From: a virus
IMG/VR virus record: IMGVR_UViG_3300032164_000001
Strand: one strand, 5' to 3'
DNA: 64,000 nt
Below, in pieces: positions 1 through 64,000 of this stretch. Both the position numbers and the translations under genes were made by a program. Positions within the stretch are counted from its first letter, which is position 1, and every line of letters begins with the position of its first letter. The notes below the pieces were generated by a model, which had not been told where the DNA came from, ran no database searches, and saw only the letters and a list, made by a program, of their open reading frames with translations.

Positions 1-3000
1 CCCACGCAGGCGCTTCTTGTCCGGATTAGATTCGTCCCAGAGGATCTCAGTGACCTCGATGCGAATCGTGTCTCCAGTCTTTACATTCAACTTTGAATTG
101 AAACTGCGGCCCATCTTCACATACGTCTTGCCGTTCAACTCCACGGGTTCGACCCACGTCTTTGCATCCTCCTGACTGACAGGGCCCACGGCGTAGAAAA
201 AGTTGAAGACTCCAGGCGAATCCTTCACCGGATGCGCATCCCAGACTATCCCCCTGATTTCTCGGATCATCTTCAACTTCGCCATGGAATCTGTCTCACG
301 CAGCGTGACAGTACCCTCGGCGTACTTGAGCATTGCCCCCTCGGAACCTGGAATCTCCCGAGCCCACTTCAAAGCTGGTTCCATCTCCTCCTCGGAATGA
401 ACCAACCTCGACTCGGTGAGCAGCAGTCGCTCGAGCTCCCTCTTTGACATGAACTCATGCAGCAGCTCGAGCCGTGTGCGCAGTGGTAGCACCACCACGT
501 TGCCCCTTGTCGGATGGTATAAGATGTCAAAAAGTTGCACGCGGACATTGACGTCATTTGCTGCTGAAGCACCACGAAACGTGGCAAGCTCACGTCGAGG
601 CACAGGGGCACCGGAATCGTCGACGGCCATAAACTCGCCATCCAGGATGTACGGACCAGGAATGGTCTCGAGCTCTTTCTTCAAACCGGGAAGGTGATCG
701 AGAAAGTTGGAGATTGGCGTCTTTCGATCCCAGATGTCCTCGGAGATAGCCAACAGACGTCCTTCGCCATCTCGTTGAATCGACACACGAAATCCATTCC
801 ATTTCGGCTGCACGTAGATGCCAGTCTTCAGCATCTCATCGGTGGCAAAGTCCGCATAGAGCCGGTCCATGTCGTTCGACCTGAACTCGTTGCTAGGCCT
901 CGGTGCGGCCTTCATCGGCTTGTAAATGGCCAACGGCCTGAGGCGTTCTCTATCGTGTGTCTTGTCGTCACCGGGTTTGATGTCAGCCGGATCCCACACC
1001 TGTACATTGGTCAGCTTCTCTCCACCAGCCAGAGTGATCGTTGCAATCTTCTCCTCTTTATTGACAGAGCTCGCTTCCTCACTGAGCGCATGCACATGGC
1101 CTGTCGGCTTGTCATGAGGATGACCCTTGGCCGGCTGTACCTTGCCATTCACGACTGCATGCGTATGTGGCACGGCTTTGGCCGCAGCGCCGTCGCTGAT
1201 GACCGTCTCCGTTGTGTGACCATTTCCCTCACCGTCGACAATGGCCTGGTGGCTGTGCTTGTGACTTCGTCCTGCTTCACCCGTTGTACAACGCGCTGTG
1301 GACCGCTTGATTGGCTCTCCCACACCCTCACTGTGCTCCCAGATCCAGACTGTTCCCTCTCCTTCTTCGGCTCGCAGAATGATCAACCCACTGAATTCGC
1401 CTGGAAGGTTCTTGCCTTGCAGCTTGAACTTCTTGAAGGCGCGGCTGTCTTCCAGAAACTCGATGGTTCCTGTATGAAGAACACTGATCGACGACTCGGT
1501 GTCCTTCGTCGGGTTCAGATTCAATCCACCGTAGCTGGTGCCGGGCTTCACTTCGCCTTCGAGCTTCATCAGCTCTGCAGCTGCGCTCCCACTGGCCGTC
1601 TGATGCAAGGCCGTCACGCGTTGGTTCGAAGAGGGATCTTCTAGGAGCTGGAAGTCCTCGACGGACGCTCCTCGTCGAATGAAGAGATGGTAGATCTGTC
1701 TGGTCGGCGCCGCCCGGATAACCATCGCTCCCTTCCATCGTTGCCAAGAAAGAGTGAAAGGCGCACTGCCCAATGACATGCTGCTCACTGCTGTTTTCTC
1801 TTGACTCACGGGCTCAATTCGATCTAAAATACGGGAGGTTTGGGTGGGGTGAGGTTTATGTATGGGGGGTGTGGGGGGATTCCTCAGCGATATTGCAAAC
1901 TTGTCATACGCCCTTTCCACCGCCAGTAGGCTGTTCTCAGTTTCTTCTGATTTGCAGTAATCCCGGAAACTCCTTTCTTGCTCTAAGTCCAGCTTGTGAT
2001 GAGTTGCAATAGCATCGAGCGCGGTCTCGGGTTGTGGCCTGTACAGGTAGTACTTCGTGACGACGCGCTTGAACTGAGAGTCGACGAGCTTGATGTTCTC
2101 CTCGGTGAAGAAGTGCACATCGACGAGGGCATCGCGGATCTGCAGGCGCTCCTTCTCTTCTGTTGCCCGCCAGTACTGAAACTCCTTCGGCACGACGGAC
2201 TTGAGACCTGGTGGCAGGTAGGCCCAGCCCTTGGGTGGAATACGCTTCACGTTGACGGCTCGACGCTTCAAGACCGATGGCAGAAGTGACTTGGCGAACA
2301 TGGCCGTCCAGAACGGCACGCCTTCGGGCTGCTTGCGACCGGCCTCCACGTCTGGGTCCGTGGGCTTTCCCCCTTCGGAGACGAGCAATCTGAAAGTGAG
2401 CAAGCCGGAGAACTTGGGGTCCTTCTCGCAGAAGTACTCGTGGAAGTACGGCGTGCGCTCACCCCAGGACACTTGAGGCCTGGCCGTGATAACCATGAAC
2501 CCCTTTTCATTCCTCGTCGCACCCACGCTCCCTGGTTCAAAACCCTCTTCCACATCGAGCCACTGCTTGGGCTCCGGCGCCTTCGTTGCGGCATAGACCC
2601 GGTGTGGAGCTCGCAGGGGCTTGTTCCAGTCGGAGCCATCGATGGCGAAGGAGGAGACGATCTTCTTGGCCTCAGCGAGTGTCTCCGGCTTTGCGATCTT
2701 GCCCTTGATGGCATCCGCGGCCGTGTAGCCAATGAGGTAGCCATTCGCAGCGATCCTGATGTCCATGTGAACCGAGGCACCCCTGACGTGATGCTGCACG
2801 ACCGCCGGAAACGGTTTCTCCGTCGGTGGCAACTTCAAGAAGGGGTCCTGCTTGGCAATGAGCTCTTCGAGTTCTTCGACCAGTATCTCGGCATCACGCA
2901 TCTCGACGATCGTGTTGTAGTCCTCCCGCCTGCGCACGACCAAGTCATAGATGGGCAAATGGGCAGTGAAAGGCCCCACTCCGGCGAAGTCATCTTTCTC

Positions 3001-4944
3001 CAGCGCACCGCCATGGAATGACATGCGCTGGCCGATCTCCGCCGGCATCATGCGTCCGAGACGGAACTTCAGGATGTGAGCGGTTGCCTCGTCGAGCGGC
3101 CCACGAAGCAGCACATCGATGTCGTTCTTCGTCACGCCGTTGTTGGCAATGGAGCCCACGACCGAAACGACCGGACTGCGTAGCAAGAACTCTTCATGGA
3201 AGTGCGGCAGAAGCTCCTCCAGCTTCAACTCTGGCAGCTCCCCTGCGCTCCCCGGATGAATCGGGGCGTAGCGCTGACTCGGCCCGGCCTTGTAGAGCCC
3301 GGCCAGCTCCGGCGCATTCTCGATGTCAATCCCTCTCCGCTTGCATTCATCGAGGATGAACTTGAGCGCGTTCTCCACATCTTCCTTGGGCATGCTGTCC
3401 ACACTCGTGCGCCCCTCGGTGTATTCGGTCTCGAGCACCGTCTTGGCCGTGGCGTAGAGCTGCAATAGTTCCTCACTTGACAGCTGACGCAAGATGTCCG
3501 GAGTGAGCCCTCGAAAAGAGAGAAACGGCTTCTCTTCCTGCTTGCTTTGGGCGGGTTCTCGTGGTTGGCCTGCTGTCGACCCGTCTGTCGGTTCTTGTGG
3601 TTGACGTACTGTTGACTTGCTCAGAGCCTGTGGGAGCTCGATGACCGGGCCGTATCGACGGGCGGAGACGATGCGCTTCAGCTTCAGCGGCGGGTTGAAG
3701 GCCGCCACAAGCTTCATGGACATGTAGTAGATCGGAGTCTCGGTGGAGAACTCCTCACGAGAGAACTTGTCGATGCCATCTCGCATGTCATCCGGCATCT
3801 TCGAGAGATCGGCATACTCGACAGGTGCATCCAGAGTGATGACACCCCACACGTACTGGGCATCGGCCTTGGTCGGAGCCACCTCGTTGAGCAAGAACTG
3901 CCGCTGACCAGTTCGTCCTGTGCGTTGAAGTCTAGACAGCACGCCTGTAGACTGTTCCTTACGCAACCTTGCAATGTTGAAGGCTGCATCTGGCGTCTTC
4001 AGAGTGGAAAGCTTTCCCTTTGGCTGCTCGGCCTTCTCTACAAATTGAATCTCGTCCGAATGGATGAGACCACCGTCCGCGTCGTAGAGCGCATCGACGT
4101 GATGAAGGATGGCCTTGTGGAGAGTAGCCCCCTCCTGTACGAACTTGTCCTCGAGGGCCAAGAAGCCCTCGAGGCATGCAATGGCGTCCTCTGATAGCAC
4201 CAAGATGCGCGTCTCGGCTGGCAAAAACTCTCGGGCCATTCTGAGCTGCGTGATGAGCTTCTCTGCCAGGATGAAGATGTTCTCAAGCGAAGCAGCAACC
4301 GGCTTCTCGGTGAATGGCACCTCGGAGTAATCCTCGACGAGAGTCGAACCGACAACAACCACCGTGCGAAGCAGTGCGGTGTTGAGCTGCTCGGGCTCCA
4401 TGAGATGAATGGCTTGCTCGACGAAGGACGGGGCCACCTTGGCGAACGTGAGCGCCAGTGACAGCACATTGCCCAGGACCTGCAACTGCTGTTCCGTCGT
4501 AATCTCACTCCAATCAGCCTGTTTGCGCTCCGTGGCAACTGCTTGCTCCGCAACCGGATGCTTCCAGGGTTTGAGCTCGTCGAAGGCCTCGAGTTTCACC
4601 ACCGTATAGGCATACAGCCTGCGGCTGCGTGGCCACCAGCTCTTGCGCTCCTCCTCGGAGATCTTGTGCTGGTCGCTGAGCCTGCGAAACTGTGCAATGG
4701 AGATCGGCTTCGCCGCACCCAATTCCATCACGCCGTAGATGAACTGCTTGTCGCCAAAGTGCAGACGCTCCCCTGCAACATCGAGTTGCCTCGAGTGCAC
4801 GATGAGCCTCTTCTCACCACGTCGTACCGCTTCCGCATGGGGCTCGACCATGCGACGGAGTGGATCTGACTTCGCCGAACGCAGGAGCGTTGTGAGGTTC
4901 TGCAAGTTGTCGACAAGCTGCTCGAGCTCTTTCTTCGAATTCAT
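1..4944 (-). CDS. Giant multidomain ('polyvalent') head-region protein: ASCH-like x2, Pol-beta-type nucleotidyltransferase, LigD 3'-phosphoesterase domain plus a degenerate second copy, His-rich segment, ATP-dependent DNA ligase domain; 3' end runs off the window
   Basis: Translated by hand from ATG 4944 (GGAGG SD upstream). The frame reads open to position 1 and the ORF track lists no minus ORF in it. Motifs: PHAEAVRRGEK..IYGVMELG..LYAY (ASCH-like); VVGSIA..DIDVLL (NTase); VVQHHVRGASVHMDIRI (PE); ligase motifs QPKWNGFR, LDGEF, FDILY, EGAMLK, AKLK. Confidence 0.85.
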   Translation of the reverse strand, partial: MNSKKELEQLVDNLQNLTTLLRSAKSDPLRRMVEPHAEAVRRGEKRLIVHSRQLDVAGERLHFGDKQFIYGVMELGAAKPISIAQFRRLSDQHKISEEERKSWWPRSRRLYAYTVVKLEAFDELKPWKHPVAEQAVATERKQADWSEITTEQQLQVLGNVLSLALTFAKVAPSFVEQAIHLMEPEQLNTALLRTVVVVGSTLVEDYSEVPFTEKPVAASLENIFILAEKLITQLRMAREFLPAETRILVLSEDAIACLEGFLALEDKFVQEGATLHKAILHHVDALYDADGGLIHSDEIQFVEKAEQPKGKLSTLKTPDAAFNIARLRKEQSTGVLSRLQRTGRTGQRQFLLNEVAPTKADAQYVWGVITLDAPVEYADLSKMPDDMRDGIDKFSREEFSTETPIYYMSMKLVAAFNPPLKLKRIVSARRYGPVIELPQALSKSTVRQPQEPTDGSTAGQPREPAQSKQEEKPFLSFRGLTPDILRQLSSEELLQLYATAKTVLETEYTEGRTSVDSMPKEDVENALKFILDECKRRGIDIENAPELAGLYKAGPSQRYAPIHPGSAGELPELKLEELLPHFHEEFLLRSPVVSVVGSIANNGVTKNDIDVLLRGPLDEATAHILKFRLGRMMPAEIGQRMSFHGGALEKDDFAGVGPFTAHLPIYDLVVRRREDYNTIVEMRDAEILVEELEELIAKQDPFLKLPPTEKPFPAVVQHHVRGASVHMDIRIAANGYLIGYTAADAIKGKIAKPETLAEAKKIVSSFAIDGSDWNKPLRAPHRVYAATKAPEPKQWLDVEEGFEPGSVGATRNEKGFMVITARPQVSWGERTPYFHEYFCEKDPKFSGLLTFRLLVSEGGKPTDPDVEAGRKQPEGVPFWTAMFAKSLLPSVLKRRAVNVKRIPPKGWAYLPPGLKSVVPKEFQYWRATEEKERLQIRDALVDVHFFTEENIKLVDSQFKRVVTKYYLYRPQPETALDAIATHHKLDLEQERSFRDYCKSEETENSLLAVERAYDKFAISLRNPPTPPIHKPHPTQTSRILDRIEPVSQEKTAVSSMSLGSAPFTLSWQRWKGAMVIRAAPTRQIYHLFIRRGASVEDFQLLEDPSSNQRVTALHQTASGSAAAELMKLEGEVKPGTSYGGLNLNPTKDTESSISVLHTGTIEFLEDSRAFKKFKLQGKNLPGEFSGLIILRAEEGEGTVWIWEHSEGVGEPIKRSTARCTTGEAGRSHKHSHQAIVDGEGNGHTTETVISDGAAAKAVPHTHAVVNGKVQPAKGHPHDKPTGHVHALSEEASSVNKEEKIATITLAGGEKLTNVQVWDPADIKPGDDKTHDRERLRPLAIYKPMKAAPRPSNEFRSNDMDRLYADFATDEMLKTGIYVQPKWNGFRVSIQRDGEGRLLAISEDIWDRKTPISNFLDHLPGLKKELETIPGPYILDGEFMAVDDSGAPVPRRELATFRGASAANDVNVRVQLFDILYHPTRGNVVVLPLRTRLELLHEFMSKRELERLLLTESRLVHSEEEMEPALKWAREIPGSEGAMLKYAEGTVTLRETDSMAKLKMIREIRGIVWDAHPVKDSPGVFNFFYAVGPVSQEDAKTWVEPVELNGKTYVKMGRSFNSKLNVKTGDTIRIEVTEILWDESNPDKKRLRG
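1801..1878 (+). promoter_or_regulatory. Repeat A copy 1: sigma70-like promoter + G-tract leader (antisense inside CDS)
   Basis: TTGACT-18-TAAAAT-ACGGGAGGTTTGGGTGGGGTGAGGTTTATGTATGGGGGG. Confidence 0.8.
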
Positions 4945-5087
4945 CGTTCGATCCTCCATGGATGATCGCGGTCTGAGATGCTTTGGAGACGATGGACTCC
5001 CCGTCGATTGACGCCTGAGGATGCTTTCCAGATTGCGGGCTCCCCATTTGTCGGTGTTGGGGATCGGGGCTCGACCCGAACTGTGCA

Positions 5088-5552
5088 TCAGGTTGGAGTC
5101 CAGATCCGAGATCCCGGGGCCAGTGGCTCGTAGACCTGTCCGTCAAGCTCGCAGCGCAGGGCCTTGCCCATCAGGTCGAGCGTCTGTGTGACCGAGTAGT
5201 CCATGTCACCTCGAGCACGACGGAACCACTTCTCGCAGATGGCAAAACGGCGACGTACCTCGTCGTGCGTCGGACGCACCGTGGAGAACGGTTTCCGTCG
5301 CTGGTCCTCCCCGAATGAGCGCCAGATGCTGTTCTCGATGGCCTCGAAGACCAGGCGCAGGTCTGCGTCGCTCCGCATGAGAGAGGCGAAAGGTTTCGAG
5401 TCGCCCTGGATCTGAGGTACACCCTGCTCCATGAGCTTCATCGTGGCTTGATACTTTTCCTCGAAATCTTGCTCCTCCTGAAGGATTCGCTCCCTCTCCT
5501 CATCGGTCTGGGGCTCCGGTTCGTTCATCGTGTCTTCCTTTACCTCAGGCAT
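5088..5552 (-). CDS. Hypothetical protein between portal and multidomain gene
   Basis: 154-aa ORF packed co-directionally after the portal. Confidence 0.7.
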   Translation of the reverse strand: MPEVKEDTMNEPEPQTDEERERILQEEQDFEEKYQATMKLMEQGVPQIQGDSKPFASLMRSDADLRLVFEAIENSIWRSFGEDQRRKPFSTVRPTHDEVRRRFAICEKWFRRARGDMDYSVTQTLDLMGKALRCELDGQVYEPLAPGSRIWTPT

Positions 5553-5557
5553 TGCGT

Positions 5558-7342
5558 CTACTCCTCGTCTGCAAAGCCGCCACCGCCCAGTGGCTGCAGG
5601 GGCATACCAGCCCTGTGCATGGCGGACAGCGGGATGACTCTGTCAGAACTCACTGCAACGTCCTGCGCCGTTTCCTCTTCTGCTGGCCGTGTGACAAGCG
5701 GAATGGGCGAGGAGCCAATGCCCAGGTCGTCAGCGGTCGACCCGGTGTGTAACTGCGCAAGAACGAAGGGCAGAGGCTTATTTGTCCAGTCCTCGGAAAT
5801 CTCTTCGAAGGCTCGGTTGAAGATGTCGGCGGCGAGCTCGCGGGCCTCAACCGGAAGCAGGATTCCTGCCTTGACCATGTTGGTCACCATGTCAGACATG
5901 GCTTCCGGGTCCCGGACGATTGGAGAGTTGGACCTGAAGATCCAGAACGTGATGCCTAGATCCGGAAAGATTCTCCGGTTGACGACAGAGTCAAGCACTT
6001 CTCGCTCTGGTTCGAACACCTGCTCTTCGGCAAGCTTCATCGAGGCGTAGGCCACCGAGCGATTCAACTGCTTGTCATCCCCTCGAAGAATTCTGGGCAG
6101 GCGGAAGGACCGAGCCACCTTTTCCTCATTCCTGACATCATAGTTCTGGAAGAGGGCATCCGACTGCTGTGCATCGCGGAGTGGGACGAACATCACCCTG
6201 GGAACTTGTCGTGGGCCAGAGTCTCCGACGGAGCGCTGGCTCTCGGCCTCGAGCACCAGGATGCGATGCGTGCTTCGCTTGCCCTTGAGATGCTCGTCGA
6301 TGAACTCCTCGATTCGTGTCGTGACGCCCTTGCCCAACCGTCCGCCTGACACGAGAAGAGCGAGTGGAGGAACGACGTTGTTCTTGAAGTAGTTGTAGTT
6401 CACCTCTTCGAGCTCTCTGTTACCAAGGACTCCAGGAAGGTTGGCGATCCAGCGCGAGACACCGTAGTCCGAGGCCGGGGTGAAGATGGTGAAGTGCAGC
6501 ATCTCCGACGCTGGTAGAGCCGTCGGCTCCTCAATCCGCAAGCCCTCCGGAGAGTCATACACTTTCCCCGTGCTGCGAGAGATGATTCGGGGATCGCCCA
6601 GCTCCTTGAAGTAGACACGTCGGCCATGCCGTCCAATCTTGAAATAGCGACGGAAGTAGATCGGCACTTCGTAAGTGCGCCATGTGATGTCCGTGACACG
6701 CACCTTCTCCTTCACCAGGGTTGGCTCTTCGTCTTCCTCACAGAGGCGCACGTGCAACGGGTTCACATAGTAGATGTTGACGATCTCACTGAGGCTGTTA
6801 CGCACAACTTCCCAGAACGCGTTGCCGATGACTTCCAGGTCTTGTCTCGTCCGACGACGCAGTTCGATGAAGGAGAAGAGCGGACAGACAAAGGAAAAGA
6901 AGGCCTTGAGCCTGGAGTACTCGAGTCTCGCTGTCCGACGGAGAAGCTCGATGCGGGCATCGACCTCGACCTCCGTCGGTTCGACAACGGCCTCCAGCAC
7001 CTCGCCCTTTTCGTGCGCATCCAGCGTGCGCTCGTAGAGAATGGCATCTGCGATGCGACCACGGGCGGATTTGGACGCCAGATCAATGGTTGGCAGAAGA
7101 TGGTGGCCAAAAGACTCGATGTTGGTCACATAGGCATCAACGTTGGGCCGCAGAATCGATGACTGCTCGAACAGCTTGTAAAGTCTCTCGAAATCGTAAG
7201 GGGGTGTCAGAACACCGGCCTCTTCGTCCTTCTTCACCAGGAAATCTATAAGTTCTGTGCCCTTCCGCTCTGCCTTGCCGAGCACGGTGGCCTTAATCGC
7301 TGAAACCTTTCTGGTTTTCGCTACGCTTTTATTAGTTGCCAC
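5558..7342 (-). CDS. Phage portal protein, PBSX/XkdE-like
   Basis: DLEVIGNAFWEVVRN, EMLHF, YGVSRW, YFKNNVVP, VARSFRLP pattern; GTG 7342 preceded by AGGAG chosen as start (ORF extends to 7435). Confidence 0.85.
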   Translation of the reverse strand: MATNKSVAKTRKVSAIKATVLGKAERKGTELIDFLVKKDEEAGVLTPPYDFERLYKLFEQSSILRPNVDAYVTNIESFGHHLLPTIDLASKSARGRIADAILYERTLDAHEKGEVLEAVVEPTEVEVDARIELLRRTARLEYSRLKAFFSFVCPLFSFIELRRRTRQDLEVIGNAFWEVVRNSLSEIVNIYYVNPLHVRLCEEDEEPTLVKEKVRVTDITWRTYEVPIYFRRYFKIGRHGRRVYFKELGDPRIISRSTGKVYDSPEGLRIEEPTALPASEMLHFTIFTPASDYGVSRWIANLPGVLGNRELEEVNYNYFKNNVVPPLALLVSGGRLGKGVTTRIEEFIDEHLKGKRSTHRILVLEAESQRSVGDSGPRQVPRVMFVPLRDAQQSDALFQNYDVRNEEKVARSFRLPRILRGDDKQLNRSVAYASMKLAEEQVFEPEREVLDSVVNRRIFPDLGITFWIFRSNSPIVRDPEAMSDMVTNMVKAGILLPVEARELAADIFNRAFEEISEDWTNKPLPFVLAQLHTGSTADDLGIGSSPIPLVTRPAEEETAQDVAVSSDRVIPLSAMHRAGMPLQPLGGGGFADEE

Positions 7343-7400
7343 CTGATGTATCTCCTGCAAGTTGATGCTACTGTGCCACCCACGTGACACGATTTGCGCC

Positions 7401-7429
7401 ATGATAGACAGTCTTTGCTGGACAGTCAA
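7401..7429 (-). promoter_or_regulatory. sigma70-like promoter for portal operon
   Basis: TTGACT-17 nt-TATCAT on minus strand. Confidence 0.6.
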
Positions 7430-7506
7430 ACCCAAAATGTGGCAGCATGTGAAGCGTCAACCATTCCGCGCAAGCCAAATAGAAGTCAGCGGAGGCAATT
7501 CAAACC

Positions 7507-7959
7507 ATGACTGACGTCCTCGCCACCACAGAAAAGCCGGTTTCCATCTACCAAGAGATGAAAGCTACCAGCAACTTCGGAGGTCTCACTCCAAAGGATG
7601 GTGCCGTAGCCCTCACCCCAACCTTTCTAATCGACGTTTACACGTTCGCGGCTGGTACCGAAGGAGGGCTGTTTTCCCCTTCTGTTGCACTGTACAGTTT
7701 CGAAAAGCGCGATCCGTTGAGTCTGATCGGCGTGGAGCTCAAGCTGGCTGATCAAGCCTCCTGGCTGGTCGAGCTTGAAAGCGCCGCTGGGAAGTCTGTC
7801 ATCATCTACTCGGGCACGAATGAGACACAGTTTTCCCGTGGCAGGGATGGAAGCCTTTACACACTACTGTGGGGTGACAAACTCAAGGTCACAACGGTTG
7901 GGGCCACTTTGGCCATGTCCTGCACGATCAAGCTCGCGCCGTATTACTTGGCACACTGA
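7507..7959 (+). CDS. Putative virion structural protein
   Basis: 150 aa, GGAGG SD, beta-rich composition, first gene of plus-strand structural block. Confidence 0.55.
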   Translation: MTDVLATTEKPVSIYQEMKATSNFGGLTPKDGAVALTPTFLIDVYTFAAGTEGGLFSPSVALYSFEKRDPLSLIGVELKLADQASWLVELESAAGKSVIIYSGTNETQFSRGRDGSLYTLLWGDKLKVTTVGATLAMSCTIKLAPYYLAH

Positions 7960-8192
7960 AATTACTGATTGGCTGCAGGAGCTTGCAGTGCATATGCAAG
8001 AAATTCTTGGCAAAGCCGCAGCCGCGTTGTACGCTGCAAGACTAAGACAAGACAAACAGAAAAGTGGCAGGCCGAATGGTTCTTGCTGCATCCACCAGAG
8101 CGAATCACAGAGCAGAAGACAGGTCACTTGCAGCAAACAGTCAATCCTACCTGAACCCAGTTTCAAATACAATTCGGTACATCTGCAACAAC

Positions 8193-8220
8193 ACCCGAGC
8201 AGAGGCAGTGCATCTGCAGC
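8193..8220 (+). repeat. Degenerate copy of 28-bp dispersed repeat B
   Basis: ACCCGAGCAGAGGCAGTGCATCTGCAGC vs consensus GCCCGTGCAGAGGC-RKY-GTATHTGCAAC. Confidence 0.65.
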
Positions 8221-8238
8221 AATGCGTGGAGCCCACGC

Positions 8239-8655
8239 TTGATCTTACAGCCCACCACCACCGCTGGGCGAAGAGCTACCGAAGGTGTACTGACTTGTGC
8301 TTGCGAACCGGAGGATTCGGTCAACGATTGTGTGTACATTGCAGGTGCACCTGTGGGCGGAAAGCCTTACGTTCGCCGCTGCGACATCCAGAACTCCTCG
8401 AAGATTCCTGCTGTTGGAATCATTTACCAAAAGACTGGACCCAGCACCTGCCTGGTGAAGACACAGGGCCTTGTTCCGATTTCCTTCAGCTTGTCCCCAG
8501 GAGCTCGTTATTTCGTGGGTTCCGGAGGACAACCAACCAATGTGGTGCCAAGTCTCTCTGCACCATTCTGGTACATCCAGTATGTCGGCATGGCGACGTC
8601 GACCAGCCAACTTTTGTGCGAGCTCTCGTCACCCACAAAACGCGTAACAGATTGA
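8239..8655 (+). CDS. Putative capsid cement/decoration-like protein
   Basis: VNDCVYI..AVGII..CLVKTQG..LSPGARYFV..QYVGMA, similar to the C-terminal domain of 9391-11160. Confidence 0.5.
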   Translation: MILQPTTTAGRRATEGVLTCACEPEDSVNDCVYIAGAPVGGKPYVRRCDIQNSSKIPAVGIIYQKTGPSTCLVKTQGLVPISFSLSPGARYFVGSGGQPTNVVPSLSAPFWYIQYVGMATSTSQLLCELSSPTKRVTD

Positions 8656-8671
8656 TCAGCACGAGGTACAG

Positions 8672-9127
8672 ATGAAATCCATGAAAGCCGCAAGCAGAAG
8701 AAAGCAATGCACTCATCCTGGTTGCCGGAAGTTGCAGCAACCCGGCAAGGACACGTGTGAGGCTCATGGGCCAAATGGTGTCAAAAAGGCGCGCATGGCG
8801 GAGGACGACCGTCCAGTGCTCGATGCCATCATCCGAATGACAGAAATCGAACGACTCAACCTTGTGAAGGTTGAAACAGAGTGCGTGAATTTCATCCTCC
8901 AGATCAGAAATCACGACCTGGAGACAGAAGAGGTAAAGAGGAAGTTCACCGAGCAGTTGCACTCCAGGTCAACTCTCAGAACACAGCTCATGACTATGGC
9001 CGAAGCCAAAAAGAACGAACAACAGCTAACTGTCAAGGAGATCTCCGAAAAGTACAAGATGGATCCACAGCGGATGACTTACGACGGAGAAAGCGGTGTG
9101 ATCCGCGAGTTAGCAAAAGAGTCGTAG
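8672..9127 (+). CDS. Hypothetical protein with N-terminal Cys/His motif and coiled coil
   Basis: CTHPGC..TCEAH motif; GAGG SD. Confidence 0.65.
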   Translation: MKSMKAASRRKQCTHPGCRKLQQPGKDTCEAHGPNGVKKARMAEDDRPVLDAIIRMTEIERLNLVKVETECVNFILQIRNHDLETEEVKRKFTEQLHSRSTLRTQLMTMAEAKKNEQQLTVKEISEKYKMDPQRMTYDGESGVIRELAKES

Positions 9128-9390
9128 TCCTTTGGAGCACAATATGCTTCACGCATTTGGCAGCAGACCGAAGTCGCTCTACGGCGGAGCTACATGGTTG
9201 GCTGCTGGTACATATTGTAGAGGTATAGAGAAAGTAAAGACAGAAAAGAACAATGGAGGTGCCAGCCGAGTAGCAACAGCGATTGAAGAGAAGGCCAATG
9301 TAGTAGAAGTGAACTGTAGCCCCAACTGGCTGTCATTCAAAAAGGATTTCCAAAATGCCATGGGGTGACCCTATCGGAGGAGGTTTATCC

Positions 9391-11160
9391 TTGTCTCTAC
9401 GCAAACCGCTTTTCATGGATCCAACCGAGGGTTTCCACGAGGAACTCTCTCTTACCAGTGGTGACGTTCTCAACGTCTCCGGTATCACATTGCCCCCAGA
9501 GGGTAGTGGTGGTCTCGGCATCGACATGGGTGACAACAAAGTCACCAACATGGCGACCCCGACCGACGGGGCCGATGCAGCCACAAAGGAGTACGTGGAT
9601 GCGATCGCCAGGGGCCTCGATCCCCATGAGGCAGTCAGGGCCAAGACAGCCTGCAAGCTCGGCTCGCAAGCTCGTAGGGTTGGCAGTGGCGGTACAGGCT
9701 ACACTGGACTTGTCCAGAACGACACCATCACCCTCACCATCGATGGCGGCACTCCAGATGTCATCACCATCGGCGCCACTCCTCCGACCACCCTGGCTGG
9801 ACTGATCACCGAGATCAACACCCAGTACGGTTCGACCGTTGCCTACGCTGGTGCGACCAACCAGATCGATCTCCGCAGCGCGTCTTTCCTTGGTGTGAAT
9901 TCGATAGTCGCTGTTTCGGCTATCACGGGCAACTGGAACACCGAGGCCGGTATCACCGCTGGTAGCACTACCGGCGCGGTCTTCGTTGCCGCTGGAACAG
10001 GTGGCAGTCACACCCTGGAGTCGCCGGTTGTCGGCGCTTTCATGAACGGCTGCATCGACGGTATCACGCTGCTTGCCGATGAGCGTGTCCTTGTCACGTG
10101 GCAGGGTGGTGGTGATAGCACTGTTCATTTGGACAACGGTCTCTACATGGTCGCCACGCTCGGTGACGTCGCCGCGAAGCTCAAGCTCCAGCGTGTCGCA
10201 GACTGCGACACGGTTGCAGCCGGTGAGCTGTGGTCGGGTTGCTATGCCTGGGTCACCGATGGTCTCACGCTGAAGGACACGGGTTGGAGTGAGGTCACCG
10301 ACCTGACAGGGCTGACCATCGACGTTGACGCAACGAACAAGTGGGGGCAGGTCAGCGGTGCTGCGAGCTACACGTACGATCAAGGCTTGATCAAGAACAT
10401 CAGCTCCATCCAGGTGGACCTCGATAGCGGTGCAGATCTTCAGGGTGCTGGCGCTCCCACTCTCGCCAGGAAGTCCGGTTTGGAGTTCAGTGCTGACACT
10501 TCCGGTGGCAAGCTGCGAGTCGCTGTGGCCCCCAATGGCGGTCTCCAGCGTTACCAGACCACGCCTTTTGGTCTGGAGATCAAGCTCTACGCTCCGGGTG
10601 GAGTCAACACGTTGGCTCTCGATGGCAGTGGCGGCGGTCTCAGTGTCCTTGGTGTTCCTGACCTATTCACCATTGGCACCACCGCTACCAGTCAGACTCC
10701 CGGAACCGGCGTGGTGACCGCCGCCAACCTCAACACCCTGACAGCAGGTGCCACCAGCGATGCCGACGCCCTGCACACCCATCCCGCCATCACTCCTGAT
10801 TCAGCGGAGAGGGTGGAGATACCGATGGATGGTACAGGCGGATCCGTCGGTGTGGGTGACCCGGTCTACATCAGTGCCTCCGAGAAGATCAACGAGGCTG
10901 ACACCACGGACGCCAAGGCCAAGGTCATTGGCGTGGCTCGTGATGTGACCACAATCTCCGCGATCAAAGTTGTTGTGGCTGGTGTCGCCGTTGGTGTTCT
11001 CTCTGGCGCGGCCCCTGGCGCACCTTACTACCTGGCGACAGGTGGAGGGCTCACGACCGCTCTTCCAGGGGCTGGCAAGCGCGTGATTCAGTGTGGAATG
11101 GCCTGGAAGAACACGGACCTGTTCGTTCGTATCGTCGATTTCGGCAAGAAAGCTGCCTGA
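9391..11160 (+). CDS. Gly/Thr-rich virion (head/tail fibre-like) protein
   Basis: TTG after GGAGG; NMATPTDGADAATKEYVD fibre-type motif, ERVLV..DNGLY, C-terminal VGDPVYI..VIGVA domain. Confidence 0.7.
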   Translation: MSLRKPLFMDPTEGFHEELSLTSGDVLNVSGITLPPEGSGGLGIDMGDNKVTNMATPTDGADAATKEYVDAIARGLDPHEAVRAKTACKLGSQARRVGSGGTGYTGLVQNDTITLTIDGGTPDVITIGATPPTTLAGLITEINTQYGSTVAYAGATNQIDLRSASFLGVNSIVAVSAITGNWNTEAGITAGSTTGAVFVAAGTGGSHTLESPVVGAFMNGCIDGITLLADERVLVTWQGGGDSTVHLDNGLYMVATLGDVAAKLKLQRVADCDTVAAGELWSGCYAWVTDGLTLKDTGWSEVTDLTGLTIDVDATNKWGQVSGAASYTYDQGLIKNISSIQVDLDSGADLQGAGAPTLARKSGLEFSADTSGGKLRVAVAPNGGLQRYQTTPFGLEIKLYAPGGVNTLALDGSGGGLSVLGVPDLFTIGTTATSQTPGTGVVTAANLNTLTAGATSDADALHTHPAITPDSAERVEIPMDGTGGSVGVGDPVYISASEKINEADTTDAKAKVIGVARDVTTISAIKVVVAGVAVGVLSGAAPGAPYYLATGGGLTTALPGAGKRVIQCGMAWKNTDLFVRIVDFGKKAA

Positions 11161-11209
11161 TTTCGAGCACTTAGGCTTCTAGTTCTTGAAGTGGTGCTTG
11201 AGGTTCTGG

Positions 11210-11250
11210 AAGGGTGGGGCTGGATTTGTTCTGGCCCCACCCTCCCTTTC
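11210..11250 (+). terminator. Probable intrinsic terminator hairpin
   Basis: AGGGTGGGGC..GCCCCACCCT followed by CCCTTTC. Confidence 0.5.
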
Positions 11251-11259
11251 CTGGAGTAG

Positions 11260-11601
11260 ATGTTGGCGCTCGACCGAGTCAAACCTCTGAAGCTCGAGAG
11301 CATCGACACAGGTGGCGATGACGACGATCAGTTCCCTACATCTCTTGACCCCACTGAGGACTTAGTAGAGTGCGCTGGGATTGTTTTTGATGATGCCTCC
11401 CATGTCGATGAGAGCACAGTCATCACTCGCAGCAACAAGGACATGATCTTCAAGGATGGGTTCAACCCAAGCTATGTTACACTTACACAACTTCTCGAGG
11501 GCGTGGGGGCACGGGATAACCGCTATTTGGTTTTCAAAGTTGATGGCGGAACGGTGTACACTACAGCTGGAGATGTAGTTGAAAAGGCGACCGACCCATG
11601 A
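11260..11601 (+). CDS. Hypothetical virion-associated protein
   Basis: GGAG SD; ATGA overlap with next gene. Confidence 0.6.
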   Translation: MLALDRVKPLKLESIDTGGDDDDQFPTSLDPTEDLVECAGIVFDDASHVDESTVITRSNKDMIFKDGFNPSYVTLTQLLEGVGARDNRYLVFKVDGGTVYTTAGDVVEKATDP

Positions 11602-12119
11602 GCACTGGGCTGCACAAAGACCTAGAGATTCTGGAAATCCATCGAGTCCAATGCCTGGAGTATGCGAACTCCACACTGCGCGAGGGGGCGACAGGACTGG
11701 TGGCTGCGGACGTGGGTAGGGTGAGTCGGCAGACAGACGACGATACCTTCTGGCTGCTTACCGACCACAGCCCCGTGACGTGGGTTCAGCTAGGTGCTGC
11801 TTCGGGCATCTCCGAGGCCCAACACAAGGCTCTGCGGCACCTGATACATTTTATATCTTCCGGCCCCGCTGAAGGGTTTGCCAGTGGAGCATACCAAGAA
11901 ACAACGGGTACCGTCTTCCCAACCGCTGTGATTTGGTATGATAAAGCCGGAGTTGGAAAGAAGAAGATCGTTGAGAAGACCATTGCGTGGACCGGAGTGA
12001 ATCCAACTACCATCACCTGGAAGATATACGACGCGGCTGAGACGTTGCTCGCCACGGTCACAGATACGGTGAGCTACTCTGGCGTGTTCGAGACCAGCAG
12101 AACGAGGGCAATCTCATGA
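11598..12119 (+). CDS. Hypothetical virion-associated protein
   Basis: Translationally coupled (ATGA overlaps at both ends). Confidence 0.6.
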   Translation: MSTGLHKDLEILEIHRVQCLEYANSTLREGATGLVAADVGRVSRQTDDDTFWLLTDHSPVTWVQLGAASGISEAQHKALRHLIHFISSGPAEGFASGAYQETTGTVFPTAVIWYDKAGVGKKKIVEKTIAWTGVNPTTITWKIYDAAETLLATVTDTVSYSGVFETSRTRAIS

Positions 12120-14908
12120 GTGACTCCCCAGCTTCGATCCTTCACAACACGAGTGGAACAGAGATTGCCACTGCCAGCAATCCGGTGCGTGTGGACCCGA
12201 CAGGTACCACGGCGCAACCAGTCACCCAAAGCACCGCCAGCAACCTCAAGACCCAAGTGGATGGGCAAGGCACAGCTGGTTCACCAGCTGGTGGGGTGGT
12301 CTCCGTTCAAGGTGTGGCTAGTGGGACTGTGCTTCCGGTTTCAGACGGGGGTGGAACGCTCACCGTAGATGGTACAGTTACCGCCAATATCGGCACCGGC
12401 GGGAATCTGGCTCTCGACGCCACCCTCACGGGCGGAACGCAGAAGGCCATTGTCCGAGGTGGGGCCAAGGGTGCCATCTCAGCAGCTGATGTCACTTCCA
12501 CAGCAGAGGGGACTGACCATCAAGCCCTCGACGTTCAGGTCATGCACGGAGGCGCGGCTGTCAACCCTACAGCCATTAGGGCATTGACCAGCTCCGATGT
12601 GGTGACAGCCACCCAAGGTACAGCAGCTGCCACTGCAGGAGCCTGGCCTGCCAAAGTGACTGACGGAACCAACGTCTCGGCAGTCAAAGCCGCAAGCACT
12701 CCTGCTGCAGCAACAGACCCTGCCCTTGTAGTGGCGATCAGTCCCAACAACACACCGATTCTGCCGAACGGGGCAGCGACCTCAACGCTGCAGACCACTG
12801 GCAACACATCTCTAGGAAACCTGGACACCAAGACTCCTGCGCTTGGTCAAGCCGCCATGGCTGCCAGTCAGCCTGTGGTGATTGCCAGCAACCAGACTGC
12901 TGTTCCTGTAACTGGATCTTTCTCCTCGAGTGTGGTTCCCAATGGCACCCCTGTCACGGGAACAATTACTGCTCTCAACGGAACCGTACAGGCTGCGGCT
13001 GAAGGGTGGGAGAGCATCAATGTTGTTATCACAGGGACATGGAATGCGCAGCTAGTATTTGAGGTATCTAGTGATAGTGGTAGTACGTGGCTCCAAGCTG
13101 CTTTCATTGGCACTGCTGCGCCCAACCCAAATCCTGTTCTGTTGTATGCGCTAACCGCCAATGGTACCTATCAGGGAGTAGGAAACTCTGCTTGCACCCA
13201 TGTGAGAGTACGCGCCGCTGCATTTACTTCTGGCACGGTGTCAGTGCGAATTGTTCTTGCATCCAATAGACAAGCCGTACCTCTTACGCGCTCTTTAATG
13301 CAACAAAACGTGGTGGCGTCATCGAACAACAACTCTACTGCGAATCTGGCGGCTGGTGCATCCTTCACCGGCACTGCTGAGAACACATTGGGAGTGGTAG
13401 GAATCCTGGTCAACCTCAAGGCCGATCAGTCGATTTTGGTGAAACTGCAGCAGAGTCCGGATAGCACCAACTGGGATCACGAAACTGAGTTCACGGTGAT
13501 GGCTGGTGTGGGTGACAACCGCACGTACCAGGCGACGGCTTCATACTTCCGCATAATTCTTACCAACGTCGGCAATGCCACGACTACCTATCTGCGACTT
13601 CAGGTGACACTGTGCCCTGTGGCTGAGGCTCTGCCTCCAAGTCTTACGCCCAACCGCAAGCTCAGTTTGGCTGCCATGACCACTAGTTGGGCGCCAGACC
13701 CCAGCAGCCATCAGGACAATCCACAAAATCGTGCGCTACGGATGGACGTGGATAGGAACCTCAACACTCGTTCCCGTGTGCTAACGGATGAAGCCAGTTT
13801 CCGGGATGATTTCACTGGAACTGCCATATACAGCGATAAGACTGGAACATACTACTTCACCAACGGCAGTAAAGTTGTCACTGGTGTTGGCACGGCATTT
13901 TTGACCGAGCTGAATAAACAACATCACATCAAGCAGTCCACACACGCCGACTCGGCCTATGCTCTTGTGGATGACGTCAAGAATGACACCTACCTGGAGC
14001 TGATTGAGCCCTATACGGGCGCTACAGCTTCAGGTACAGGCAGAGCTTCGTTCTGGAAGTACACCATTGGCTCGGGTGCCTCGATTACTCAGACCGGCTC
14101 TGAAATCCTGCTCGCCTCGGGTACTACCAGTGGCTCTCGGGTCCACGCCCACAGAGGTGGAGATTACCTCCCCTACGTGATCGGGTTCAAGGCTAGAGTC
14201 ACTCAGCGCATTGCTAATCAGATCATTACTATGGGACTGGGAGACAGTGAGTACGACACCGCTGAGAACCAAGCGATGCTGGTCTTTGATGGAACCACGA
14301 ATACTACAGTCAAGCTCAGAACCAGTTCGTCAGCAGCAGATGTGGAGATCACTACTGCCACACTACCTGATGGACTGGTGTCGAGCACCTCTGCGTACTA
14401 CCAGTTGGAGGTGACAGGTTCCAAGGTCACGCTGTTTTGCAACGATGTGAAGCTGATTGAACACAAGCTGCACATCCCTGGTCCCTACGCCCCGATGGAC
14501 TGTCACGCGGACATGCACAACACAGGGGTAGCTGGTAGCACAACAACCCTGGCTCTTGATACCTACTTCTTTAACAACTTTGATAGGGTTGAAATTGCCG
14601 GTTCGAGCAAAGGCGATCCGTTCTCGACCAAGGAGATGCGGGCGTCCGTATCTACCGTGACTTCTGTAGCTGCTGCGGTTGCAGACACTTTATTGCTAGC
14701 AGCCAACCCCAACCGTCTTGGGGCAACTGTGGTAAACGACGGCACCTCGATTTTGTACTTGAAGTTCGGGAGTGGTGCGAGCGCCACATCGTACACTGTA
14801 CGTATGACCTCTTATGCCTACTATGAAGTGCCATTCGGTTACACGGGTCGAATCAACGGATATTGGGCTGCTGCAAACGGAAATGCCAGAGTGACCGAGG
14901 TCCAATAG
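12116..14908 (+). CDS. Large T/A/G/S-rich tail fibre/appendage protein (930 aa)
   Basis: Low-complexity fibre-like N-half (DPALVVAISPNN, GQAAMAASQPVVIASNQ), beta-sandwich-like C-half. Confidence 0.7.
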   Translation: MSDSPASILHNTSGTEIATASNPVRVDPTGTTAQPVTQSTASNLKTQVDGQGTAGSPAGGVVSVQGVASGTVLPVSDGGGTLTVDGTVTANIGTGGNLALDATLTGGTQKAIVRGGAKGAISAADVTSTAEGTDHQALDVQVMHGGAAVNPTAIRALTSSDVVTATQGTAAATAGAWPAKVTDGTNVSAVKAASTPAAATDPALVVAISPNNTPILPNGAATSTLQTTGNTSLGNLDTKTPALGQAAMAASQPVVIASNQTAVPVTGSFSSSVVPNGTPVTGTITALNGTVQAAAEGWESINVVITGTWNAQLVFEVSSDSGSTWLQAAFIGTAAPNPNPVLLYALTANGTYQGVGNSACTHVRVRAAAFTSGTVSVRIVLASNRQAVPLTRSLMQQNVVASSNNNSTANLAAGASFTGTAENTLGVVGILVNLKADQSILVKLQQSPDSTNWDHETEFTVMAGVGDNRTYQATASYFRIILTNVGNATTTYLRLQVTLCPVAEALPPSLTPNRKLSLAAMTTSWAPDPSSHQDNPQNRALRMDVDRNLNTRSRVLTDEASFRDDFTGTAIYSDKTGTYYFTNGSKVVTGVGTAFLTELNKQHHIKQSTHADSAYALVDDVKNDTYLELIEPYTGATASGTGRASFWKYTIGSGASITQTGSEILLASGTTSGSRVHAHRGGDYLPYVIGFKARVTQRIANQIITMGLGDSEYDTAENQAMLVFDGTTNTTVKLRTSSSAADVEITTATLPDGLVSSTSAYYQLEVTGSKVTLFCNDVKLIEHKLHIPGPYAPMDCHADMHNTGVAGSTTTLALDTYFFNNFDRVEIAGSSKGDPFSTKEMRASVSTVTSVAAAVADTLLLAANPNRLGATVVNDGTSILYLKFGSGASATSYTVRMTSYAYYEVPFGYTGRINGYWAAANGNARVTEVQ

Positions 14909-14911
14909 CAC

Positions 14912-15346
14912 ATGGGTCTCTATCCGCCAGTTCCAGAAGTGGGAGGAATAGTGCAGACAGCATCTGCACTACTGGCGGTGAATACCACTACCACTTCGAT
15001 CACCTATGTCGACTTGCTGACGGTTACTCTCACAACCGTGGGGGCATCTCGGTTGGAGATCTACGCTAGCCTGTCGACTTCCAATGCTGTGAGCCGTGCG
15101 GGCACGAATCAGGACTATTTTAGATTGACGGTGGACTCAACCGTGCTGATAGAGGGTGGCAGTGAGCAGTGGACAGTCACAGAAGCCAGTGCATTGTTCT
15201 GTGTAACTGACGTGCTATCGGCAGGATCGCACACTGTGCATTTGCAGTGGTGCACCGACACAGGAGGAACACTTCGTTGTAGTGCTGGTACCATAGTTGC
15301 CCAACCTGAACACGCCTCACTCGTAGTGGTAGAGACGACAGGGTAA
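14912..15346 (+). CDS. Small virion protein, paralogue 1 of 3
   Basis: TTTTS.TY.DLL..FRLTVD..GSHTV.LQW..GTLRC motif shared with next two genes. Confidence 0.7.
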   Translation: MGLYPPVPEVGGIVQTASALLAVNTTTTSITYVDLLTVTLTTVGASRLEIYASLSTSNAVSRAGTNQDYFRLTVDSTVLIEGGSEQWTVTEASALFCVTDVLSAGSHTVHLQWCTDTGGTLRCSAGTIVAQPEHASLVVVETTG

Positions 15347-15350
15347 TCCT

Positions 15351-15773
15351 GTGCCCCTATTTCCACCCTTACCCACCATAGCAACTCAGACCATTTATAC
15401 ACCCTTGACCGTGGACACTACTACCACGTCTACGAGCTATGTCAACCTGTTAACACAAAACATTGTCATTCAGGAAGGTAGCTACCTTCTCATTCGGTCC
15501 TCTTTCTCGAGTTCGGATAGCAGCTCGGCTGCTGGCCAGAACTACTTTCGTGTGACCGTTGATGACACCGATTATGGCTATGCCGGAGCTGAAATCTTCA
15601 CCTGCATTCAATCAGGATCGATTGTTTTAAAAGTTGGCCCGCTGACCGCAGGTAACCACATAGTCAACCTAGATTGGCAAACAGCAGCAGGAAATACACT
15701 TCGGTGTCGCCCAGTCACACAGGCTGAGCAGGCAAGTATTGTCACCACCGAGGTTACGGACAGGGAAACCTGA
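15351..15773 (+). CDS. Small virion protein, paralogue 2 of 3
   Basis: TTTTSTSYVNLL..YFRVTVD..GNHIVNLDW..NTLRCRP. Confidence 0.7.
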   Translation: MPLFPPLPTIATQTIYTPLTVDTTTTSTSYVNLLTQNIVIQEGSYLLIRSSFSSSDSSSAAGQNYFRVTVDDTDYGYAGAEIFTCIQSGSIVLKVGPLTAGNHIVNLDWQTAAGNTLRCRPVTQAEQASIVTTEVTDRET

Positions 15774-16198
15774 TGCCATTATTGCTCCCCAAGGTTGGCG
15801 ACCCAAACGTGGTGCAGTCGGTCACTACTAGACTGACTTCTGATTCGACTACCACTTCCACAACATATGCCGTTCTGCTCTCACTACCGATTACCACCGT
15901 GGGCAGCACAAACCTGTTGATCTGGTTAAGCTACTGCATGAGCTTCACGCCCAGTGTCTCAAACGACTTTCGGATGCAATTGAGAATAGACACAGCGGCG
16001 ATTCTCTATGCAGGTGAAGAAGAATTTACCACCGCGCAATCAGGAGCAATAGTGCACCGAGCGACCGGCTTGTCTGCCGCAGCGCACACTGTAGATCTGC
16101 GGTGGAGAATTGGCGCGGCTGGTGAAGGAACCCTACGTTGCAGGCCTTCAGTGTCTCCTGAAGGTCTGTCTATCTTTGCAATGGAAGTGTTGGTCTAG
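15773..16198 (+). CDS. Small virion protein, paralogue 3 of 3
   Basis: TTTSTTYAVLL..AAHTVDLRW..GTLRCRP. Confidence 0.7.
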   Translation: MPLLLPKVGDPNVVQSVTTRLTSDSTTTSTTYAVLLSLPITTVGSTNLLIWLSYCMSFTPSVSNDFRMQLRIDTAAILYAGEEEFTTAQSGAIVHRATGLSAAAHTVDLRWRIGAAGEGTLRCRPSVSPEGLSIFAMEVLV

Positions 16199-16210
16199 GA
16201 GAACAGTCAC

Positions 16211-17128
16211 ATGTCCACATACACCTATTCGATTCAGAGCGACTTCCCGAATCATGCTGTTTCCTCCGACCGTCTGACTTCGGAGATCTCGGACAGTGCC
16301 ATTGTGACCGCTCTGGATCACATCGATACCTCGGGCGACAGTTGTCACGTCGTATTCAAGGCGGAGCTGTCCAGTGGAGATGAGCAAACCCTGGACGGAT
16401 TGGTGGCGGCTCACTCGGGTGAGGCTCTGCCATCCAGTGGCATGCTTGTCTCGCTCGCTGGCCCCAAACAAGTAGACGGTTCGCCCTACTTCAGCCCATG
16501 TATGTTCCCATCTGGCGTCTATCTCTACATCACAGGAGCCGGTGACGGAACGGAGCGAGGCAATGGACAAGCGTTCCAACTCTCCTCAGAGACAGAAGAG
16601 AACAAGGTAGTGGAGTTCGGCTTTCTGGACTGGGTGCTGGTTGCCGGTGGTGGAGTGCTGGTCAAGGGTGCACAACTTGGAGATCACGCCACCATGGAGG
16701 TCTACTGCCCTGCAACACCAGTAGTGCCCAATGGCGGCAACACCGGCAACTGCAACGTGGTGGATGGGATCATTGTCCCTGCGGCCGGAAACGGCAGCTA
16801 CGATGTCAACCTAGCGCAGGCCAATCCTGTTCTGACTCCTCTCAAGAATGGTTATTGGGAGTGGGATTTCCCACTCACGGGCAAGGGCACGGTCACCCTG
16901 GGTGCACCAGGTCAAGCCGGGGCACATCTCATTGCTGCCGACTACCCCCTGACCAAGTTCATCAACAAGACTCCACTCCGCGACGGTCACATGGACTTCA
17001 CCATCTCGGCCATCGAGCCCAAGATCTTGTTGCCGCATTGGAAGGGCAAGGTAACTGTGCACAACGCGGGGCACACGGGTCTGGAGGTAGCTTGGTACCT
17101 CACCACTGCCAGGGTGCAAACAATATGA
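16211..17128 (+). CDS. Putative virion structural protein
   Basis: 305 aa, AGGAG SD, in structural block. Confidence 0.6.
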   Translation: MSTYTYSIQSDFPNHAVSSDRLTSEISDSAIVTALDHIDTSGDSCHVVFKAELSSGDEQTLDGLVAAHSGEALPSSGMLVSLAGPKQVDGSPYFSPCMFPSGVYLYITGAGDGTERGNGQAFQLSSETEENKVVEFGFLDWVLVAGGGVLVKGAQLGDHATMEVYCPATPVVPNGGNTGNCNVVDGIIVPAAGNGSYDVNLAQANPVLTPLKNGYWEWDFPLTGKGTVTLGAPGQAGAHLIAADYPLTKFINKTPLRDGHMDFTISAIEPKILLPHWKGKVTVHNAGHTGLEVAWYLTTARVQTI

Positions 17129-17469
17129 GTGCCATAACATTCATCACCTTAACCCCAACTTTCGACTTGTGGTCAATCATCCACTTCGGTTTCTGGGCTT
17201 TCGTAGGTAGCTCGATTGGGGCCATGTGGGAACCTCCTCTGTGGGTGCATTTGGTCTACACCTTGGTAGGCAGTTACGTCTGGGAAGGAATAGAGTTTCC
17301 ACTCCAGCGCAAGTTCCCTCACAAATGGGGATATAGATTGGAATCACCCCTCAATTCCTTCGTTGGAGATCCGATTAGCAACTTACTAGGAGCTGCTTTC
17401 GGTTGGTTCGTGGTAGCTTACTACCGCAAGCATTGGTGGATCTGGAGAAAACAACTTGGACCCAAGTGA
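17125..17469 (+). CDS. Small membrane protein
   Basis: Hydrophobic helices; D.WS..H..WE..E..ES..NS..D pattern. Confidence 0.6.
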   Translation: MSAITFITLTPTFDLWSIIHFGFWAFVGSSIGAMWEPPLWVHLVYTLVGSYVWEGIEFPLQRKFPHKWGYRLESPLNSFVGDPISNLLGAAFGWFVVAYYRKHWWIWRKQLGPK

Positions 17470-18103
17470 AACGGAAACGCCTAGTCAGAGAATTACGCTG
17501 GATATGCCCATGGTGCGGGCACATCTGGATGTCAAAGCCAGCAGTACGAAGCTGCTGCGTTTGCGGAGCTTTGATAGACGAGAGGGGCTGGGCGTTACGA
17601 TTGGATTCTCCACCACCAACAAGTTCATCAGTCGATTCATCAGGTGGATCACCAGAGCAAAAGTCAGTCATGCGTGGATTGGTTTCAACGACTCCACGTT
17701 AGGGCAACGCATGGTCATGCAAGCAGAACGTTGGGGCTACGAGGTCAGACCTTGGACCAAGTGGCTGACTCAAAACAAGTGGATAGCCGAATTCGAGATA
17801 CCACAAGAACATGCTGTTATCTCTTTGCAGTTCATGGTCAGTTTCTTGGGAAGTGACTACGATTTCACGTCTGCCCTACTGTTGGGTCTGAAGCGCTGGT
17901 TTGGCCGATGGTTTAAACGCCCAACTCAGAGTCCAACCAAACTCATGTGCTCAGAAGGTGTAGTGAGGTTTTTGCAATTTGGTCAATACGAGTTCGCGAC
18001 CGGGTTGGACCCTGAAGCGACCTCACCCGGAGAACTTCTGGACCTAGTAGCCAACAAAGGTTTGCCAAGGCTGGCAGAACCGAACAGAACTTCGAAACCC
18101 TAA
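17456..18103 (+). CDS. Permuted papain-like NlpC/P60 (YaeF/YiiX-type) amidase
   Basis: His before Cys: SRFIRWITRAKVSHAWIG..YDF..KLMCSE. Confidence 0.75.
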   Translation: MDPSETETPSQRITLDMPMVRAHLDVKASSTKLLRLRSFDRREGLGVTIGFSTTNKFISRFIRWITRAKVSHAWIGFNDSTLGQRMVMQAERWGYEVRPWTKWLTQNKWIAEFEIPQEHAVISLQFMVSFLGSDYDFTSALLLGLKRWFGRWFKRPTQSPTKLMCSEGVVRFLQFGQYEFATGLDPEATSPGELLDLVANKGLPRLAEPNRTSKP

Positions 18104-18115
18104 GGAGACCTCATC

Positions 18116-19648
18116 ATGGCAATCGACCAAGAGTGGACAAGTGTTTACCCAACCGGGTTGGATTCCAACAGCTCCATGCCGGACCTGGGAGACCACACCC
18201 ACAACACCAGGTGGAGCCAGTGGCAAGCTCTGAGAAATGCTGTTAAAGAGCTGGAAGCCCAGGTGGGCTCAGACTCGCTAGAATCTTCTTCCTTGCGTGC
18301 CAACCGAGCTACTACCACGACCGGGGTGTTCCACGTCTACGCCAACGGCTCAACTGGTAACGACTCGAACTCGGGGTTGGACGTGGACCACCCCAAGTTA
18401 ACATTACAAGCGGTCTTCAACCTGATTCCAGACATAGTCAAGCACAACACTTGTGTACACTTGGCCGGTACTTTCAACGAGTTTGGCATCGTTAACTTTG
18501 CAAAAACTCGGGAAGGCTATGCAGGTGCCTCGACTCCCATAATTCTAATAGACGGTGGAGACACCACCACTGTTGTGGATGACAATGGAGGAAACCACTA
18601 TACAACTATCGCTGGCACTTCTACATCGCAACTGGTTGTATCTGGTACTCCCTGGACAACAGACCAACGTTACGGTTACTGGATCAAAATCCTGACCGGT
18701 CCTGCTGCGGGTGAAATTCGCTCGATCTTCAAGAACGTCACTGACACAATATACCCAGCTAGATACTTCACTAGCGCTCCGGGAACTGGGGCGACTTTTG
18801 ACATCGTTAGACCCACAACTACTCTCAGTGCTTCATCTACCACTTCATACATTTTGTTGTGTAACACAACAAGACCAGCTGTTAGAATACAGAGATTATA
18901 CTGCAGTGGAAGCAAAGTTTCTTTCTATTCGCTAGGTAACCTAGACCTTTGTTTGTCCAGCTTGGTATTGAATACAACAGCTTCTTCTGCGTGGAGTGCC
19001 ACGAGCGATGTGAGTATTGCTGTCCAGGTAAATGTATACAACAACTCTTCATTTGTCTTAGACACATCGAACAAGACTGGAGTTAGTGTTCCAGGTTCAT
19101 CAACTCTGGACTTTAGTGGATGTGGGCGTGTCAATTTACCTATGCTCCTAAGTCGAAACGTTGAACTGGCTGGGTGTGGCTTCTCCAATCTATGGCAAGG
19201 TAGTCGGATACGAGGGAAACTGACATTGACTGATTGTGCCAATGGTTGCGGAGAAGGTACTCCACAGTTTCAAAACACTACTAGTCCTGGCTGCCAAGTC
19301 ACAACGGTGGGAGACTCCAGTGGTGTCGGTGTACTTTTGAAGAACACAAGAGTAACAATTCATAACATCAACATTAGCAACAACACCTCGCATGGCATTG
19401 AAGCAGTTAAGAGTCATGTAGAATTCACAGGTGCTTGTACTGGGTCTGGCAACGGGGGCGCTGGTGTCTACGCCCACAGTGGCTCCGTAGTCCACATCAA
19501 ACACGGTGCAGCCCCAACCTTGACCGGTACCGTGGGTGATCTTGCAGTGTCCAGTCCAACAGCACAAGAAAGTACTTGGGCGGCCATCGACGCTGGTACC
19601 CCAGTTGCAATTGCGGCTGAGATGACCATGGCTAAGGAAGTGGTGTAA
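18116..19648 (+). CDS. Tail spike/receptor-binding-like protein, paralogue 1 of 3
   Basis: VYANGSTGNDSNSGL..PKLTL..PDIVKHN motif; beta-helix-like C-terminus (ISNNTSHGIEA, GNGGAGVYA). Confidence 0.7.
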   Translation: MAIDQEWTSVYPTGLDSNSSMPDLGDHTHNTRWSQWQALRNAVKELEAQVGSDSLESSSLRANRATTTTGVFHVYANGSTGNDSNSGLDVDHPKLTLQAVFNLIPDIVKHNTCVHLAGTFNEFGIVNFAKTREGYAGASTPIILIDGGDTTTVVDDNGGNHYTTIAGTSTSQLVVSGTPWTTDQRYGYWIKILTGPAAGEIRSIFKNVTDTIYPARYFTSAPGTGATFDIVRPTTTLSASSTTSYILLCNTTRPAVRIQRLYCSGSKVSFYSLGNLDLCLSSLVLNTTASSAWSATSDVSIAVQVNVYNNSSFVLDTSNKTGVSVPGSSTLDFSGCGRVNLPMLLSRNVELAGCGFSNLWQGSRIRGKLTLTDCANGCGEGTPQFQNTTSPGCQVTTVGDSSGVGVLLKNTRVTIHNINISNNTSHGIEAVKSHVEFTGACTGSGNGGAGVYAHSGSVVHIKHGAAPTLTGTVGDLAVSSPTAQESTWAAIDAGTPVAIAAEMTMAKEVV

Positions 19649-19653
19649 CTATC

Positions 19654-20988
19654 ATGGCAAAAATAACCGATTTCGCAACCGTAACCACCAAGACACTCCA
19701 GGTCTACGCAAATGGGTCGACTGGCAACGACTCCAACGACGGATTGACTGTTGGTACACCCAAGTTGACCTTGGGTGCTGTGTTCGCACTTGTGCCGGAC
19801 ATAGTTAAGCACAACGTCTGCGTCAACCTGGCAGGTACGCTCACAGATTGGGGTGCAATCACTTTGTCGAGAACTGCCCTCGCGTGGCTTTTTGTTGATG
19901 GCGGGACCAACACGACTACCCTTGCAGGTCCCTACACAGCCGACATTCACGAGACTTACTCTATAGGATTGACCACAGCAGGTTGGACAGCCAACGCCTA
20001 CAGGGGTTATTCGGTCAAGGTCACGTCTGGTGCATGCAATGGCGAAATAAGGACCATTCAGTCGCACACTACTACCACCATCACTCCCACCCAGAACTTC
20101 TCCACAGATCCGGGCGCAGCTACGTTTGTCATCGTTCGACCAACCACCACCCTCAGTGCCAGCTCTACTGAATCTGGGCTGACGATATCAAACTTGGGTG
20201 ACGGCGTTGGTCGGATCACTGTACAGAACATCTACCTGACAGGTTCCAAAGCACAGCTAAGTGCATACAATAGTTGTGGTGAAGTGGCATTTGCCAATGT
20301 TGTTTCCGACTCAACCAAACAACCTCCAATTGTAGCCAACTGGCTAAACCTCTTGCTGTTCTCGTCCAATGTTTACAACACGACCACCTTTCCCTTTACC
20401 CTTAACACACTGTATCACACAGGTGTAACAGTGCGAGGGAACTGGAGCACCAGTCTGACTGCTTCCGTGTACCACGTGCAAGACTTCTATGTGTACGGGG
20501 GCCTTTTGAATTGTCTGGACTGCAATAGTTGTGGTAGTGTGTTCATGACACAAGGTTGGAAGATATCCGGTATGTACTTGTGGCACAACCTGCGAGTCGC
20601 TCTAATGAGTGCTAGCGGCTTTGCAAAAGGGGAGGCTAGTGGCTGCTCCAATGCTGCAGGTTTACAAATCAGACGCAGCTTCGTCACCATTTACGACTAT
20701 GTGAACATATCCAGCAACGGTGCCCAAGGAATGGTTGTAGACTTGGGCTCGATAGTACAAATCTACACGGCTACTGCTGCCCTGAGCGGTTCTGGCAACG
20801 TGGGCTGGGGTGTGCTTTGTGACTATGACGCCACGGTGCTCTACTACAACACAATCACCCCAACTTTGACTGGAGCTAGTGGAGAGGTGTACACCGCTAC
20901 TGGGGCTGGAACAGCAACTTGGGCGCAGATTGCTGCTGGAACAATTCTGTCGGGTGCTACCTACAAGTGCTTGGTTCGCAAGTACTGA
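19654..20988 (+). CDS. Tail spike/receptor-binding-like protein, paralogue 2 of 3
   Basis: N-terminal ~62 aa identical to 21009-22334; ends LVRKY. Confidence 0.7.
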   Translation: MAKITDFATVTTKTLQVYANGSTGNDSNDGLTVGTPKLTLGAVFALVPDIVKHNVCVNLAGTLTDWGAITLSRTALAWLFVDGGTNTTTLAGPYTADIHETYSIGLTTAGWTANAYRGYSVKVTSGACNGEIRTIQSHTTTTITPTQNFSTDPGAATFVIVRPTTTLSASSTESGLTISNLGDGVGRITVQNIYLTGSKAQLSAYNSCGEVAFANVVSDSTKQPPIVANWLNLLLFSSNVYNTTTFPFTLNTLYHTGVTVRGNWSTSLTASVYHVQDFYVYGGLLNCLDCNSCGSVFMTQGWKISGMYLWHNLRVALMSASGFAKGEASGCSNAAGLQIRRSFVTIYDYVNISSNGAQGMVVDLGSIVQIYTATAALSGSGNVGWGVLCDYDATVLYYNTITPTLTGASGEVYTATGAGTATWAQIAAGTILSGATYKCLVRKY

Positions 20989-21008
20989 CACCCACTTAGG
21001 AGAGACCA

Positions 21009-22334
21009 TTGGCAAAAATAACCGATTTCGCAACCGTAACCACCAAGACACTCCAGGTCTACGCAAATGGGTCGACTGGCAACGACTCCAACGACGGCTT
21101 GACTGTTGGTACGCCTAAGTTGACCTTGGGGGCCGTGTTCGCCTTGGTACCAGACATAGTCAAACACAACGTGTGTGTGAACCTGGCTGGTACTTTCAAT
21201 GAACCAGGTGACATCAATTTTTCCCGCATGATTCAAGACACTGGTTTCCTGTTGGTTGATGGTGGGTCCACAACCACTACCCTTGCTGGACCCTACACAG
21301 CTAACATCCATGAGACCTACTCCATTGGGCTCACCACGGCTGGTTGGACGGTAGACGCCCACAAGGGTTACACAGTTTCCGTTACGTCTGGCCCGTGCAA
21401 TGGTGAGAAGCGCACCATTCAGAGCAACACCGCCACCACCATAACACCGGTCAAGGATTTTAGTGCAGATCCCGGAGCTGCTACCTTCGTGATCGAAAGG
21501 CCGACTACCACCATCAGTGCTTCCAGTGCTGACGCGATATTGAAATTGGCGATGTACAGCAACGCGGTAACTCGGATGGCATTCAGACTACAACGCCTGT
21601 ACATGTCCGGAACCAAAGCTGCTTTGCAATATCAGGGAATGTGCAGAGCTTTCATCACCAACTTCATATCCGATTCTACTGCAGCCAGCGGCTTCTACCC
21701 GTCTTCGTTTACGGGTCTCGGCAACGTTCGACAGAACCCCGCTACTTTTGCTGATATCGCGGATACCATAGAGTATGTCGGATTCTGCAACAGGGTAGCA
21801 GCAACAAATCTCTATAGCGCCGCGTGCTATTTTTATGGTTGCTACTTTGCCGTTCTAACTGCAACCGGTTGCACTAACCTGGTGTATCTAGCTGCGGGAA
21901 CTAGAATCAATGGGGGCGCCTTTGCTTTTCAATTGACTTCTAGTCGGGCGTGGATAGCCAGTGCTGCTGGTTACGCTAAAGTCAAGATCGGTGGGGCCTC
22001 CACCTATGGTGTCTATGCAGGGGAGCAATCCTACATCTGGTTTGGAGATTATGTGGAACTGAGTAATAACTCTTACGTTGGTCTAATGCTCATCAACTCA
22101 ACAGGCTGGATAGGTGGGACTACTTCGAAGCTTGCTGGCAGTAGCAATGGTAGTTGGGGTGCTTACATCGATGTTGGTGGAAGACTGTTTTTGACCAGCG
22201 GTGCTACACCAACCTTGACTGGCACAAGTGGGGAATGCGCTATCCCAACTGGTACTGGTGCCACTTGGGTGAATATCAATGGTGGCACCGTTCTTAGCGA
22301 TGCAGCCTATGCTGCACTGGTTCGCAAGTACTAA
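21009..22334 (+). CDS. Tail spike/receptor-binding-like protein, paralogue 3 of 3
   Basis: TTG start after AGGAG; N-terminus identical to previous gene; ends LVRKY. Confidence 0.7.
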   Translation: MAKITDFATVTTKTLQVYANGSTGNDSNDGLTVGTPKLTLGAVFALVPDIVKHNVCVNLAGTFNEPGDINFSRMIQDTGFLLVDGGSTTTTLAGPYTANIHETYSIGLTTAGWTVDAHKGYTVSVTSGPCNGEKRTIQSNTATTITPVKDFSADPGAATFVIERPTTTISASSADAILKLAMYSNAVTRMAFRLQRLYMSGTKAALQYQGMCRAFITNFISDSTAASGFYPSSFTGLGNVRQNPATFADIADTIEYVGFCNRVAATNLYSAACYFYGCYFAVLTATGCTNLVYLAAGTRINGGAFAFQLTSSRAWIASAAGYAKVKIGGASTYGVYAGEQSYIWFGDYVELSNNSYVGLMLINSTGWIGGTTSKLAGSSNGSWGAYIDVGGRLFLTSGATPTLTGTSGECAIPTGTGATWVNINGGTVLSDAAYAALVRKY

Positions 22335-22351
22335 CACACAGGAGAAACCTC

Positions 22352-22585
22352 ATGAACAAGCCGTATGTTTGTCACAATTGCTCAACCGAGTTCGATCTGT
22401 GGCCACTCCCAGAACTCCCAGAGCCACCGCCAGGTGGTCCGGGTGCGCCTTTTCCGGAGCAGACCATGCCAACGCTCATCAAAGTCAAGTGTCCTGGTTG
22501 CTATAACAACGGTTACACCAGCACTGACAAGATGATCTACACGGTGAACTTGGAGACCATGGAATTGGTGTCTGAAGGACTGTGA
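22352..22585 (+). CDS. Small Zn-ribbon protein with Pro-rich insert
   Basis: CHNC..CPGC; AGGAG SD. Confidence 0.6.
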   Translation: MNKPYVCHNCSTEFDLWPLPELPEPPPGGPGAPFPEQTMPTLIKVKCPGCYNNGYTSTDKMIYTVNLETMELVSEGL

Positions 22586-22615
22586 GACTCACCACGTGCC
22601 AGTGCAGATTAGGAT

Positions 22616-23119
22616 ATGAAGATGCCTGCTGATAAAGACCTGCTGTATCAAATTGCCACGGATGTCGGTGAGACGCGAGCGGGAGTCGACAATCTCAAGG
22701 AGCAATTCGAAGGGACTGTCGGCAAGGGCGAATGCACACAACGGCACGTAGTCGTCGCACAATCCATTGAGTCGCTGAAGAAAGAACTGGTGGCCGAATT
22801 CAAGAAGGGCACCGGCCAGGCGCATCCTGCTATCACGGACAAGATGCTCGAGAAGAAGCGCAACGCCGTTATGTTCTGGATTGCAATGATTACTGGCATA
22901 GGGACCATTGGTAGTGGCGTTGTGCTCGGAGCATGGAAGGTATTCGACTTCATGAGTCAGGTGCAACAGGGGCTGAAGCAGTCGCAACAGGAGATCCGAA
23001 CGGAGATCAAGGCAAACAAGGCGGGCGGCAAACCTCGAGTGATATACGTGACCGTTCCGGCTCTTCCGGACATGGGAATCAAGCCCAGACCAGCGGTGCG
23101 TCCCAGAACCAAACGGTGA
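22616..23119 (+). CDS. Single-pass membrane protein
   Basis: One TM segment (AVMFWIAMITGIGTIGSGVVLGAW) flanked by coiled coils. Confidence 0.6.
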   Translation: MKMPADKDLLYQIATDVGETRAGVDNLKEQFEGTVGKGECTQRHVVVAQSIESLKKELVAEFKKGTGQAHPAITDKMLEKKRNAVMFWIAMITGIGTIGSGVVLGAWKVFDFMSQVQQGLKQSQQEIRTEIKANKAGGKPRVIYVTVPALPDMGIKPRPAVRPRTKR

Positions 23120-23138
23120 AATGGCTTAGGATGAAACC

Positions 23139-23465
23139 ATGTCCAGGTTCGAAACAGTTGAGGTGTTCGCCGGTTTTGTGCTAGACGTGCATGGAGATGT
23201 CTTCTCCGCACGATTCAGAAGCATCACACGCCCAGGGGTTGAAGAGGAGGGGGAAATCCCATTGGTGGAGATTGCCGAGAAGGACCGAAAGAATGTGGTG
23301 CCCGGGGCCTGGTTCAAGTGGCACATTGCCTTCTATGAGGACGAACTTAAACTGCGTGCATCTTTCTTTCGCTTCAGTGAAGATACTTGGAGTGCGACAG
23401 AGCTCGCCACCGCACACGAGCTCGCGGTGAAGATGTTGCACTCGATTGACGGAATGGGCAAATGA
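23139..23465 (+). CDS. Hypothetical protein
   Basis: 108-aa ORF coupled to next gene. Confidence 0.55.
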   Translation: MSRFETVEVFAGFVLDVHGDVFSARFRSITRPGVEEEGEIPLVEIAEKDRKNVVPGAWFKWHIAFYEDELKLRASFFRFSEDTWSATELATAHELAVKMLHSIDGMGK

Positions 23466-23896
23466 GTCTTGTCGAATACACATTGATCAGAACCAATCGA
23501 GGGCTACTGACTCTCGGACAACTCAGAAGAATGCCAGACTTGACAGGTCATCTGGCTGTGACAAAGTTGCATGAGTGCTCAATCATCAGTTGCAAGAGCA
23601 ATGGTGTCGAACCCACACTCCGTGTGCTGATCGAGAACGGCATGACGTTGCGTGGGACGGCAGACCAGATGGTGCGCCTGATAGCGAGGGATGAATCGAC
23701 ATGTAGTTGGAAACGACTGGACACCCTGTTCGAGAATGACATGGTTGCATTCATGACTTCGACCTGTAAAGGTGTGCCAAGCTTTCGAGGAATGGCGGTG
23801 ATCAATGTACGAGAGGCCGACGAGATGGAAGTATTCGATTTAGAAGTTTCTGCGAAACAGATGATTGCAAATGGCATCTTAGTGAAAGCAAAGTAG
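23462..23896 (+). CDS. Stand-alone degenerate Hint (intein-like) domain protein
   Basis: SLVEYTLIRTNRG (block A), ENGMTLRGTADQ (block B without His), VFDLEV..IANGILVKAK (blocks F/G without His-Asn). Confidence 0.75.
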   Translation: MSLVEYTLIRTNRGLLTLGQLRRMPDLTGHLAVTKLHECSIISCKSNGVEPTLRVLIENGMTLRGTADQMVRLIARDESTCSWKRLDTLFENDMVAFMTSTCKGVPSFRGMAVINVREADEMEVFDLEVSAKQMIANGILVKAK

Positions 23897-23907
23897 CACT
23901 TGAAGAC

Positions 23908-26900
23908 ATGCCAGCCACCGATTACGGCATTGTAGAATCTGATGCTCAGCAGGTACAAGTTACCTCGGCTTGGCTGATACGTTGTATTCCTGGCAGTGAA
24001 GAATCTATTCTTTTTCGCTCAGACGAGAACGTCGCAATCTTAACCGAGCTTGAATTCGATCAACAACAAGTAGAGACATATTCTGCCACATGGCTCGAGC
24101 AGTACCATCCCGGTTCGGTTGAATCTATTCTTTTTCGCTCAGACGAGAACGTCGCAATCTTAACCGAGCTTGAATTCGATCAACAACAACGGAGTGTCGA
24201 GGCCGTCCCCTGGCTGGATTCCGGGATGGCAACGCTCGAACCGTCCATTGACATGGCTCAGGCCCAGGGCAGCGAGCCGTTCATCGATCTTGTGCGCACC
24301 ACACCAGTGACCGGCGCAGTAGAAGTCGGTGTCGGTTCGCCAATCATTCTATACGTAGCCGATCGTATTGCCAAGCGCGAAGTACCAGTAGAACTCATAG
24401 CAGCCAACGAATACACATCCACTCCCACACCTGCACACGGTGTTGCAGATCTCAAGACCACTATCAGGGTGAAGATCGGTGAGGGAACGTGGGCAACCAT
24501 CTACTCTTCCGGCTCCGCGCAGGGCGGATGGACTGTGGCCGCACAGACAGACCTGCTATATCAAGGTTACAAATACACACTGACGCCACCAACCCCTTTT
24601 CCACCAAACACGCCTATCGTCTTCGGCGTGGACATGGAGGACCAGGATCGCAATTTCGCCCATGACGAGACATATGGATTCACTACGGCCAAAGCCGTAT
24701 CAGCCACGGATTATGGTGTTGTAGAAGTAGATTTTCAACAACAAACAGAATACACTGCGCCATGGCTATTGGCACAAGGGCCAAATGCCGAGGAATCCAT
24801 CTTTTACCGTATAGACGAAATCATAGACAATCTGGTTGAATCTGAATTCGACCAGCAGCAGTTGGAGGTCTATACGGCGCCATGGCTTGAGAACTGCTTA
24901 CCTGGAAGTATCGAGTCTACACTATTCCGTATAGACGAAATCATAGACAATCTGGTTGAATCTGAATTCGACCAGCAGCAGCAAGGTCAAGAGGTGCCGC
25001 CGTGGGTTCCGTTATTCGACACATTCGAACTCATCACTGCCACTGCTCCGGTTCAACTCAGTGAGCCATTTGTTGATTACACTCGCACACTACCAGTATC
25101 CGGCGCGGCAAATGTCCAAACAGACTCTACAATCGTATTGTATGTAGCAGACAAGATCGCCAAGCGCGAATCACACATAGAACTGGTTGCAGCAGACATC
25201 TATAGTTACACGCCGGAGCCAGCTCGTGGTATAGCAGACCTGAAGACAGTTATTAGAGTGAAGTATGGCTCTGGTGCGTGGGTCACCATTTACTCCAACG
25301 GTGCAGCACAAAGTGGTTGGACAGTAGACAAGCAAGTAGATCAGTTCTATCAAGGATACAAGTACACTCTCACGCCCGGCGCAGCCTTCCCAAACCTCAC
25401 ATCCGTCCTCTTTGCAATTACCATGGAGGACCAAGATCACAACTTTGCATGCGATGAGAGCTATGGATTCACCACAGTAAGATACATACCGGCTACGGAC
25501 TATGGAGTTGTGGAACTAGATGCCTGCCAGGGAACCGAATCTCAACCATGGCTGATGGTATGCACACCAGGCAGCGAGCAGCCAATATTCCACGAGATAA
25601 CTTCCGATTTACTACCGGCACAATTTGACCATCAGCAGCAACAGCAAGAAGTGCCACTGTGGGCCCCACAATTCGAATCGTTTGAAGTAGCTTCCATTGT
25701 GGCCCCTGCACAGGGCAGCGAGCCATTCATTGACTACACCCGCACGTGGCCACAGACAGGTACACTTGATGTGCAGCCAAGCTCATCGATCGTACTCTAT
25801 GTCGCAGATCGCATAGCCAAGCGTGAAACCCATGTACTGCTTGTTGAAGCAGATGAATTCGCCAGCACGCCTGAGCCAGCACGTGGCATAGCAGACCTGA
25901 AGACGGTTATCAGAGTGAAGTATGGCTCTGGGACATGGACAACTGTTTACTTTTCTGGCTCCGCACAAAACGGTTGGACAGTAGACAAACAGACGGACCT
26001 GCTGTATAAAGGTTACAAGTACATACTCACACCACCGGTAGCCTTTCCAGACTTCACTCAGATTCGCTTCGGTGTGAGCGCAGAAGACCAGGATAGAAAT
26101 TTCTCGTATGATGAGACATATAACTTCAGCACAACCGAAAGTTTCACATATGGCTCATGCAGCCTGGGGATGGAAATGACAACAGTTTACATCAAGACCG
26201 GCGACAAAGAGCCACTACAGGCCATGGTTGTGGATACTGACGGAATACCGACGATCGGGCTGATTGACGTGAAGGCCAAGATTCGTCGGCTGTCCGATGG
26301 CCTGTACTACGACTGGACAGACAACCGGTTCAAGGCCGGAGTCAGTGTTGCAAAACTGATGGAGGCGCTGTCCGAGGTGTCATCCATCTACTTCAAGGGC
26401 GAGTACATCCTGAACACAGTCGATCATCCCATGGGGTGGGACACAGCGAAGATCGCCAACGTCAACGCTGATGATGTTTATCACGTCACGGTGGACCAAG
26501 ACGGTGCACGGACGGCCGGCAATCTCCCACAGATCGGGGAAATCAAGGCCGGCCGTTGGGTCGACATGTTGAATGCGCAAGTCTCTACACGTGCAACACC
26601 CGACGATGTGGAGACACGGGCGACGACAGTGATCCGTGACTTCGGCCTCGACCACCTCGTGTCGGTCAACCCCGGCATTGTGCCCCCAGCGGCCAACACG
26701 TACATCAGGCAGATCCTGGACAAAGAGAACCAGATACTGGCTGGTAGTAACTCTTGCAACGTGAAACAGAGCTTTGCCTACGATCCAGCACTTGACCTCA
26801 TCACTGGCCAGCTCTGGGTCGAGAAGAACAACCGTGTCAACGACGACACGATCTCCATGACCATGAGTTGGTATGACGAGGATGGAAACTTCGTCTTCAG

Positions 26901-27054
26901 CGCGGCTGGCGTGCCCGACCTGCAGGGTGTCTACAAGGTGAGCAAGACCACTCCTGGTCTGGTGCGCAACCGGTCCTATTACACGGTTGTCACTGCCAAC
27001 TTGCCGGAGATCGGCACCGTCACCAGTGCCAAGGGCACATTCACGGTGGGTTGA
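23908..27054 (+). CDS. 1048-aa acidic repeat protein with three Ig-like (SbsA/Big-type) units; probable virion appendage
   Basis: Three units beginning xATDYG, each with SEPF.D..RT.P..IVLYVAD.IAKRE..GYKY.LTP..EDQD.NF..DE.Y.F.T. Confidence 0.75.
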   Translation: MPATDYGIVESDAQQVQVTSAWLIRCIPGSEESILFRSDENVAILTELEFDQQQVETYSATWLEQYHPGSVESILFRSDENVAILTELEFDQQQRSVEAVPWLDSGMATLEPSIDMAQAQGSEPFIDLVRTTPVTGAVEVGVGSPIILYVADRIAKREVPVELIAANEYTSTPTPAHGVADLKTTIRVKIGEGTWATIYSSGSAQGGWTVAAQTDLLYQGYKYTLTPPTPFPPNTPIVFGVDMEDQDRNFAHDETYGFTTAKAVSATDYGVVEVDFQQQTEYTAPWLLAQGPNAEESIFYRIDEIIDNLVESEFDQQQLEVYTAPWLENCLPGSIESTLFRIDEIIDNLVESEFDQQQQGQEVPPWVPLFDTFELITATAPVQLSEPFVDYTRTLPVSGAANVQTDSTIVLYVADKIAKRESHIELVAADIYSYTPEPARGIADLKTVIRVKYGSGAWVTIYSNGAAQSGWTVDKQVDQFYQGYKYTLTPGAAFPNLTSVLFAITMEDQDHNFACDESYGFTTVRYIPATDYGVVELDACQGTESQPWLMVCTPGSEQPIFHEITSDLLPAQFDHQQQQQEVPLWAPQFESFEVASIVAPAQGSEPFIDYTRTWPQTGTLDVQPSSSIVLYVADRIAKRETHVLLVEADEFASTPEPARGIADLKTVIRVKYGSGTWTTVYFSGSAQNGWTVDKQTDLLYKGYKYILTPPVAFPDFTQIRFGVSAEDQDRNFSYDETYNFSTTESFTYGSCSLGMEMTTVYIKTGDKEPLQAMVVDTDGIPTIGLIDVKAKIRRLSDGLYYDWTDNRFKAGVSVAKLMEALSEVSSIYFKGEYILNTVDHPMGWDTAKIANVNADDVYHVTVDQDGARTAGNLPQIGEIKAGRWVDMLNAQVSTRATPDDVETRATTVIRDFGLDHLVSVNPGIVPPAANTYIRQILDKENQILAGSNSCNVKQSFAYDPALDLITGQLWVEKNNRVNDDTISMTMSWYDEDGNFVFSAAGVPDLQGVYKVSKTTPGLVRNRSYYTVVTANLPEIGTVTSAKGTFTVG

Positions 27055-27067
27055 CGAGAACGAACTG

Positions 27068-27574
27068 ATGTACTTGATGACCTACAGCAGTGACGTCTCC
27101 CAGGGCCTACACATGGCCGGAAGTGCCTACGTACCAGATTCGATGATCACCACTTCCGATGTGGAAGTGCAGCAACTGTATGTGCAGGTCTACGTAGCCG
27201 TCTACTACGACGCCTGCAGAAAGCTCATCGTCGGCCCTGATGCACGGCTGCTCATCGAGATCTTACCCGACATGCTGATGGCGTTGCGGATCGATCCTGA
27301 CGTCGTTCAGCACCTGTTCGACAGTGGCTACGCTTCGACCGAGCTGGCCATCGGACCAGACGCCTTCGCCAGAGTGGAGCTCAGCCTGACGGAACGTGGC
27401 CTGAGAGTGGGTCCACAAGCAGAGGCTCAAATCCAGATCATGCCGGATGGATCGGCGCAAATAAGTATTTCACCCGACTGTCTTGTCAAGCTACAATCTG
27501 GCGGAGGCGGCAAAGTGTTGCAGGTCGGACCGGATGCAATAGCCAAACTCATCATCGACGTCTGTGGAGACTGA
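27068..27574 (+). CDS. Hypothetical protein with internal (I/V)GPD repeats
   Basis: Repeated L.(I/V)(G/D/S)PD motif. Confidence 0.55.
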   Translation: MYLMTYSSDVSQGLHMAGSAYVPDSMITTSDVEVQQLYVQVYVAVYYDACRKLIVGPDARLLIEILPDMLMALRIDPDVVQHLFDSGYASTELAIGPDAFARVELSLTERGLRVGPQAEAQIQIMPDGSAQISISPDCLVKLQSGGGGKVLQVGPDAIAKLIIDVCGD

Positions 27575-27575
27575 C

Positions 27576-27974
27576 ATGAGCGCACAGTACGACATCACGG
27601 CGGATTATCTGATAAAGTCCGGGTTCCGACCGATTCATGCTGGGGATGACTACGATCACTTCTTCACCGTGGAGAGACCACCGGGTACGGCGCTGTCACT
27701 CGCATTGGCCAAGATCTGGTTCACCATCAAGGAGGACGCCGTCGACTCTGATGCCGAGGCCAAGCTCCAGTACACAACAGACAGCGCGGACGAGATCGAG
27801 ATCACGGCTCCTGCCACCGGTGCATTCACTATTCATCTGGCAGCAGCCGATACAGAGAATCTGGCCGGAACCTGGCAGTACGACGTACAGGTCAAGTTGA
27901 GCACAGCGAAGATCATCACCATCGCTCGAGGGTTCATCGAGTTCCTGCCGCACATCACGTACGCCAGGAGCTGA
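27576..27974 (+). CDS. Baseplate upper protein (BppU N-terminal)-like
   Basis: GDD..F..IWFTIK..G.FTIHL.AADTENL.G.WQYDVQV..TIARG pattern. Confidence 0.55.
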   Translation: MSAQYDITADYLIKSGFRPIHAGDDYDHFFTVERPPGTALSLALAKIWFTIKEDAVDSDAEAKLQYTTDSADEIEITAPATGAFTIHLAAADTENLAGTWQYDVQVKLSTAKIITIARGFIEFLPHITYARS

Positions 27975-28001
27975 ATTCGTTTCTTCGAAAAGGAGAAAAC
28001 C

Positions 28002-28529
28002 ATGAGAGCAAGAAACGCAGTGGCAGTGCTGACAACAGTGTGGTTCATCACGGCAGTTGCCCTCGCTCAGGAGAAGAAAGAAGCGGTGAAGGCTGTACCG
28101 GTGAAGACGACAGTGAAGGCTCCGGCAAAAACTGACCCGGCGATTCCAACTGCCCCGGTTGCCGTAAAGGAAGCGGTGACGGTGAAGACTCCAACCACAC
28201 AGCCTGTGTCCTCCGACGACGCAGGTGGCATCCTGGGAGCGATCCTCGCTGCAGCGAAAGGAGGCAAGTGGGCCTTGATGGTTGGATTCATCGTGATGCT
28301 CCTCACGTGGCTCGTTAACAAGATTCTCCGAGGGAAGATCCCTTCAGCGGTGATGCCATGGTTAGCTATCGGCCTGTCAATGATCGCAGCGGTCGCGTTC
28401 TCACTGAGTACGGGAGCTGGATGGCTGAACGCGTTCATCGTCGGAGTGCAATCCGGTTTGATCGCGGCCGGCAGCTGGAGTGCCTTCGGCAAGTACCTAC
28501 CGGTGATTGGCAAACCGGAGGTGAAATAA
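28002..28529 (+). CDS. Holin-like membrane protein with signal peptide
   Basis: N-terminal signal (AVALA/QE), 3-4 TM segments, at end of structural block. Confidence 0.55.
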   Translation: MRARNAVAVLTTVWFITAVALAQEKKEAVKAVPVKTTVKAPAKTDPAIPTAPVAVKEAVTVKTPTTQPVSSDDAGGILGAILAAAKGGKWALMVGFIVMLLTWLVNKILRGKIPSAVMPWLAIGLSMIAAVAFSLSTGAGWLNAFIVGVQSGLIAAGSWSAFGKYLPVIGKPEVK

Positions 28530-28531
28530 AC

Positions 28532-28867
28532 ATGTCATGGTGGCGACAGAACTGGCGAATCGGCGTCGGACTCATCGCCGCCGGTCTCGGCTGCATTGTA
28601 GTGCTCGTGCTCTGGATCATGAAACGAGGAAAGGAGGCCGAGGAGCTCCGTGCAAAGCTCGCCATGATGAACACCACCTTGAAGGTAGCAGGCCTGGAGG
28701 CCGACAAGAAGGCTCGAGGCAAGGAGCTTGAACAGAACAGCGTGGAGTCTGTCAAGCTCGACGCCAGGATCGTACAGGCCAAGAAGGACACCGTGGCCAA
28801 GGTACAATCGGTCAAGGAGATGTCAGATGCTGAAGTCATCGAGGCGTTCAAGAAACTCGGCTACTGA
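28532..28867 (+). CDS. N-terminally anchored coiled-coil protein (i-spanin-like)
   Basis: One N-terminal TM plus coiled coil, follows holin-like gene. Confidence 0.45.
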   Translation: MSWWRQNWRIGVGLIAAGLGCIVVLVLWIMKRGKEAEELRAKLAMMNTTLKVAGLEADKKARGKELEQNSVESVKLDARIVQAKKDTVAKVQSVKEMSDAEVIEAFKKLGY

Positions 28868-28868
28868 A

Positions 28869-29294
28869 GTGCTGATCGTTACTGCATTACTCTGCCTGAG
28901 CGCACCGGTTTGGGCGCAGACCGAAGCGCCTGCAGCTCCTCTTGGCTCACAGCCCTACACGTTGCATGGTGTGGACGGCTTGTGGTTTCCCATGACGTCG
29001 GCTCGCAAGCTGCTCACGGATGTGTTGAAGGGCTCAGAGATGGAGCAGACGCTGAAGCTGATCGAGCAGCGCCTACAGTTCGAGAAGGACCGCAGCGAGC
29101 TCCTGAACCGCAACGTGAAGACCATCGAGCAGATCGCTGTCCAGTGGAAGGGCACCGCCGAGGCGCAAGCCAAGCAACTAGCCACAGCAATCCCATGGTG
29201 GAGGCACCCCTACCTCTGGACAGCCGTCGGATTCGTCGTCGGAACCGGCGTGACCGTCGGCCTCACCTTCGCGGCCCAACGGGCCACGAATTAA
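28869..29294 (+). CDS. Secreted coiled-coil protein with C-terminal TM (spanin-like)
   Basis: Signal peptide, coiled coil, PWWRHPYLW plus C-terminal hydrophobic segment. Confidence 0.45.
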   Translation: MLIVTALLCLSAPVWAQTEAPAAPLGSQPYTLHGVDGLWFPMTSARKLLTDVLKGSEMEQTLKLIEQRLQFEKDRSELLNRNVKTIEQIAVQWKGTAEAQAKQLATAIPWWRHPYLWTAVGFVVGTGVTVGLTFAAQRATN

Positions 29295-29315
29295 GAGCAC
29301 TCTTCCTTCAATCCA

Positions 29316-29396
29316 CTTCTCTCTTCTCCCTTCTCTTCCTCCTTCTCCCTTCTCTTCCTCCTTCTCCCTTCTCTTCCTACTTCTCCTTCCTCTTCT
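29316..29396 (+). repeat. Polypyrimidine tract with three tandem 19-bp units CTTCTCCCTTCTCTTCCTC
   Basis: Units at 29323, 29342, 29361 (last ends in A). Confidence 0.9.
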
Positions 29397-29425
29397 AGGA
29401 ATAGCCGTTTCCCCGCATAATTGTC

Positions 29426-29497
29426 TTGACAGTTCCACATTGCATAATATAGAATGACGGGTGGTTGGGGTGGGTTAAGGTTTGTATATAGGGGGTT
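29426..29497 (+). promoter_or_regulatory. Repeat A copy 2
   Basis: TTGACA-18-TAGAAT-GACGGGTGGTTGGGGTGGGTTAAGGTTTGTATATAGGGGG. Confidence 0.8.
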
Positions 29498-29536
29498 GTT
29501 AAATGAATCCAAGAGCTTGCGTCAGCACTGAATCAT

Positions 29537-29752
29537 CTAGTAATAGTTTTTGACTTCGGAGACGGCTTGAACGGTCTGGAGATCTACGTAGACTGGCGTC
29601 GAGCGATGAGCGAACTTGTCGCTGTCGAGAATGAGAAGCCCGTCGTCGTCCAATCGGTTGAAGAAACCGACGATCACGTGCTGGGCCATCAGAGTCAACT
29701 TGATCTCAGTGCCAGGTCGCAGACCGATTTTCCGAAAGAGCTCAGCAGTCAT
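29537..29752 (-). CDS. Small protein, possible Sm/Hfq-like fold
   Basis: GTEIKLTL....IVG....DDDGLLIL...VYVDLQTVQAV resembles the Sm1/Sm2 pattern. Confidence 0.4.
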   Translation of the reverse strand: MTAELFRKIGLRPGTEIKLTLMAQHVIVGFFNRLDDDGLLILDSDKFAHRSTPVYVDLQTVQAVSEVKNYY

Positions 29753-30180
29753 TTGCCCCACTCCGGGCAGTTCTTCATCACCCACTCGGCCGGGTCGCTC
29801 ACGATGACCTTCGCAGCCAGATAGCAGGTCCAGACCTCGTAGTCGCGAATCACGACCTCGCAGAGCGCTTTGGCCGCTTGCCGCATGGCCTCCGTTGGCT
29901 CCGTTCGCTCACCCTCCGGGTCGCCGTACTCCTCGTCGAGATACTCCAGGGCCTGCTCGAGAATGAGCTCCGGTTCGAGATCGGAGATAGAGAGCGCTCT
30001 GCTTCGCATGGCCACGAGCTCAAGCGTGGCCGGAAGGGAATCACATGCATCAAGAGCGGCCTCGATGGCTTCCTCCAGCTCGGTGTGAGAGTAGCGTTCC
30101 TCGTCCGGAGGACCCCAGTAGCAGTCGGAGAACTCCTCCAGGTCAGCCTTGGTCATGTCGTTGTATGAAAAAGTCTTCAT
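29749..30180 (-). CDS. Acidic hypothetical phage protein
   Basis: 143 aa, coupled overlaps. Confidence 0.6.
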   Translation of the reverse strand: MKTFSYNDMTKADLEEFSDCYWGPPDEERYSHTELEEAIEAALDACDSLPATLELVAMRSRALSISDLEPELILEQALEYLDEEYGDPEGERTEPTEAMRQAAKALCEVVIRDYEVWTCYLAAKVIVSDPAEWVMKNCPEWGK

Positions 30181-30398
30181 CGGTCGACTCCTCTATGGCG
30201 TATGTCTATACGAAGAACTTCCTTGGCTTCATAACATGTGGCAAACGGTCCGTGTAGCATTTGGCCGTCAAAGAAATACCATCCAGGCAGATCGTATCCT
30301 AGAGCTTGCCACGAAGCCAAATCCGTCATCGTCAGGCTATCGCTAAGAATGAACACTGTATTGTCATGCAGTCCTAGCTCCTGTCTCGTCATGTGCAT
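30177..30398 (-). CDS. Hypothetical protein
   Basis: GWYF..HGPF..EA motif. Confidence 0.5.
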   Translation of the reverse strand: MHMTRQELGLHDNTVFILSDSLTMTDLASWQALGYDLPGWYFFDGQMLHGPFATCYEAKEVLRIDIRHRGVDR

Positions 30399-30553
30399 AC
30401 TTCACCCATTTCTCCTGCGTTCACCCTCGGACCTGCCGGTGTCTTCTTTGCGCCGATCGTAGCACTTGCTGCAATACGGCACGAGGACCAGCTTGGTGGG
30501 ATGCACATCGAGGTAGTGCTTCGTGTTCTCCTTGCAGGTAAGGCAGTATTTGA

Positions 30554-31339
30554 TCACGACAGCAGGTGACCGGAATGCGAGTGTAGGTCCTCAAGAATGA
30601 CCGGGATGGTTTTTTGGAAGTACTCAAACACTTGTTTTGCAAGTAGCTTGATCTCCCATTGCGCGTGCTCGTCCATGCGCATCTTGAAGAAGTGTCTCCA
30701 CTCTCGAAGATTGAAAGTGGTGTACACTTCCGTCTTGGTTGCATTTGGCAGAATGCTTCGTGCATCCTCTGCCGGAGTTCCCATTTCTCTCAATTGTTGG
30801 TATGTGCGATACGCACTAATGGCATCCAGTAGCATCACGCCAAGCGGAGATCGAATGTTTACACCCTCAGCCAACTTGCCCGGAGGTGCGATAACCAGCC
30901 TTTCACATACGACACCTTCGTCGGCTACATCTATTTCGCTTGGTGCGAGGAAGACAGAACTGCCCGCAGGAACATGACCAATCGTTGGTGGAACAATCAC
31001 CTTTAGACTACAGTCTGCGCTATCACCGGAGTAGTCACAAAATCTTTGTGATTCTTGCGTATAGGCTGCAATCCTATGCCTGACTAGTTGATGGGACATG
31101 GAGCGCGAGCCAACGAAACACACGGTGAAAGAAGCATGCTCCAGAATGCTATCGTGGCCCCATTGAATGGCCACCTTTCGTATGAAAGGTTCTGCACTGC
31201 CAGACTTGATGCGTCCTTCGCTCTTGTGTGAAACACGCCCGCATTCCTCAATCAACAGTAATGCACGGCTCGCCCACTCCGGATCAATTCGTGGCGTGAT
31301 CAATTCCACATGCGGTTCCACTATCTGTAGCTTCTCCAT
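30554..31339 (-). CDS. thyX: FAD-dependent thymidylate synthase
   Basis: GHDSILEH, SHQLVRHR..TQESQRF, EDARSILP, AQWEI. Confidence 0.95.
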   Translation of the reverse strand: MEKLQIVEPHVELITPRIDPEWASRALLLIEECGRVSHKSEGRIKSGSAEPFIRKVAIQWGHDSILEHASFTVCFVGSRSMSHQLVRHRIAAYTQESQRFCDYSGDSADCSLKVIVPPTIGHVPAGSSVFLAPSEIDVADEGVVCERLVIAPPGKLAEGVNIRSPLGVMLLDAISAYRTYQQLREMGTPAEDARSILPNATKTEVYTTFNLREWRHFFKMRMDEHAQWEIKLLAKQVFEYFQKTIPVILEDLHSHSGHLLS

Positions 31340-31880
31340 TATGTCCTCCATTCACGTTGTTATCTACTGCTGGCCTGGCACCAGATGCGCAAGCAAAATG
31401 CATGATGTTTTCGGCATTCTTGAAGAAGGCCGGACCGCTGCCGCCCCAGTCGCATGAGACAACACAGCCACTGGACTCATGCCATGAGAACCGCTTGCCG
31501 CAGACAGTGCATCTGGAGAACAGCCAGCGCTTCGCCTGCTGCAGTGGATGAACCTGTATCTTCCAGTGATGGACGTGCCACTTGGGGTGCCTCCACCACG
31601 GGCGGCCGAGCTTATCGCGCCACTGCCACCAAACGAACTTGACAGCCTCCTGCGCTTCGGGGGAAAGCATTTTCAGCTCGTCGACAATCCCTGGCCACCA
31701 GCCGTTCTGCTTGGTCAGCCTTGCGCCAAACCAGTCGCAGGAGTCATCGGAACCATCTGTCTCCGGATCGACATGCCAGATGGTAATCCAGCTCGGCCAA
31801 TACCATTTCTTGTTCGCCCAATTTCTCCGCTCAGGCCATGGGCGGCGAATCTCGAAGGCGACGGTCATCGGATCATGCAT
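31284..31880 (-). CDS. Trp-rich hypothetical phage protein
   Basis: MHDPMTVAFEIRRPW..TIWHVDPE.DGSDDSC..HPKWHVHHW..CTVC. Confidence 0.6.
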   Translation of the reverse strand: MHDPMTVAFEIRRPWPERRNWANKKWYWPSWITIWHVDPETDGSDDSCDWFGARLTKQNGWWPGIVDELKMLSPEAQEAVKFVWWQWRDKLGRPWWRHPKWHVHHWKIQVHPLQQAKRWLFSRCTVCGKRFSWHESSGCVVSCDWGGSGPAFFKNAENIMHFACASGARPAVDNNVNGGHNGEATDSGTACGIDHATN

Positions 31881-31897
31881 TGGAGGTTCATTCCTCT

Positions 31898-32413
31898 TCA
31901 GGTCGTGAGTATCGCGACACCGGTGAGGCGCCAGACGAAGTGTCGTAGGAAATGCAACACGTGGGATGCCCCTGAGGAGAGAAAGAGCAGACGGACCCTG
32001 GACAGCCCACGTGGCCGTCCCAGCCGCTTCCAGAGCTCCCAGGACAAGTCGGTGATGGCTCGATAGCGCCAGCCGGTAGGCAGCCTGGGGCCCGTGTAAA
32101 CACTCCACCGCGCGTCATTGTACGCCCCCTTGAGCTTTCCCCGGTAGATGCCAAATGGTCCAGCGTCTCGCACTGAGGTCAGTACACAACGCGCCGTGTC
32201 GTAAGTGCAGACGACAACCCGTCGGCCACAACCGACTCGCTTCCAGCCACGATAGGCGATGTGAGATTGCTCCTTGGTGAACAGGCCACCGCAAGCCAAT
32301 TCCTCACCGCTACGGCCATCATTCACTCGATAGGCCGATAGGGCGCCGGAATCCTGTGAGGAGGAGAATAGAGATATAGCACCCATTGCTATCTTGAACA
32401 ATTCCAACGGCAT
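31898..32413 (-). CDS. RlpA-like double-psi beta-barrel (lytic transglycosylase-like) protein
   Basis: LACG..IAYR..CGRRVVVC..VRDAGPF..TDLS..LG pattern. Confidence 0.7.
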   Translation of the reverse strand: MPLELFKIAMGAISLFSSSQDSGALSAYRVNDGRSGEELACGGLFTKEQSHIAYRGWKRVGCGRRVVVCTYDTARCVLTSVRDAGPFGIYRGKLKGAYNDARWSVYTGPRLPTGWRYRAITDLSWELWKRLGRPRGLSRVRLLFLSSGASHVLHFLRHFVWRLTGVAILTT

Positions 32414-32422
32414 GCAAGCTCT

Positions 32423-33016
32423 TCAGCGTGTCAGTTCCTCCACGATCGCCGCAACGCGCTCTGCAAGCTCATGGAGCTCACAGTCATTCTGGATTCTGAA
32501 ATCCCATCCGGTGAAATGGTCAAGTGCCGTCTCCGAGGGATGCTCCAGCGCTCGTGGATCGGCCTTGAACTCTTCCGGTAGCAACTCGACTGGCCGTTCG
32601 ACCAGGATGAGGCACCCGCCAAGACGCCGTATGCAGTCCACCTCGTTCGGAAAGCGTACATCGGTGATGATAATATCGGTATTTGGCGCCATTGTAGCCC
32701 GTCGTTCCAAGGTGCGAGCCCAGATGTCAGGGCCGAACGTATGCCGCATGGCCTCGGTGCCAGCCAGTTGCAGGATGCGCCGTGGGGTGAGCTTCCAGAA
32801 TGGATCTTCGATGAGCTTTTGATCACCATACAGCTGCGCGTCGCTGAGTAGGAACACGCCCCCGCCGATCCCATCTTTCAATGAATGAGCAAAGCTGTCG
32901 AGTCGGCTGTAGCGCCACTTCCGTTGAAGAACGGCCATCACGAGGCCAGCGCAGGTGTCTTTTCCATGCCCAGCCTTGCCGCCGAAACCAATCACAAGGC
33001 GCTGTTGTAATTCCAT
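32423..33016 (-). CDS. Deoxynucleoside monophosphate kinase (T4 gp1-like)
   Basis: GKAGHGKDT, SFA..LK, PRRILQLAGTE, ITDVRFPNE, HPSE. Confidence 0.9.
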   Translation of the reverse strand: MELQQRLVIGFGGKAGHGKDTCAGLVMAVLQRKWRYSRLDSFAHSLKDGIGGGVFLLSDAQLYGDQKLIEDPFWKLTPRRILQLAGTEAMRHTFGPDIWARTLERRATMAPNTDIIITDVRFPNEVDCIRRLGGCLILVERPVELLPEEFKADPRALEHPSETALDHFTGWDFRIQNDCELHELAERVAAIVEELTR

Positions 33017-33328
33017 TTATCCTATTGGCTTTCCTTGTGTTGGCATGTGCGTCGGTTTCACAGGTTCCGCGGGTTCCACAGGCTCCAGAACCCACTGTTC
33101 ATTCGGATCGGAGACAAAGCAGGCCCCACCGCCGCCCGCAAAGACAACCCAGCCATTGGGGACACGCAGACGGTACACACCGATCCACGCTCCGCCACCC
33201 ACGGACTCAACTTCTCGCGGAAAGACGGTCAGACTGCGATAGGGCCCCTGAGCCCCGGTGCCGCCCGATGGCGGCTTGACCTTCGTCGGATCGATTGCTG
33301 ATCCCTCTGGTTGATATCTCTCATTCAT
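33017..33328 (-). CDS. Hypothetical protein
   Basis: RLRVPNGWVV..FVSDP motif. Confidence 0.55.
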   Translation of the reverse strand: MNERYQPEGSAIDPTKVKPPSGGTGAQGPYRSLTVFPREVESVGGGAWIGVYRLRVPNGWVVFAGGGGACFVSDPNEQWVLEPVEPAEPVKPTHMPTQGKPIG

Positions 33329-33588
33329 TCTTTCACTCCGATGAAAACTATTCTGAACTGTGTCGAGAGCCGTCCTTACCTAAGATTCCTTGTTGACTAG
33401 GGCAACGACCGACCCTTCCTGCAAACCCTGTTTTGCCCGCGTGGCATCGAAGTCCTGCTCCAGCCACATCCACTTCCGCAGCTCTGCCAGTCTTGCTTCA
33501 AGCTTGTTCCACTCATTCACGAGCCTGCACTCCTCGGCTCGCATCTGTTCCAACAGCGTAGCCATTGCTTCCTCCTGGTGGTCCTCGC

Positions 33589-33858
33589 CTAAGGAGCTGA
33601 TGGGATGTCGAGAATGACCGTGCCTTTGTCCTTGGTGTCGACGTAGACCCTTCCACCAGCCTTCACATGGGCCATAAGCTCGGCCACCTTTCGCACGGCG
33701 TATCGGACTGCCTCAGAGACGGTTGTTGCGCGGATGCCCTTGCGCACGGTGGAGGTCTCCTTCTCTGTGGCCTTGTCAAACATGAACGTTCTTCGTCGAT
33801 AACGAGGCTCCGGCTTGGCCACGCCGGGCTTGCGCCTGAGTACTGGTCCCTTGTTCAT
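33589..33858 (-). CDS. Possible ribbon-helix-helix regulator
   Basis: RRTFMF..TTVSEAVRYAV; first gene after leftward promoter. Confidence 0.45.
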   Translation of the reverse strand: MNKGPVLRRKPGVAKPEPRYRRRTFMFDKATEKETSTVRKGIRATTVSEAVRYAVRKVAELMAHVKAGGRVYVDTKDKGTVILDIPSAP

Positions 33859-33867
33859 GGTTGAGCA

Positions 33868-33966
33868 GTCTAGTGTATGATTTTACTCGAGTCAAGTGAG
33901 AATTACATTTTTGTCGAGAAAAAGGCACAGAATCTTCTTGACAGGCCAGAGCGCATGTTCTATAAC
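33868..33966. promoter_or_regulatory. Divergent sigma70-like promoter pair
   Basis: Minus: TTGACT-17-TAGACT; plus: TTGACA-17-TATAAC (33938-33966). Confidence 0.7.
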
Positions 33967-33976
33967 TAAGAACAAC

Positions 33977-34004
33977 GCCCGTGCAGAGGCAGTGTATCTG
34001 CAAC
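33977..34004 (+). repeat. Dispersed repeat B
   Basis: GCCCGTGCAGAGGCAGTGTATCTGCAAC just downstream of the -10 box. Confidence 0.85.
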
Positions 34005-34031
34005 TATAACTAAGGAGGTGAGAAGAAACCC

Positions 34032-34439
34032 ATGAGCAGTCTGCCGGCACCGCAAAACGTACCAATGGAATTTCCAAAACCTCCGTCTCCCGCTGATCCT
34101 GCATGCAACAACAGGGAACTGCGCAGGCGTCGAGGACTGCCAAATCGGATCCCGAAACGCATGGAGGAGCATTGCCCCAGACCCGACTACGTGCAGTACA
34201 TGGAGCAGCTGGGACCAAGGCCTGGCGAGAGCCTACTGGCTTTCCGCAAGCGCATGCTCATGATCATAGGCCTTCGTGCACTGTGGGCAGAGTATTGGCA
34301 TCGCTGCGACGGGAACCAGAGGGCCGTTGCCAGAGCGTTGGGCATCGGGTACAACCACGTGAAGAAGGAACTGGAGGCCATCGGACTCACCAGAGAGATA
34401 CTGAACGACCACCTCGCAGGGAAAGTGAAGCTCGCATGA
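34032..34439 (+). CDS. Fis-like HTH protein
   Basis: CDGNQRAVARALGIGY. Confidence 0.6.
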   Translation: MSSLPAPQNVPMEFPKPPSPADPACNNRELRRRRGLPNRIPKRMEEHCPRPDYVQYMEQLGPRPGESLLAFRKRMLMIIGLRALWAEYWHRCDGNQRAVARALGIGYNHVKKELEAIGLTREILNDHLAGKVKLA

Positions 34440-34705
34440 GCAAAGGAAAGTACATCTCGATTCGTGGAACGTCGTATGACAAGCTACGCGACTATGCCAA
34501 GTCCGTAGGTGGGACAATGGCCGAGATCGTGGACGCGCTGTGTCTCAAGTTTCTGAAACGTTCGAATACTCCCACGCCGAGGGTTGGTGGAACAGTGGCG
34601 AAGCCGGAGCAGCCCAATGCGATGCCCGGTGCAAGGGCGGAAGACACTGGTGAGATACGCATCAGGCTGAGCAAAGAACAAGAGGCGAAGAAGATACGGT
34701 TCTAA
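34436..34705 (+). CDS. Ribbon-helix-helix-like protein
   Basis: KYISIRGTSYDKLRDYAK..TMAEIVDAL. Confidence 0.5.
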   Translation: MSKGKYISIRGTSYDKLRDYAKSVGGTMAEIVDALCLKFLKRSNTPTPRVGGTVAKPEQPNAMPGARAEDTGEIRIRLSKEQEAKKIRF

Positions 34706-34847
34706 ACAATGCAAAACAAAAACACCATAGGCAGTATCGCAACTCATATCGCCAAACTCGAATCAGACAGGCGCTACCTGCTCCTGCTGGTCGTGCTACT
34801 TGGCCTTACCGAGTGCGCCACCCTCATCGCCTACTTCATTCGCTAAC

Positions 34848-34875
34848 GCCCGTGCAGAGGCATCGTATATGCAAC
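34848..34875 (+). repeat. Dispersed repeat B
   Basis: GCCCGTGCAGAGGCATCGTATATGCAAC, overlapping the methylase ATG. Confidence 0.85.
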
Positions 34876-35693
34876 CAAAGGCAGACCTGCTGATCGTCAA
34901 GTCCGACTGCATTCGAGCACTGAAGGCACTGGAAGACGACAGGGTGTCATTGACCATTAGTGATCCACCCTATCAGTCATTGGAGCGTCATCGCGCTGTC
35001 GGCACCACGACAAGACTAAAAGAAAGCAAGGCGTCATCGAATCCGTGGTTCGAGGTCTTCAAGAACACGCGCTACTTCTCTCTGTTCGACGAGCTCTATC
35101 GTGTGCATTGCAAGAACACACACTGCTACATCTTCTGCGACTCCGAGACAGAGCACGTGATTCTTAGTGGTAGAAATCCTTACGACAAGAAACTGGACGA
35201 CGAGCTGCTGGCCGTCAGGTTCGAAGGTACCGATACGGATCGAGAAGGAGAGCCAAAGGGGCTATGGCGAGCCTGGCCTCCACTGCTCTGGATCAAGACG
35301 AAGCAAGAGGACATAGAGCTCGAGAAAGTGTCCGAGCAACACTTGCAATTGGGTATGGGATATCATTGGCGAAGATGCGAAGAACGACTACTCTTCCTGG
35401 AGAAGGGGAAGCGCAAGTTGAACAACCTCGGATGGCCCAATGTACTATTCGGAAGCCGGGCAGGGAAGAACGACCCGCCGACGAAGAAGCCGGATGGCGT
35501 CATTACCAGGTTGATTCTGAACTCCTCTTCGGTGGGTGATGTAGTACTCGATCCCTTTGCCGGCTCGGGTATCGTGGGTCGGGTGGCCCTACGTCATGGT
35601 CGACGGGCGATTCTGATTGACATCAACTTAGATAATATGCGATGGAAGGAGTGGCCCGAAGTGCTCAACAAGTATGTGGAGCAGGTTGGATAG
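34869..35693 (+). CDS. N6A/N4C DNA methyltransferase (beta class)
   Basis: DPPY precedes DPFAGSG; PTKKP. Confidence 0.9.
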   Translation: MQPKADLLIVKSDCIRALKALEDDRVSLTISDPPYQSLERHRAVGTTTRLKESKASSNPWFEVFKNTRYFSLFDELYRVHCKNTHCYIFCDSETEHVILSGRNPYDKKLDDELLAVRFEGTDTDREGEPKGLWRAWPPLLWIKTKQEDIELEKVSEQHLQLGMGYHWRRCEERLLFLEKGKRKLNNLGWPNVLFGSRAGKNDPPTKKPDGVITRLILNSSSVGDVVLDPFAGSGIVGRVALRHGRRAILIDINLDNMRWKEWPEVLNKYVEQVG

Positions 35694-36208
35694 TGACAAC
35701 TTCGGCTGAGCGAGCGCTGCAGGAAGAAGTCGCCTCTCTGCTGCACACCTACCGGGTCGTGGCCATGCGAACCGTTATGCAGCGCATGCAGCCGTTGCTC
35801 ACCCCAAGAGTAACCGGAAAGAAGACAACGGAGTGGGAAGCATTCGACGAGCTGCTACTGCTCTCAAGCAAGAAGTGGGAGTGCTTGACTTCAAACGAGG
35901 CCTTCCTTGTCAAAGAACAAGCAGGCGAAGTGCTGACTCTACTACATGACTTATGGGGGTAAATGATGGACCTACCAACCTGTCAATCCGTCGCTGGCAT
36001 AGAAGAGCGCAAGCGCCTAATGGACGGAATGCTGATTCTGTGTCAACAGATGCAGGCCTGTCCCACCTGCGCCATGATCGCCAGTCTCTACGTGGCGGCC
36101 CAGGCGGGCCGAGTCGGCAGCAATGTATCCGAGGAGGCATTCCTGCGCTTCTGCAAAGAGGTCTGGGACGACCTGAACAAACAACTTGGTGGGAAGCTGG
36201 TGCTTTGA

Positions 36209-36823
36209 ATGCAACTGCCAACCATCATCTCCGACCTCGACGGCACGTACGTCAACATCCTGGATGTACTGCTAGACAGGCTATGGTGCTCGATGCACGT
36301 CGCGGTCAGCCCCGAATGCATCAAAGAATACAACGTCGCAGATTGTCTGTGGCGTCACAGCGAGGAGATACGACTACTATTTTTTGACATCGCTGCTCTG
36401 GATCGTTTCCTACGTGTGTCAATCTGGAACAGTCCAAGTGCATATGCTCTAGCCAGACCCTATTGGGATTGGCATGCAGCATTGCACGAGTTCTCCGGGC
36501 GCGATGGCCGGATCATCTTTCTGACCTCCAGGCCACCATTGACCGGCATTGTGAAAGCCACAACGGATTGGCTGAATGAGATGGGACATGAGGACTGCGA
36601 CCTGAGGTTCTCCAAGGCCTACGAGGGCGGCAAGCTCGAAGCCGTGCAAGAAGTCATCGACGAGGCGAAGTCAGAAGTCTGGCTCGTCGATGATGATACC
36701 TCTCTGCACCACGCGTGTGAAGAGAGAAGCATCCATCTGCTGATTCCCAAGCGCCATTGGACCATAGGATTCGAGACAGCAAATCCAACGGCAACACTGT
36801 TGGAGGCGTTGCAAAGGAAATAA
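36209..36823 (+). CDS. HAD-family 5'(3')-deoxyribonucleotidase-like protein
   Basis: DLDGT, LTSR, K, LVDD motifs. Confidence 0.75.
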   Translation: MQLPTIISDLDGTYVNILDVLLDRLWCSMHVAVSPECIKEYNVADCLWRHSEEIRLLFFDIAALDRFLRVSIWNSPSAYALARPYWDWHAALHEFSGRDGRIIFLTSRPPLTGIVKATTDWLNEMGHEDCDLRFSKAYEGGKLEAVQEVIDEAKSEVWLVDDDTSLHHACEERSIHLLIPKRHWTIGFETANPTATLLEALQRK

Positions 36824-36826
36824 AAG

Positions 36827-37093
36827 ATGCCAATATTCATGCTGACGTTCTCCAAAGAAGTAGATGTCTCGGTGGAAGCGGAATCGGAGGAGGCCCTGAG
36901 GAAAGCAGCGGAAGAAGCCAAGGATGACCTGGACTACTCCTGGGATACAGGCGACTGGGAGATCGCAATATTTCCTGTCAAACCAATAAAGGGGCAGATG
37001 CCTCAAGCGGAATGCGGACTGGTGGGCAACAAGATTCTGGAATATGACGAGTACGAGGAAGAGCTGGCAAAGAAGAAGGAGGCCGCACCGTGA
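36827..37093 (+). CDS. Hypothetical protein
   Basis: VEAESEEA motif, in operon. Confidence 0.55.
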   Translation: MPIFMLTFSKEVDVSVEAESEEALRKAAEEAKDDLDYSWDTGDWEIAIFPVKPIKGQMPQAECGLVGNKILEYDEYEEELAKKKEAAP

Positions 37094-37434
37094 TCTACCT
37101 CGAGTGGAAGGACGAACCAGCTCCTACGGGTGCTGACAGTTCCATCTGGCACACGTTGCACGTCGGCTGTCGAGCTTGCAAGTATGCCGACGTCTATGGC
37201 GGTGGCGATGAGGCAGCACGGGAGAAAGTGGAGGAGGTGCTGCTTTCGCTTGCAATGCGCTCGGCTGCTGGGGCCAAGTGCGAGCACATGGAGGGCTATC
37301 TGCAAGGGTTGAAGGAACTGGTTGGCGGGCACAACTCAGAATACTGGCTGCTTCTGTTGAAGAAGTGCAAAGAGGAGACCCGGATAGTGCGGGTGCCAAT
37401 ACGGAAGAGAAGGCAGCGGAGTGCGCGTGCGTAG
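37090..37434 (+). CDS. Hypothetical protein
   Basis: GGAGG SD, coupled overlap. Confidence 0.55.
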   Translation: MIYLEWKDEPAPTGADSSIWHTLHVGCRACKYADVYGGGDEAAREKVEEVLLSLAMRSAAGAKCEHMEGYLQGLKELVGGHNSEYWLLLLKKCKEETRIVRVPIRKRRQRSARA

Positions 37435-37555
37435 TCGGCAGATCTGGGGGCTGTTTCACCGGCTGTGGACAAAAGCCACGCACACCAATCGCTATGACAA
37501 GAAGGAATGGCTACAACTGGAAAAGATATTGTTGCAACTCGGAGTAGAGAACACC

Positions 37556-37960
37556 ATGCGCAAACATGAAGAAATTGTTACCATGACACACAAAGAATAC
37601 TTGGCCGGTGTTCTGCAGACAGAATCAAACGACGCTGCTGCCATCGAGGCACGGCTGCTAAAGAGCATCAGGCTGCTTCATGCCATCATGGGCATCGTGA
37701 CAGAGGCCGGAGAACTGACTGATGCACTGAAGAAGCACTTGTTCTACGGCAAGGAGCTCGATCGGATCAACATTCTGGAAGAGCTCGGTGATCTCATGTA
37801 CTACTTCAGCCTTGCCGTCAATACGATCGGATCTTCACTGGAAGAAGTCATGCGGACAAATCACGACAAGTTGGCTGCCAGGTACAAGTCTGGATTCACC
37901 GTCGAGGAAACCATTCAACGCAACCTGGAAGCCGAGCGCAAAGCCTTGGAGAAGAAATGA
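37556..37960 (+). CDS. MazG-like nucleotide pyrophosphohydrolase
   Basis: GIVTEAGELTDALKK..EELGDLMYY..N..KL..RY. Confidence 0.9.
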   Translation: MRKHEEIVTMTHKEYLAGVLQTESNDAAAIEARLLKSIRLLHAIMGIVTEAGELTDALKKHLFYGKELDRINILEELGDLMYYFSLAVNTIGSSLEEVMRTNHDKLAARYKSGFTVEETIQRNLEAERKALEKK

Positions 37961-38202
37961 GAGCGCTGCTTGCCCTAGTAGCATTCCTGTCAGGGTGCAC
38001 AGACATGCCTGACGCACGGGAAGAACTGGCCAAGCGTGGCTGGACAGTTCTACAAGAGCAACGAGAGTTTCTCCCGGGACTGACACGATGCAACGGACCC
38101 ACGGTTGCCAGACTGGCCGTGCGCGACCGCAATGGTAGTCGCACGACTGCCTACGTGTGTGGGGGCAAGCCCAGAGTCATTGCTCTGGCAAAGGTGGAGT
38201 AG
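37957..38202 (+). CDS. Putative lipoprotein
   Basis: Lipobox LSGC. Confidence 0.6.
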   Translation: MRALLALVAFLSGCTDMPDAREELAKRGWTVLQEQREFLPGLTRCNGPTVARLAVRDRNGSRTTAYVCGGKPRVIALAKVE

Positions 38203-38204
38203 AG

Positions 38205-38603
38205 ATGATCGAGGACTCACGACTACCGTCCATAATGCCGCATATTGAGAAAGACTGCGGGCCGACTGAACCAGTCTCTACGCCTGCAATATTGCCCGCA
38301 GGATGGAAACGACTAGACACCTTTTCGTACCGGCACCGAGGCGGGCTATGCGTCATCGTCTCTCAAGCCATGGAGCGCGATGGCCGACACTGGTTGCACG
38401 TCAGTGTCAGTCACCACGACCGGCTGCCAACATGGGAAGAACTGACAGCAGTGAAGGAGATTTTCATGGGGACTACCTCTCTGGCCCTACAGGTATTTCC
38501 ACCACGAAACGAATGGGTCAACGATTGTTCCAATGTCCTCCACCTCTGGTGCTGCATCGAATCGCGGCCAGTGCCGGACTTCCGACGACGCGGAACGCTG
38601 TGA
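38205..38603 (+). CDS. Conserved phage hypothetical protein
   Basis: WLHVSVS..RLPTWEE..VK..F..Q.FPP..VN..LHLW. Confidence 0.7.
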   Translation: MIEDSRLPSIMPHIEKDCGPTEPVSTPAILPAGWKRLDTFSYRHRGGLCVIVSQAMERDGRHWLHVSVSHHDRLPTWEELTAVKEIFMGTTSLALQVFPPRNEWVNDCSNVLHLWCCIESRPVPDFRRRGTL

Positions 38604-38615
38604 TGCAGGCCGGAC

Positions 38616-38981
38616 ATGCTCATTGATCAAATACGTAAGCAGGTAGAGCTAACATTCGAAGTCTCAAAATGCAAGAAGGAAATGGAAAGCAGGTTGGTAG
38701 TAGCCTGCAATAACGGAGCTGGGTGTGTCCTATACGCTATTGGTTCGTGTTGGGAAGCTTGGTACGAGGGCTCATGCAGTTACGTGCTTGACGACAACGG
38801 ACTTGATGATGCTCCGGATGGAATCAGCATTTGGGAAGGGCGTATGCTTAGCTGGGGGCCTGACTACAATGGAGAGTATGACGCTGAGCTGCGCGGAGAA
38901 TTTCGTAATCTAACCGAAAAAGAGTGGAAATTGCTGGCTGAGGGTTGCGCACCTTGGGATGAAAAGGAATGGTTGAAATGA
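38616..38981 (+). CDS. Hypothetical protein
   Basis: PDGISIWEG..GEFRNLT..EW motif. Confidence 0.55.
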   Translation: MLIDQIRKQVELTFEVSKCKKEMESRLVVACNNGAGCVLYAIGSCWEAWYEGSCSYVLDDNGLDDAPDGISIWEGRMLSWGPDYNGEYDAELRGEFRNLTEKEWKLLAEGCAPWDEKEWLK

Positions 38982-39419
38982 CTCGAAAGAAGAAACCACA
39001 GAGAGCTGAGTGCCTTGTCTGTGACCCCGTCAGATGATTGGGGTATGTGATGAGAGGAGAAATATGAATACTACGTTAATCATTGAAATCAAGATTGTCG
39101 AACCAGGACATACGTCTTGTAGTGTTTGGGTTCCAGAACGATCTCATGTACTGGTACATGAAGAGGTTTATATTACAGAGGAGACAAAACCTTCTGAGAG
39201 TTGTTCGTGTGGCCAGGGCAAGATTCCCGAAAAGAAGATCTACTTTTGTCAAGGTCCTCGGGGCCAAATTAGCGGTTTCTCTGTAGCTAATGCAGTAGCT
39301 AACTATTGCCAGAGTATTGTTAAATGGTTTACGTGATACATGAAGTGTGTTTGCTGCAACGCAGAGATAACAGAACTCACTGGAGCTTTTTGCCTCAAGT
39401 GCGGAGAGGATGATTCACA

Positions 39420-39806
39420 ATGATTACAGGAGACCAAGTTCTGGCTCATTTGGTAGGAGATTACTTTCTACAATCCGACTGGATGGCTACAACTAAGAAG
39501 GAACGAATTTTACCTTGTTTCTTTCATGCTGTACTGTATGTACTACCATTCCTGTTTCTGACCAGAAGTTGGAAGGCGTTGATTGTAATAGGAGTGTCTC
39601 ATTTTCTAATAGACCACTGGAAGCTTCCTCAGGTTCTGGGTTGGTTAAAGAACTTCCTGGCGCCCAGATCAACTTGGGTTTCATGGTCGAAGTCCAACTT
39701 GGGCTTTCAACCAGATCGTCCTATTTGGTTGGTGGTGTGGTTAGTTATTATATTGGACAATACGCTACATGTAGCTGTTAATGGCTTTTGTCTACGATGG
39801 ATGTGA
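39420..39806 (+). CDS. DUF3307-like membrane protein
   Basis: AHLVGDYFLQSDWMA..H..SHFLIDH..DNTLH. Confidence 0.8.
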   Translation: MITGDQVLAHLVGDYFLQSDWMATTKKERILPCFFHAVLYVLPFLFLTRSWKALIVIGVSHFLIDHWKLPQVLGWLKNFLAPRSTWVSWSKSNLGFQPDRPIWLVVWLVIILDNTLHVAVNGFCLRWM

Positions 39807-40111
39807 GGATTAACGATGCTAAAGGGACCGGTAAATGACGTAGAACTATCTGAAGCACTGATAGTCGAGTTAATAGAAGTTGCAAGGACTCCAGTCTAAC
39901 AGAAGGAAATGACCAGGATGTGGGTAGGTATCATAGTCGGATTCATGTTGGGTATCTGTATCACGTTACTAACAGGACTTTGGATTGAATACCTCGCAAA
40001 CAGAGAATACTGGCTCTTGAAGTTCTTATTCCCACTTTGGATGTCTAGACGTACATTCAAGAGAGCTGTTATTGAACGTGAGATTTTCGCTATCTTCGGA
40101 GATCCAAAGAG

Positions 40112-40795
40112 ATGACTGACCCTATATGGCAAGAAGCCCACGAAGAATCGATACGTCGACGCACCAGACTACTACGAAGGATGGTTGGTGATGAGATGAA
40201 AAAGTGGTGGTTACTTGTTCAAGGGTCTTTGATGTTTGCGCTTTGTGTTGTACACCTGCATTCGAATCCAATAGCTAATCGCGCATGGTATATCTCTGGG
40301 CTGATTTGCGGTTTCGCATGCCTGGTAATGAGTACAGTGGAATGGCTTAGACCAATAGAAAGAATGTACAAGAAGGCCATATCCAAAGTTCCCTTCACGG
40401 ATGGCGACGCAGTTCACACCGGCCCTTATCGAACTAATGAAGTGCCACTGGCACAGGATGAGCTGGGTGGTGCGTCATCTTGTGATACCATTCTCCGACT
40501 ATTAGAAAGAGAGCCAGCGGAGTCTTTTGCAATAGTAGCCGACGGAGTGAAATTGATTGTATCTCCTAAGTTGGAAATACGAGTCTCTCCTTACTATAGC
40601 AGATTGTCTGTTTGCGATCCCACAAAACACTCAAGCAAACCAGTATGGCGTAGCCTGACTACTACTTATCGCCAAGACAGAAGAGCAAAGAAGATATGGT
40701 CGTGTGTTTCATCACAGTTAGAGACTAAACAACAAGAGGACCTTGCTAAGGCTGTAGCGCAGGAACTGCAATATAAGAGGAAAGGTGAACTATGA
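40112..40795 (+). CDS. Membrane protein, hypothetical
   Basis: Two TM segments; GPYR motif. Confidence 0.55.
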   Translation: MTDPIWQEAHEESIRRRTRLLRRMVGDEMKKWWLLVQGSLMFALCVVHLHSNPIANRAWYISGLICGFACLVMSTVEWLRPIERMYKKAISKVPFTDGDAVHTGPYRTNEVPLAQDELGGASSCDTILRLLEREPAESFAIVADGVKLIVSPKLEIRVSPYYSRLSVCDPTKHSSKPVWRSLTTTYRQDRRAKKIWSCVSSQLETKQQEDLAKAVAQELQYKRKGEL

Positions 40796-41213
40796 TTACA
40801 GGAAACCAAGTTCTGGCTCAATAGGAGTAGTGATGATCAGCTTTGAAGACTTCCGCCTCGCCGACGGCAACATCGACTGGAGAGCCCTTCAGCAGGCAGA
40901 GGTGAAAGCAGGAGAGCGCTGTTATCGATGCTACGCGATGATACGTCCGCTCACGAAGTCAACTGGCGAGCGGCTGTGCTATGACTGCAAACAACTCGAT
41001 GAGGCCAAGACGGAAGAGGTCGAACACCAGAGGCTCATACGTTGTCCGAAGTGCAGTCACCTGTCGGACGTCACGGAATGGGATTGCGACTACGCTGAAG
41101 TGTTCACCGATGGTGAGCACGACGTGCAATGCGATGAATGCCAACACGAGTTCGATATCTCCACGCGCGTGGAGTTCTATTTCACCAGCCCAAAACTAGA
41201 CGGAGGAGGTTGA
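40785..41213 (+). CDS. Multi-CxxC Zn-finger protein
   Basis: CYRC, CYDC, CPKC, CDEC. Confidence 0.65.
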   Translation: MNYDYRKPSSGSIGVVMISFEDFRLADGNIDWRALQQAEVKAGERCYRCYAMIRPLTKSTGERLCYDCKQLDEAKTEEVEHQRLIRCPKCSHLSDVTEWDCDYAEVFTDGEHDVQCDECQHEFDISTRVEFYFTSPKLDGGG

Positions 41214-41596
41214 CAGTGAGCAATTACACTCTGGAAGAATGCCGGAACATGATATCTGGTGCTCTGTTTGACTTCTGCACGTATCTCACTGGCCGCCCTT
41301 GTCACGAAACGCTGCAGGGCAGTGGATTCAAAATCGGGGCTGAGCATGATGTCTATCCAGTGCTGGAGGCGCTCAAGGCGTGGGCGCAGCTGCGCGGGAA
41401 CACCGATGCCTGGCTCGACCATCCAGACGTTCGCGACTGGAATCACATCCTGCTCACCTGTGAGCATCCATCGGCACAAATCGATAGGCTGGCCAAAGTG
41501 ATCCTCAACCTGTGCTCCGAGCGCATCATCGAAGGCAAATCGGCCTGTGATATCGCAACAGACGTCATCAAAGAGCGCTACCATTGAAAGGACAGA

Positions 41597-41818
41597 ATGC
41601 GTTGTACATGTGATGACTTCAGTGACTCCCCATGTCCCGAACACGGATATGGAGAATTCGAATGCGATTGCGGCGTTCGCTTTGGGGCACCACTCGTCGC
41701 CAAGAACCTCATGATCATCGAGTGCCCTAAATGCAAACAGCGGTATGTTGGCGAAGAAGATATGGGTAACGGCTACTGGAGAAACGTCGGTACCGTGCCT
41801 GCCGGGCCCAAGGTATGA
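41597..41818 (+). CDS. Small Cys-rich Zn-ribbon protein
   Basis: CTC..CPEH..CDC..CPKC. Confidence 0.55.
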   Translation: MRCTCDDFSDSPCPEHGYGEFECDCGVRFGAPLVAKNLMIIECPKCKQRYVGEEDMGNGYWRNVGTVPAGPKV

Positions 41819-41828
41819 AGGATATGAG

Positions 41829-42359
41829 ATGAAAACGGTGGTCGGCAACATCTGGAACATCTCCACACGGAATGACGCGATCGTGATCCCCGTGAACGTG
41901 GGATGGCGGGCACGGAACAACAAGGCGGTGATGGGCCGAGGCCTTGCTCGAGAGGCAGTGCGTCGTTGGCCGTGGCTGCAGGACGAATGGGGTATCTACT
42001 GCAAGACGGTGGGTGCGGACGCCGTCCCTCTGGCCTGGCGGACTGACAGCAAGTGGTGTCGATACGTCGTGGCCTTCCCGACGAAGCCGCTGAATGTCGA
42101 AGAGCCCTGGCTCTCATGGAGAAGTGAGTCCTCCCTGAAACTGATTCGTGACATGCTCCCCCATCTCAACACGGTCGCCCTCGCCATTACGAAGTTCGCC
42201 ACGGAGCACGCGGAACCCCTGCCGATGATACTGGTGCCAAGCCTCGGCTGTGGCAACGGTGGCCTGGAGGAGAAGGACGTGCTTCCTCTCATGGAGACAT
42301 TGGCACATCCGAACTTCATCCATGTGCAGTACAACTCGCTTCCCTTCCCTAAAGTGTAA
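41829..42359 (+). CDS. Macro domain (ADP-ribose binding/hydrolase) protein
   Basis: GNIW..IPVN..VMGRGLA..FPTK..W..PSLGCGNGGL. Confidence 0.85.
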   Translation: MKTVVGNIWNISTRNDAIVIPVNVGWRARNNKAVMGRGLAREAVRRWPWLQDEWGIYCKTVGADAVPLAWRTDSKWCRYVVAFPTKPLNVEEPWLSWRSESSLKLIRDMLPHLNTVALAITKFATEHAEPLPMILVPSLGCGNGGLEEKDVLPLMETLAHPNFIHVQYNSLPFPKV

Positions 42360-42360
42360 T

Positions 42361-42900
42361 ATGCGCCAACCTAGCGGCGCGGTGGCCTGTGTCGGTCGCA
42401 GGAAAGAGATGCCACACTCCATGCGTTGCTACCTGGAGTTCATCGGGGCGCACTACGCCGAGATGGGCTTCACGGTGAGCACAGGGAACGCTCCCGGGTC
42501 GGATCAGCTGTTCGCCCTTGGTGCAGGCTGGCAGGATGCAAGCAAGGTAGAGCTCTACCTGCCCTGGCAGACATTCGAGAGGAAGGCGATCCTGGAGGGG
42601 AATCAGATATGGGTTGCCAAAGAGGCCTTGGACATTCATCTCGAGCTGGCGGAGAGTGCAACCAACAACTGGAAGCACAAGTCGGACGCCGTGAAGCTGC
42701 TCCTGATTCGTGACGCCATGATCGTCGTGCGCTGGAACCAACCCGTCGACCTCGTGCTGGCGTATCCAGACTACTCGGTTGCAGGTTGGGGCGGCACTGG
42801 TCACACGATGCGCGTGGCAGGCATGCTGGGAATTCCCGTGTGGCTCATCGACCGAGGAACGTTCTGGTCGATCAACGAGGGCATGCCCACTTCTTCCTGA
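42361..42900 (+). CDS. SLOG-fold (DprA/Smf-like) protein
   Basis: VG.R..STGNAPGSDQ.F..G..YLPW..GGTGHT.RVA..GIPV. Confidence 0.75.
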   Translation: MRQPSGAVACVGRRKEMPHSMRCYLEFIGAHYAEMGFTVSTGNAPGSDQLFALGAGWQDASKVELYLPWQTFERKAILEGNQIWVAKEALDIHLELAESATNNWKHKSDAVKLLLIRDAMIVVRWNQPVDLVLAYPDYSVAGWGGTGHTMRVAGMLGIPVWLIDRGTFWSINEGMPTSS

Positions 42901-42935
42901 ATCCTCAGTTTCTTCTCGACATCGCCCTAGTTTTC

Positions 42936-43010
42936 TTGACACGCAGGCGCAGTTCGGTCTAAAATACGGGCGGCTTGGGTGGGGTAAGGTTATGTATATG
43001 GGGGTTTTCT
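42936..43010 (+). promoter_or_regulatory. Repeat A copy 3
   Basis: TTGACA-18-TAAAAT-ACGGGCGGCTTGGGTGGGGTAAGGTTATGTATATGGGGG. Confidence 0.85.
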
Positions 43011-43089
43011 ACTTGCACATCGAATACATAAGGTCAAGTCTTGAATAAAACAGTGTCGCCCTTTACAGCTTGGTGAAGGGAGCGGTGCA

Positions 43090-43698
43090 ATGACCAAACT
43101 TGCTGGACGACAGATTCCAAGTCTTGACGCATTGCGTGAATTGTTCAAGCTACTCGGAGAGAACGGAACCGCTCTTGAGGAGCGAGACCGCAAGCTGCTC
43201 ATCATCTGGGAGACACGTGCGCGCGAGCGTGTTCTGAACAAGAGCCCGAGCCCGCTGGCTGCACCGCATCGATGGAAACTTCCGGACGAACGGCAGAGTC
43301 TGACGCATCGATTCCAGATGACAGAGGAGAACGGCGGGCCGTTGAAGGCCTATCTGACTTTCGGGATGTACGCCGATGGCAAACTGGGGGAGCTGTTCTG
43401 CAGCATCGCAAAGGAGGGTTCCTTCGTTTCAGGGATCATGGATGCTCTGACGTGCGTCATCTCCATCGGCTTGCAGTACGGTGTGCCCCTTGACATGTTC
43501 ACACAGCGTTTTCGCTACTCGAAGTTTCAACCGGCGGGCATTGTGCAAGGAGCGCCGGAGGCACTGAAGGGTCATGGCTTCTTCAGCTCAATCCTGGACT
43601 ACATCGCGGCGGTCTTGGAACTGCGCTTCCCATCCGGTTTGCTGCATGCCCCCGACGCGCCACATTTGTTGCCCAAACCGTTGGCTTCTACGACCTGA
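43090..43698 (+). CDS. Stand-alone class II ribonucleotide reductase C-terminal (TSCPD-like) domain protein
   Basis: KLPDERQSLTHRF..YLT.G.Y.DG.LGELF..KEGS..SIGLQYGVPL..F.P.G..SSILDYI. Confidence 0.85.
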   Translation: MTKLAGRQIPSLDALRELFKLLGENGTALEERDRKLLIIWETRARERVLNKSPSPLAAPHRWKLPDERQSLTHRFQMTEENGGPLKAYLTFGMYADGKLGELFCSIAKEGSFVSGIMDALTCVISIGLQYGVPLDMFTQRFRYSKFQPAGIVQGAPEALKGHGFFSSILDYIAAVLELRFPSGLLHAPDAPHLLPKPLASTT

Positions 43699-43886
43699 CT
43701 GGAGGACACAGAATGCTCATCTTGATCATGTGCTTGCTACTTGCTCTTTCCGTCATCCTGATCGGCTCACCGGCCTGGAAGAACCCGCCCGTGGGCGTGG
43801 GAATGCTGATCGCCGCAGCCGCAGCGGCCGTCTGCATCTACCAGATGCTTGGCCATCGTTAACAGGCTGCAGGCCTCGTCTGAGGG

Positions 43887-43961
43887 TGCCCGCGGAGGGA
43901 GTCGAACCCCCACCCATCTAGCCTCCTTACGGCGTAGTGCTCACCAATGAGCTACGCGGGC
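43887..43961 (-). ncRNA. Aberrant tRNA-like gene (bulged anticodon stem, loop GTAAGGA)
   Basis: Acceptor GCCCGCG/CGCGGGC, TAGCTCA..GAGC D arm, GGTTCGACTCC T arm. Confidence 0.7.
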
Positions 43962-43965
43962 ACAG

Positions 43966-44041
43966 TGGGGCGGGGAGGAGTTGCACACTCCGACCTCTCT
44001 GCCAACGACGACAGAGCGCTCTACTGCTGAGCTACCGTCCC
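43966..44041 (-). ncRNA. Aberrant tRNA-like gene (extended anticodon stem, non-canonical T loop)
   Basis: GGGACGG/CCGCCCC, TAGCTCAGCAGTAGAGC, CTCTGTC/GGCAGAG, GGAG-TGTGCAA-CTCC. Confidence 0.6.
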
Positions 44042-44062
44042 CGAGCGCTCCCCGCCAGTATG

Positions 44063-44128
44063 TAAACGGGGAGTACGTTAGTGGGCCCATTCCCATAAAC
44101 GGGGAGCACGTTCGTGGGCCCATTTCCA
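44063..44128. repeat. Two tandem 33-bp repeats
   Basis: TAAACGGGGAG(T/C)ACGTT(A/C)GTGGGCCCATT(C/T)CCA x2. Confidence 0.9.
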
Positions 44129-44134
44129 TATTCT

Positions 44135-44602
44135 CTATCTGAGCAGCCTGAGACTGCTCAGGTACTTCTTCAACACGCTCCTTGGAGCTGGCTCGAGGCC
44201 AAGAGCCATGAGCTCACCCCTGTAGGGCTCATCTGATTCGCGGATTTGCTTGTGCCTGATGCCGGCAGCCTGAAGCCTGCTGGAGAGCTGCTCGAGCTCG
44301 GCACTGCCGTTGACAGCGAGAACCACGGCGTAGGTGCCCTCGGGCAAGAGCCCGGGAGAAGACTCGCCGGCGGCGTGCACGGCTTGCACCGCAGCCATAC
44401 CACGGGGCAAGTCATCACGGACTACGACGTAATGGGTTGTCGGATTGACTGGTTCGGTTCTAAGGGCGAGGTCGGCGTTAAGGGTGCATGCCTGACTTCC
44501 TGGTTGATGAGATACTCTAGGGTAAGCACGCTGAGTTGCTCTGTCAAGCGGTCGGCGAGCTCTTCTCTGAACGCAACAATAGCATTGGCGCAACCCCAAC
44601 AC
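44135..44602 (-). CDS. Peptidyl-tRNA hydrolase, PTH2 family (true start uncertain)
   Basis: YVVVRDDL..G..AVQAVHA..VVLAV..EL..IRE.D..ALGLEP..L..LRLL. Confidence 0.8.
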   Translation of the reverse strand: MLGLRQCYCCVQRRARRPLDRATQRAYPRVSHQPGSQACTLNADLALRTEPVNPTTHYVVVRDDLPRGMAAVQAVHAAGESSPGLLPEGTYAVVLAVNGSAELEQLSSRLQAAGIRHKQIRESDEPYRGELMALGLEPAPRSVLKKYLSSLRLLR

Positions 44603-44770
44603 AGGGGCTCGGTCAGGCCGGTTAGATGGCCGGTAGCGGGATGCGATGCTCCCCTACATCTGATGCACGGTACGGACATATCTGCTGCACTGATGGCATG
44701 CTTACCTTATCTATAGCAAGAGATGAAGAAGTGTCAAGTGTGAAGTGAATGATTTCAACGGGTGGATAGC

Positions 44771-44808
44771 GAAATGGCGGCTAACTCGAGGAAATTAGCC
44801 GCCATTTC
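44771..44808. terminator. 14-bp perfect hairpin, probable terminator
   Basis: GAAATGGCGGCTAA-10 nt-TTAGCCGCCATTTC. Confidence 0.7.
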
Positions 44809-44937
44809 TTCAATCGCAATTTACCCGTAAGGAGGACGGGTGTGCATCTACGCTAGTTCACGGCGAGATGCAAGACAGCCAAGAAGTCAGATTAGACCGT
44901 CTGGAGGACAAAATCAAGAACAATTCAGGGATGTGTC

Positions 44938-45759
44938 TTACCTGCGCCAGCCGGATGGTGGCTTGCAGAAACTGGCGCCCGGAAATGCTTGTGGAATCTG
45001 CGCCTTCGGTGCGATGTCAAGATTGACTCCGCGCTTGCGTAGGCCCTCCCTCGAGTCATAGAAGATCTCCAGCACGTCCGCGGGAGCGGTGGTTGCCTTG
45101 ACGAAGCTCACCTCCGAAACACGATGCTCACTGGCCTGGCCAAACCCGGTACCGACGCTCTGCTGAACGAAGTTCACGTTCTCTACATGCTCGCTCTTGA
45201 GTTGATCACCACCGAAGCTGTAGGAGTGACAGCTCGCGTTGTACGCAAAGGTGTCAGGCGCGACGTTCGTCTGGCTCGTACCATATACTGGACTGTGTGA
45301 GGGCGTGTAGTAGTACTGACAAGGCTGGCAGGGAGGATGCGATGTGGTGAGCCGCCAGGTGTGGATGATTGAATCCACGTGCACGTGCTCGTGAAAGACG
45401 GCAAGGCCGATGACGCCCACGTTGCGCGACGTGACTGTCTTCGTGGCATAGGCCTCGGCCAGCTTGGAGAAGATGAACTTGGCCACTTCTTCATTGGAGA
45501 CACGCCAGCCAGGAATGTCGAGGTGAGAGTTGGCCTGGAGCACATAGCCGTTCGAGTTGACACCGGCCAGCTCTCCATCCATCACGGACAGTCCGTCGAC
45601 GGATGGAACGGCTAGGACGCGGGCGTGGCTCCGGTTCAGAATGCGGAGTATGAACTCGCTTCCCTTCCGTCCCTCGATGTAGCACTTGCCTTCGTGTCGC
45701 CACTCACGCACGGACTTGCCATGCACGCGCACCTCGAGCGTGCAGATCCTGCTTTCCAT
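44938..45759 (-). CDS. Conserved hypothetical protein
   Basis: YIEG..RVLAV.SVDGLSV.DG..GYVL..IPGWR..F.F..AYA..NVGVIGLAVF.E; GAGGAG SD. Confidence 0.75.
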   Translation of the reverse strand: MESRICTLEVRVHGKSVREWRHEGKCYIEGRKGSEFILRILNRSHARVLAVPSVDGLSVMDGELAGVNSNGYVLQANSHLDIPGWRVSNEEVAKFIFSKLAEAYATKTVTSRNVGVIGLAVFHEHVHVDSIIHTWRLTTSHPPCQPCQYYYTPSHSPVYGTSQTNVAPDTFAYNASCHSYSFGGDQLKSEHVENVNFVQQSVGTGFGQASEHRVSEVSFVKATTAPADVLEIFYDSREGLRKRGVNLDIAPKAQIPQAFPGASFCKPPSGWRR

Positions 45760-45870
45760 GAATTTTCTCCTCGGTCGTCTTCTGCCAGGCACCACGCCTG
45801 GACTTCATGCGACCACTTTTGCCGTCAACCTTAATCGCCCAGCGAGTCAGCTGTCAAGGCGATTTTTTCA

Positions 45871-45944
45871 TTGACAGGGTAACGGGAATGTACTAAAATA
45901 CGGGCGGCTTGGGTGGGGTAAGGTTATTGTATGTAGGGTTTTCT
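45871..45944 (+). promoter_or_regulatory. Repeat A copy 4
   Basis: TTGACA-17-TAAAAT-ACGGGCGGCTTGGGTGGGGTAAGGTTATTGTATGTAGGG. Confidence 0.85.
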
Positions 45945-46173
45945 GCTTGCCCATCGTCGGAGAAGGGACGTCCATGAAGACGGTGACGATCAGCCTCACA
46001 GCGGGCGCTCTTGATGAGCTCCAGAGCTGGCTCCTCATCAAGCAGGTTGCCGGGCACAACGTTGGCCGTGACTACGACCTGGCGGTTCAAGTGCTGGGGG
46101 CCAAGGACGGCGGGAGGGTGGAACTGGCCGGGCGGGATGAGAATCACATGCACAAAAAAGTAGCATCTAGTTC

Positions 46174-46202
46174 TTGACAGCAGACTCACTCTTTGCTAAA
46201 GT
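46174..46202 (+). promoter_or_regulatory. sigma70-like promoter for the RNA cluster / TROVE-like gene
   Basis: TTGACA-17-TAAAGT. Confidence 0.7.
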
Positions 46203-46240
46203 GGTCACTGTTTGCTGGCTGTACCCGAAAAACTGAATAC

Positions 46241-46441
46241 GCCCCGATAGCCTAACGGTAAAGGCAATTGTAACTTTCCGCTTGTGCACTCGGGTCAGCA
46301 CATGAGCCGCATGAGCCCGTGCAGAGGCGTCGTATTTGCAACATGGCTGGGCACATGCTGTCGCCAGTTGCAGGCTGATCCAATGGCTACAAGCCTACAA
46401 GTCGAGACAATCGATTGGGGGTTCGAATCCCTCTCGGGGCG
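46241..46441 (+). ncRNA. tRNA-scaffold RNA 1: 135-nt structured insert replaces the anticodon loop (Y-RNA-like)
   Basis: Acceptor GCCCCGA/TCGGGGC, D GCCT/AGGC, AC stem ATTGT/ACAAT, T GGGGG-TTCGAAT-CCCTC; insert GCTTGTGC-ACTC-GGGTCAGC..GCTGATCC-AATG-GCTACAAGC. Confidence 0.8.
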
Positions 46442-46480
46442 CCTAAAGGTATGATATAATCGCAGTATTTCGTAAAATCT

Positions 46481-46616
46481 GGAGCGGTAGCCAAAATGGA
46501 AAAGGCACTGGTCAAAGGAACCAGCAAACAGAGCAGCTTCACTACTCGCATCGGATCTCCACCGACGCAATGGGTGCAAGCCTACAAGTATGAAGGTTCG
46601 AATCCTTCCCGCTCCA
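46481..46616 (+). ncRNA. tRNA-scaffold RNA 2: 67-nt variable region carrying the same stem motif
   Basis: Acceptor GGAGCGG/CCGCTCC, AC CTGGT-CAAAGGA-ACCAG, T GAAGG-TTCGAAT-CCTTC; GCTTCACT-ACTC-GC..GC-AATG-GGTGCAAGC. Confidence 0.8.
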
Positions 46617-46666
46617 CTTGGGTCTTCTCGGTTTCCTCGGTCAGGCCTTACTGGGAGGACCCATCA

Positions 46667-46814
46667 AAGTCTTGAGCAACGTGTAATAGGGAGAAGCAGA
46701 CAAGTCAATAGCTCAACGGTAGAGCGCAAGACTAATAATCTTGATGTTATCGGTTCAAATCCGATGTGACGTAGCAAAAAACAGCTTTTCTCACTCGCGC
46801 GTTGCTCAAGACTT
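46667..46814 (+). ncRNA. RNA 3: long stem with AATA/ACTC internal loop enclosing a complete tRNA(AAT)-like cloverleaf (46702-46773)
   Basis: AAGTCTTGAGCAACGTGT-AATA-GGGAGAAGC .. GCTTTTCTC-ACTC-GCGCGTTGCTCAAGACTT; inner GCTC/GAGC, CAAGA-CTAATAA-TCTTG, ATCGG-TTCAAAT-CCGAT. Confidence 0.8.
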
Positions 46815-46830
46815 CTTTCATAGGCTCTTG

Positions 46831-46873
46831 AAATGTCACTCGGTCCTTTGTTGGGCCAATAGCCATTTGGAGG
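46831..46873 (+). promoter_or_regulatory. Leader hairpin with ACTC/AATA loop abutting the Shine-Dalgarno
   Basis: AAATG-TC-ACTC-GGTCC-TTTGTT-GGGCC-AATA-GC-CATTT-GGAGG, 7 nt before ATG 46881. Confidence 0.7.
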
Positions 46874-46880
46874 CCGTTAG

Positions 46881-48761
46881 ATGCAATCCATCGAGGCGCT
46901 CGGTCCAGCCGAGCGCATCATCGAAGCAATCACCAAGTACACTGATCACTGTCAGCATAATCGTCCAGGAACCATCGTTCCTGACGCAAGACAGCTTGTT
47001 GGCGTGCGCTGGGAGCAGGCCATCTGGTGCAAGGAGGGAGAGGAGAAGGTCGTCTACCGTGTGACGAAGACCGGGAAGAAGCAGACAAAGGCACGCATCG
47101 GTGTACTGGAAGCTGACGGGATGGTGAAGGATGCTGGAGTGGAGGTTGCCCGATGGCGAGAGCCAGGGCTGTTCCCTGAGGTTGTGGTGCACCTGTACCG
47201 GCAAGTGGCAGAGGTCTGGAAGCTCGACAACGAGTTCGCTGCCAGGTGGGCCTCGTGGGCCTTCGAGCACGAAGAGAACAGGGACCTGAAGATCCTGCTG
47301 GCCGCGTTCCTGCTGGTGCAGAATCGCTTCGGGGAGAAAGTTCCAGACTCGACACTGGCTGACGAGGACTACCGAACTGTTGGTGAGGCCATGTGCCTGC
47401 TCCGTCGGAAGACGGGCACCTTCAATCCGAAGATGCTCCTGCGTATCGGCGAGGTGCTGGAGCTGCCAGGTGTGATTGCAGTCAACCGTGAGCTCGGATT
47501 TGGACAGACAGGACGAAGGGCGGTGACCGGCCGGTACCGTGGCACGGTGGAGAAGTGGCTCCGATACTACGAGAGCAACCCGGCCGTGCTCGAGATGTTG
47601 GTCAAGGCGGGCTTCCGTCGGTCCATCATGCAACTGTGTCGTGTCGTTGGCTACAAGCCAGAGACCGATGCATTCTTTGCCAAGCTGCGCTGGAAGCAGA
47701 TTCAGGCGAAGGATGGCCGGCGAGGCATGGCGATCGGAAGTACGCTGACGGCGGCGGAGTCGTGGAAGGAACTTGATGAAGCGGAGATCTGCAAGCGCAT
47801 CGTTTCTTCCGGTCTTGGCTGGAAGCGCATCGTGGGCATGCTGCCCTTCGGCGTTACTCCAGCCATCATGGCCGCCGCAATCGAGGGGGAGACCCTGAGC
47901 GACGCGGACCTCGTCATTCTCACACCAACACTGGAGGAGCTCGGCCTGCTCTCCGTACCGGAGATAACGGCACGCTGGAAGAGCGCAACGGAGCGAGCGG
48001 AGAACCAACGGGCGGCCCACATTGCACGTAACGTAAAGTCGGAGGCGGTGAAGGAACAGCTGCAGGTTGCAGTCGAGAAGGCTGTACAGAAGGCCGTCGA
48101 AGAGGTGACTCGTGACCTGCGAGTGTATGTTATTGTTGATAAATCCGGTTCGATGCGAGGAGCGATCGAGCTGGCGAAGGAGTACCTGGCGAAGATGGTG
48201 GTGGCTTTCCCCCTGGACCGGCTGCACGTCTGTGTCTTCAACACCGTCGGGGTGGAAGTACAGATTCGTGTTCCAACAGCGGCTGGAGTATCTCAGGCAT
48301 TCCGTGGGCACACGGCCGGCGGAGGTACGAGTTACGCTGCAGGGGCGTGGTGCCTCTTGCGGGACCACAAGCCAAGGGAAGGCGAGGATGCACTGTTGAT
48401 CTTCGTCGGAGACCAGGAGGACAACGGGGTCGAGCAGCTCGTGCAAGTGGTGAAGGGGTCAGGTGTAGCACCAGTGGCCTTCGGCATGCTACACGTGGCA
48501 AGTGCACCGGGAATGCAGCATGGAGGCTGGTACGGCTCGCCGGATGTTGTGGAACGTGCGGCGCAGGCCCTTGCCATCCCCTGTTTCAAGATAGCGGAGG
48601 AGATCTTCTCCGACGCGTACGCAGTGCCACGGACACTACGCAACCTGATTGCATCCACTCCGGTCACGCATCCGACAATGCGCAAGACGGCGCCAAAGCG
48701 CAAGTCGCTCATCGAACAAATCTTGTCGACGCCACTTCTACAGCGTCCAGTATGGGCGTAG
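46881..48761 (+). CDS. vWA-domain protein with helical N-terminal region, Ro60/TROVE-like
   Basis: MIDAS motifs IVDKSGSM, GGGTS, FVGDQED (clear). DNEFAARWASWAF..RD..LLAAFLL resembles the TROVE N-terminus, and size and architecture match Ro60 (inference). Confidence 0.7.
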   Translation: MQSIEALGPAERIIEAITKYTDHCQHNRPGTIVPDARQLVGVRWEQAIWCKEGEEKVVYRVTKTGKKQTKARIGVLEADGMVKDAGVEVARWREPGLFPEVVVHLYRQVAEVWKLDNEFAARWASWAFEHEENRDLKILLAAFLLVQNRFGEKVPDSTLADEDYRTVGEAMCLLRRKTGTFNPKMLLRIGEVLELPGVIAVNRELGFGQTGRRAVTGRYRGTVEKWLRYYESNPAVLEMLVKAGFRRSIMQLCRVVGYKPETDAFFAKLRWKQIQAKDGRRGMAIGSTLTAAESWKELDEAEICKRIVSSGLGWKRIVGMLPFGVTPAIMAAAIEGETLSDADLVILTPTLEELGLLSVPEITARWKSATERAENQRAAHIARNVKSEAVKEQLQVAVEKAVQKAVEEVTRDLRVYVIVDKSGSMRGAIELAKEYLAKMVVAFPLDRLHVCVFNTVGVEVQIRVPTAAGVSQAFRGHTAGGGTSYAAGAWCLLRDHKPREGEDALLIFVGDQEDNGVEQLVQVVKGSGVAPVAFGMLHVASAPGMQHGGWYGSPDVVERAAQALAIPCFKIAEEIFSDAYAVPRTLRNLIASTPVTHPTMRKTAPKRKSLIEQILSTPLLQRPVWA

Positions 48762-48764
48762 CAA

Positions 48765-49334
48765 ATGATTTACAGTCTTATCTTCACACATTGGAGCTAT
48801 CTCAAATATGTGCTATGGCACAAATACTACGTAGGAGTTGAGTGCTTCAAAGAAGGACTGTGGTGGCGGGGGTTGAAGCATGACTGGCACAAGTTTCTCC
48901 CTTCAGAGTTTCTGCCCTACTCGAACTTCTTCTACGGTCCCAATGGAAAGAACAACACAATCCGGGACAAGACTGGTTATTACAAACCTACCGATACAGG
49001 CAACAAAGCGTTTGATCGTGCTTGGTTCTGCCATCAGAAAAGAGCGGACCACCATTGGCAGTGGTGGGTCATGCCCGAAGATACCCAAGGTGTTAAGATT
49101 CTTCCCATGAGCGCACCAGCCATTGTGGAAATGATGAGTGATTGGTGCGGGGCTAGCAGAGCCCAGGGTCACGGTGGTTGGACTAGCCCCTCAGGAGTTT
49201 TTGCTTGGTATGCTACCAATGGACACAAGATGCAACTGCATCCGCAGACACGAGCTGTGATAGAAATGGCGCTGCGCACAAAAGGAGCTGATAGTTCCAA
49301 CACCAGATGGGGGTCGGAGAAGAAGCAGGATTGA
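48765..49334 (+). CDS. DUF5662-like HD-type protein
   Basis: HK.YV..HDWHKF.PSEF..AW..H..HHWQWW..PM..EM..DW. Confidence 0.75.
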   Translation: MIYSLIFTHWSYLKYVLWHKYYVGVECFKEGLWWRGLKHDWHKFLPSEFLPYSNFFYGPNGKNNTIRDKTGYYKPTDTGNKAFDRAWFCHQKRADHHWQWWVMPEDTQGVKILPMSAPAIVEMMSDWCGASRAQGHGGWTSPSGVFAWYATNGHKMQLHPQTRAVIEMALRTKGADSSNTRWGSEKKQD

Positions 49335-49567
49335 ATTGACCAATATGCCTACTACAGAAGCCTATCGACAGGGTTGGGAGAGGATTTTTGGTCCTGATCC
49401 CTGCCCATGGTGTGGCAACTGTGATGACGCTGATGATGAACCCTTGAGCCAGCACAAGTTGATGACACCAGCAGAGGAACTAACTTGTTCTCACTGTGGT
49501 CGTTGCATGAAAGAGAGTTGCGAACAACTTGTACAACGTCCTGTTTGGACTTAAGAAAGGCTAAATC

Positions 49568-49978
49568 ATGACACGCCCATTCGTACAGAGCATGGACATG
49601 AAGATCGAGGCCAGCAAGAAAGAATTGTTGGTCATCTTGAAGAACAATCGGGAGACTCACAAGAAGATTCTCTCTGAGGCCAGAGAAGGCTACATCAAGG
49701 CCGCAAGGGCTGCAATCGAGCACAAGCTGGACGAGCTCAGAACTGGCGAGTGTGTGCGTCTCACCTTTCACTTGAGCCCGCCACAGGACTACACTGCAAC
49801 CTACGACACGGTCATCAAGATGGCTGAGCTGCACCAGGCCGACACCATCACGCTGAGCGCCAATGAGGTTAGATGCCTCATGATGGACGAGTGGGATTGG
49901 ATGGATCAATTCCTGGTGATGAACAAAGCGTACTCGGGTCTCGCCAATGCGTATGCAGACGCCAAGGGCATCGTATGA
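49568..49978 (+). CDS. Conserved phage hypothetical protein
   Basis: L..NR..H..EA..GY..P..Y..YD..I.M..DEWDW. Confidence 0.65.
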   Translation: MTRPFVQSMDMKIEASKKELLVILKNNRETHKKILSEAREGYIKAARAAIEHKLDELRTGECVRLTFHLSPPQDYTATYDTVIKMAELHQADTITLSANEVRCLMMDEWDWMDQFLVMNKAYSGLANAYADAKGIV

Positions 49979-50355
49979 GCACTATGCATCAGAGCGTGCA
50001 ACATGCCTATCGGGTGATAAGACTGTTGACAAATACAGCGGTGCGCGAAGGGCGCATCCATCCGAAAGATGCCGATAGTTTCTTCGCCAGCGAATTGAAG
50101 GATTGGCTTGTTGGCTCACATCTCCCTATTCCAGGATGGCTGGGCGGCATTGGCGGACCAGTGGCAGAGAAGATCAAGACAGAAGGTATACGGGTTGCGG
50201 CGGGAGTGATCGGAAAGAGAGGACTGTCTGGTGGACAGATTGCCTTCATCGTGATCGGCGCGGTGGTACTCGTGTCAGCCATAGCCATAGCCTGGCATTG
50301 GTGGAAAAATGACCATGCAGGCATCGTATCCGCAACAGAGAGAGCAAGAGTGTGA
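49975..50355 (+). CDS. Membrane protein, hypothetical
   Basis: C-terminal TM; ATGA overlap. Confidence 0.5.
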   Translation: MSTMHQSVQHAYRVIRLLTNTAVREGRIHPKDADSFFASELKDWLVGSHLPIPGWLGGIGGPVAEKIKTEGIRVAAGVIGKRGLSGGQIAFIVIGAVVLVSAIAIAWHWWKNDHAGIVSATERARV

Positions 50356-50669
50356 ACAGGAAGAAGAAAGTAATCAAGCGGCTCAAGGTGATACGACCGA
50401 AAGCAGCAAGACGGACAAAGGTCGATGAGACATCTGTCGACGAGACGCCCATGGAAAAGGGGCATTTCTTGCGCTGGTTGGAACAAGAGCAAGACGCCGG
50501 GCGCATTGGCAGGTGCGGCTGTCCCGAGAAGTTCAAGGGCATCGATTGCCCCGCATGTCATGGAACTGGCATTGCCAGAATCCATGAGGCCTGGCCGTTG
50601 ATCGTCGAGTACGTGACGACAATGACCCGGCCCGTGACAATCTCGGACGTCATGTTGCAAATCATGTGA
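50352..50669 (+). CDS. Hypothetical Cys-containing protein
   Basis: CGC..CPACHGTG. Confidence 0.5.
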   Translation: MNRKKKVIKRLKVIRPKAARRTKVDETSVDETPMEKGHFLRWLEQEQDAGRIGRCGCPEKFKGIDCPACHGTGIARIHEAWPLIVEYVTTMTRPVTISDVMLQIM

Positions 50670-50690
50670 GTAAAGGCAACGGGAGCTGCA

Positions 50691-52361
50691 ATGACGATTC
50701 ACGAAAAGGTGCTACGCTTCGAACTATTGGCCTCGAGTTCTACTGAACTGAATTGGCTCGACGCCGCCTTCGTTCGCGCCGCCCTGGAAGTCAGAGCAGG
50801 TGCCTGCGACGATGATGAAGATCTGACTCTGCGACTGATTGAGACTCCGGTGGCTCAGCCCGTCTTCAAAGCCGTCGCTCATCCAGGTGTGACGCTGCGG
50901 GGCCTGATGCGAGATACAACACCCCACGACTTTGCGGCAATGATCTCCAACACGGGTTACCGCCTGTCCAAGGGATACATCGAGAGCATTCTTGCTGGAA
51001 GTAGTGACATCACCCCCTTGGCCGCCGAATGCATCGCGGAGGTCTTTGGCCCCTCCAAGGAATACTGGCTGCAACAGCAGGCGGACTACAATGCCTGGCG
51101 GCTGCACCACGACGCAGAATCCGTAGAAGCCCGAAGGTTCGATGCAGACATGGATCAGAACAAAGAAATCTGTGCGAATGCCGAACCAGCCAGTCCGAAC
51201 CAGCAGTGTGACGCCAACCAGCCGATCTGGAGAGTAGTAGCAGAGGCCTTGTGGGGCATCCTTGACGACATCAGCACGGCCGGCGACATCGCAAAGGGGG
51301 ACGATGCGATGTACCGCGCGATGGTCGAGGACCTGCAGGCCAAGAAGAGTAACTACCTGGTCTCCTACGACGGGCAGACGCTCGTTCGCACTGGCGGTGA
51401 ACCGCCCCCGAATCCGCCCGTGGAAATGAGTACGCCAAGCAAGCCGAATGTCCTTCATCCGGGTGAGACACTGAAGATGATACTGAGGGAACGCAACCTC
51501 TCCATCGACGACTTGATCTCTTTCATCCGCAAGCTCTATCCGACCTGCGTCGACTTCGGTCCTGATCGCATCGCTCTCCTTCTCCAGGGCGAGGCAGACA
51601 TCTCCATCGACATTGCCTCGATGTTGCAAGGGGCTCTCGGTCCTACGCCATCGGCCTCATTGTGGCTGCAATGGCAAGCAGACTATAGCGCCCGTGCAGA
51701 GGCAGTGTATCTACAACAAGGAACGCCCGTGCAGAGGCGTCCAGTCGCGTCTTTGACGGAACAGCTGCAGGGTCGAGTCGCATGGCTCGAGCGTCAGATG
51801 GACACATGGGCAGAGCGCATCCGCAACCTCGAGAAGACGCTGGACGCCTGGCAAGAGACATCCTACACAGATCCCTGCAAGGAGTGCCAGGATTGCGGTT
51901 GCCTCTTTCTCCCCAGTGGAAACGAGAGAGATGCCACATTCAAGTGCCGACGCTGTACATCTCGGGTTGATCCTGCCGCACCGCCCAAGTGGGCGATCAT
52001 GTCGGAGCGAGACGAGGCGCCTGACAAGGCACCTGAGCCGAATGCCCCTTCGCCGTGGGCACAAATCCCCGATGCTCTGCTGGAGACACTGGCCGAGTAC
52101 GCGCACACGGCCTGGTCGGGCTGGATGCAATACATACTCCAGCAGTGCCTCGGCGGTGAGGTGGCCGTGATAGATATGCGCCAGCCCAGTCCTGGCATCC
52201 CATTGTCGGGTGTGGCGGTCATTCCCTCCGAATTGGTTGAACGATGGAGCAGGCAGATGCACACGACCTACGCCGATCTGCCGGAGGAGGAGAAGAAGAG
52301 CGACAGACTGGAGGCGCGGCGGATACTCGTCGGTCTTCGCACAGCGAAGGCGGTACCGTGA
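50691..52361 (+). CDS. Mosaic protein with two HigA-like HTH domains, a Zn ribbon and a C-terminal RyR-like domain
   Basis: HPG..L..IT...A...FG.S..YWL..Q..Y twice; CQDC..CRRC; AEYAH..W..W..Q..T.YADLPEEEK.SDR. Confidence 0.7.
   Translation: MTIHEKVLRFELLASSSTELNWLDAAFVRAALEVRAGACDDDEDLTLRLIETPVAQPVFKAVAHPGVTLRGLMRDTTPHDFAAMISNTGYRLSKGYIESILAGSSDITPLAAECIAEVFGPSKEYWLQQQADYNAWRLHHDAESVEARRFDADMDQNKEICANAEPASPNQQCDANQPIWRVVAEALWGILDDISTAGDIAKGDDAMYRAMVEDLQAKKSNYLVSYDGQTLVRTGGEPPPNPPVEMSTPSKPNVLHPGETLKMILRERNLSIDDLISFIRKLYPTCVDFGPDRIALLLQGEADISIDIASMLQGALGPTPSASLWLQWQADYSARAEAVYLQQGTPVQRRPVASLTEQLQGRVAWLERQMDTWAERIRNLEKTLDAWQETSYTDPCKECQDCGCLFLPSGNERDATFKCRRCTSRVDPAAPPKWAIMSERDEAPDKAPEPNAPSPWAQIPDALLETLAEYAHTAWSGWMQYILQQCLGGEVAVIDMRQPSPGIPLSGVAVIPSELVERWSRQMHTTYADLPEEEKKSDRLEARRILVGLRTAKAVP
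51690..51740 (+). repeat. Dispersed repeat B, one full and one partial copy inside CDS
   Basis: GCCCGTGCAGAGGCAGTGTATCTACAAC and GCCCGTGCAGAGGCGT. Confidence 0.85.
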
Positions 52362-53047
52362 GCAACAAGTGCGACGAAGACATCTACGAGAACGGCCGAA
52401 CGGTGCTGGTTATCGGCGATGAGTTCTCCGTGAACACGATCGAGGCCTTCGTGCAGAAAATCGCACGTCGGTCGGGTCAGAAGGTCGACTGGCACTTCAT
52501 CGCCGGCCGGGCCGCCCTCAGAGCCAAGGCCAACACGCAGGGCCTGCACAAGGTGGATGAGGCCATCTACGGCTGTCCCGACGAGGTGGCCGCCTGGTGG
52601 AAAGCAGAGCTCGAGAAGAGTGGACGCGTCGCATACAAGGACTGCATCATGCGTTGCACGGGTGGGCTCTTGCTAGAACTCATGACCACCAAGAAGCCCA
52701 GTGAGGCGACCGGCACGGTCGACTACTGCAGTCCGCTCTATGGTTACCATCCGGGTGGTGACAACCACTGGGCACGCGACGAACTGGGACTGGAAGCGTT
52801 CAACATGGCGAATAAGGTTGTCGTGGGCGCTTTGCGCCAGCACGTCCCAGTCGCCATCAGCTGGGTCTGCCCTGGATGCCAGACGCGAAACAAGTGCGAC
52901 TACTCCGATGAGCACTACTTCGCAGACCCAAAGATCAATGCAGTCTTCGCGATCAACTTATGCTGTCCAGAGTGCAGCAAGGAAGTGGAGATCTTCGTGA
53001 AGCTACACTTGACACTCAGCCTCCATGCGAGATTGGAGAATGGCTAG
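52358..53047 (+). CDS. Hypothetical protein with C-terminal Zn ribbon
   Basis: SGQKVDWHFIAGRA; CPGC..CPEC. Confidence 0.6.
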   Translation: MSNKCDEDIYENGRTVLVIGDEFSVNTIEAFVQKIARRSGQKVDWHFIAGRAALRAKANTQGLHKVDEAIYGCPDEVAAWWKAELEKSGRVAYKDCIMRCTGGLLLELMTTKKPSEATGTVDYCSPLYGYHPGGDNHWARDELGLEAFNMANKVVVGALRQHVPVAISWVCPGCQTRNKCDYSDEHYFADPKINAVFAINLCCPECSKEVEIFVKLHLTLSLHARLENG

Positions 53048-53995
53048 ATGGTCTGGGAGAACCTGCTTCAGCACGCGGCGTCAGGCTACTTCGCATTCCC
53101 CTGGCTCGGCGGGCGAAAGATACACGGCAATGGGCGCACCTGGCGTGTCGTCAACAAGTTGCCTCCGGAGTTCGGATGGTGTCTGTTCGAGCTCAAGGGG
53201 GGTCGAACGGCGAAGTACTGCGAACAGGCAGAGCCATTGGCGAACTGGGAAAACGAGCATCACACAACCCGTGGGTACATTGTCGGGGATAGGTTCATCC
53301 CGGAGAGGGCTCGAGTAGATCCCGATCCAGAGAGACTGGCAGAACAGACAATCGCAGTGTATCTGGTGGAGCGAGGACTGGATCGCTTCGCACCGTGCTT
53401 GGTGGCTTTCGAAGAGGAGAATAGAGCAATCTTCGTTCGTCAGCTATTCGACTCCGTAGTCGAGGAAAAGGCGCGTGAGGCCTTCATCGATCGAAGGGTT
53501 GACATTGCCTCCATCCGCGATGTTCCACCTGCTCTGGACTTGGCTTTTCGCTTCGCGAGTCGACAGAGGGAACTCGTGGAGCGACGTAGATTAGAGCTCG
53601 AGAAGCAACGACTGGAAGAAGAACGTCGAGAGGCTGCACTGAAGAGCATCGGCACGGGGCTCGGACGACGGCAGCTGGCGACGACAGATTTTGCTGCAGC
53701 GGCTCGAGCTGCTCTGGCCGTGTCCGGGGCAGAGTTTCTGGATGCGCGCGAGGCTCACGGGCGAAATGAGATGATCGTGCAGTACCGTTTCATGAATCGT
53801 CGCTTCGAGTGCGTTGTAGATCGACTGACACTGAGATTGACGGACAGCGGTGTATGCCTACAGGACCATCGTGGAGTGAAAGGGGACACCAGGTTCACAC
53901 TGGAGTCAATCCCAGGAGTGATCTCCGAGGCGATTCGAGAGAACAAACTGCACATCTACCGCCATGTCGACGACGAGGAAGAAGATTACTGGTAG
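53048..53995 (+). CDS. Putative E2-like (Ubl-conjugating) protein
   Basis: C-terminal DSGVCL resembles the E2 catalytic G.[IV]CL segment followed by a helix (TLESIPGVISEAI); adjacent to JAB/Ubl/E1. Confidence 0.45.
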   Translation: MVWENLLQHAASGYFAFPWLGGRKIHGNGRTWRVVNKLPPEFGWCLFELKGGRTAKYCEQAEPLANWENEHHTTRGYIVGDRFIPERARVDPDPERLAEQTIAVYLVERGLDRFAPCLVAFEEENRAIFVRQLFDSVVEEKAREAFIDRRVDIASIRDVPPALDLAFRFASRQRELVERRRLELEKQRLEEERREAALKSIGTGLGRRQLATTDFAAAARAALAVSGAEFLDAREAHGRNEMIVQYRFMNRRFECVVDRLTLRLTDSGVCLQDHRGVKGDTRFTLESIPGVISEAIRENKLHIYRHVDDEEEDYW

Positions 53996-54082
53996 AAATC
54001 AAGAGTGCGCACAACAACGAGATTGATTGCTGATGTCACGAGAACACAAAGTGTCGGGCTGTGACGATTGTCCAGCTCTTTG

Positions 54083-54110
54083 GCCCGTGCAGAGGCATCG
54101 TATTTGCAAC
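54083..54110 (+). repeat. Dispersed repeat B
   Basis: GCCCGTGCAGAGGCATCGTATTTGCAAC upstream of the JAB gene. Confidence 0.85.
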
Positions 54111-54124
54111 TGGAAGGCAAGAAG

Positions 54125-54526
54125 ATGGTAGAAGTGGCTCTGGTGTTCAACAGGCATGGGGTCGGTCTACAATGGCACAGGCCGAATGGGAAATGCTCGC
54201 ATGGTGGCATTGGAGATGATCGCGGTCTGTGGGAATTCTTGTGGGCAAACCGGAAAGAAGTTGGTGGTGTGGCGCACACACATCCATGGGATGGACCGGC
54301 TGGACCATCAGGAACGGATGTAACGACATTCTCGGCGATAGAGAGAGGCTTAGGGGTCAAACTGGTGTGGCCAATCGTGACATTGACGGAGATCGGCTAC
54401 TTCGAATGGGTTGGTCCGGACAAGCACGATTATGGCGATATGCGACTGCGCAGGTTCCGTTTGGATCCAGCGGACATCGCAGAACTGCGAGAGCTTTCAT
54501 TGAAAGGAGATAACGGAAATGGCTGA
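54125..54526 (+). CDS. JAB/MPN+ (JAMM) metallopeptidase
   Basis: N-terminal Glu (MVEVA) plus HTHP..PSGTD. Confidence 0.85.
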   Translation: MVEVALVFNRHGVGLQWHRPNGKCSHGGIGDDRGLWEFLWANRKEVGGVAHTHPWDGPAGPSGTDVTTFSAIERGLGVKLVWPIVTLTEIGYFEWVGPDKHDYGDMRLRRFRLDPADIAELRELSLKGDNGNG

Positions 54527-54827
54527 TATGGTTGTTTACGATGTGCCAATGGCCAGACTCAATATCACATGGTCCGGGCAGAACGGAGACAATCCGGACT
54601 TGGTCCCGTGGGATTCATCGGATGCAGACATCCGGCGCATCGCAACGGAGGCCGTGTGCACTGGGTACGTCGCTGGCATCCCGGCTGATCCGAATGTGGA
54701 CTTCACAGACTTCGTCGTCGACCGCTTCCCGGCGACGGACGAACTGCCGTATAGATGCTTCGTCAGATCGAAAACCCCCTTTGGAGGTTTTACGCGCTTG
54801 ACTAGAATCGTTGCGCTAGTGCGCTAG
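54519..54827 (+). CDS. Ubiquitin-like (beta-grasp) protein precursor with internal GG and 12-aa tail
   Basis: ARLNITW..SDADIRRIATEAV..CFVRSKTPFGG-FTRLTRIVALVR; overlaps the JAB gene. Confidence 0.6.
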   Translation: MADMVVYDVPMARLNITWSGQNGDNPDLVPWDSSDADIRRIATEAVCTGYVAGIPADPNVDFTDFVVDRFPATDELPYRCFVRSKTPFGGFTRLTRIVALVR

Positions 54828-54843
54828 AAAAGGAGTTTTTGCC

Positions 54844-55632
54844 ATGCAAGACGTACAAGACGTACTCACACAACTATTGAGAAACAACACACAGCTTTCG
54901 AATGCCAAGAAGGCACACCTGATTGAGACGATGGCCGTGTATCGGATCGTGCGAGAAGTAATCGGGGAATCCACAGCCAGTGCCGTGCTGACACTGACGG
55001 CAGCGATAGCAAATCTTCATGCCACATTACAGCTCGGACTGACTTCCCCGTCTCACCTGTCCCAGAACGGCGCCCCACCTTGGGCGCCTACACCAATGCC
55101 CACAGCGCAGTCGCCTGTACAGGCTCCTGCACCAATGCCCGTGGCACTTGCCGCCACGGTGCCAGAGAGCAAGAAGCCGAAGAAAAAAGTAGCCCCCCTC
55201 GGCAAAGGCTATACGCTGATGGTAACCAAGACTGAACTTCGCACATCCGGTCAAGAGAATAAGTACATGAATACAACCTTTGTGATAACGCGCGCTCCTG
55301 ATCAGATAGACGAACCGGGACAGACGCCGGAGAAGTTCGAAGAATTCAGACAATCCGTCGGGATGGCAATCGCTGAACAGCGACTCATGCTGGAGGGGAA
55401 CGGGACGCCCTTGACAGTGGAATTCTTGATCGCATGCGGCATTGACATACCCCCTGACCTCATCACATTGGACATAAGCAAGCCCATCTACAGGTTGGTG
55501 ACGGCAGAAGTCAAGTTCTATGACAAATTCAACAATGAAGAACACGAAAAACTTCGGAACTACCGACCTGTTGACTGCTCACAGGAGCGCTTGATCGAAC
55601 AAGTTCTCAGTTCTGGCCCGGGGTCAATCTGA
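54844..55632 (+). CDS. Hypothetical protein with Pro/Ala linker
   Basis: 262 aa, AGGAG SD, overlaps E1 start. Confidence 0.65.
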   Translation: MQDVQDVLTQLLRNNTQLSNAKKAHLIETMAVYRIVREVIGESTASAVLTLTAAIANLHATLQLGLTSPSHLSQNGAPPWAPTPMPTAQSPVQAPAPMPVALAATVPESKKPKKKVAPLGKGYTLMVTKTELRTSGQENKYMNTTFVITRAPDQIDEPGQTPEKFEEFRQSVGMAIAEQRLMLEGNGTPLTVEFLIACGIDIPPDLITLDISKPIYRLVTAEVKFYDKFNNEEHEKLRNYRPVDCSQERLIEQVLSSGPGSI

Positions 55633-56228
55633 TGCAAAAGGAGCGGCCCTGGCCAAAGGTTGCCGTTGTCGGAATAGGCGCCCTGGGTTCGCATGTCGTC
55701 TTGCTTGCTCGGAATTGGAAGGCGAAGCTGCGTGTCATCGACGGCGACAAGGTCGAGCAGAAGAATGTGCTGGCACAGATGCATTCAGAGCTAGGGAAGG
55801 GGAGGAACAAGGCTGCGGCACTTAAGGTGTTGATGCAGGGCATGTTCCGCCTGGAGATAGAAGCCTTCCCCGTGAAGGTCAACGAATGGAACTTGAAGGG
55901 GCTGCTCGGTGAGATGGCGCTGATCATCGACTGCACCGACAACGTGGCGGCTCGAAACTGCATCAAGTCGTTTGCACTGAAGGATGAGATTCCTTGCCTG
56001 CATGTGTGCTTATCGGCTGATGGAATGCTGGCCCGAGTGGTGTGGGCTCAACAGAACTTCAAGGCTGACAAAGAGAGTGGAGACGGAGCGACGTGTGAGG
56101 ACGGGGCGAATGTGTGGTTCCACGCGATGGCGGCTGCACTCGTCGTGCGACTGGCCCAGCAGTTCCTGCTCGATGGTCGAATGGAAAGCTGGATGCTTGC
56201 GCCAGCAGCTCTCCTCAGGATAGCATAG
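55632..56228 (+). CDS. ThiF/MoeB/E1-family adenylyltransferase
   Basis: VVGIGALGS, IDGDKVEQKN..Q, NKA, IIDCTDN..AR; candidate Cys in ATCE. Confidence 0.9.
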   Translation: MQKERPWPKVAVVGIGALGSHVVLLARNWKAKLRVIDGDKVEQKNVLAQMHSELGKGRNKAAALKVLMQGMFRLEIEAFPVKVNEWNLKGLLGEMALIIDCTDNVAARNCIKSFALKDEIPCLHVCLSADGMLARVVWAQQNFKADKESGDGATCEDGANVWFHAMAAALVVRLAQQFLLDGRMESWMLAPAALLRIA

Positions 56229-56503
56229 AGGAAGACCGATGTTCTTCTACCTGCACTCCGATCATGCCTGTTTAACTCCAATCAAGGAGAGACAGGCATG
56301 CAATACGGGAGCACGACGAAGTTCAAAGTCTGGACGGACATCGATTTCTCGCTCAGTGAACTGAAGGGTCTTCGACGAAGGGGCGTGCTGCAACGACGCT
56401 TCGCCCGCGCGAGAAGATTCTACAAGAACCAGCTCGCCCGCCAGCGCCGTAGCTGGAACAGGAACATCCTTCTGCAAGAGGTAGCAGAAAATAATAATTT
56501 ATC

Positions 56504-56578
56504 TTGACAGATCAGCCTAATTCGATCTAAAATACGGGCGGCTTGGGTGGGGTAAGGTTATTGTATGTAGGGTTTTCT
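56504..56578 (+). promoter_or_regulatory. Repeat A copy 5
   Basis: TTGACA-18-TAAAAT; leader identical to copy 4. Confidence 0.85.
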
Positions 56579-56711
56579 ACGTACTTCCGAGGAGTTATGC
56601 CAACAGTATGCCACGGGTCGGTGTCTGGCCGATCAGAGCGAAGAATCGGTAATCGGGCCAGAGGTCTCCAACGAATGGCTCAGTGAGCCAAGTGAATGGT
56701 TCGGCGAACCA

Positions 56712-57026
56712 TCACCCGTTTGAGCATGCTGGCTGGGGTAGGCCGGCTATCTTGCAAGCGAGGGACAATCCCGCGGGGAACAGCTTGTAGAGCGTCGTCA
56801 GCGTGAGCTTGCACCCGGTGCAGACCTCGCGAACGTGTGGCGAGCGGTGCTTGCTGACATAGAAGCACCTGAGAAACTCGATGACCTCGATGTGTGGCAC
56901 GTCGAGCTCGAGGCCGAGCTTCCGGGCATAGGAGACGGCAATGGGCGGCTCCCAGTCACTTGCATGGACGAAGTAGCCGTTGCCATCCAGTTGGATGATA
57001 CGGCCAAGGGTGTTCAACGTCTTCAC
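56712..57026 (-). CDS. TusE/DsrC/DsvC-family sulfur relay protein
   Basis: LDGNGY..DW..IA..A..L..H..VI.FLR.FY..P..LY.LFP.G..ACKIAGLP.P.C. Confidence 0.9.
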   Translation of the reverse strand: MKTLNTLGRIIQLDGNGYFVHASDWEPPIAVSYARKLGLELDVPHIEVIEFLRCFYVSKHRSPHVREVCTGCKLTLTTLYKLFPAGLSLACKIAGLPQPACSNG

Positions 57027-57268
57027 TTCGGCGTCAGGCTGGCAAGAAGTCCGTCCATGACGCCATCGATGATCTTGTCGAGAGCCTCGTCGACGGCTGT
57101 GTCAACAGCGTCATCGGGGAGAGGGATCTCAACGGAAAAGGTGTCGGAGTCGTCTGAACCGGAATGCTCTGCATCTTCTGAGCCGGAATGCTCTGCATCT
57201 TCTGAGCCGGAATGCTCTGCATCTTCACCTGGGTCATATTTACACACATATGCTGAAAATTCTTTCAT
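57023..57268 (-). CDS. Small acidic protein with 3x EDAEHSGS (24-bp tandem repeat)
   Basis: Tandem at ~57155-57226. Confidence 0.55.
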   Translation of the reverse strand: MKEFSAYVCKYDPGEDAEHSGSEDAEHSGSEDAEHSGSDDSDTFSVEIPLPDDAVDTAVDEALDKIIDGVMDGLLASLTPK

Positions 57269-57298
57269 ATTGCTGCTGCCGCCTGTAACGTTTCGAAC

Positions 57299-57712
57299 AT
57301 GGACGCACTGAATGGTCAGCTCGACCGTATCCTAGAGTTGATGTTGACGCACAGTGAGTTTTTGAGCAAGCAACAGCTGGAACTGCAGAGTATCACTAAG
57401 CATATGAAGGAGCTAGAACAACGCGTTGCAGGATTGGACAGACAGCAACGGGCTCTGGGTCTCGACTTTCACGCCGTGCATCAGGCCTGCTTGCAGATCT
57501 CCCGGGAGGTCATTTTCTTCACCAATCGGTGCGAAGACCGGGGGAACCGGATTCGAGACATTCTGGGGCAGGTACGGGATGGCGAGCACAGTGAAGCCAC
57601 GGAAGCAGCCGCGGAGTTCATGCGTGCTCTCGAGTGCTCGGGCACACTGGTGGAGGGGATGAAGAAGACCGTATCCAGTGAGTTCCTAGCGATCAAGACG
57701 CCGAAGAAGTAG
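57299..57712 (+). CDS. Coiled-coil hypothetical protein
   Basis: 137-aa ORF. Confidence 0.55.
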   Translation: MDALNGQLDRILELMLTHSEFLSKQQLELQSITKHMKELEQRVAGLDRQQRALGLDFHAVHQACLQISREVIFFTNRCEDRGNRIRDILGQVRDGEHSEATEAAAEFMRALECSGTLVEGMKKTVSSEFLAIKTPKK

Positions 57713-57821
57713 GTCAACAGTATACGTGCCGATCAGGCGACTGCCCACGGGTCGGTGTATGCCGATCGTGTAGCTCCTAGAGAGTCGAGAAGACGTTCTC
57801 TCGAACTACTCCCCGAACAGT

Positions 57822-58451
57822 TTATCCCTTGATCGTGAGCAGTGCCGTGCTGAGTCCGCCGAGGCCGGCTGACTTGGAGCGCTTTGTCAGGTCACGTGAC
57901 TCTGTCACGGTGACGTCGCCAGTCCGGTTCAGAAGGCACTCCATGACCTTGCACCACTTGTTACCCGAGCCAACCGCTGTCTGGATCTCGGCAGTGGTTG
58001 GGGCAACCTGGGTGCCAGTGGTGGCTGGCGCGCCCTTGACGGCAACCATGGTCACGGTGCCCGTCACGTTCTTGCAGACGATGGCAGCCACGCAGGACTT
58101 GCCACTGGTGAGCCCGGTGAGGAACGATCCGGTGTGAATGTTGAAGTCATCCTGCAGCGCGAAGTTCTTCAGCACGCCGCCAACCTCGACCCAGCCTGCC
58201 GCGATGTTACCGGCATTCCACAGGGTGTTGCCGACTCCAGTGGCCTGCGTGGAGGGGGTGGTGGGGGCAACGGCCATGAGGCCCTCGACCACTCCCGAGC
58301 TGTCCGTCTTGGTGAGGCCGAGTTGGGTCTGGAGGGTGACGAAGTCGTCGGCGATGTCACGGAGAAGGGAGGCCAGAGGCGGTGTGGCATCGGTGCCGAA
58401 CGGGACGAGCCCGGCGCCGCCAGAGAGATAGTTCTCAAGAATGGTTCCCAT
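57822..58451 (-). CDS. Putative virion (head decoration-like) protein
   Basis: Thr/Gly/Ala-rich; AGGAG SD; upstream TTGACC-18-TAGAAT promoter. Confidence 0.55.
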   Translation of the reverse strand: MGTILENYLSGGAGLVPFGTDATPPLASLLRDIADDFVTLQTQLGLTKTDSSGVVEGLMAVAPTTPSTQATGVGNTLWNAGNIAAGWVEVGGVLKNFALQDDFNIHTGSFLTGLTSGKSCVAAIVCKNVTGTVTMVAVKGAPATTGTQVAPTTAEIQTAVGSGNKWCKVMECLLNRTGDVTVTESRDLTKRSKSAGLGGLSTALLTIKG

Positions 58452-58644
58452 GATTGCTCTCCTGTCAACAGGAATTGAAGGTGGATATCCGGTCAGCATT
58501 CTAGGCGCTAATGAATCGAATGGTCAAGACAATTTTTGCGTGTATGCCGACAGTGTGTCGGGGGTCGGTGTATGCCGATCAGTGTAAAGTGTCCGTTGGC
58601 GGGCAGAAGAGAAGGAGCGCAACGAAGGATGACAGAGAATCCTT

Positions 58645-58911
58645 CTACTGCTGGGCGGACTTCACCTTGGCGGCCTTGGCGGCCTGGCGTTGAGCCTCGG
58701 CGGCGAGAAGGGTTTGGGCTCCACCGAGATTCGTCTCCACCTTCTCGACGGCGTCGAGGATGGAATCCCTGATGAACTCCGAACGGGAGGAGTAGCCAGC
58801 GGGCCGCCAGGCGGAGTTGAGACGGTCGAGCTCAGCGCTCTCGAGAGTACCGTTGACCATCGTGAGCTTGCGCTCGCTACCATGGGCCAGTGCCTGATCG
58901 ATTCTGGACAT
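58645..58911 (-). CDS. CopG/RHH-family regulator
   Basis: AGYSSRSEFIRDSI. Confidence 0.7.
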   Translation of the reverse strand: MSRIDQALAHGSERKLTMVNGTLESAELDRLNSAWRPAGYSSRSEFIRDSILDAVEKVETNLGGAQTLLAAEAQRQAAKAAKVKSAQQ

Positions 58912-58920
58912 GATTTCTTT

Positions 58921-59136
58921 TTACCTCTTTCTGCTTGTGAGTTTCCTTACCATTTCAACCATGGTAAGGACAGCTGTGGCTGAGGCAGCCACTACGGATT
59001 TGACGAGCCGCCTCGCCTGTGAAGATAGAATGGCCTGCTCCTGTGCTACGGCTTCTTCCCTGGTGTCGTGCGTACCCAGGACCCGCTTACCATCCCGAGT
59101 GTACAAGACCCACTTTCTGCCAACATGCCTTATCAT
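58921..59136 (-). CDS. Small conserved phage protein
   Basis: W.L..RDGKRVLGTHDTREEA..Q..AI. Confidence 0.6.
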   Translation of the reverse strand: MIRHVGRKWVLYTRDGKRVLGTHDTREEAVAQEQAILSSQARRLVKSVVAASATAVLTMVEMVRKLTSRKR

Positions 59137-59437
59137 TTTGAGAGCCCGGGGCTAATCGAGAGACCGCCATAACATGGATTGGATGAAGAAAGCAAGCCTT
59201 AATTATGGGGAGTTGGCGATTCGTGCGTTGAATTTGCTGCATTCACGCTTGAGCCTGCTTTCCTGCCGCAGGAGATGCTGCACGTAGTAGATTAAGCATT
59301 CCTTGGTTGCATGCTCCCAGCAACACGTGAGACCTGGAGCCGCATCTTTCTCGCACTGTCCAAGACTCGCACCGCCAATGCGGACGGAAGGATGCACCGA
59401 GACACGATGAACATGATCACACTTAGTTTTCAAATTG

Positions 59438-59990
59438 ATCCCCATGCGTATGTCAGGCGTCGGTCCTCCCACATACATGGCATGTCAACGGGTTAACCTC
59501 ATGTTGGTCAACAAGCTTTTGCTTAGGCTTGTTCTCAGGTGGAGGGTGTAAGTAGAAAGCGCAGGAGGATGCCAACAGGTCAGTAAAAACCTGCACTTCT
59601 TCTTCATTGAGTGGCTTGCTTGTGACGGTCAATCTTCTCTTGTCTTTGGTAAGAGCGGGAATCAAACGAAACGATTTGGAGATGAGATGTACTGGTGGCC
59701 AGAATGCAGCATCTGCAAACGTTCGTAGGTTCTTACACGATTTACAAGTTACATCAGCAGTCTTCTCTGTCAGCAAGTGTTGTGGGACTGGCAGTAACCG
59801 GTGGCCTGCATGCCCGATTGGGTGGGAGTACGGTCGACATAGAGCTACGGCAGTACCGCGCCAGTCGTATACCTTGAAGTGGACAACCCTTTTCACTTGG
59901 ATCTCCCCTACAGAACTAACTCATCGAGTTGCGGCAGAATAGACTTACACTTCCACTTGAGGAATCCCCATGCGTATGTCAGGCGTCGGT
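59438..59990. repeat. 27-bp exact direct repeat (59438-59464 and 59964-59990)
   Basis: ATCCCCATGCGTATGTCAGGCGTCGGT x2. Confidence 0.9.
59453..59896 (-). CDS. Hypothetical protein bracketed by the 27-bp repeat
   Basis: VH..ALC..VTCKSC motif. Confidence 0.55.
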   Translation of the reverse strand: MKRVVHFKVYDWRGTAVALCRPYSHPIGHAGHRLLPVPQHLLTEKTADVTCKSCKNLRTFADAAFWPPVHLISKSFRLIPALTKDKRRLTVTSKPLNEEEVQVFTDLLASSCAFYLHPPPENKPKQKLVDQHEVNPLTCHVCGRTDA

Positions 59991-60009
59991 GTCGATTCAG
60001 TTGATTGCG

Positions 60010-60052
60010 GCAGTGTAAACAGTGCAAACAGTGTAAACAGTGCAAACAGTGT
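60010..60052. repeat. 9-bp tandem repeat CAGTG(T/C)AAA, ~4.7 copies
   Basis: cagtgtaaa cagtgcaaa cagtgtaaa cagtgcaaa cagtgta. Confidence 0.9.
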
Positions 60053-60245
60053 ACGATAGAAACAGTCTCACGGTCTGCCTTTCCGATCTGGAAACTGACT
60101 CGCGATGACAGCGATCTCAAGAAGTCTGCGTTCATGTCTCAGAGCTTGGTCGAGTTTCACATAGGTAGCGACATGCTTCGTACCAGTGGCGACGTCAAAA
60201 ATCTTGAAGTACACGACGCCGGTGTTGGTGGAGAGCTTGATCATC

Positions 60246-60731
60246 CTACAACTCGATCGGCTTAAACTTGATGCGAGGAGTGTCGGCTATGTTCTCCTTC
60301 GGGGAGCAATCGGTATCAGACAGTGACATGTTCAACTCCTCATTGTGCTGGTGCCCCCAAGAAAGATAGACTTCAACTGCATCGGCATCGTGAAGGGGAA
60401 CATAGTCAAGCTCGAAGAGCCATGCTCCGAAGGATCGCTCCACCGAGCGCTTGCGATCGAGCCATTCTGCATGCTCAACGCGTCGGCGCTCGTAGAGCTC
60501 CTTGGCCTCCTTGACGGTCAGGTCGTTGGGGTAGTCGGCCAGACGCTCCCCTGGCCAGTTGGGCCTTTGCTGCTGCTTGTTGAACTCCTGCTTGGCTTGC
60601 ATGTAGTGATCGAATGCCTTGCGCACGTCGGTTTCGATCCTGCTGTCTGATGCGTCATCCGGGGAGAGCGCGTACGTGTCACCGTGCCATTCTCCGCATC
60701 TGTAGTGCTGCACTCTGACTAGTCTGCGCAT
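60246..60731 (-). CDS. Hypothetical protein
   Basis: 161-aa ORF with GGAG SD. Confidence 0.6.
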   Translation of the reverse strand: MRRLVRVQHYRCGEWHGDTYALSPDDASDSRIETDVRKAFDHYMQAKQEFNKQQQRPNWPGERLADYPNDLTVKEAKELYERRRVEHAEWLDRKRSVERSFGAWLFELDYVPLHDADAVEVYLSWGHQHNEELNMSLSDTDCSPKENIADTPRIKFKPIEL

Positions 60732-60976
60732 GGCTGCTCTTCGGTGATGAAGTAGCTGTTGACGTTCACATGGTGCTTCTTGCTGTTGAACCCAACGACT
60801 CTGCGCTGGACATGCTCCTTGCGGAGAAACCCCTTGAGCACAAGTCGGTCGAGCATGTTCCTTGTGTAGGGCTTGCAGTCCTTGAGCACAGAAGCTAGAT
60901 TTTCGATGGTTGCACCAGGATGCTGCCTGATGAAGTCGAGCAGTTGCATTTGCTGTGGACTCGGAGTGTAGGTCAT
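60719..60976 (-). CDS. Winged-helix DNA-binding protein
   Basis: LLDFIRQHPGATIENLA..LDRLVLKGFL. Confidence 0.65.
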   Translation of the reverse strand: MTYTPSPQQMQLLDFIRQHPGATIENLASVLKDCKPYTRNMLDRLVLKGFLRKEHVQRRVVGFNSKKHHVNVNSYFITEEQPCAD

Positions 60977-61192
60977 TCGGAAACAGTGCTCCCCATGTGT
61001 CAGCTCGGGCGTTGGTGTAAGATCAGCTCGGGAGAACGTGTCAGTTGCACGAGTTGTTCGACAGTGTAATCTTTTGGCCCTGTGAGCACTCCTTCAGGTT
61101 GGACCTGTCTGGCATCACCCGCTGAGCATTTGCCCACAGGGCCACTCAAGGTTCTAGCCGATGGCGCTGTAATTGACAATACTCTATTTTAC

Positions 61193-61465
61193 TCAATCAG
61201 GTCCAAGGCCCAAATGCTGCGAGCAGATGAAGTCCTTCTCCAGAGAAACATCTTGCCATGAACCTCGCAGGTTGAAACGCTTTATCAGGTAGTGCACACG
61301 CTGGTTGGCCAGGTCGAGCTCCCGTGCGATCTCCCTCACGGTCATGTCGGGGAGTGCCCTGCGGATGGCTTCGTTTGTCAGCTCGCGGCAACGCATCGCC
61401 GAGCTCCACATCTCGATGCGGGCCGTTCTCGCCAAACCAAGGAGATGTTTAACTTCCTGTTGCAT
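61193..61465 (-). CDS. HTH protein
   Basis: MTVREIARELDLANQRVHYLIKR. Confidence 0.6.
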   Translation of the reverse strand: MQQEVKHLLGLARTARIEMWSSAMRCRELTNEAIRRALPDMTVREIARELDLANQRVHYLIKRFNLRGSWQDVSLEKDFICSQHLGLGPD

Positions 61466-61751
61466 GTTCTGAATCTGGACTGCCGGTGCCGGTTAAGGAG
61501 TCGCCGTTGGCTGTGTGTGGTTTGCAGCACCGGCAGTCCATCATTCCGGTATGTTGTAGCTGAGATGCGCGCCTGTTGTCAAGCAGATTCGTTACGCCTT
61601 CTTGTTGCGTGTTTTTAGCTTGCATTTTGGTGCAAGGTATTGCAGAGTGGGCCGGTCAGCGTTCAGCAAACAGTTCAAGTATTGAATCGGAAAAACAACT
61701 GGTAAATCGCCGGCTTTGCTGTAGAATTTAGCACGTTTGCCGACTTTTATG

Positions 61752-61826
61752 TTGACATTACACAGCGGTCTAATATAGAATGAGGGCGGTTTGGGTGGGT
61801 TGAGGTTTGTATATGGGGGCTTTCCT
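61752..61826 (+). promoter_or_regulatory. Repeat A copy 6
   Basis: TTGACA-18-TAGAAT-GAGGGCGGTTTGGGTGGGTTGAGGTTTGTATATGGGGG. Confidence 0.8.
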
Positions 61827-61861
61827 GAGCAATACTGTAGACTTGAAGAGGAAATCCCGAA

Positions 61862-62107
61862 ATGGACGAGCAGAAGAAAGCAGTGATCATCCTGCTGAGC
61901 GGTGGTCCGAAGAGCACCCGAGAGGTTGGAGCATTGCTCTACGACGTGTGTGCGAGGAAGTTCCTCGTCAAGGCTCCTGTCAGCTCGGCTGCGGACAGAA
62001 AGAAGGCCTGGGCCAGGAAGCTGCTGTCACGGATGGCAGGGGAGGGTCTGCTGCAACGACGGGAGGATGGACGCTTCGAGGTGACCGAGAAGGGTAAAGA
62101 GGGTTGA
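61862..62107 (+). CDS. Winged-helix protein
   Basis: LSGGPKSTREV..LSRM..EGLL..FEVTEKG. Confidence 0.6.
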   Translation: MDEQKKAVIILLSGGPKSTREVGALLYDVCARKFLVKAPVSSAADRKKAWARKLLSRMAGEGLLQRREDGRFEVTEKGKEG

Positions 62108-62208
62108 GAGTGATGGACATCGTAGCACTCATTGGACTGATCGCGGTGATGCTTTTGTTTGACAAGATACTCGACTGGTTCCGCCTGCAGAGAAGGGAGT
62201 AGTTTGCT

Positions 62209-62625
62209 ATGAAAAGAGATGACGATGAAGACACTGCGATCCCCATGGAAGGGGCCGAAGATGAAGAAATCGAGGAGGACAAGGACGAGGGAATCGACGG
62301 AGGTATCGATGATGATAGCACCGTGGCACATGCGCATCTGCGCCGGTGCATCGCAGAGCTCACAGCGAATGAGGGTGGAGTGGAGGGAACACGCATCCAC
62401 ACCACGGATGATGAAGGACACGCTGAAGTGTTCTTCGACACGGTGGAGGAACTGATCTCTTTTCTCGCCGAGGAAGTGGAGTGCAGCTGGTGCGCCAGCG
62501 CACCCAGGGAGGATGGAGACTGGGTCTTCGACCAACCAGACTTCGAGACGATGGCCCGTGAGCAACTAATCCAGAGCGAACACGCGAAGACGGTGCTACC
62601 GCCGGACTGGCTACTAGAGCTCTAG
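62209..62625 (+). CDS. Acidic hypothetical protein
   Basis: 138-aa ORF, GGAG SD. Confidence 0.55.
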   Translation: MKRDDDEDTAIPMEGAEDEEIEEDKDEGIDGGIDDDSTVAHAHLRRCIAELTANEGGVEGTRIHTTDDEGHAEVFFDTVEELISFLAEEVECSWCASAPREDGDWVFDQPDFETMAREQLIQSEHAKTVLPPDWLLEL

Positions 62626-62736
62626 GTCATGAGTATGTAAAATTCTGTGTAAGTTTATTTGATTGCGCGAAGTGTCAGCAATGCGGGCCAGAGTGTTCCA
62701 TCAGTAAACACTTCCCTTTTGGAGATTCATTCGAAA

Positions 62737-63174
62737 ATGGCTCCTAGAGACAATTCCCATGAGGACATACGCTACAAGCTGATTGGTAAACAAGACAAGA
62801 ATGGAAACGACTACTTCGTTGGCTACTCGACGCACCCCGTGATGCTCGATATGTCGAACGCGGTGTTCTTCTTCTTTCCGTATGGTGACGAAGGAGATGC
62901 CAGATTCGGCGGCGAGCTCGTTATCAAATATAGGGAGAGGAGAGCTGTATCGGCTCGAGGGGAGGGAGAAGAGACAGCTACACCATGCCGAGGGCAAAGC
63001 AGGGAGGGACTACTGGTGGCGGTGAAGGAGCTTCTTCGGTTGCGCTTCGATGTGCTGGAGACGGAGCTCGATATGGTAGACGACATCGATACAGTGGAAC
63101 GGTTGACCGAGCTGCTGGTGAAGGCCGCTACCGTGGGAACGATGGTTGCCTTCATGAAGGAGCTGCGGACGTGA
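62737..63174 (+). CDS. Hypothetical protein
   Basis: GGAG SD; coupled to next gene. Confidence 0.55.
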   Translation: MAPRDNSHEDIRYKLIGKQDKNGNDYFVGYSTHPVMLDMSNAVFFFFPYGDEGDARFGGELVIKYRERRAVSARGEGEETATPCRGQSREGLLVAVKELLRLRFDVLETELDMVDDIDTVERLTELLVKAATVGTMVAFMKELRT

Positions 63175-63530
63175 AGTCGCTAGCACTGTGCTGTCGGTCC
63201 TTTCCGTTGCGCTTTGCGCCAGAGGAGCTCTGGGAAAACTATGAGCATTATGTTGTGGGGAGCAGCGATAGCGATGATGCGTTTGGACGGGGGCCGATAC
63301 GGGATATAGCAATACTGGCTCCAATGCTACGCTATATCGGTTTTCGCGCCGGAAACCCAAACGGTGTCTTATGGACTTGCAACATAGAAGAACCACGGCA
63401 TCTGTACACGTGCATTCATCTGACGAGGGAATCCGGACTCTGTCGAATACAGCACTGGAAGCCAGACATGTGTCGCATCTACATGAACTGCGAGTATCCC
63501 GATTGCGAGAGCGGTTGCAAACCTCTCTAA
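63171..63530 (+). CDS. YkgJ-like Cys-cluster (Zn/Fe-chelating) protein
   Basis: CC..C.HL..GLCRI..KPDMCR.Y. Confidence 0.6.
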   Translation: MKSLALCCRSFPLRFAPEELWENYEHYVVGSSDSDDAFGRGPIRDIAILAPMLRYIGFRAGNPNGVLWTCNIEEPRHLYTCIHLTRESGLCRIQHWKPDMCRIYMNCEYPDCESGCKPL

Positions 63531-64000
63531 AGAGATCCGAAGCGGATTCGAGTCGTGGCAGCGTAGTCCGGACTTGCAAGCTTCAGAACACCATTGACTT
63601 CGGAGATGGAGGAGGATTCATCTGGCCACTCGCAGGCTTTGGAGACATCGGTGACTTGCAGGTCGTGTGTGTGGAGCGTGTCGTGGACAAGATGCAGGAT
63701 GGGAGTGGGGTCGAAAGATCTGCAGGAGTAGATGTCGAGATGGAACTCATTGCGGAGCGGCCAGGTGTGCAGGGCAACGTGCGACGTGGAGAGACAGGCC
63801 AAGCAGGAGATGCCCCCTTCATCCTCGAAGGGCTCGCGGCCAAGCTTGGCGACTTCGAGCTCGACACGATGAAGTTGCGGTTGGCCAAGAATAGCCATGC
63901 CGGCGGATTGGATGATGGAGTAGATGAGCTGCTTGATACTGGTTTCGTCATCGAGGATGCGGCGTTGGGCCGCCCCGCCCAGGATATACAAATTCGTGGC
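63527..64000 (-). CDS. speD: S-adenosylmethionine decarboxylase proenzyme (5' end beyond window)
   Basis: GGIS..LSTSHVALHTWP..HLDIYSCR.FD. Confidence 0.85.
   Translation of the reverse strand, partial: ATNLYILGGAAQRRILDDETSIKQLIYSIIQSAGMAILGQPQLHRVELEVAKLGREPFEDEGGISCLACLSTSHVALHTWPLRNEFHLDIYSCRSFDPTPILHLVHDTLHTHDLQVTDVSKACEWPDESSSISEVNGVLKLASPDYAATTRIRFGSL

What the first reader, a model, noticed from the sequence alone, without database searches (positions are those of the whole stretch)
53048..56228. Phage-encoded ubiquitin-like conjugation set (E2-like, JAB, Ubl with cleavable tail, E1)
Seen: a JAMM motif protein overlaps a small protein ending KTPFGG plus 12 extra residues, with a ThiF/E1 and an upstream protein containing DSGVCL. 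Established: JAB peptidases expose Ubl C-terminal Gly, E1 adenylates it and E2 accepts it on Cys; bacterial systems of this type are mostly known as host-encoded (e.g. antiphage Bil). Inference: a phage-borne tagging system in which the JAB matures the Ubl. The E2 and Ubl folds are the weakest calls. The 262-aa gene between Ubl and E1 could be a substrate or adaptor.
Basis: partly seen in the sequence, partly recalled or inferred. Interest (0 to 1): 0.8.

Follow-up and report, generated by a model that had tools for sequence, protein, structure and literature searches.

The report
Phage ubiquitin-like tagging gene set
A large phage carries a small ubiquitin-like protein, the protease that trims it, its activating enzyme and a new cysteine protein, as part of a five-gene set (with a Ro60-like RNA-binding gene) that recurs in about a hundred huge-phage and bacterial loci and that I found in no paper I could search.

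Summary

- **E1:** a minimal 198-aa ThiF-type enzyme (Pfam 1e-19).
- **JAB:** it keeps an invariant JAMM motif.
- **Ubl:** the small protein folds as a beta-grasp and belongs to a new family. Every member has RPKTPFG followed by a tail of 0 to 83 unrelated residues.
- **Trimming:** loci without a JAB gene always have a Ubl that ends at that Gly. Every Ubl with a tail has a JAB. So JAB most likely trims after Gly89. The mature end is ...PFG, not GG, and the tail here is 13 residues.
- **"E2":** the 315-aa protein has two OB folds, a long helix and a Cys-bearing alpha/beta domain. Cys270 is universal. The UBC fold is only weakly matched, so the E2 role is inferred.
- **262-aa gene:** it is an orphan insert, not a substrate or adaptor.
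- **Wider set:** the cassette is part of a colinear set, vWA/Ro60-like, p315, JAB, Ubl, E1. This order holds in 69 of 76 phage-side loci (72 of them from IMG/VR). It also occurs in 29 MAG loci, one of them clearly chromosomal, so it is not phage-only.

This scan has noted the same module before in at least 37 other genomes. I found no paper describing it.

The parts
46881..48761 (+). vWA-domain protein (626 aa), called Ro60-like by an earlier follow-up. It is the conserved first gene of the module. Here it is separated from p315 by about 4.3 kb of lineage-specific genes.
   Evidence: Weak Pfam VWA_2, VWA_CoxE and VWA hits at residues 410-540. A homolog lies directly upstream of p315 in 73 of 76 phage-side loci (median gap 66 nt) and in most MAG loci. 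The Ro60 fold was not tested here.
53048..53995 (+). p315, the candidate E2-type carrier. It has a tandem OB domain (about 12-135), a long helix (161-201) and a C-terminal alpha/beta domain (204-305) with the universal Cys270 (53855-53857). Cys255 (53810-53812) is conserved in this branch.
54125..54526 (+). Minimal JAMM/JAB metallopeptidase (133 aa from ATG 54125). The catalytic Glu is residue 3, and H-x-H-x8-S-x2-D lies at 54275-54319.
   Evidence: Prok-JAB E 0.0027, below the cut-off. E3, H51, H53, S62 and D65 are invariant in 55 sequences. The motif aligns to the Rpn11 JAMM motif. The ribosome-binding site and start are shown.
54519..54827 (+). Ubiquitin-like protein precursor (102 aa). The predicted mature part is residues 1-89 (54519-54785), ending ...K-T-P-F-G. 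The predicted removable tail is residues 90-102 (54786-54824).
   Evidence: The model shows a beta-beta-alpha-beta-beta grasp with core pLDDT about 93. Fold hits are almost all Ubl, RA, PB1 or UBX domains. G89 is invariant and tails run from 0 to 83 aa. Tails covary with JAB.
54844..55632 (+). 262-aa orphan ORF inserted between Ubl and E1. It is not part of the conserved module.
   Evidence: No homolog in 105 related loci, only itself in the 5.8-billion-protein search and no family hit. There is only a weak DUF669 lead.
55632..56228 (+). Minimal E1 (ThiF-type adenylating enzyme, 198 aa) with a conserved Cys165 (56124-56126).
   Evidence: Pfam ThiF 1e-19. It matches the E1 part of the PADLOC Cap2 E1-E2 models at 1.7e-14 and PDB MoeB at 1e-7. 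G-x-G-A-L-G, D-x-D-R-x-E, D-C-x-D-N and T-C-E are conserved in 66 sequences.
56712..57026 (-). TusE/DsrC-family gene on the opposite strand. It is a neighbour only in this phage lineage and not a module member.
   Evidence: Pfam DsrC 5e-20 and NCBIfam TIGR03342 6e-18. A homolog lies near the module in only 1 of 76 loci.

Best explanation
This is a ubiquitin-like protein activation and conjugation module.

1. The 102-aa precursor is trimmed by the JAMM peptidase right after the invariant Gly89, which exposes ...K-T-P-F-G.
2. The minimal ThiF-type E1 adenylates that Gly and probably holds it on Cys165.
3. The Ubl then passes to Cys270 of p315. The C-terminal domain of p315 acts as an E2-type carrier, and its tandem OB domain and long helix choose the partner or target.
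4. The target is most likely within, or recruited by, the particle formed by the co-inherited vWA/Ro60-like protein and its tRNA-like RNAs.
5. The JAB probably also removes the tag.

Shown here: gene identities, the conserved catalytic residues, the beta-grasp fold, the link between tails and JAB, and the five-gene synteny. Inferred: thioester transfer, the E2 role of p315, the nature of the target and any role in infection.
For: **E1**
- ThiF hit at 1e-19 with the adenylation motifs and one Cys conserved.

**JAB**
- JAMM residues are invariant.

**Ubl**
- Invariant RPKTPFG followed by tails of 0-83 unrelated residues.

**JAB and tails**
- All 8 JAB-less loci with a readable motif have a Ubl ending at that Gly.
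- All 80 Ubls with a tail have a JAB gene in the locus (Fisher p 1e-6, not corrected for phylogeny).
- Whole-genome check: 0 of 5 JAB-less genomes have a JAB of this family, and 4 of 4 positive controls do.
- JAB is also kept in 13 loci whose Ubl has no tail, which fits a second role in removing the tag.

**p315**
- It always travels with E1 and Ubl: 69 of 76 loci are colinear, as are 29 MAG loci and Rctr197k.
- Cys270 is universal, sits four residues after the last strand of a helix plus four-strand meander domain, and is followed by helices.
- There are weak RWD and UEV matches.

**Operon**
- Overlapping or abutting genes and no + strand terminator.
Against: - There is no HPN motif and no E2 family hit in 92 members.
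- The Cys lies closer to strand 4 than in canonical E2s.
- The JAB Pfam score is below the gathering threshold.
- No E3 and no identified target.
- The nearest E1 families by sequence are sulfur-carrier activators, ThiF and MoeB.
Confidence: 0.6

Rival explanations
1. E2-independent tagging, as in archaeal SAMP/UbaA or Thermus TtuB/TtuC. The E1 alone activates and transfers the Ubl. p315 is not a carrier but an RNA- or protein-binding adaptor, or itself the main target, within the Ro60-like particle.
For: The E1 is closest to MoeB, ThiF and UbaA-type enzymes, including the SAMP-activating E1 at 8e-11. The E2 fold of p315 is unproven. The N-terminal half of p315 resembles S1, CSD and IF1-type OB folds.
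Against: Cys270 is universal in p315 across very distant branches, while neighbouring residues vary. A p315-E1 pair persists even where Ubl and JAB were not found nearby. A mere target would not need an invariant Cys.
Confidence: 0.2
2. Sulfur-carrier pathway. The Ubl is converted to a C-terminal thiocarboxylate by the E1 and donates sulfur, for example to thiolate tRNA or the tRNA-like RNAs. JAB unmasks the Gly, as Mec+ and QbsD do, and the neighbouring TusE/DsrC relays sulfur.
For: The best E1 hits are ThiF and MoeB. JAB plus a Ubl with a masked Gly is the CysO/Mec+ and QbsE/QbsD pattern (known biochemistry; Iyer et al. 2006, PMC1779556). A TusE/DsrC gene lies 480 nt downstream on the other strand. 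tRNA-like genes lie nearby.
Against: - TusE/DsrC accompanies the module in 1 of 76 loci.
- No rhodanese, cysteine desulfurase or PP-loop thiolase is among the conserved genes. Apart from the five core genes, the only families recurring in many loci are homing endonucleases.
- The E1 scores lie far below every sulfur-pathway equivalog cut-off, for example 59.5 against 275.
- The terminal motif is a single Gly after Phe, not Gly-Gly.
- The obligatory Cys protein and vWA protein have no role in known sulfur-carrier routes.
Confidence: 0.1
3. The activated Gly89 is passed to a non-protein acceptor, such as the 3' end of the tRNA-like RNAs of the Ro60-like particle. p315 would act as the RNA-binding transferase.
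For: The module always sits with an RNA-particle gene. tRNA-like genes lie upstream of it here, and ARAGORN finds a tRNA within 2.5 kb upstream in 50 of 86 loci. p315 carries S1/CSD-like OB folds. An acyl-adenylate is chemically able to acylate a ribose hydroxyl (general chemistry, inference).
Confidence: 0.05

Closest known systems
Bil systems (BilA Ubl, BilB E2, BilC JAB/JAMM, BilD E1) of bacterial antiphage defence
   Same: The same four roles as separate genes in one operon: a Ubl with a C-terminal Gly, a JAMM peptidase, an E1 and a Cys protein in the E2 position. No E3 is encoded, and the E2 is proposed to pick the target (PMC11601596).
   Different: - The E1 here is a single 198-aa adenylation domain, not the IAD-AAD-CYS architecture.
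- The Ubl and the E2 candidate hit no known family.
- The E2 candidate carries two OB folds and a long helix.
- The set is tied to a vWA/Ro60-like gene and tRNA-like RNAs, and it is carried mostly by huge phages rather than defence islands.
Type II CBASS Cap2 (E2-E1 fusion) and Cap3 (JAB)
   Same: The E1 matches the E1 part of the Cap2 models (PADLOC 1.7e-14; NCBIfam 6A-MBL cap2_3 1.6e-13). A JAB partner is present.
   Different: There is no E2-E1 fusion. A separate Ubl is used instead of a CD-NTase C-terminus. No CD-NTase or effector is among the conserved genes.
Bub (6E/DUF6527) operons
   Same: A diverged bacterial Ubl, E1, E2 and peptidase set in which a peptidase cleaves a precursor to release the Ubl (PMC11601596).
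   Different: Bub works through Ser and Tyr oxyesters and has a DUF6527 serine protease. Here both the E1 and p315 keep a conserved Cys, and no DUF6527 family was hit.
E2-less prokaryotic Ubl systems: archaeal SAMP/UbaA/HvJAMM1 and Thermus TtuB/TtuC; sulfur carriers CysO/Mec+ and QbsE/QbsD
   Same: A small single-domain MoeB/ThiF-like E1, a beta-grasp Ubl and a JAMM peptidase that unmasks or removes it (PMC4443979 title and abstract; PMC1779556).
   Different: Those Ubls end in Gly-Gly and double as sulfur carriers. Here there is a single invariant Gly after Phe, an obligatory Cys protein and a vWA protein, and no conserved sulfur-transfer partner.
Bacterial and phage Ro60 (Rsr) with Y RNAs, including Thermus phage phiLo Ro60 with Yrl1/Yrl2
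   Same: A ring-protein gene preceded by tRNA-like RNA genes, also in phages (PMC4201824 and PMC12135203).
   Different: Those papers report no Ubl, E1 or JAB partner; the words ubiquitin and ThiF do not occur in PMC12135203.

Membership tests
ThiF/MoeB/E1 adenylating enzymes (PF00899) | Score above the Pfam gathering threshold over the Rossmann adenylation domain | tested here: met
   71.1 bits against a cut-off of 28.1, E 1e-19, residues 9-156.
ThiF/MoeB/E1 adenylating enzymes (PF00899) | Gly-rich nucleotide loop and the D-x-x-D-N acidic motif of the adenylation site | tested here: met
   G-x-G-A-L-G-S-H, D-x-D-R-x-E and D-C-x-D-N are conserved at 90% or more in 66 sequences. The mapping to MoeB active-site residues rests on my own knowledge.
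Canonical E1 (thioester-forming) | Catalytic cysteine that accepts the Ubl | tested here: inconclusive
   One Cys (C165, motif T-C-E) is conserved at 90% or more. Its position relative to the crossover loop, and its chemistry, were not tested.
JAMM/MPN+ metallopeptidases (Prok-JAB PF14464) | E ... H-x-H-x(7-8)-S-x-x-D metal-binding and catalytic motif | tested here: met
   E3, H51, H53, S62 and D65 are invariant in 55 sequences. The motif aligns to the Rpn11 JAMM motif.
JAMM/MPN+ metallopeptidases (Prok-JAB PF14464) | Score above the family threshold | tested here: not met
   18 bits against a cut-off of 25, E 0.0027. The profile against PDB gives E 0.8 only. Membership rests on the motif.
Ubiquitin-like beta-grasp modifiers | Beta-grasp fold (beta-beta-alpha-beta-beta) | tested here: met
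   [not shown]
Ubiquitin-like beta-grasp modifiers | Conserved C-terminal Gly that is free or can be freed by a peptidase | tested here: met
   G89 is invariant in 118 sequences, with tails of 0-83 residues. Having no JAB goes with having no tail.
E2/UBC superfamily (UQ_con, Prok-E2_A-E, RWD, UEV) | UBC fold: N-terminal helix, four-strand meander, Cys loop, C-terminal helices | tested here: inconclusive
   [not shown]
E2/UBC superfamily (UQ_con, Prok-E2_A-E, RWD, UEV) | Invariant catalytic Cys | tested here: met
   C270 is invariant in 92 and 56 sequences and is kept in the distant LR756511 and Dolichospermum homologs.
E2/UBC superfamily (UQ_con, Prok-E2_A-E, RWD, UEV) | HPN motif upstream of the Cys, or any family-model hit | tested here: not met
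   There is no HPN; the sequence before the Cys is L-T-D-S-G-V. None of 92 members hits an E2 family in Pfam at E 0.05 or better, and NCBIfam and PADLOC give nothing. Some bacterial E2 families also lack the His (PMC1779556).
Bil system | [quoted passage not shown] | tested here: not met
   The E1 is a single 198-aa domain. The architecture is defined in PMC11601596.
Type II CBASS | Cap2 E2-E1 fusion acting on a CD-NTase | tested here: not met
   Only the E1 part of the Cap2 models is matched (positions 278-409 of 489). The genes are separate, and no CD-NTase is among the conserved neighbours.
ThiS/MoaD-type sulfur-carrier pathway | Equivalog-level match of the E1, a Gly-Gly terminus and a conserved sulfur-transfer partner | tested here: not met
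   E1 scores are 59.5 against 275 (ThiF) and 47.5 against 266 (MoeB). The second Gly is present in 63 of 118. TusE/DsrC is near the module in 1 of 76 loci.

The most novel reading that the evidence does not exclude
The module couples an RNA-surveillance particle to ubiquitin-like tagging. The OB domains of p315 would dock on the tRNA-like RNAs held by the Ro60-like vWA protein. The Ubl would then be written onto a component of that particle, or onto the RNA 3' end itself. That would make it a protein-RNA tagging system used by huge phages and myxobacteria.
Probability: 0.15. Interest if true: 0.9.

Novelty: new variant of a known kind. Interest (0 to 1): 0.72.

Why it matters
Bacterial ubiquitin-like conjugation is so far known from host defence systems: CBASS type II, Bil and Bub.

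This set differs in three ways:
- It uses new families for both the tag and the Cys partner.
- It has the smallest E1 architecture of these systems.
- It is carried mainly by huge phages and is always linked to a Ro60-like RNA-particle gene.

If the chemistry is confirmed, it would show that viruses of bacteria bring their own tagging machinery. It would also connect protein tagging with RNA quality control outside eukaryotes.

The link between JAB and tails already gives a clear, testable cleavage site (after Gly89). After trypsin, a modified lysine should carry a T-P-F-G remnant of about 402.19 Da (my own calculation).

Tried and rejected
1. Family searches for p315, Ubl and the 262-aa ORF gave nothing: Pfam, PHROGs, PADLOC, NCBIfam and PDB sequence profiles.
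2. Foldseek and VIA searches of the whole p315 model were dominated by the OB domains. UBC-like hits were weak and tied.
3. A profile of the C-terminal domain against 1.84 billion representatives found 429 proteins. The 150 listed all match it at their C-terminal end, and most are about 290-350 aa like p315. This gave no bridge to annotated E2 families.
4. I tried to collect Prok-E2_B sequences for a profile-profile test. There were 0 hits in 151 Myxococcota genomes and none in the controls, so I dropped this.
5. ESM Atlas gave no usable hit for p315 residues 200-315 and only a weak DUF669 lead for the 262-aa ORF.
6. Conserved extra genes: TusE/DsrC, Pth2, DUF5662, TSCPD, the HTH protein and the 267-aa gene are not conserved near the module, with 0-4 of about 105 loci each. 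The recurrent inserts are homing endonucleases.
7. The sulfur-carrier reading was considered and ranked low; the reasons are under the rival explanations.
8. No whole genome is held for this window.
Full report
**Setting.** The window is phage DNA. It encodes a portal protein (phrog_12, 1e-34) and tail-fibre-like proteins. No cellular genome is held for it. The cassette lies in a long run of + strand genes with abutting or overlapping reading frames, and there is no + strand terminator-like site between 50000 and 57500.

**Observation.**
- p315 (53048-53995) contains D-S-G-V-C-L.
- The JAMM protein is listed from 54068 but really starts at ATG 54125, behind GGAAGG. That gives 133 aa.
- The small protein (54519-54827) has an AAGGAG site and overlaps the JAB stop by 8 nt. 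It reads ...K-T-P-F-G-G plus 12 residues.
- The 262-aa ORF (54844-55632) overlaps the E1 start by one base.
- The E1 (55632-56228) is a ThiF-family protein: Pfam 1e-19, 71 bits against a cut-off of 28.

**E1.**
- The 198-aa protein matches only the E1 part of the Cap2 E1-E2 models (PADLOC 1.7e-14), then MoeB in the PDB (1e-7).
- It matches ThiF, MoeB, UbaA and cap2_3 in NCBIfam, all far below their equivalog cut-offs.
- In 66 family members the nucleotide loop, D-x-D-R-x-E, a Lys, D-C-x-D-N and a single Cys (T-C-E, Cys165) are conserved at 90% or more.
- It is therefore a minimal, probably active adenylating enzyme that has a candidate thioester Cys.

**JAB.** Pfam Prok-JAB scores below threshold (E 0.0027). 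In 55 aligned family members, Glu3, His51, His53, Ser62 and Asp65 are invariant. The profile aligns this stretch to the Rpn11 JAMM motif.

**Ubl.**
- The family has 118 members at 90% clustering and no Pfam domain.
- All share R-P-K-T-P-F-G, with G89 invariant.
- After that Gly the sequences stop (6), have one residue (58), 2-10 residues (39), 11-30 (4) or more than 30 (11, up to 83). The longer tails include unrelated zinc-ribbon-like and helical sequences. The next residue is Gly in only 63 of 118.
- The AlphaFold model is a beta-beta-alpha-beta-beta grasp with core pLDDT about 93.

**JAB trims the Ubl.** Twenty-nine MAG loci from the GTDB collection carry the same module.
- Nine of them lack JAB. 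In these, p315 and Ubl abut, so there is no room for a JAB gene.
- All eight JAB-less loci with a readable motif have a Ubl that ends exactly at the invariant Gly.
- Every Ubl with a tail (14 MAG loci and 66 viral loci) has a JAB gene in the locus.
- The 2x2 table (80, 13, 0, 8) gives Fisher p 1e-6. This is not corrected for shared ancestry, and the JAB-less loci fall in perhaps three lineages.
- A JAB profile finds nothing in five JAB-less genomes and exactly one copy in four JAB-bearing control genomes.
- The required job of JAB is therefore to expose Gly89. Here it would remove 13 residues, not 12.
- JAB is also kept in 13 loci whose Ubl has no tail, which suggests a second role in removing the tag.

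**p315.**
- The family has more than 250 members, and no Pfam hit in 92 scanned.
- The model (pLDDT 91.7) has two OB-like barrels (12-135), a 40-residue helix (161-201) and an alpha/beta domain (204-305).
- That last domain consists of helices 204-225, a four-strand meander (229-266), a loop with Cys270, a short helix and helix 288-297.
- The UBC fold is therefore compatible but not shown.
- Cys255 and Cys270 are invariant in this branch.
- In the distant homologs of huge phage LR756511 and of the Dolichospermum plasmid pAfl69, only the Cys270 equivalent (G-I-C-L) is kept. Cys270 is thus the universal residue.
- A profile of this domain finds 429 representative proteins. The 150 listed all match it at their C-terminal end, and most are about 290-350 aa like p315.

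**The larger module.** Seventy-two IMG/VR loci encode a p315 relative, on contigs of up to 619 kb.
- I added two loci from the look-up of encoding contigs, one of which is a Myxococcota MAG contig, and two GenBank phages.
- Of these 76 loci, 69 show the colinear order vWA protein, p315, JAB, Ubl, E1. The median gaps are 66, 247, 4 and 387 nt between stop-to-stop frames.
- Rctr197k has the same order with more inserts.
- Apart from the five core genes, the only gene families that recur in many of these loci (41 and 36 of 68) are HNH homing endonucleases. A LAGLIDADG-like one occurs in 9 loci.
- The 262-aa ORF, the 267-aa and 556-aa upstream genes, DUF5662 and TusE/DsrC are not conserved, with 0-1 loci each. 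Pth2 is near the module in 3 of about 105 loci.
- The 262-aa ORF has no relative but itself among 5.8 billion proteins.
- In this window the vWA gene (46881-48761) is preceded by tRNA-like genes.

**Not phage-only.** In a 544-kb contig of a 12.3-Mb Polyangiaceae MAG, the module lies between an EF-Tu paralog and a Ser/Thr kinase with TPR repeats. About half of the 29 MAG loci are Myxococcota. A cultured cyanobacterium, Dolichospermum flos-aquae CCAP 1403/13F, carries a p315-like gene and an E1 of this family on plasmid pAfl69, next to an IS1634 transposase.

**Literature.** Searches combining phage, ubiquitin-like, JAB, ThiF, TROVE, Ro60 and Y RNA found no description of this module.
- The jumbo-phage survey by Iyer et al. 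mentions TROVE proteins but no Ubl set.
- The 2006 survey of prokaryotic Ubl operons lists no vWA-linked type.
- The phiLo Ro60 paper does not mention ubiquitin or ThiF.
- A preprint on Asgard viruses notes Ro60 and three ThiF genes in one virus group without connecting them.
- The library is incomplete, so this is absence in what I could search.

**Earlier notes of this scan.** Earlier notes describe the same five-gene module in at least 37 other genomes. They also found the E2 fold only weakly supported. I used them as leads only.

**Verdict.** This is a real, widely conserved Ubl, JAB and E1 set with a new Cys partner. The maturation step is well supported, while the E2 step and the target are inferred.

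Noticed in passing
window 56712-57026 (-): A TusE/DsrC-family sulfur-relay gene lies next to the E1 (Pfam 5e-20). It is near the module in only 1 of 76 related loci, so it is probably an independent auxiliary gene.
   Followed up: partly
window 57023-57268 (-): An 81-aa acidic ORF with three tandem copies of D-A-E-H-S-G-S-E. Function unknown.
   Followed up: no
window 59908-60135 (-): A 75-aa ORF with a run of C-L-H repeats (C-L-H-C-L-H-C-L-H-C-L-H-C). It could be a short tandem DNA repeat or a metal-binding peptide.
   Followed up: no
window 50691-52361 (+): A 556-aa protein that hits a plasmid-antitoxin HTH family (phrog_1381, 6e-12). It is inserted between the vWA gene and p315 and is not conserved in related loci.
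   Followed up: partly
window 46481-46616 and 46702-46773 (+); 43887-44041 (-): tRNA and tRNA-like genes. One is 136 nt long yet matches the whole tRNA model. They lie directly upstream of the vWA gene and beside a Pth2 gene (44135-44602).
   Followed up: partly
L093 4555-5940: In a Polyangiaceae MAG, an EF-Tu paralog (all three EF-Tu domains, E 2e-51) sits directly upstream of the vWA gene of the module. It is not seen in the other 28 MAG loci.
   Followed up: partly
L108 2671-4352 (Dolichospermum flos-aquae CCAP 1403/13F plasmid pAfl69): A cultured cyanobacterium carries a p315-family gene and an E1 of this family side by side, followed by an IS1634 transposase. No Ubl or JAB was detected in the 11 kb read, so this may be a reduced or disrupted copy.
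   Followed up: partly
L005-L076, between the core genes: HNH and LAGLIDADG-like homing endonuclease genes are repeatedly inserted between the five core genes in related huge phages. This explains the variable spacing.
   Followed up: partly
[not shown]
   Followed up: no
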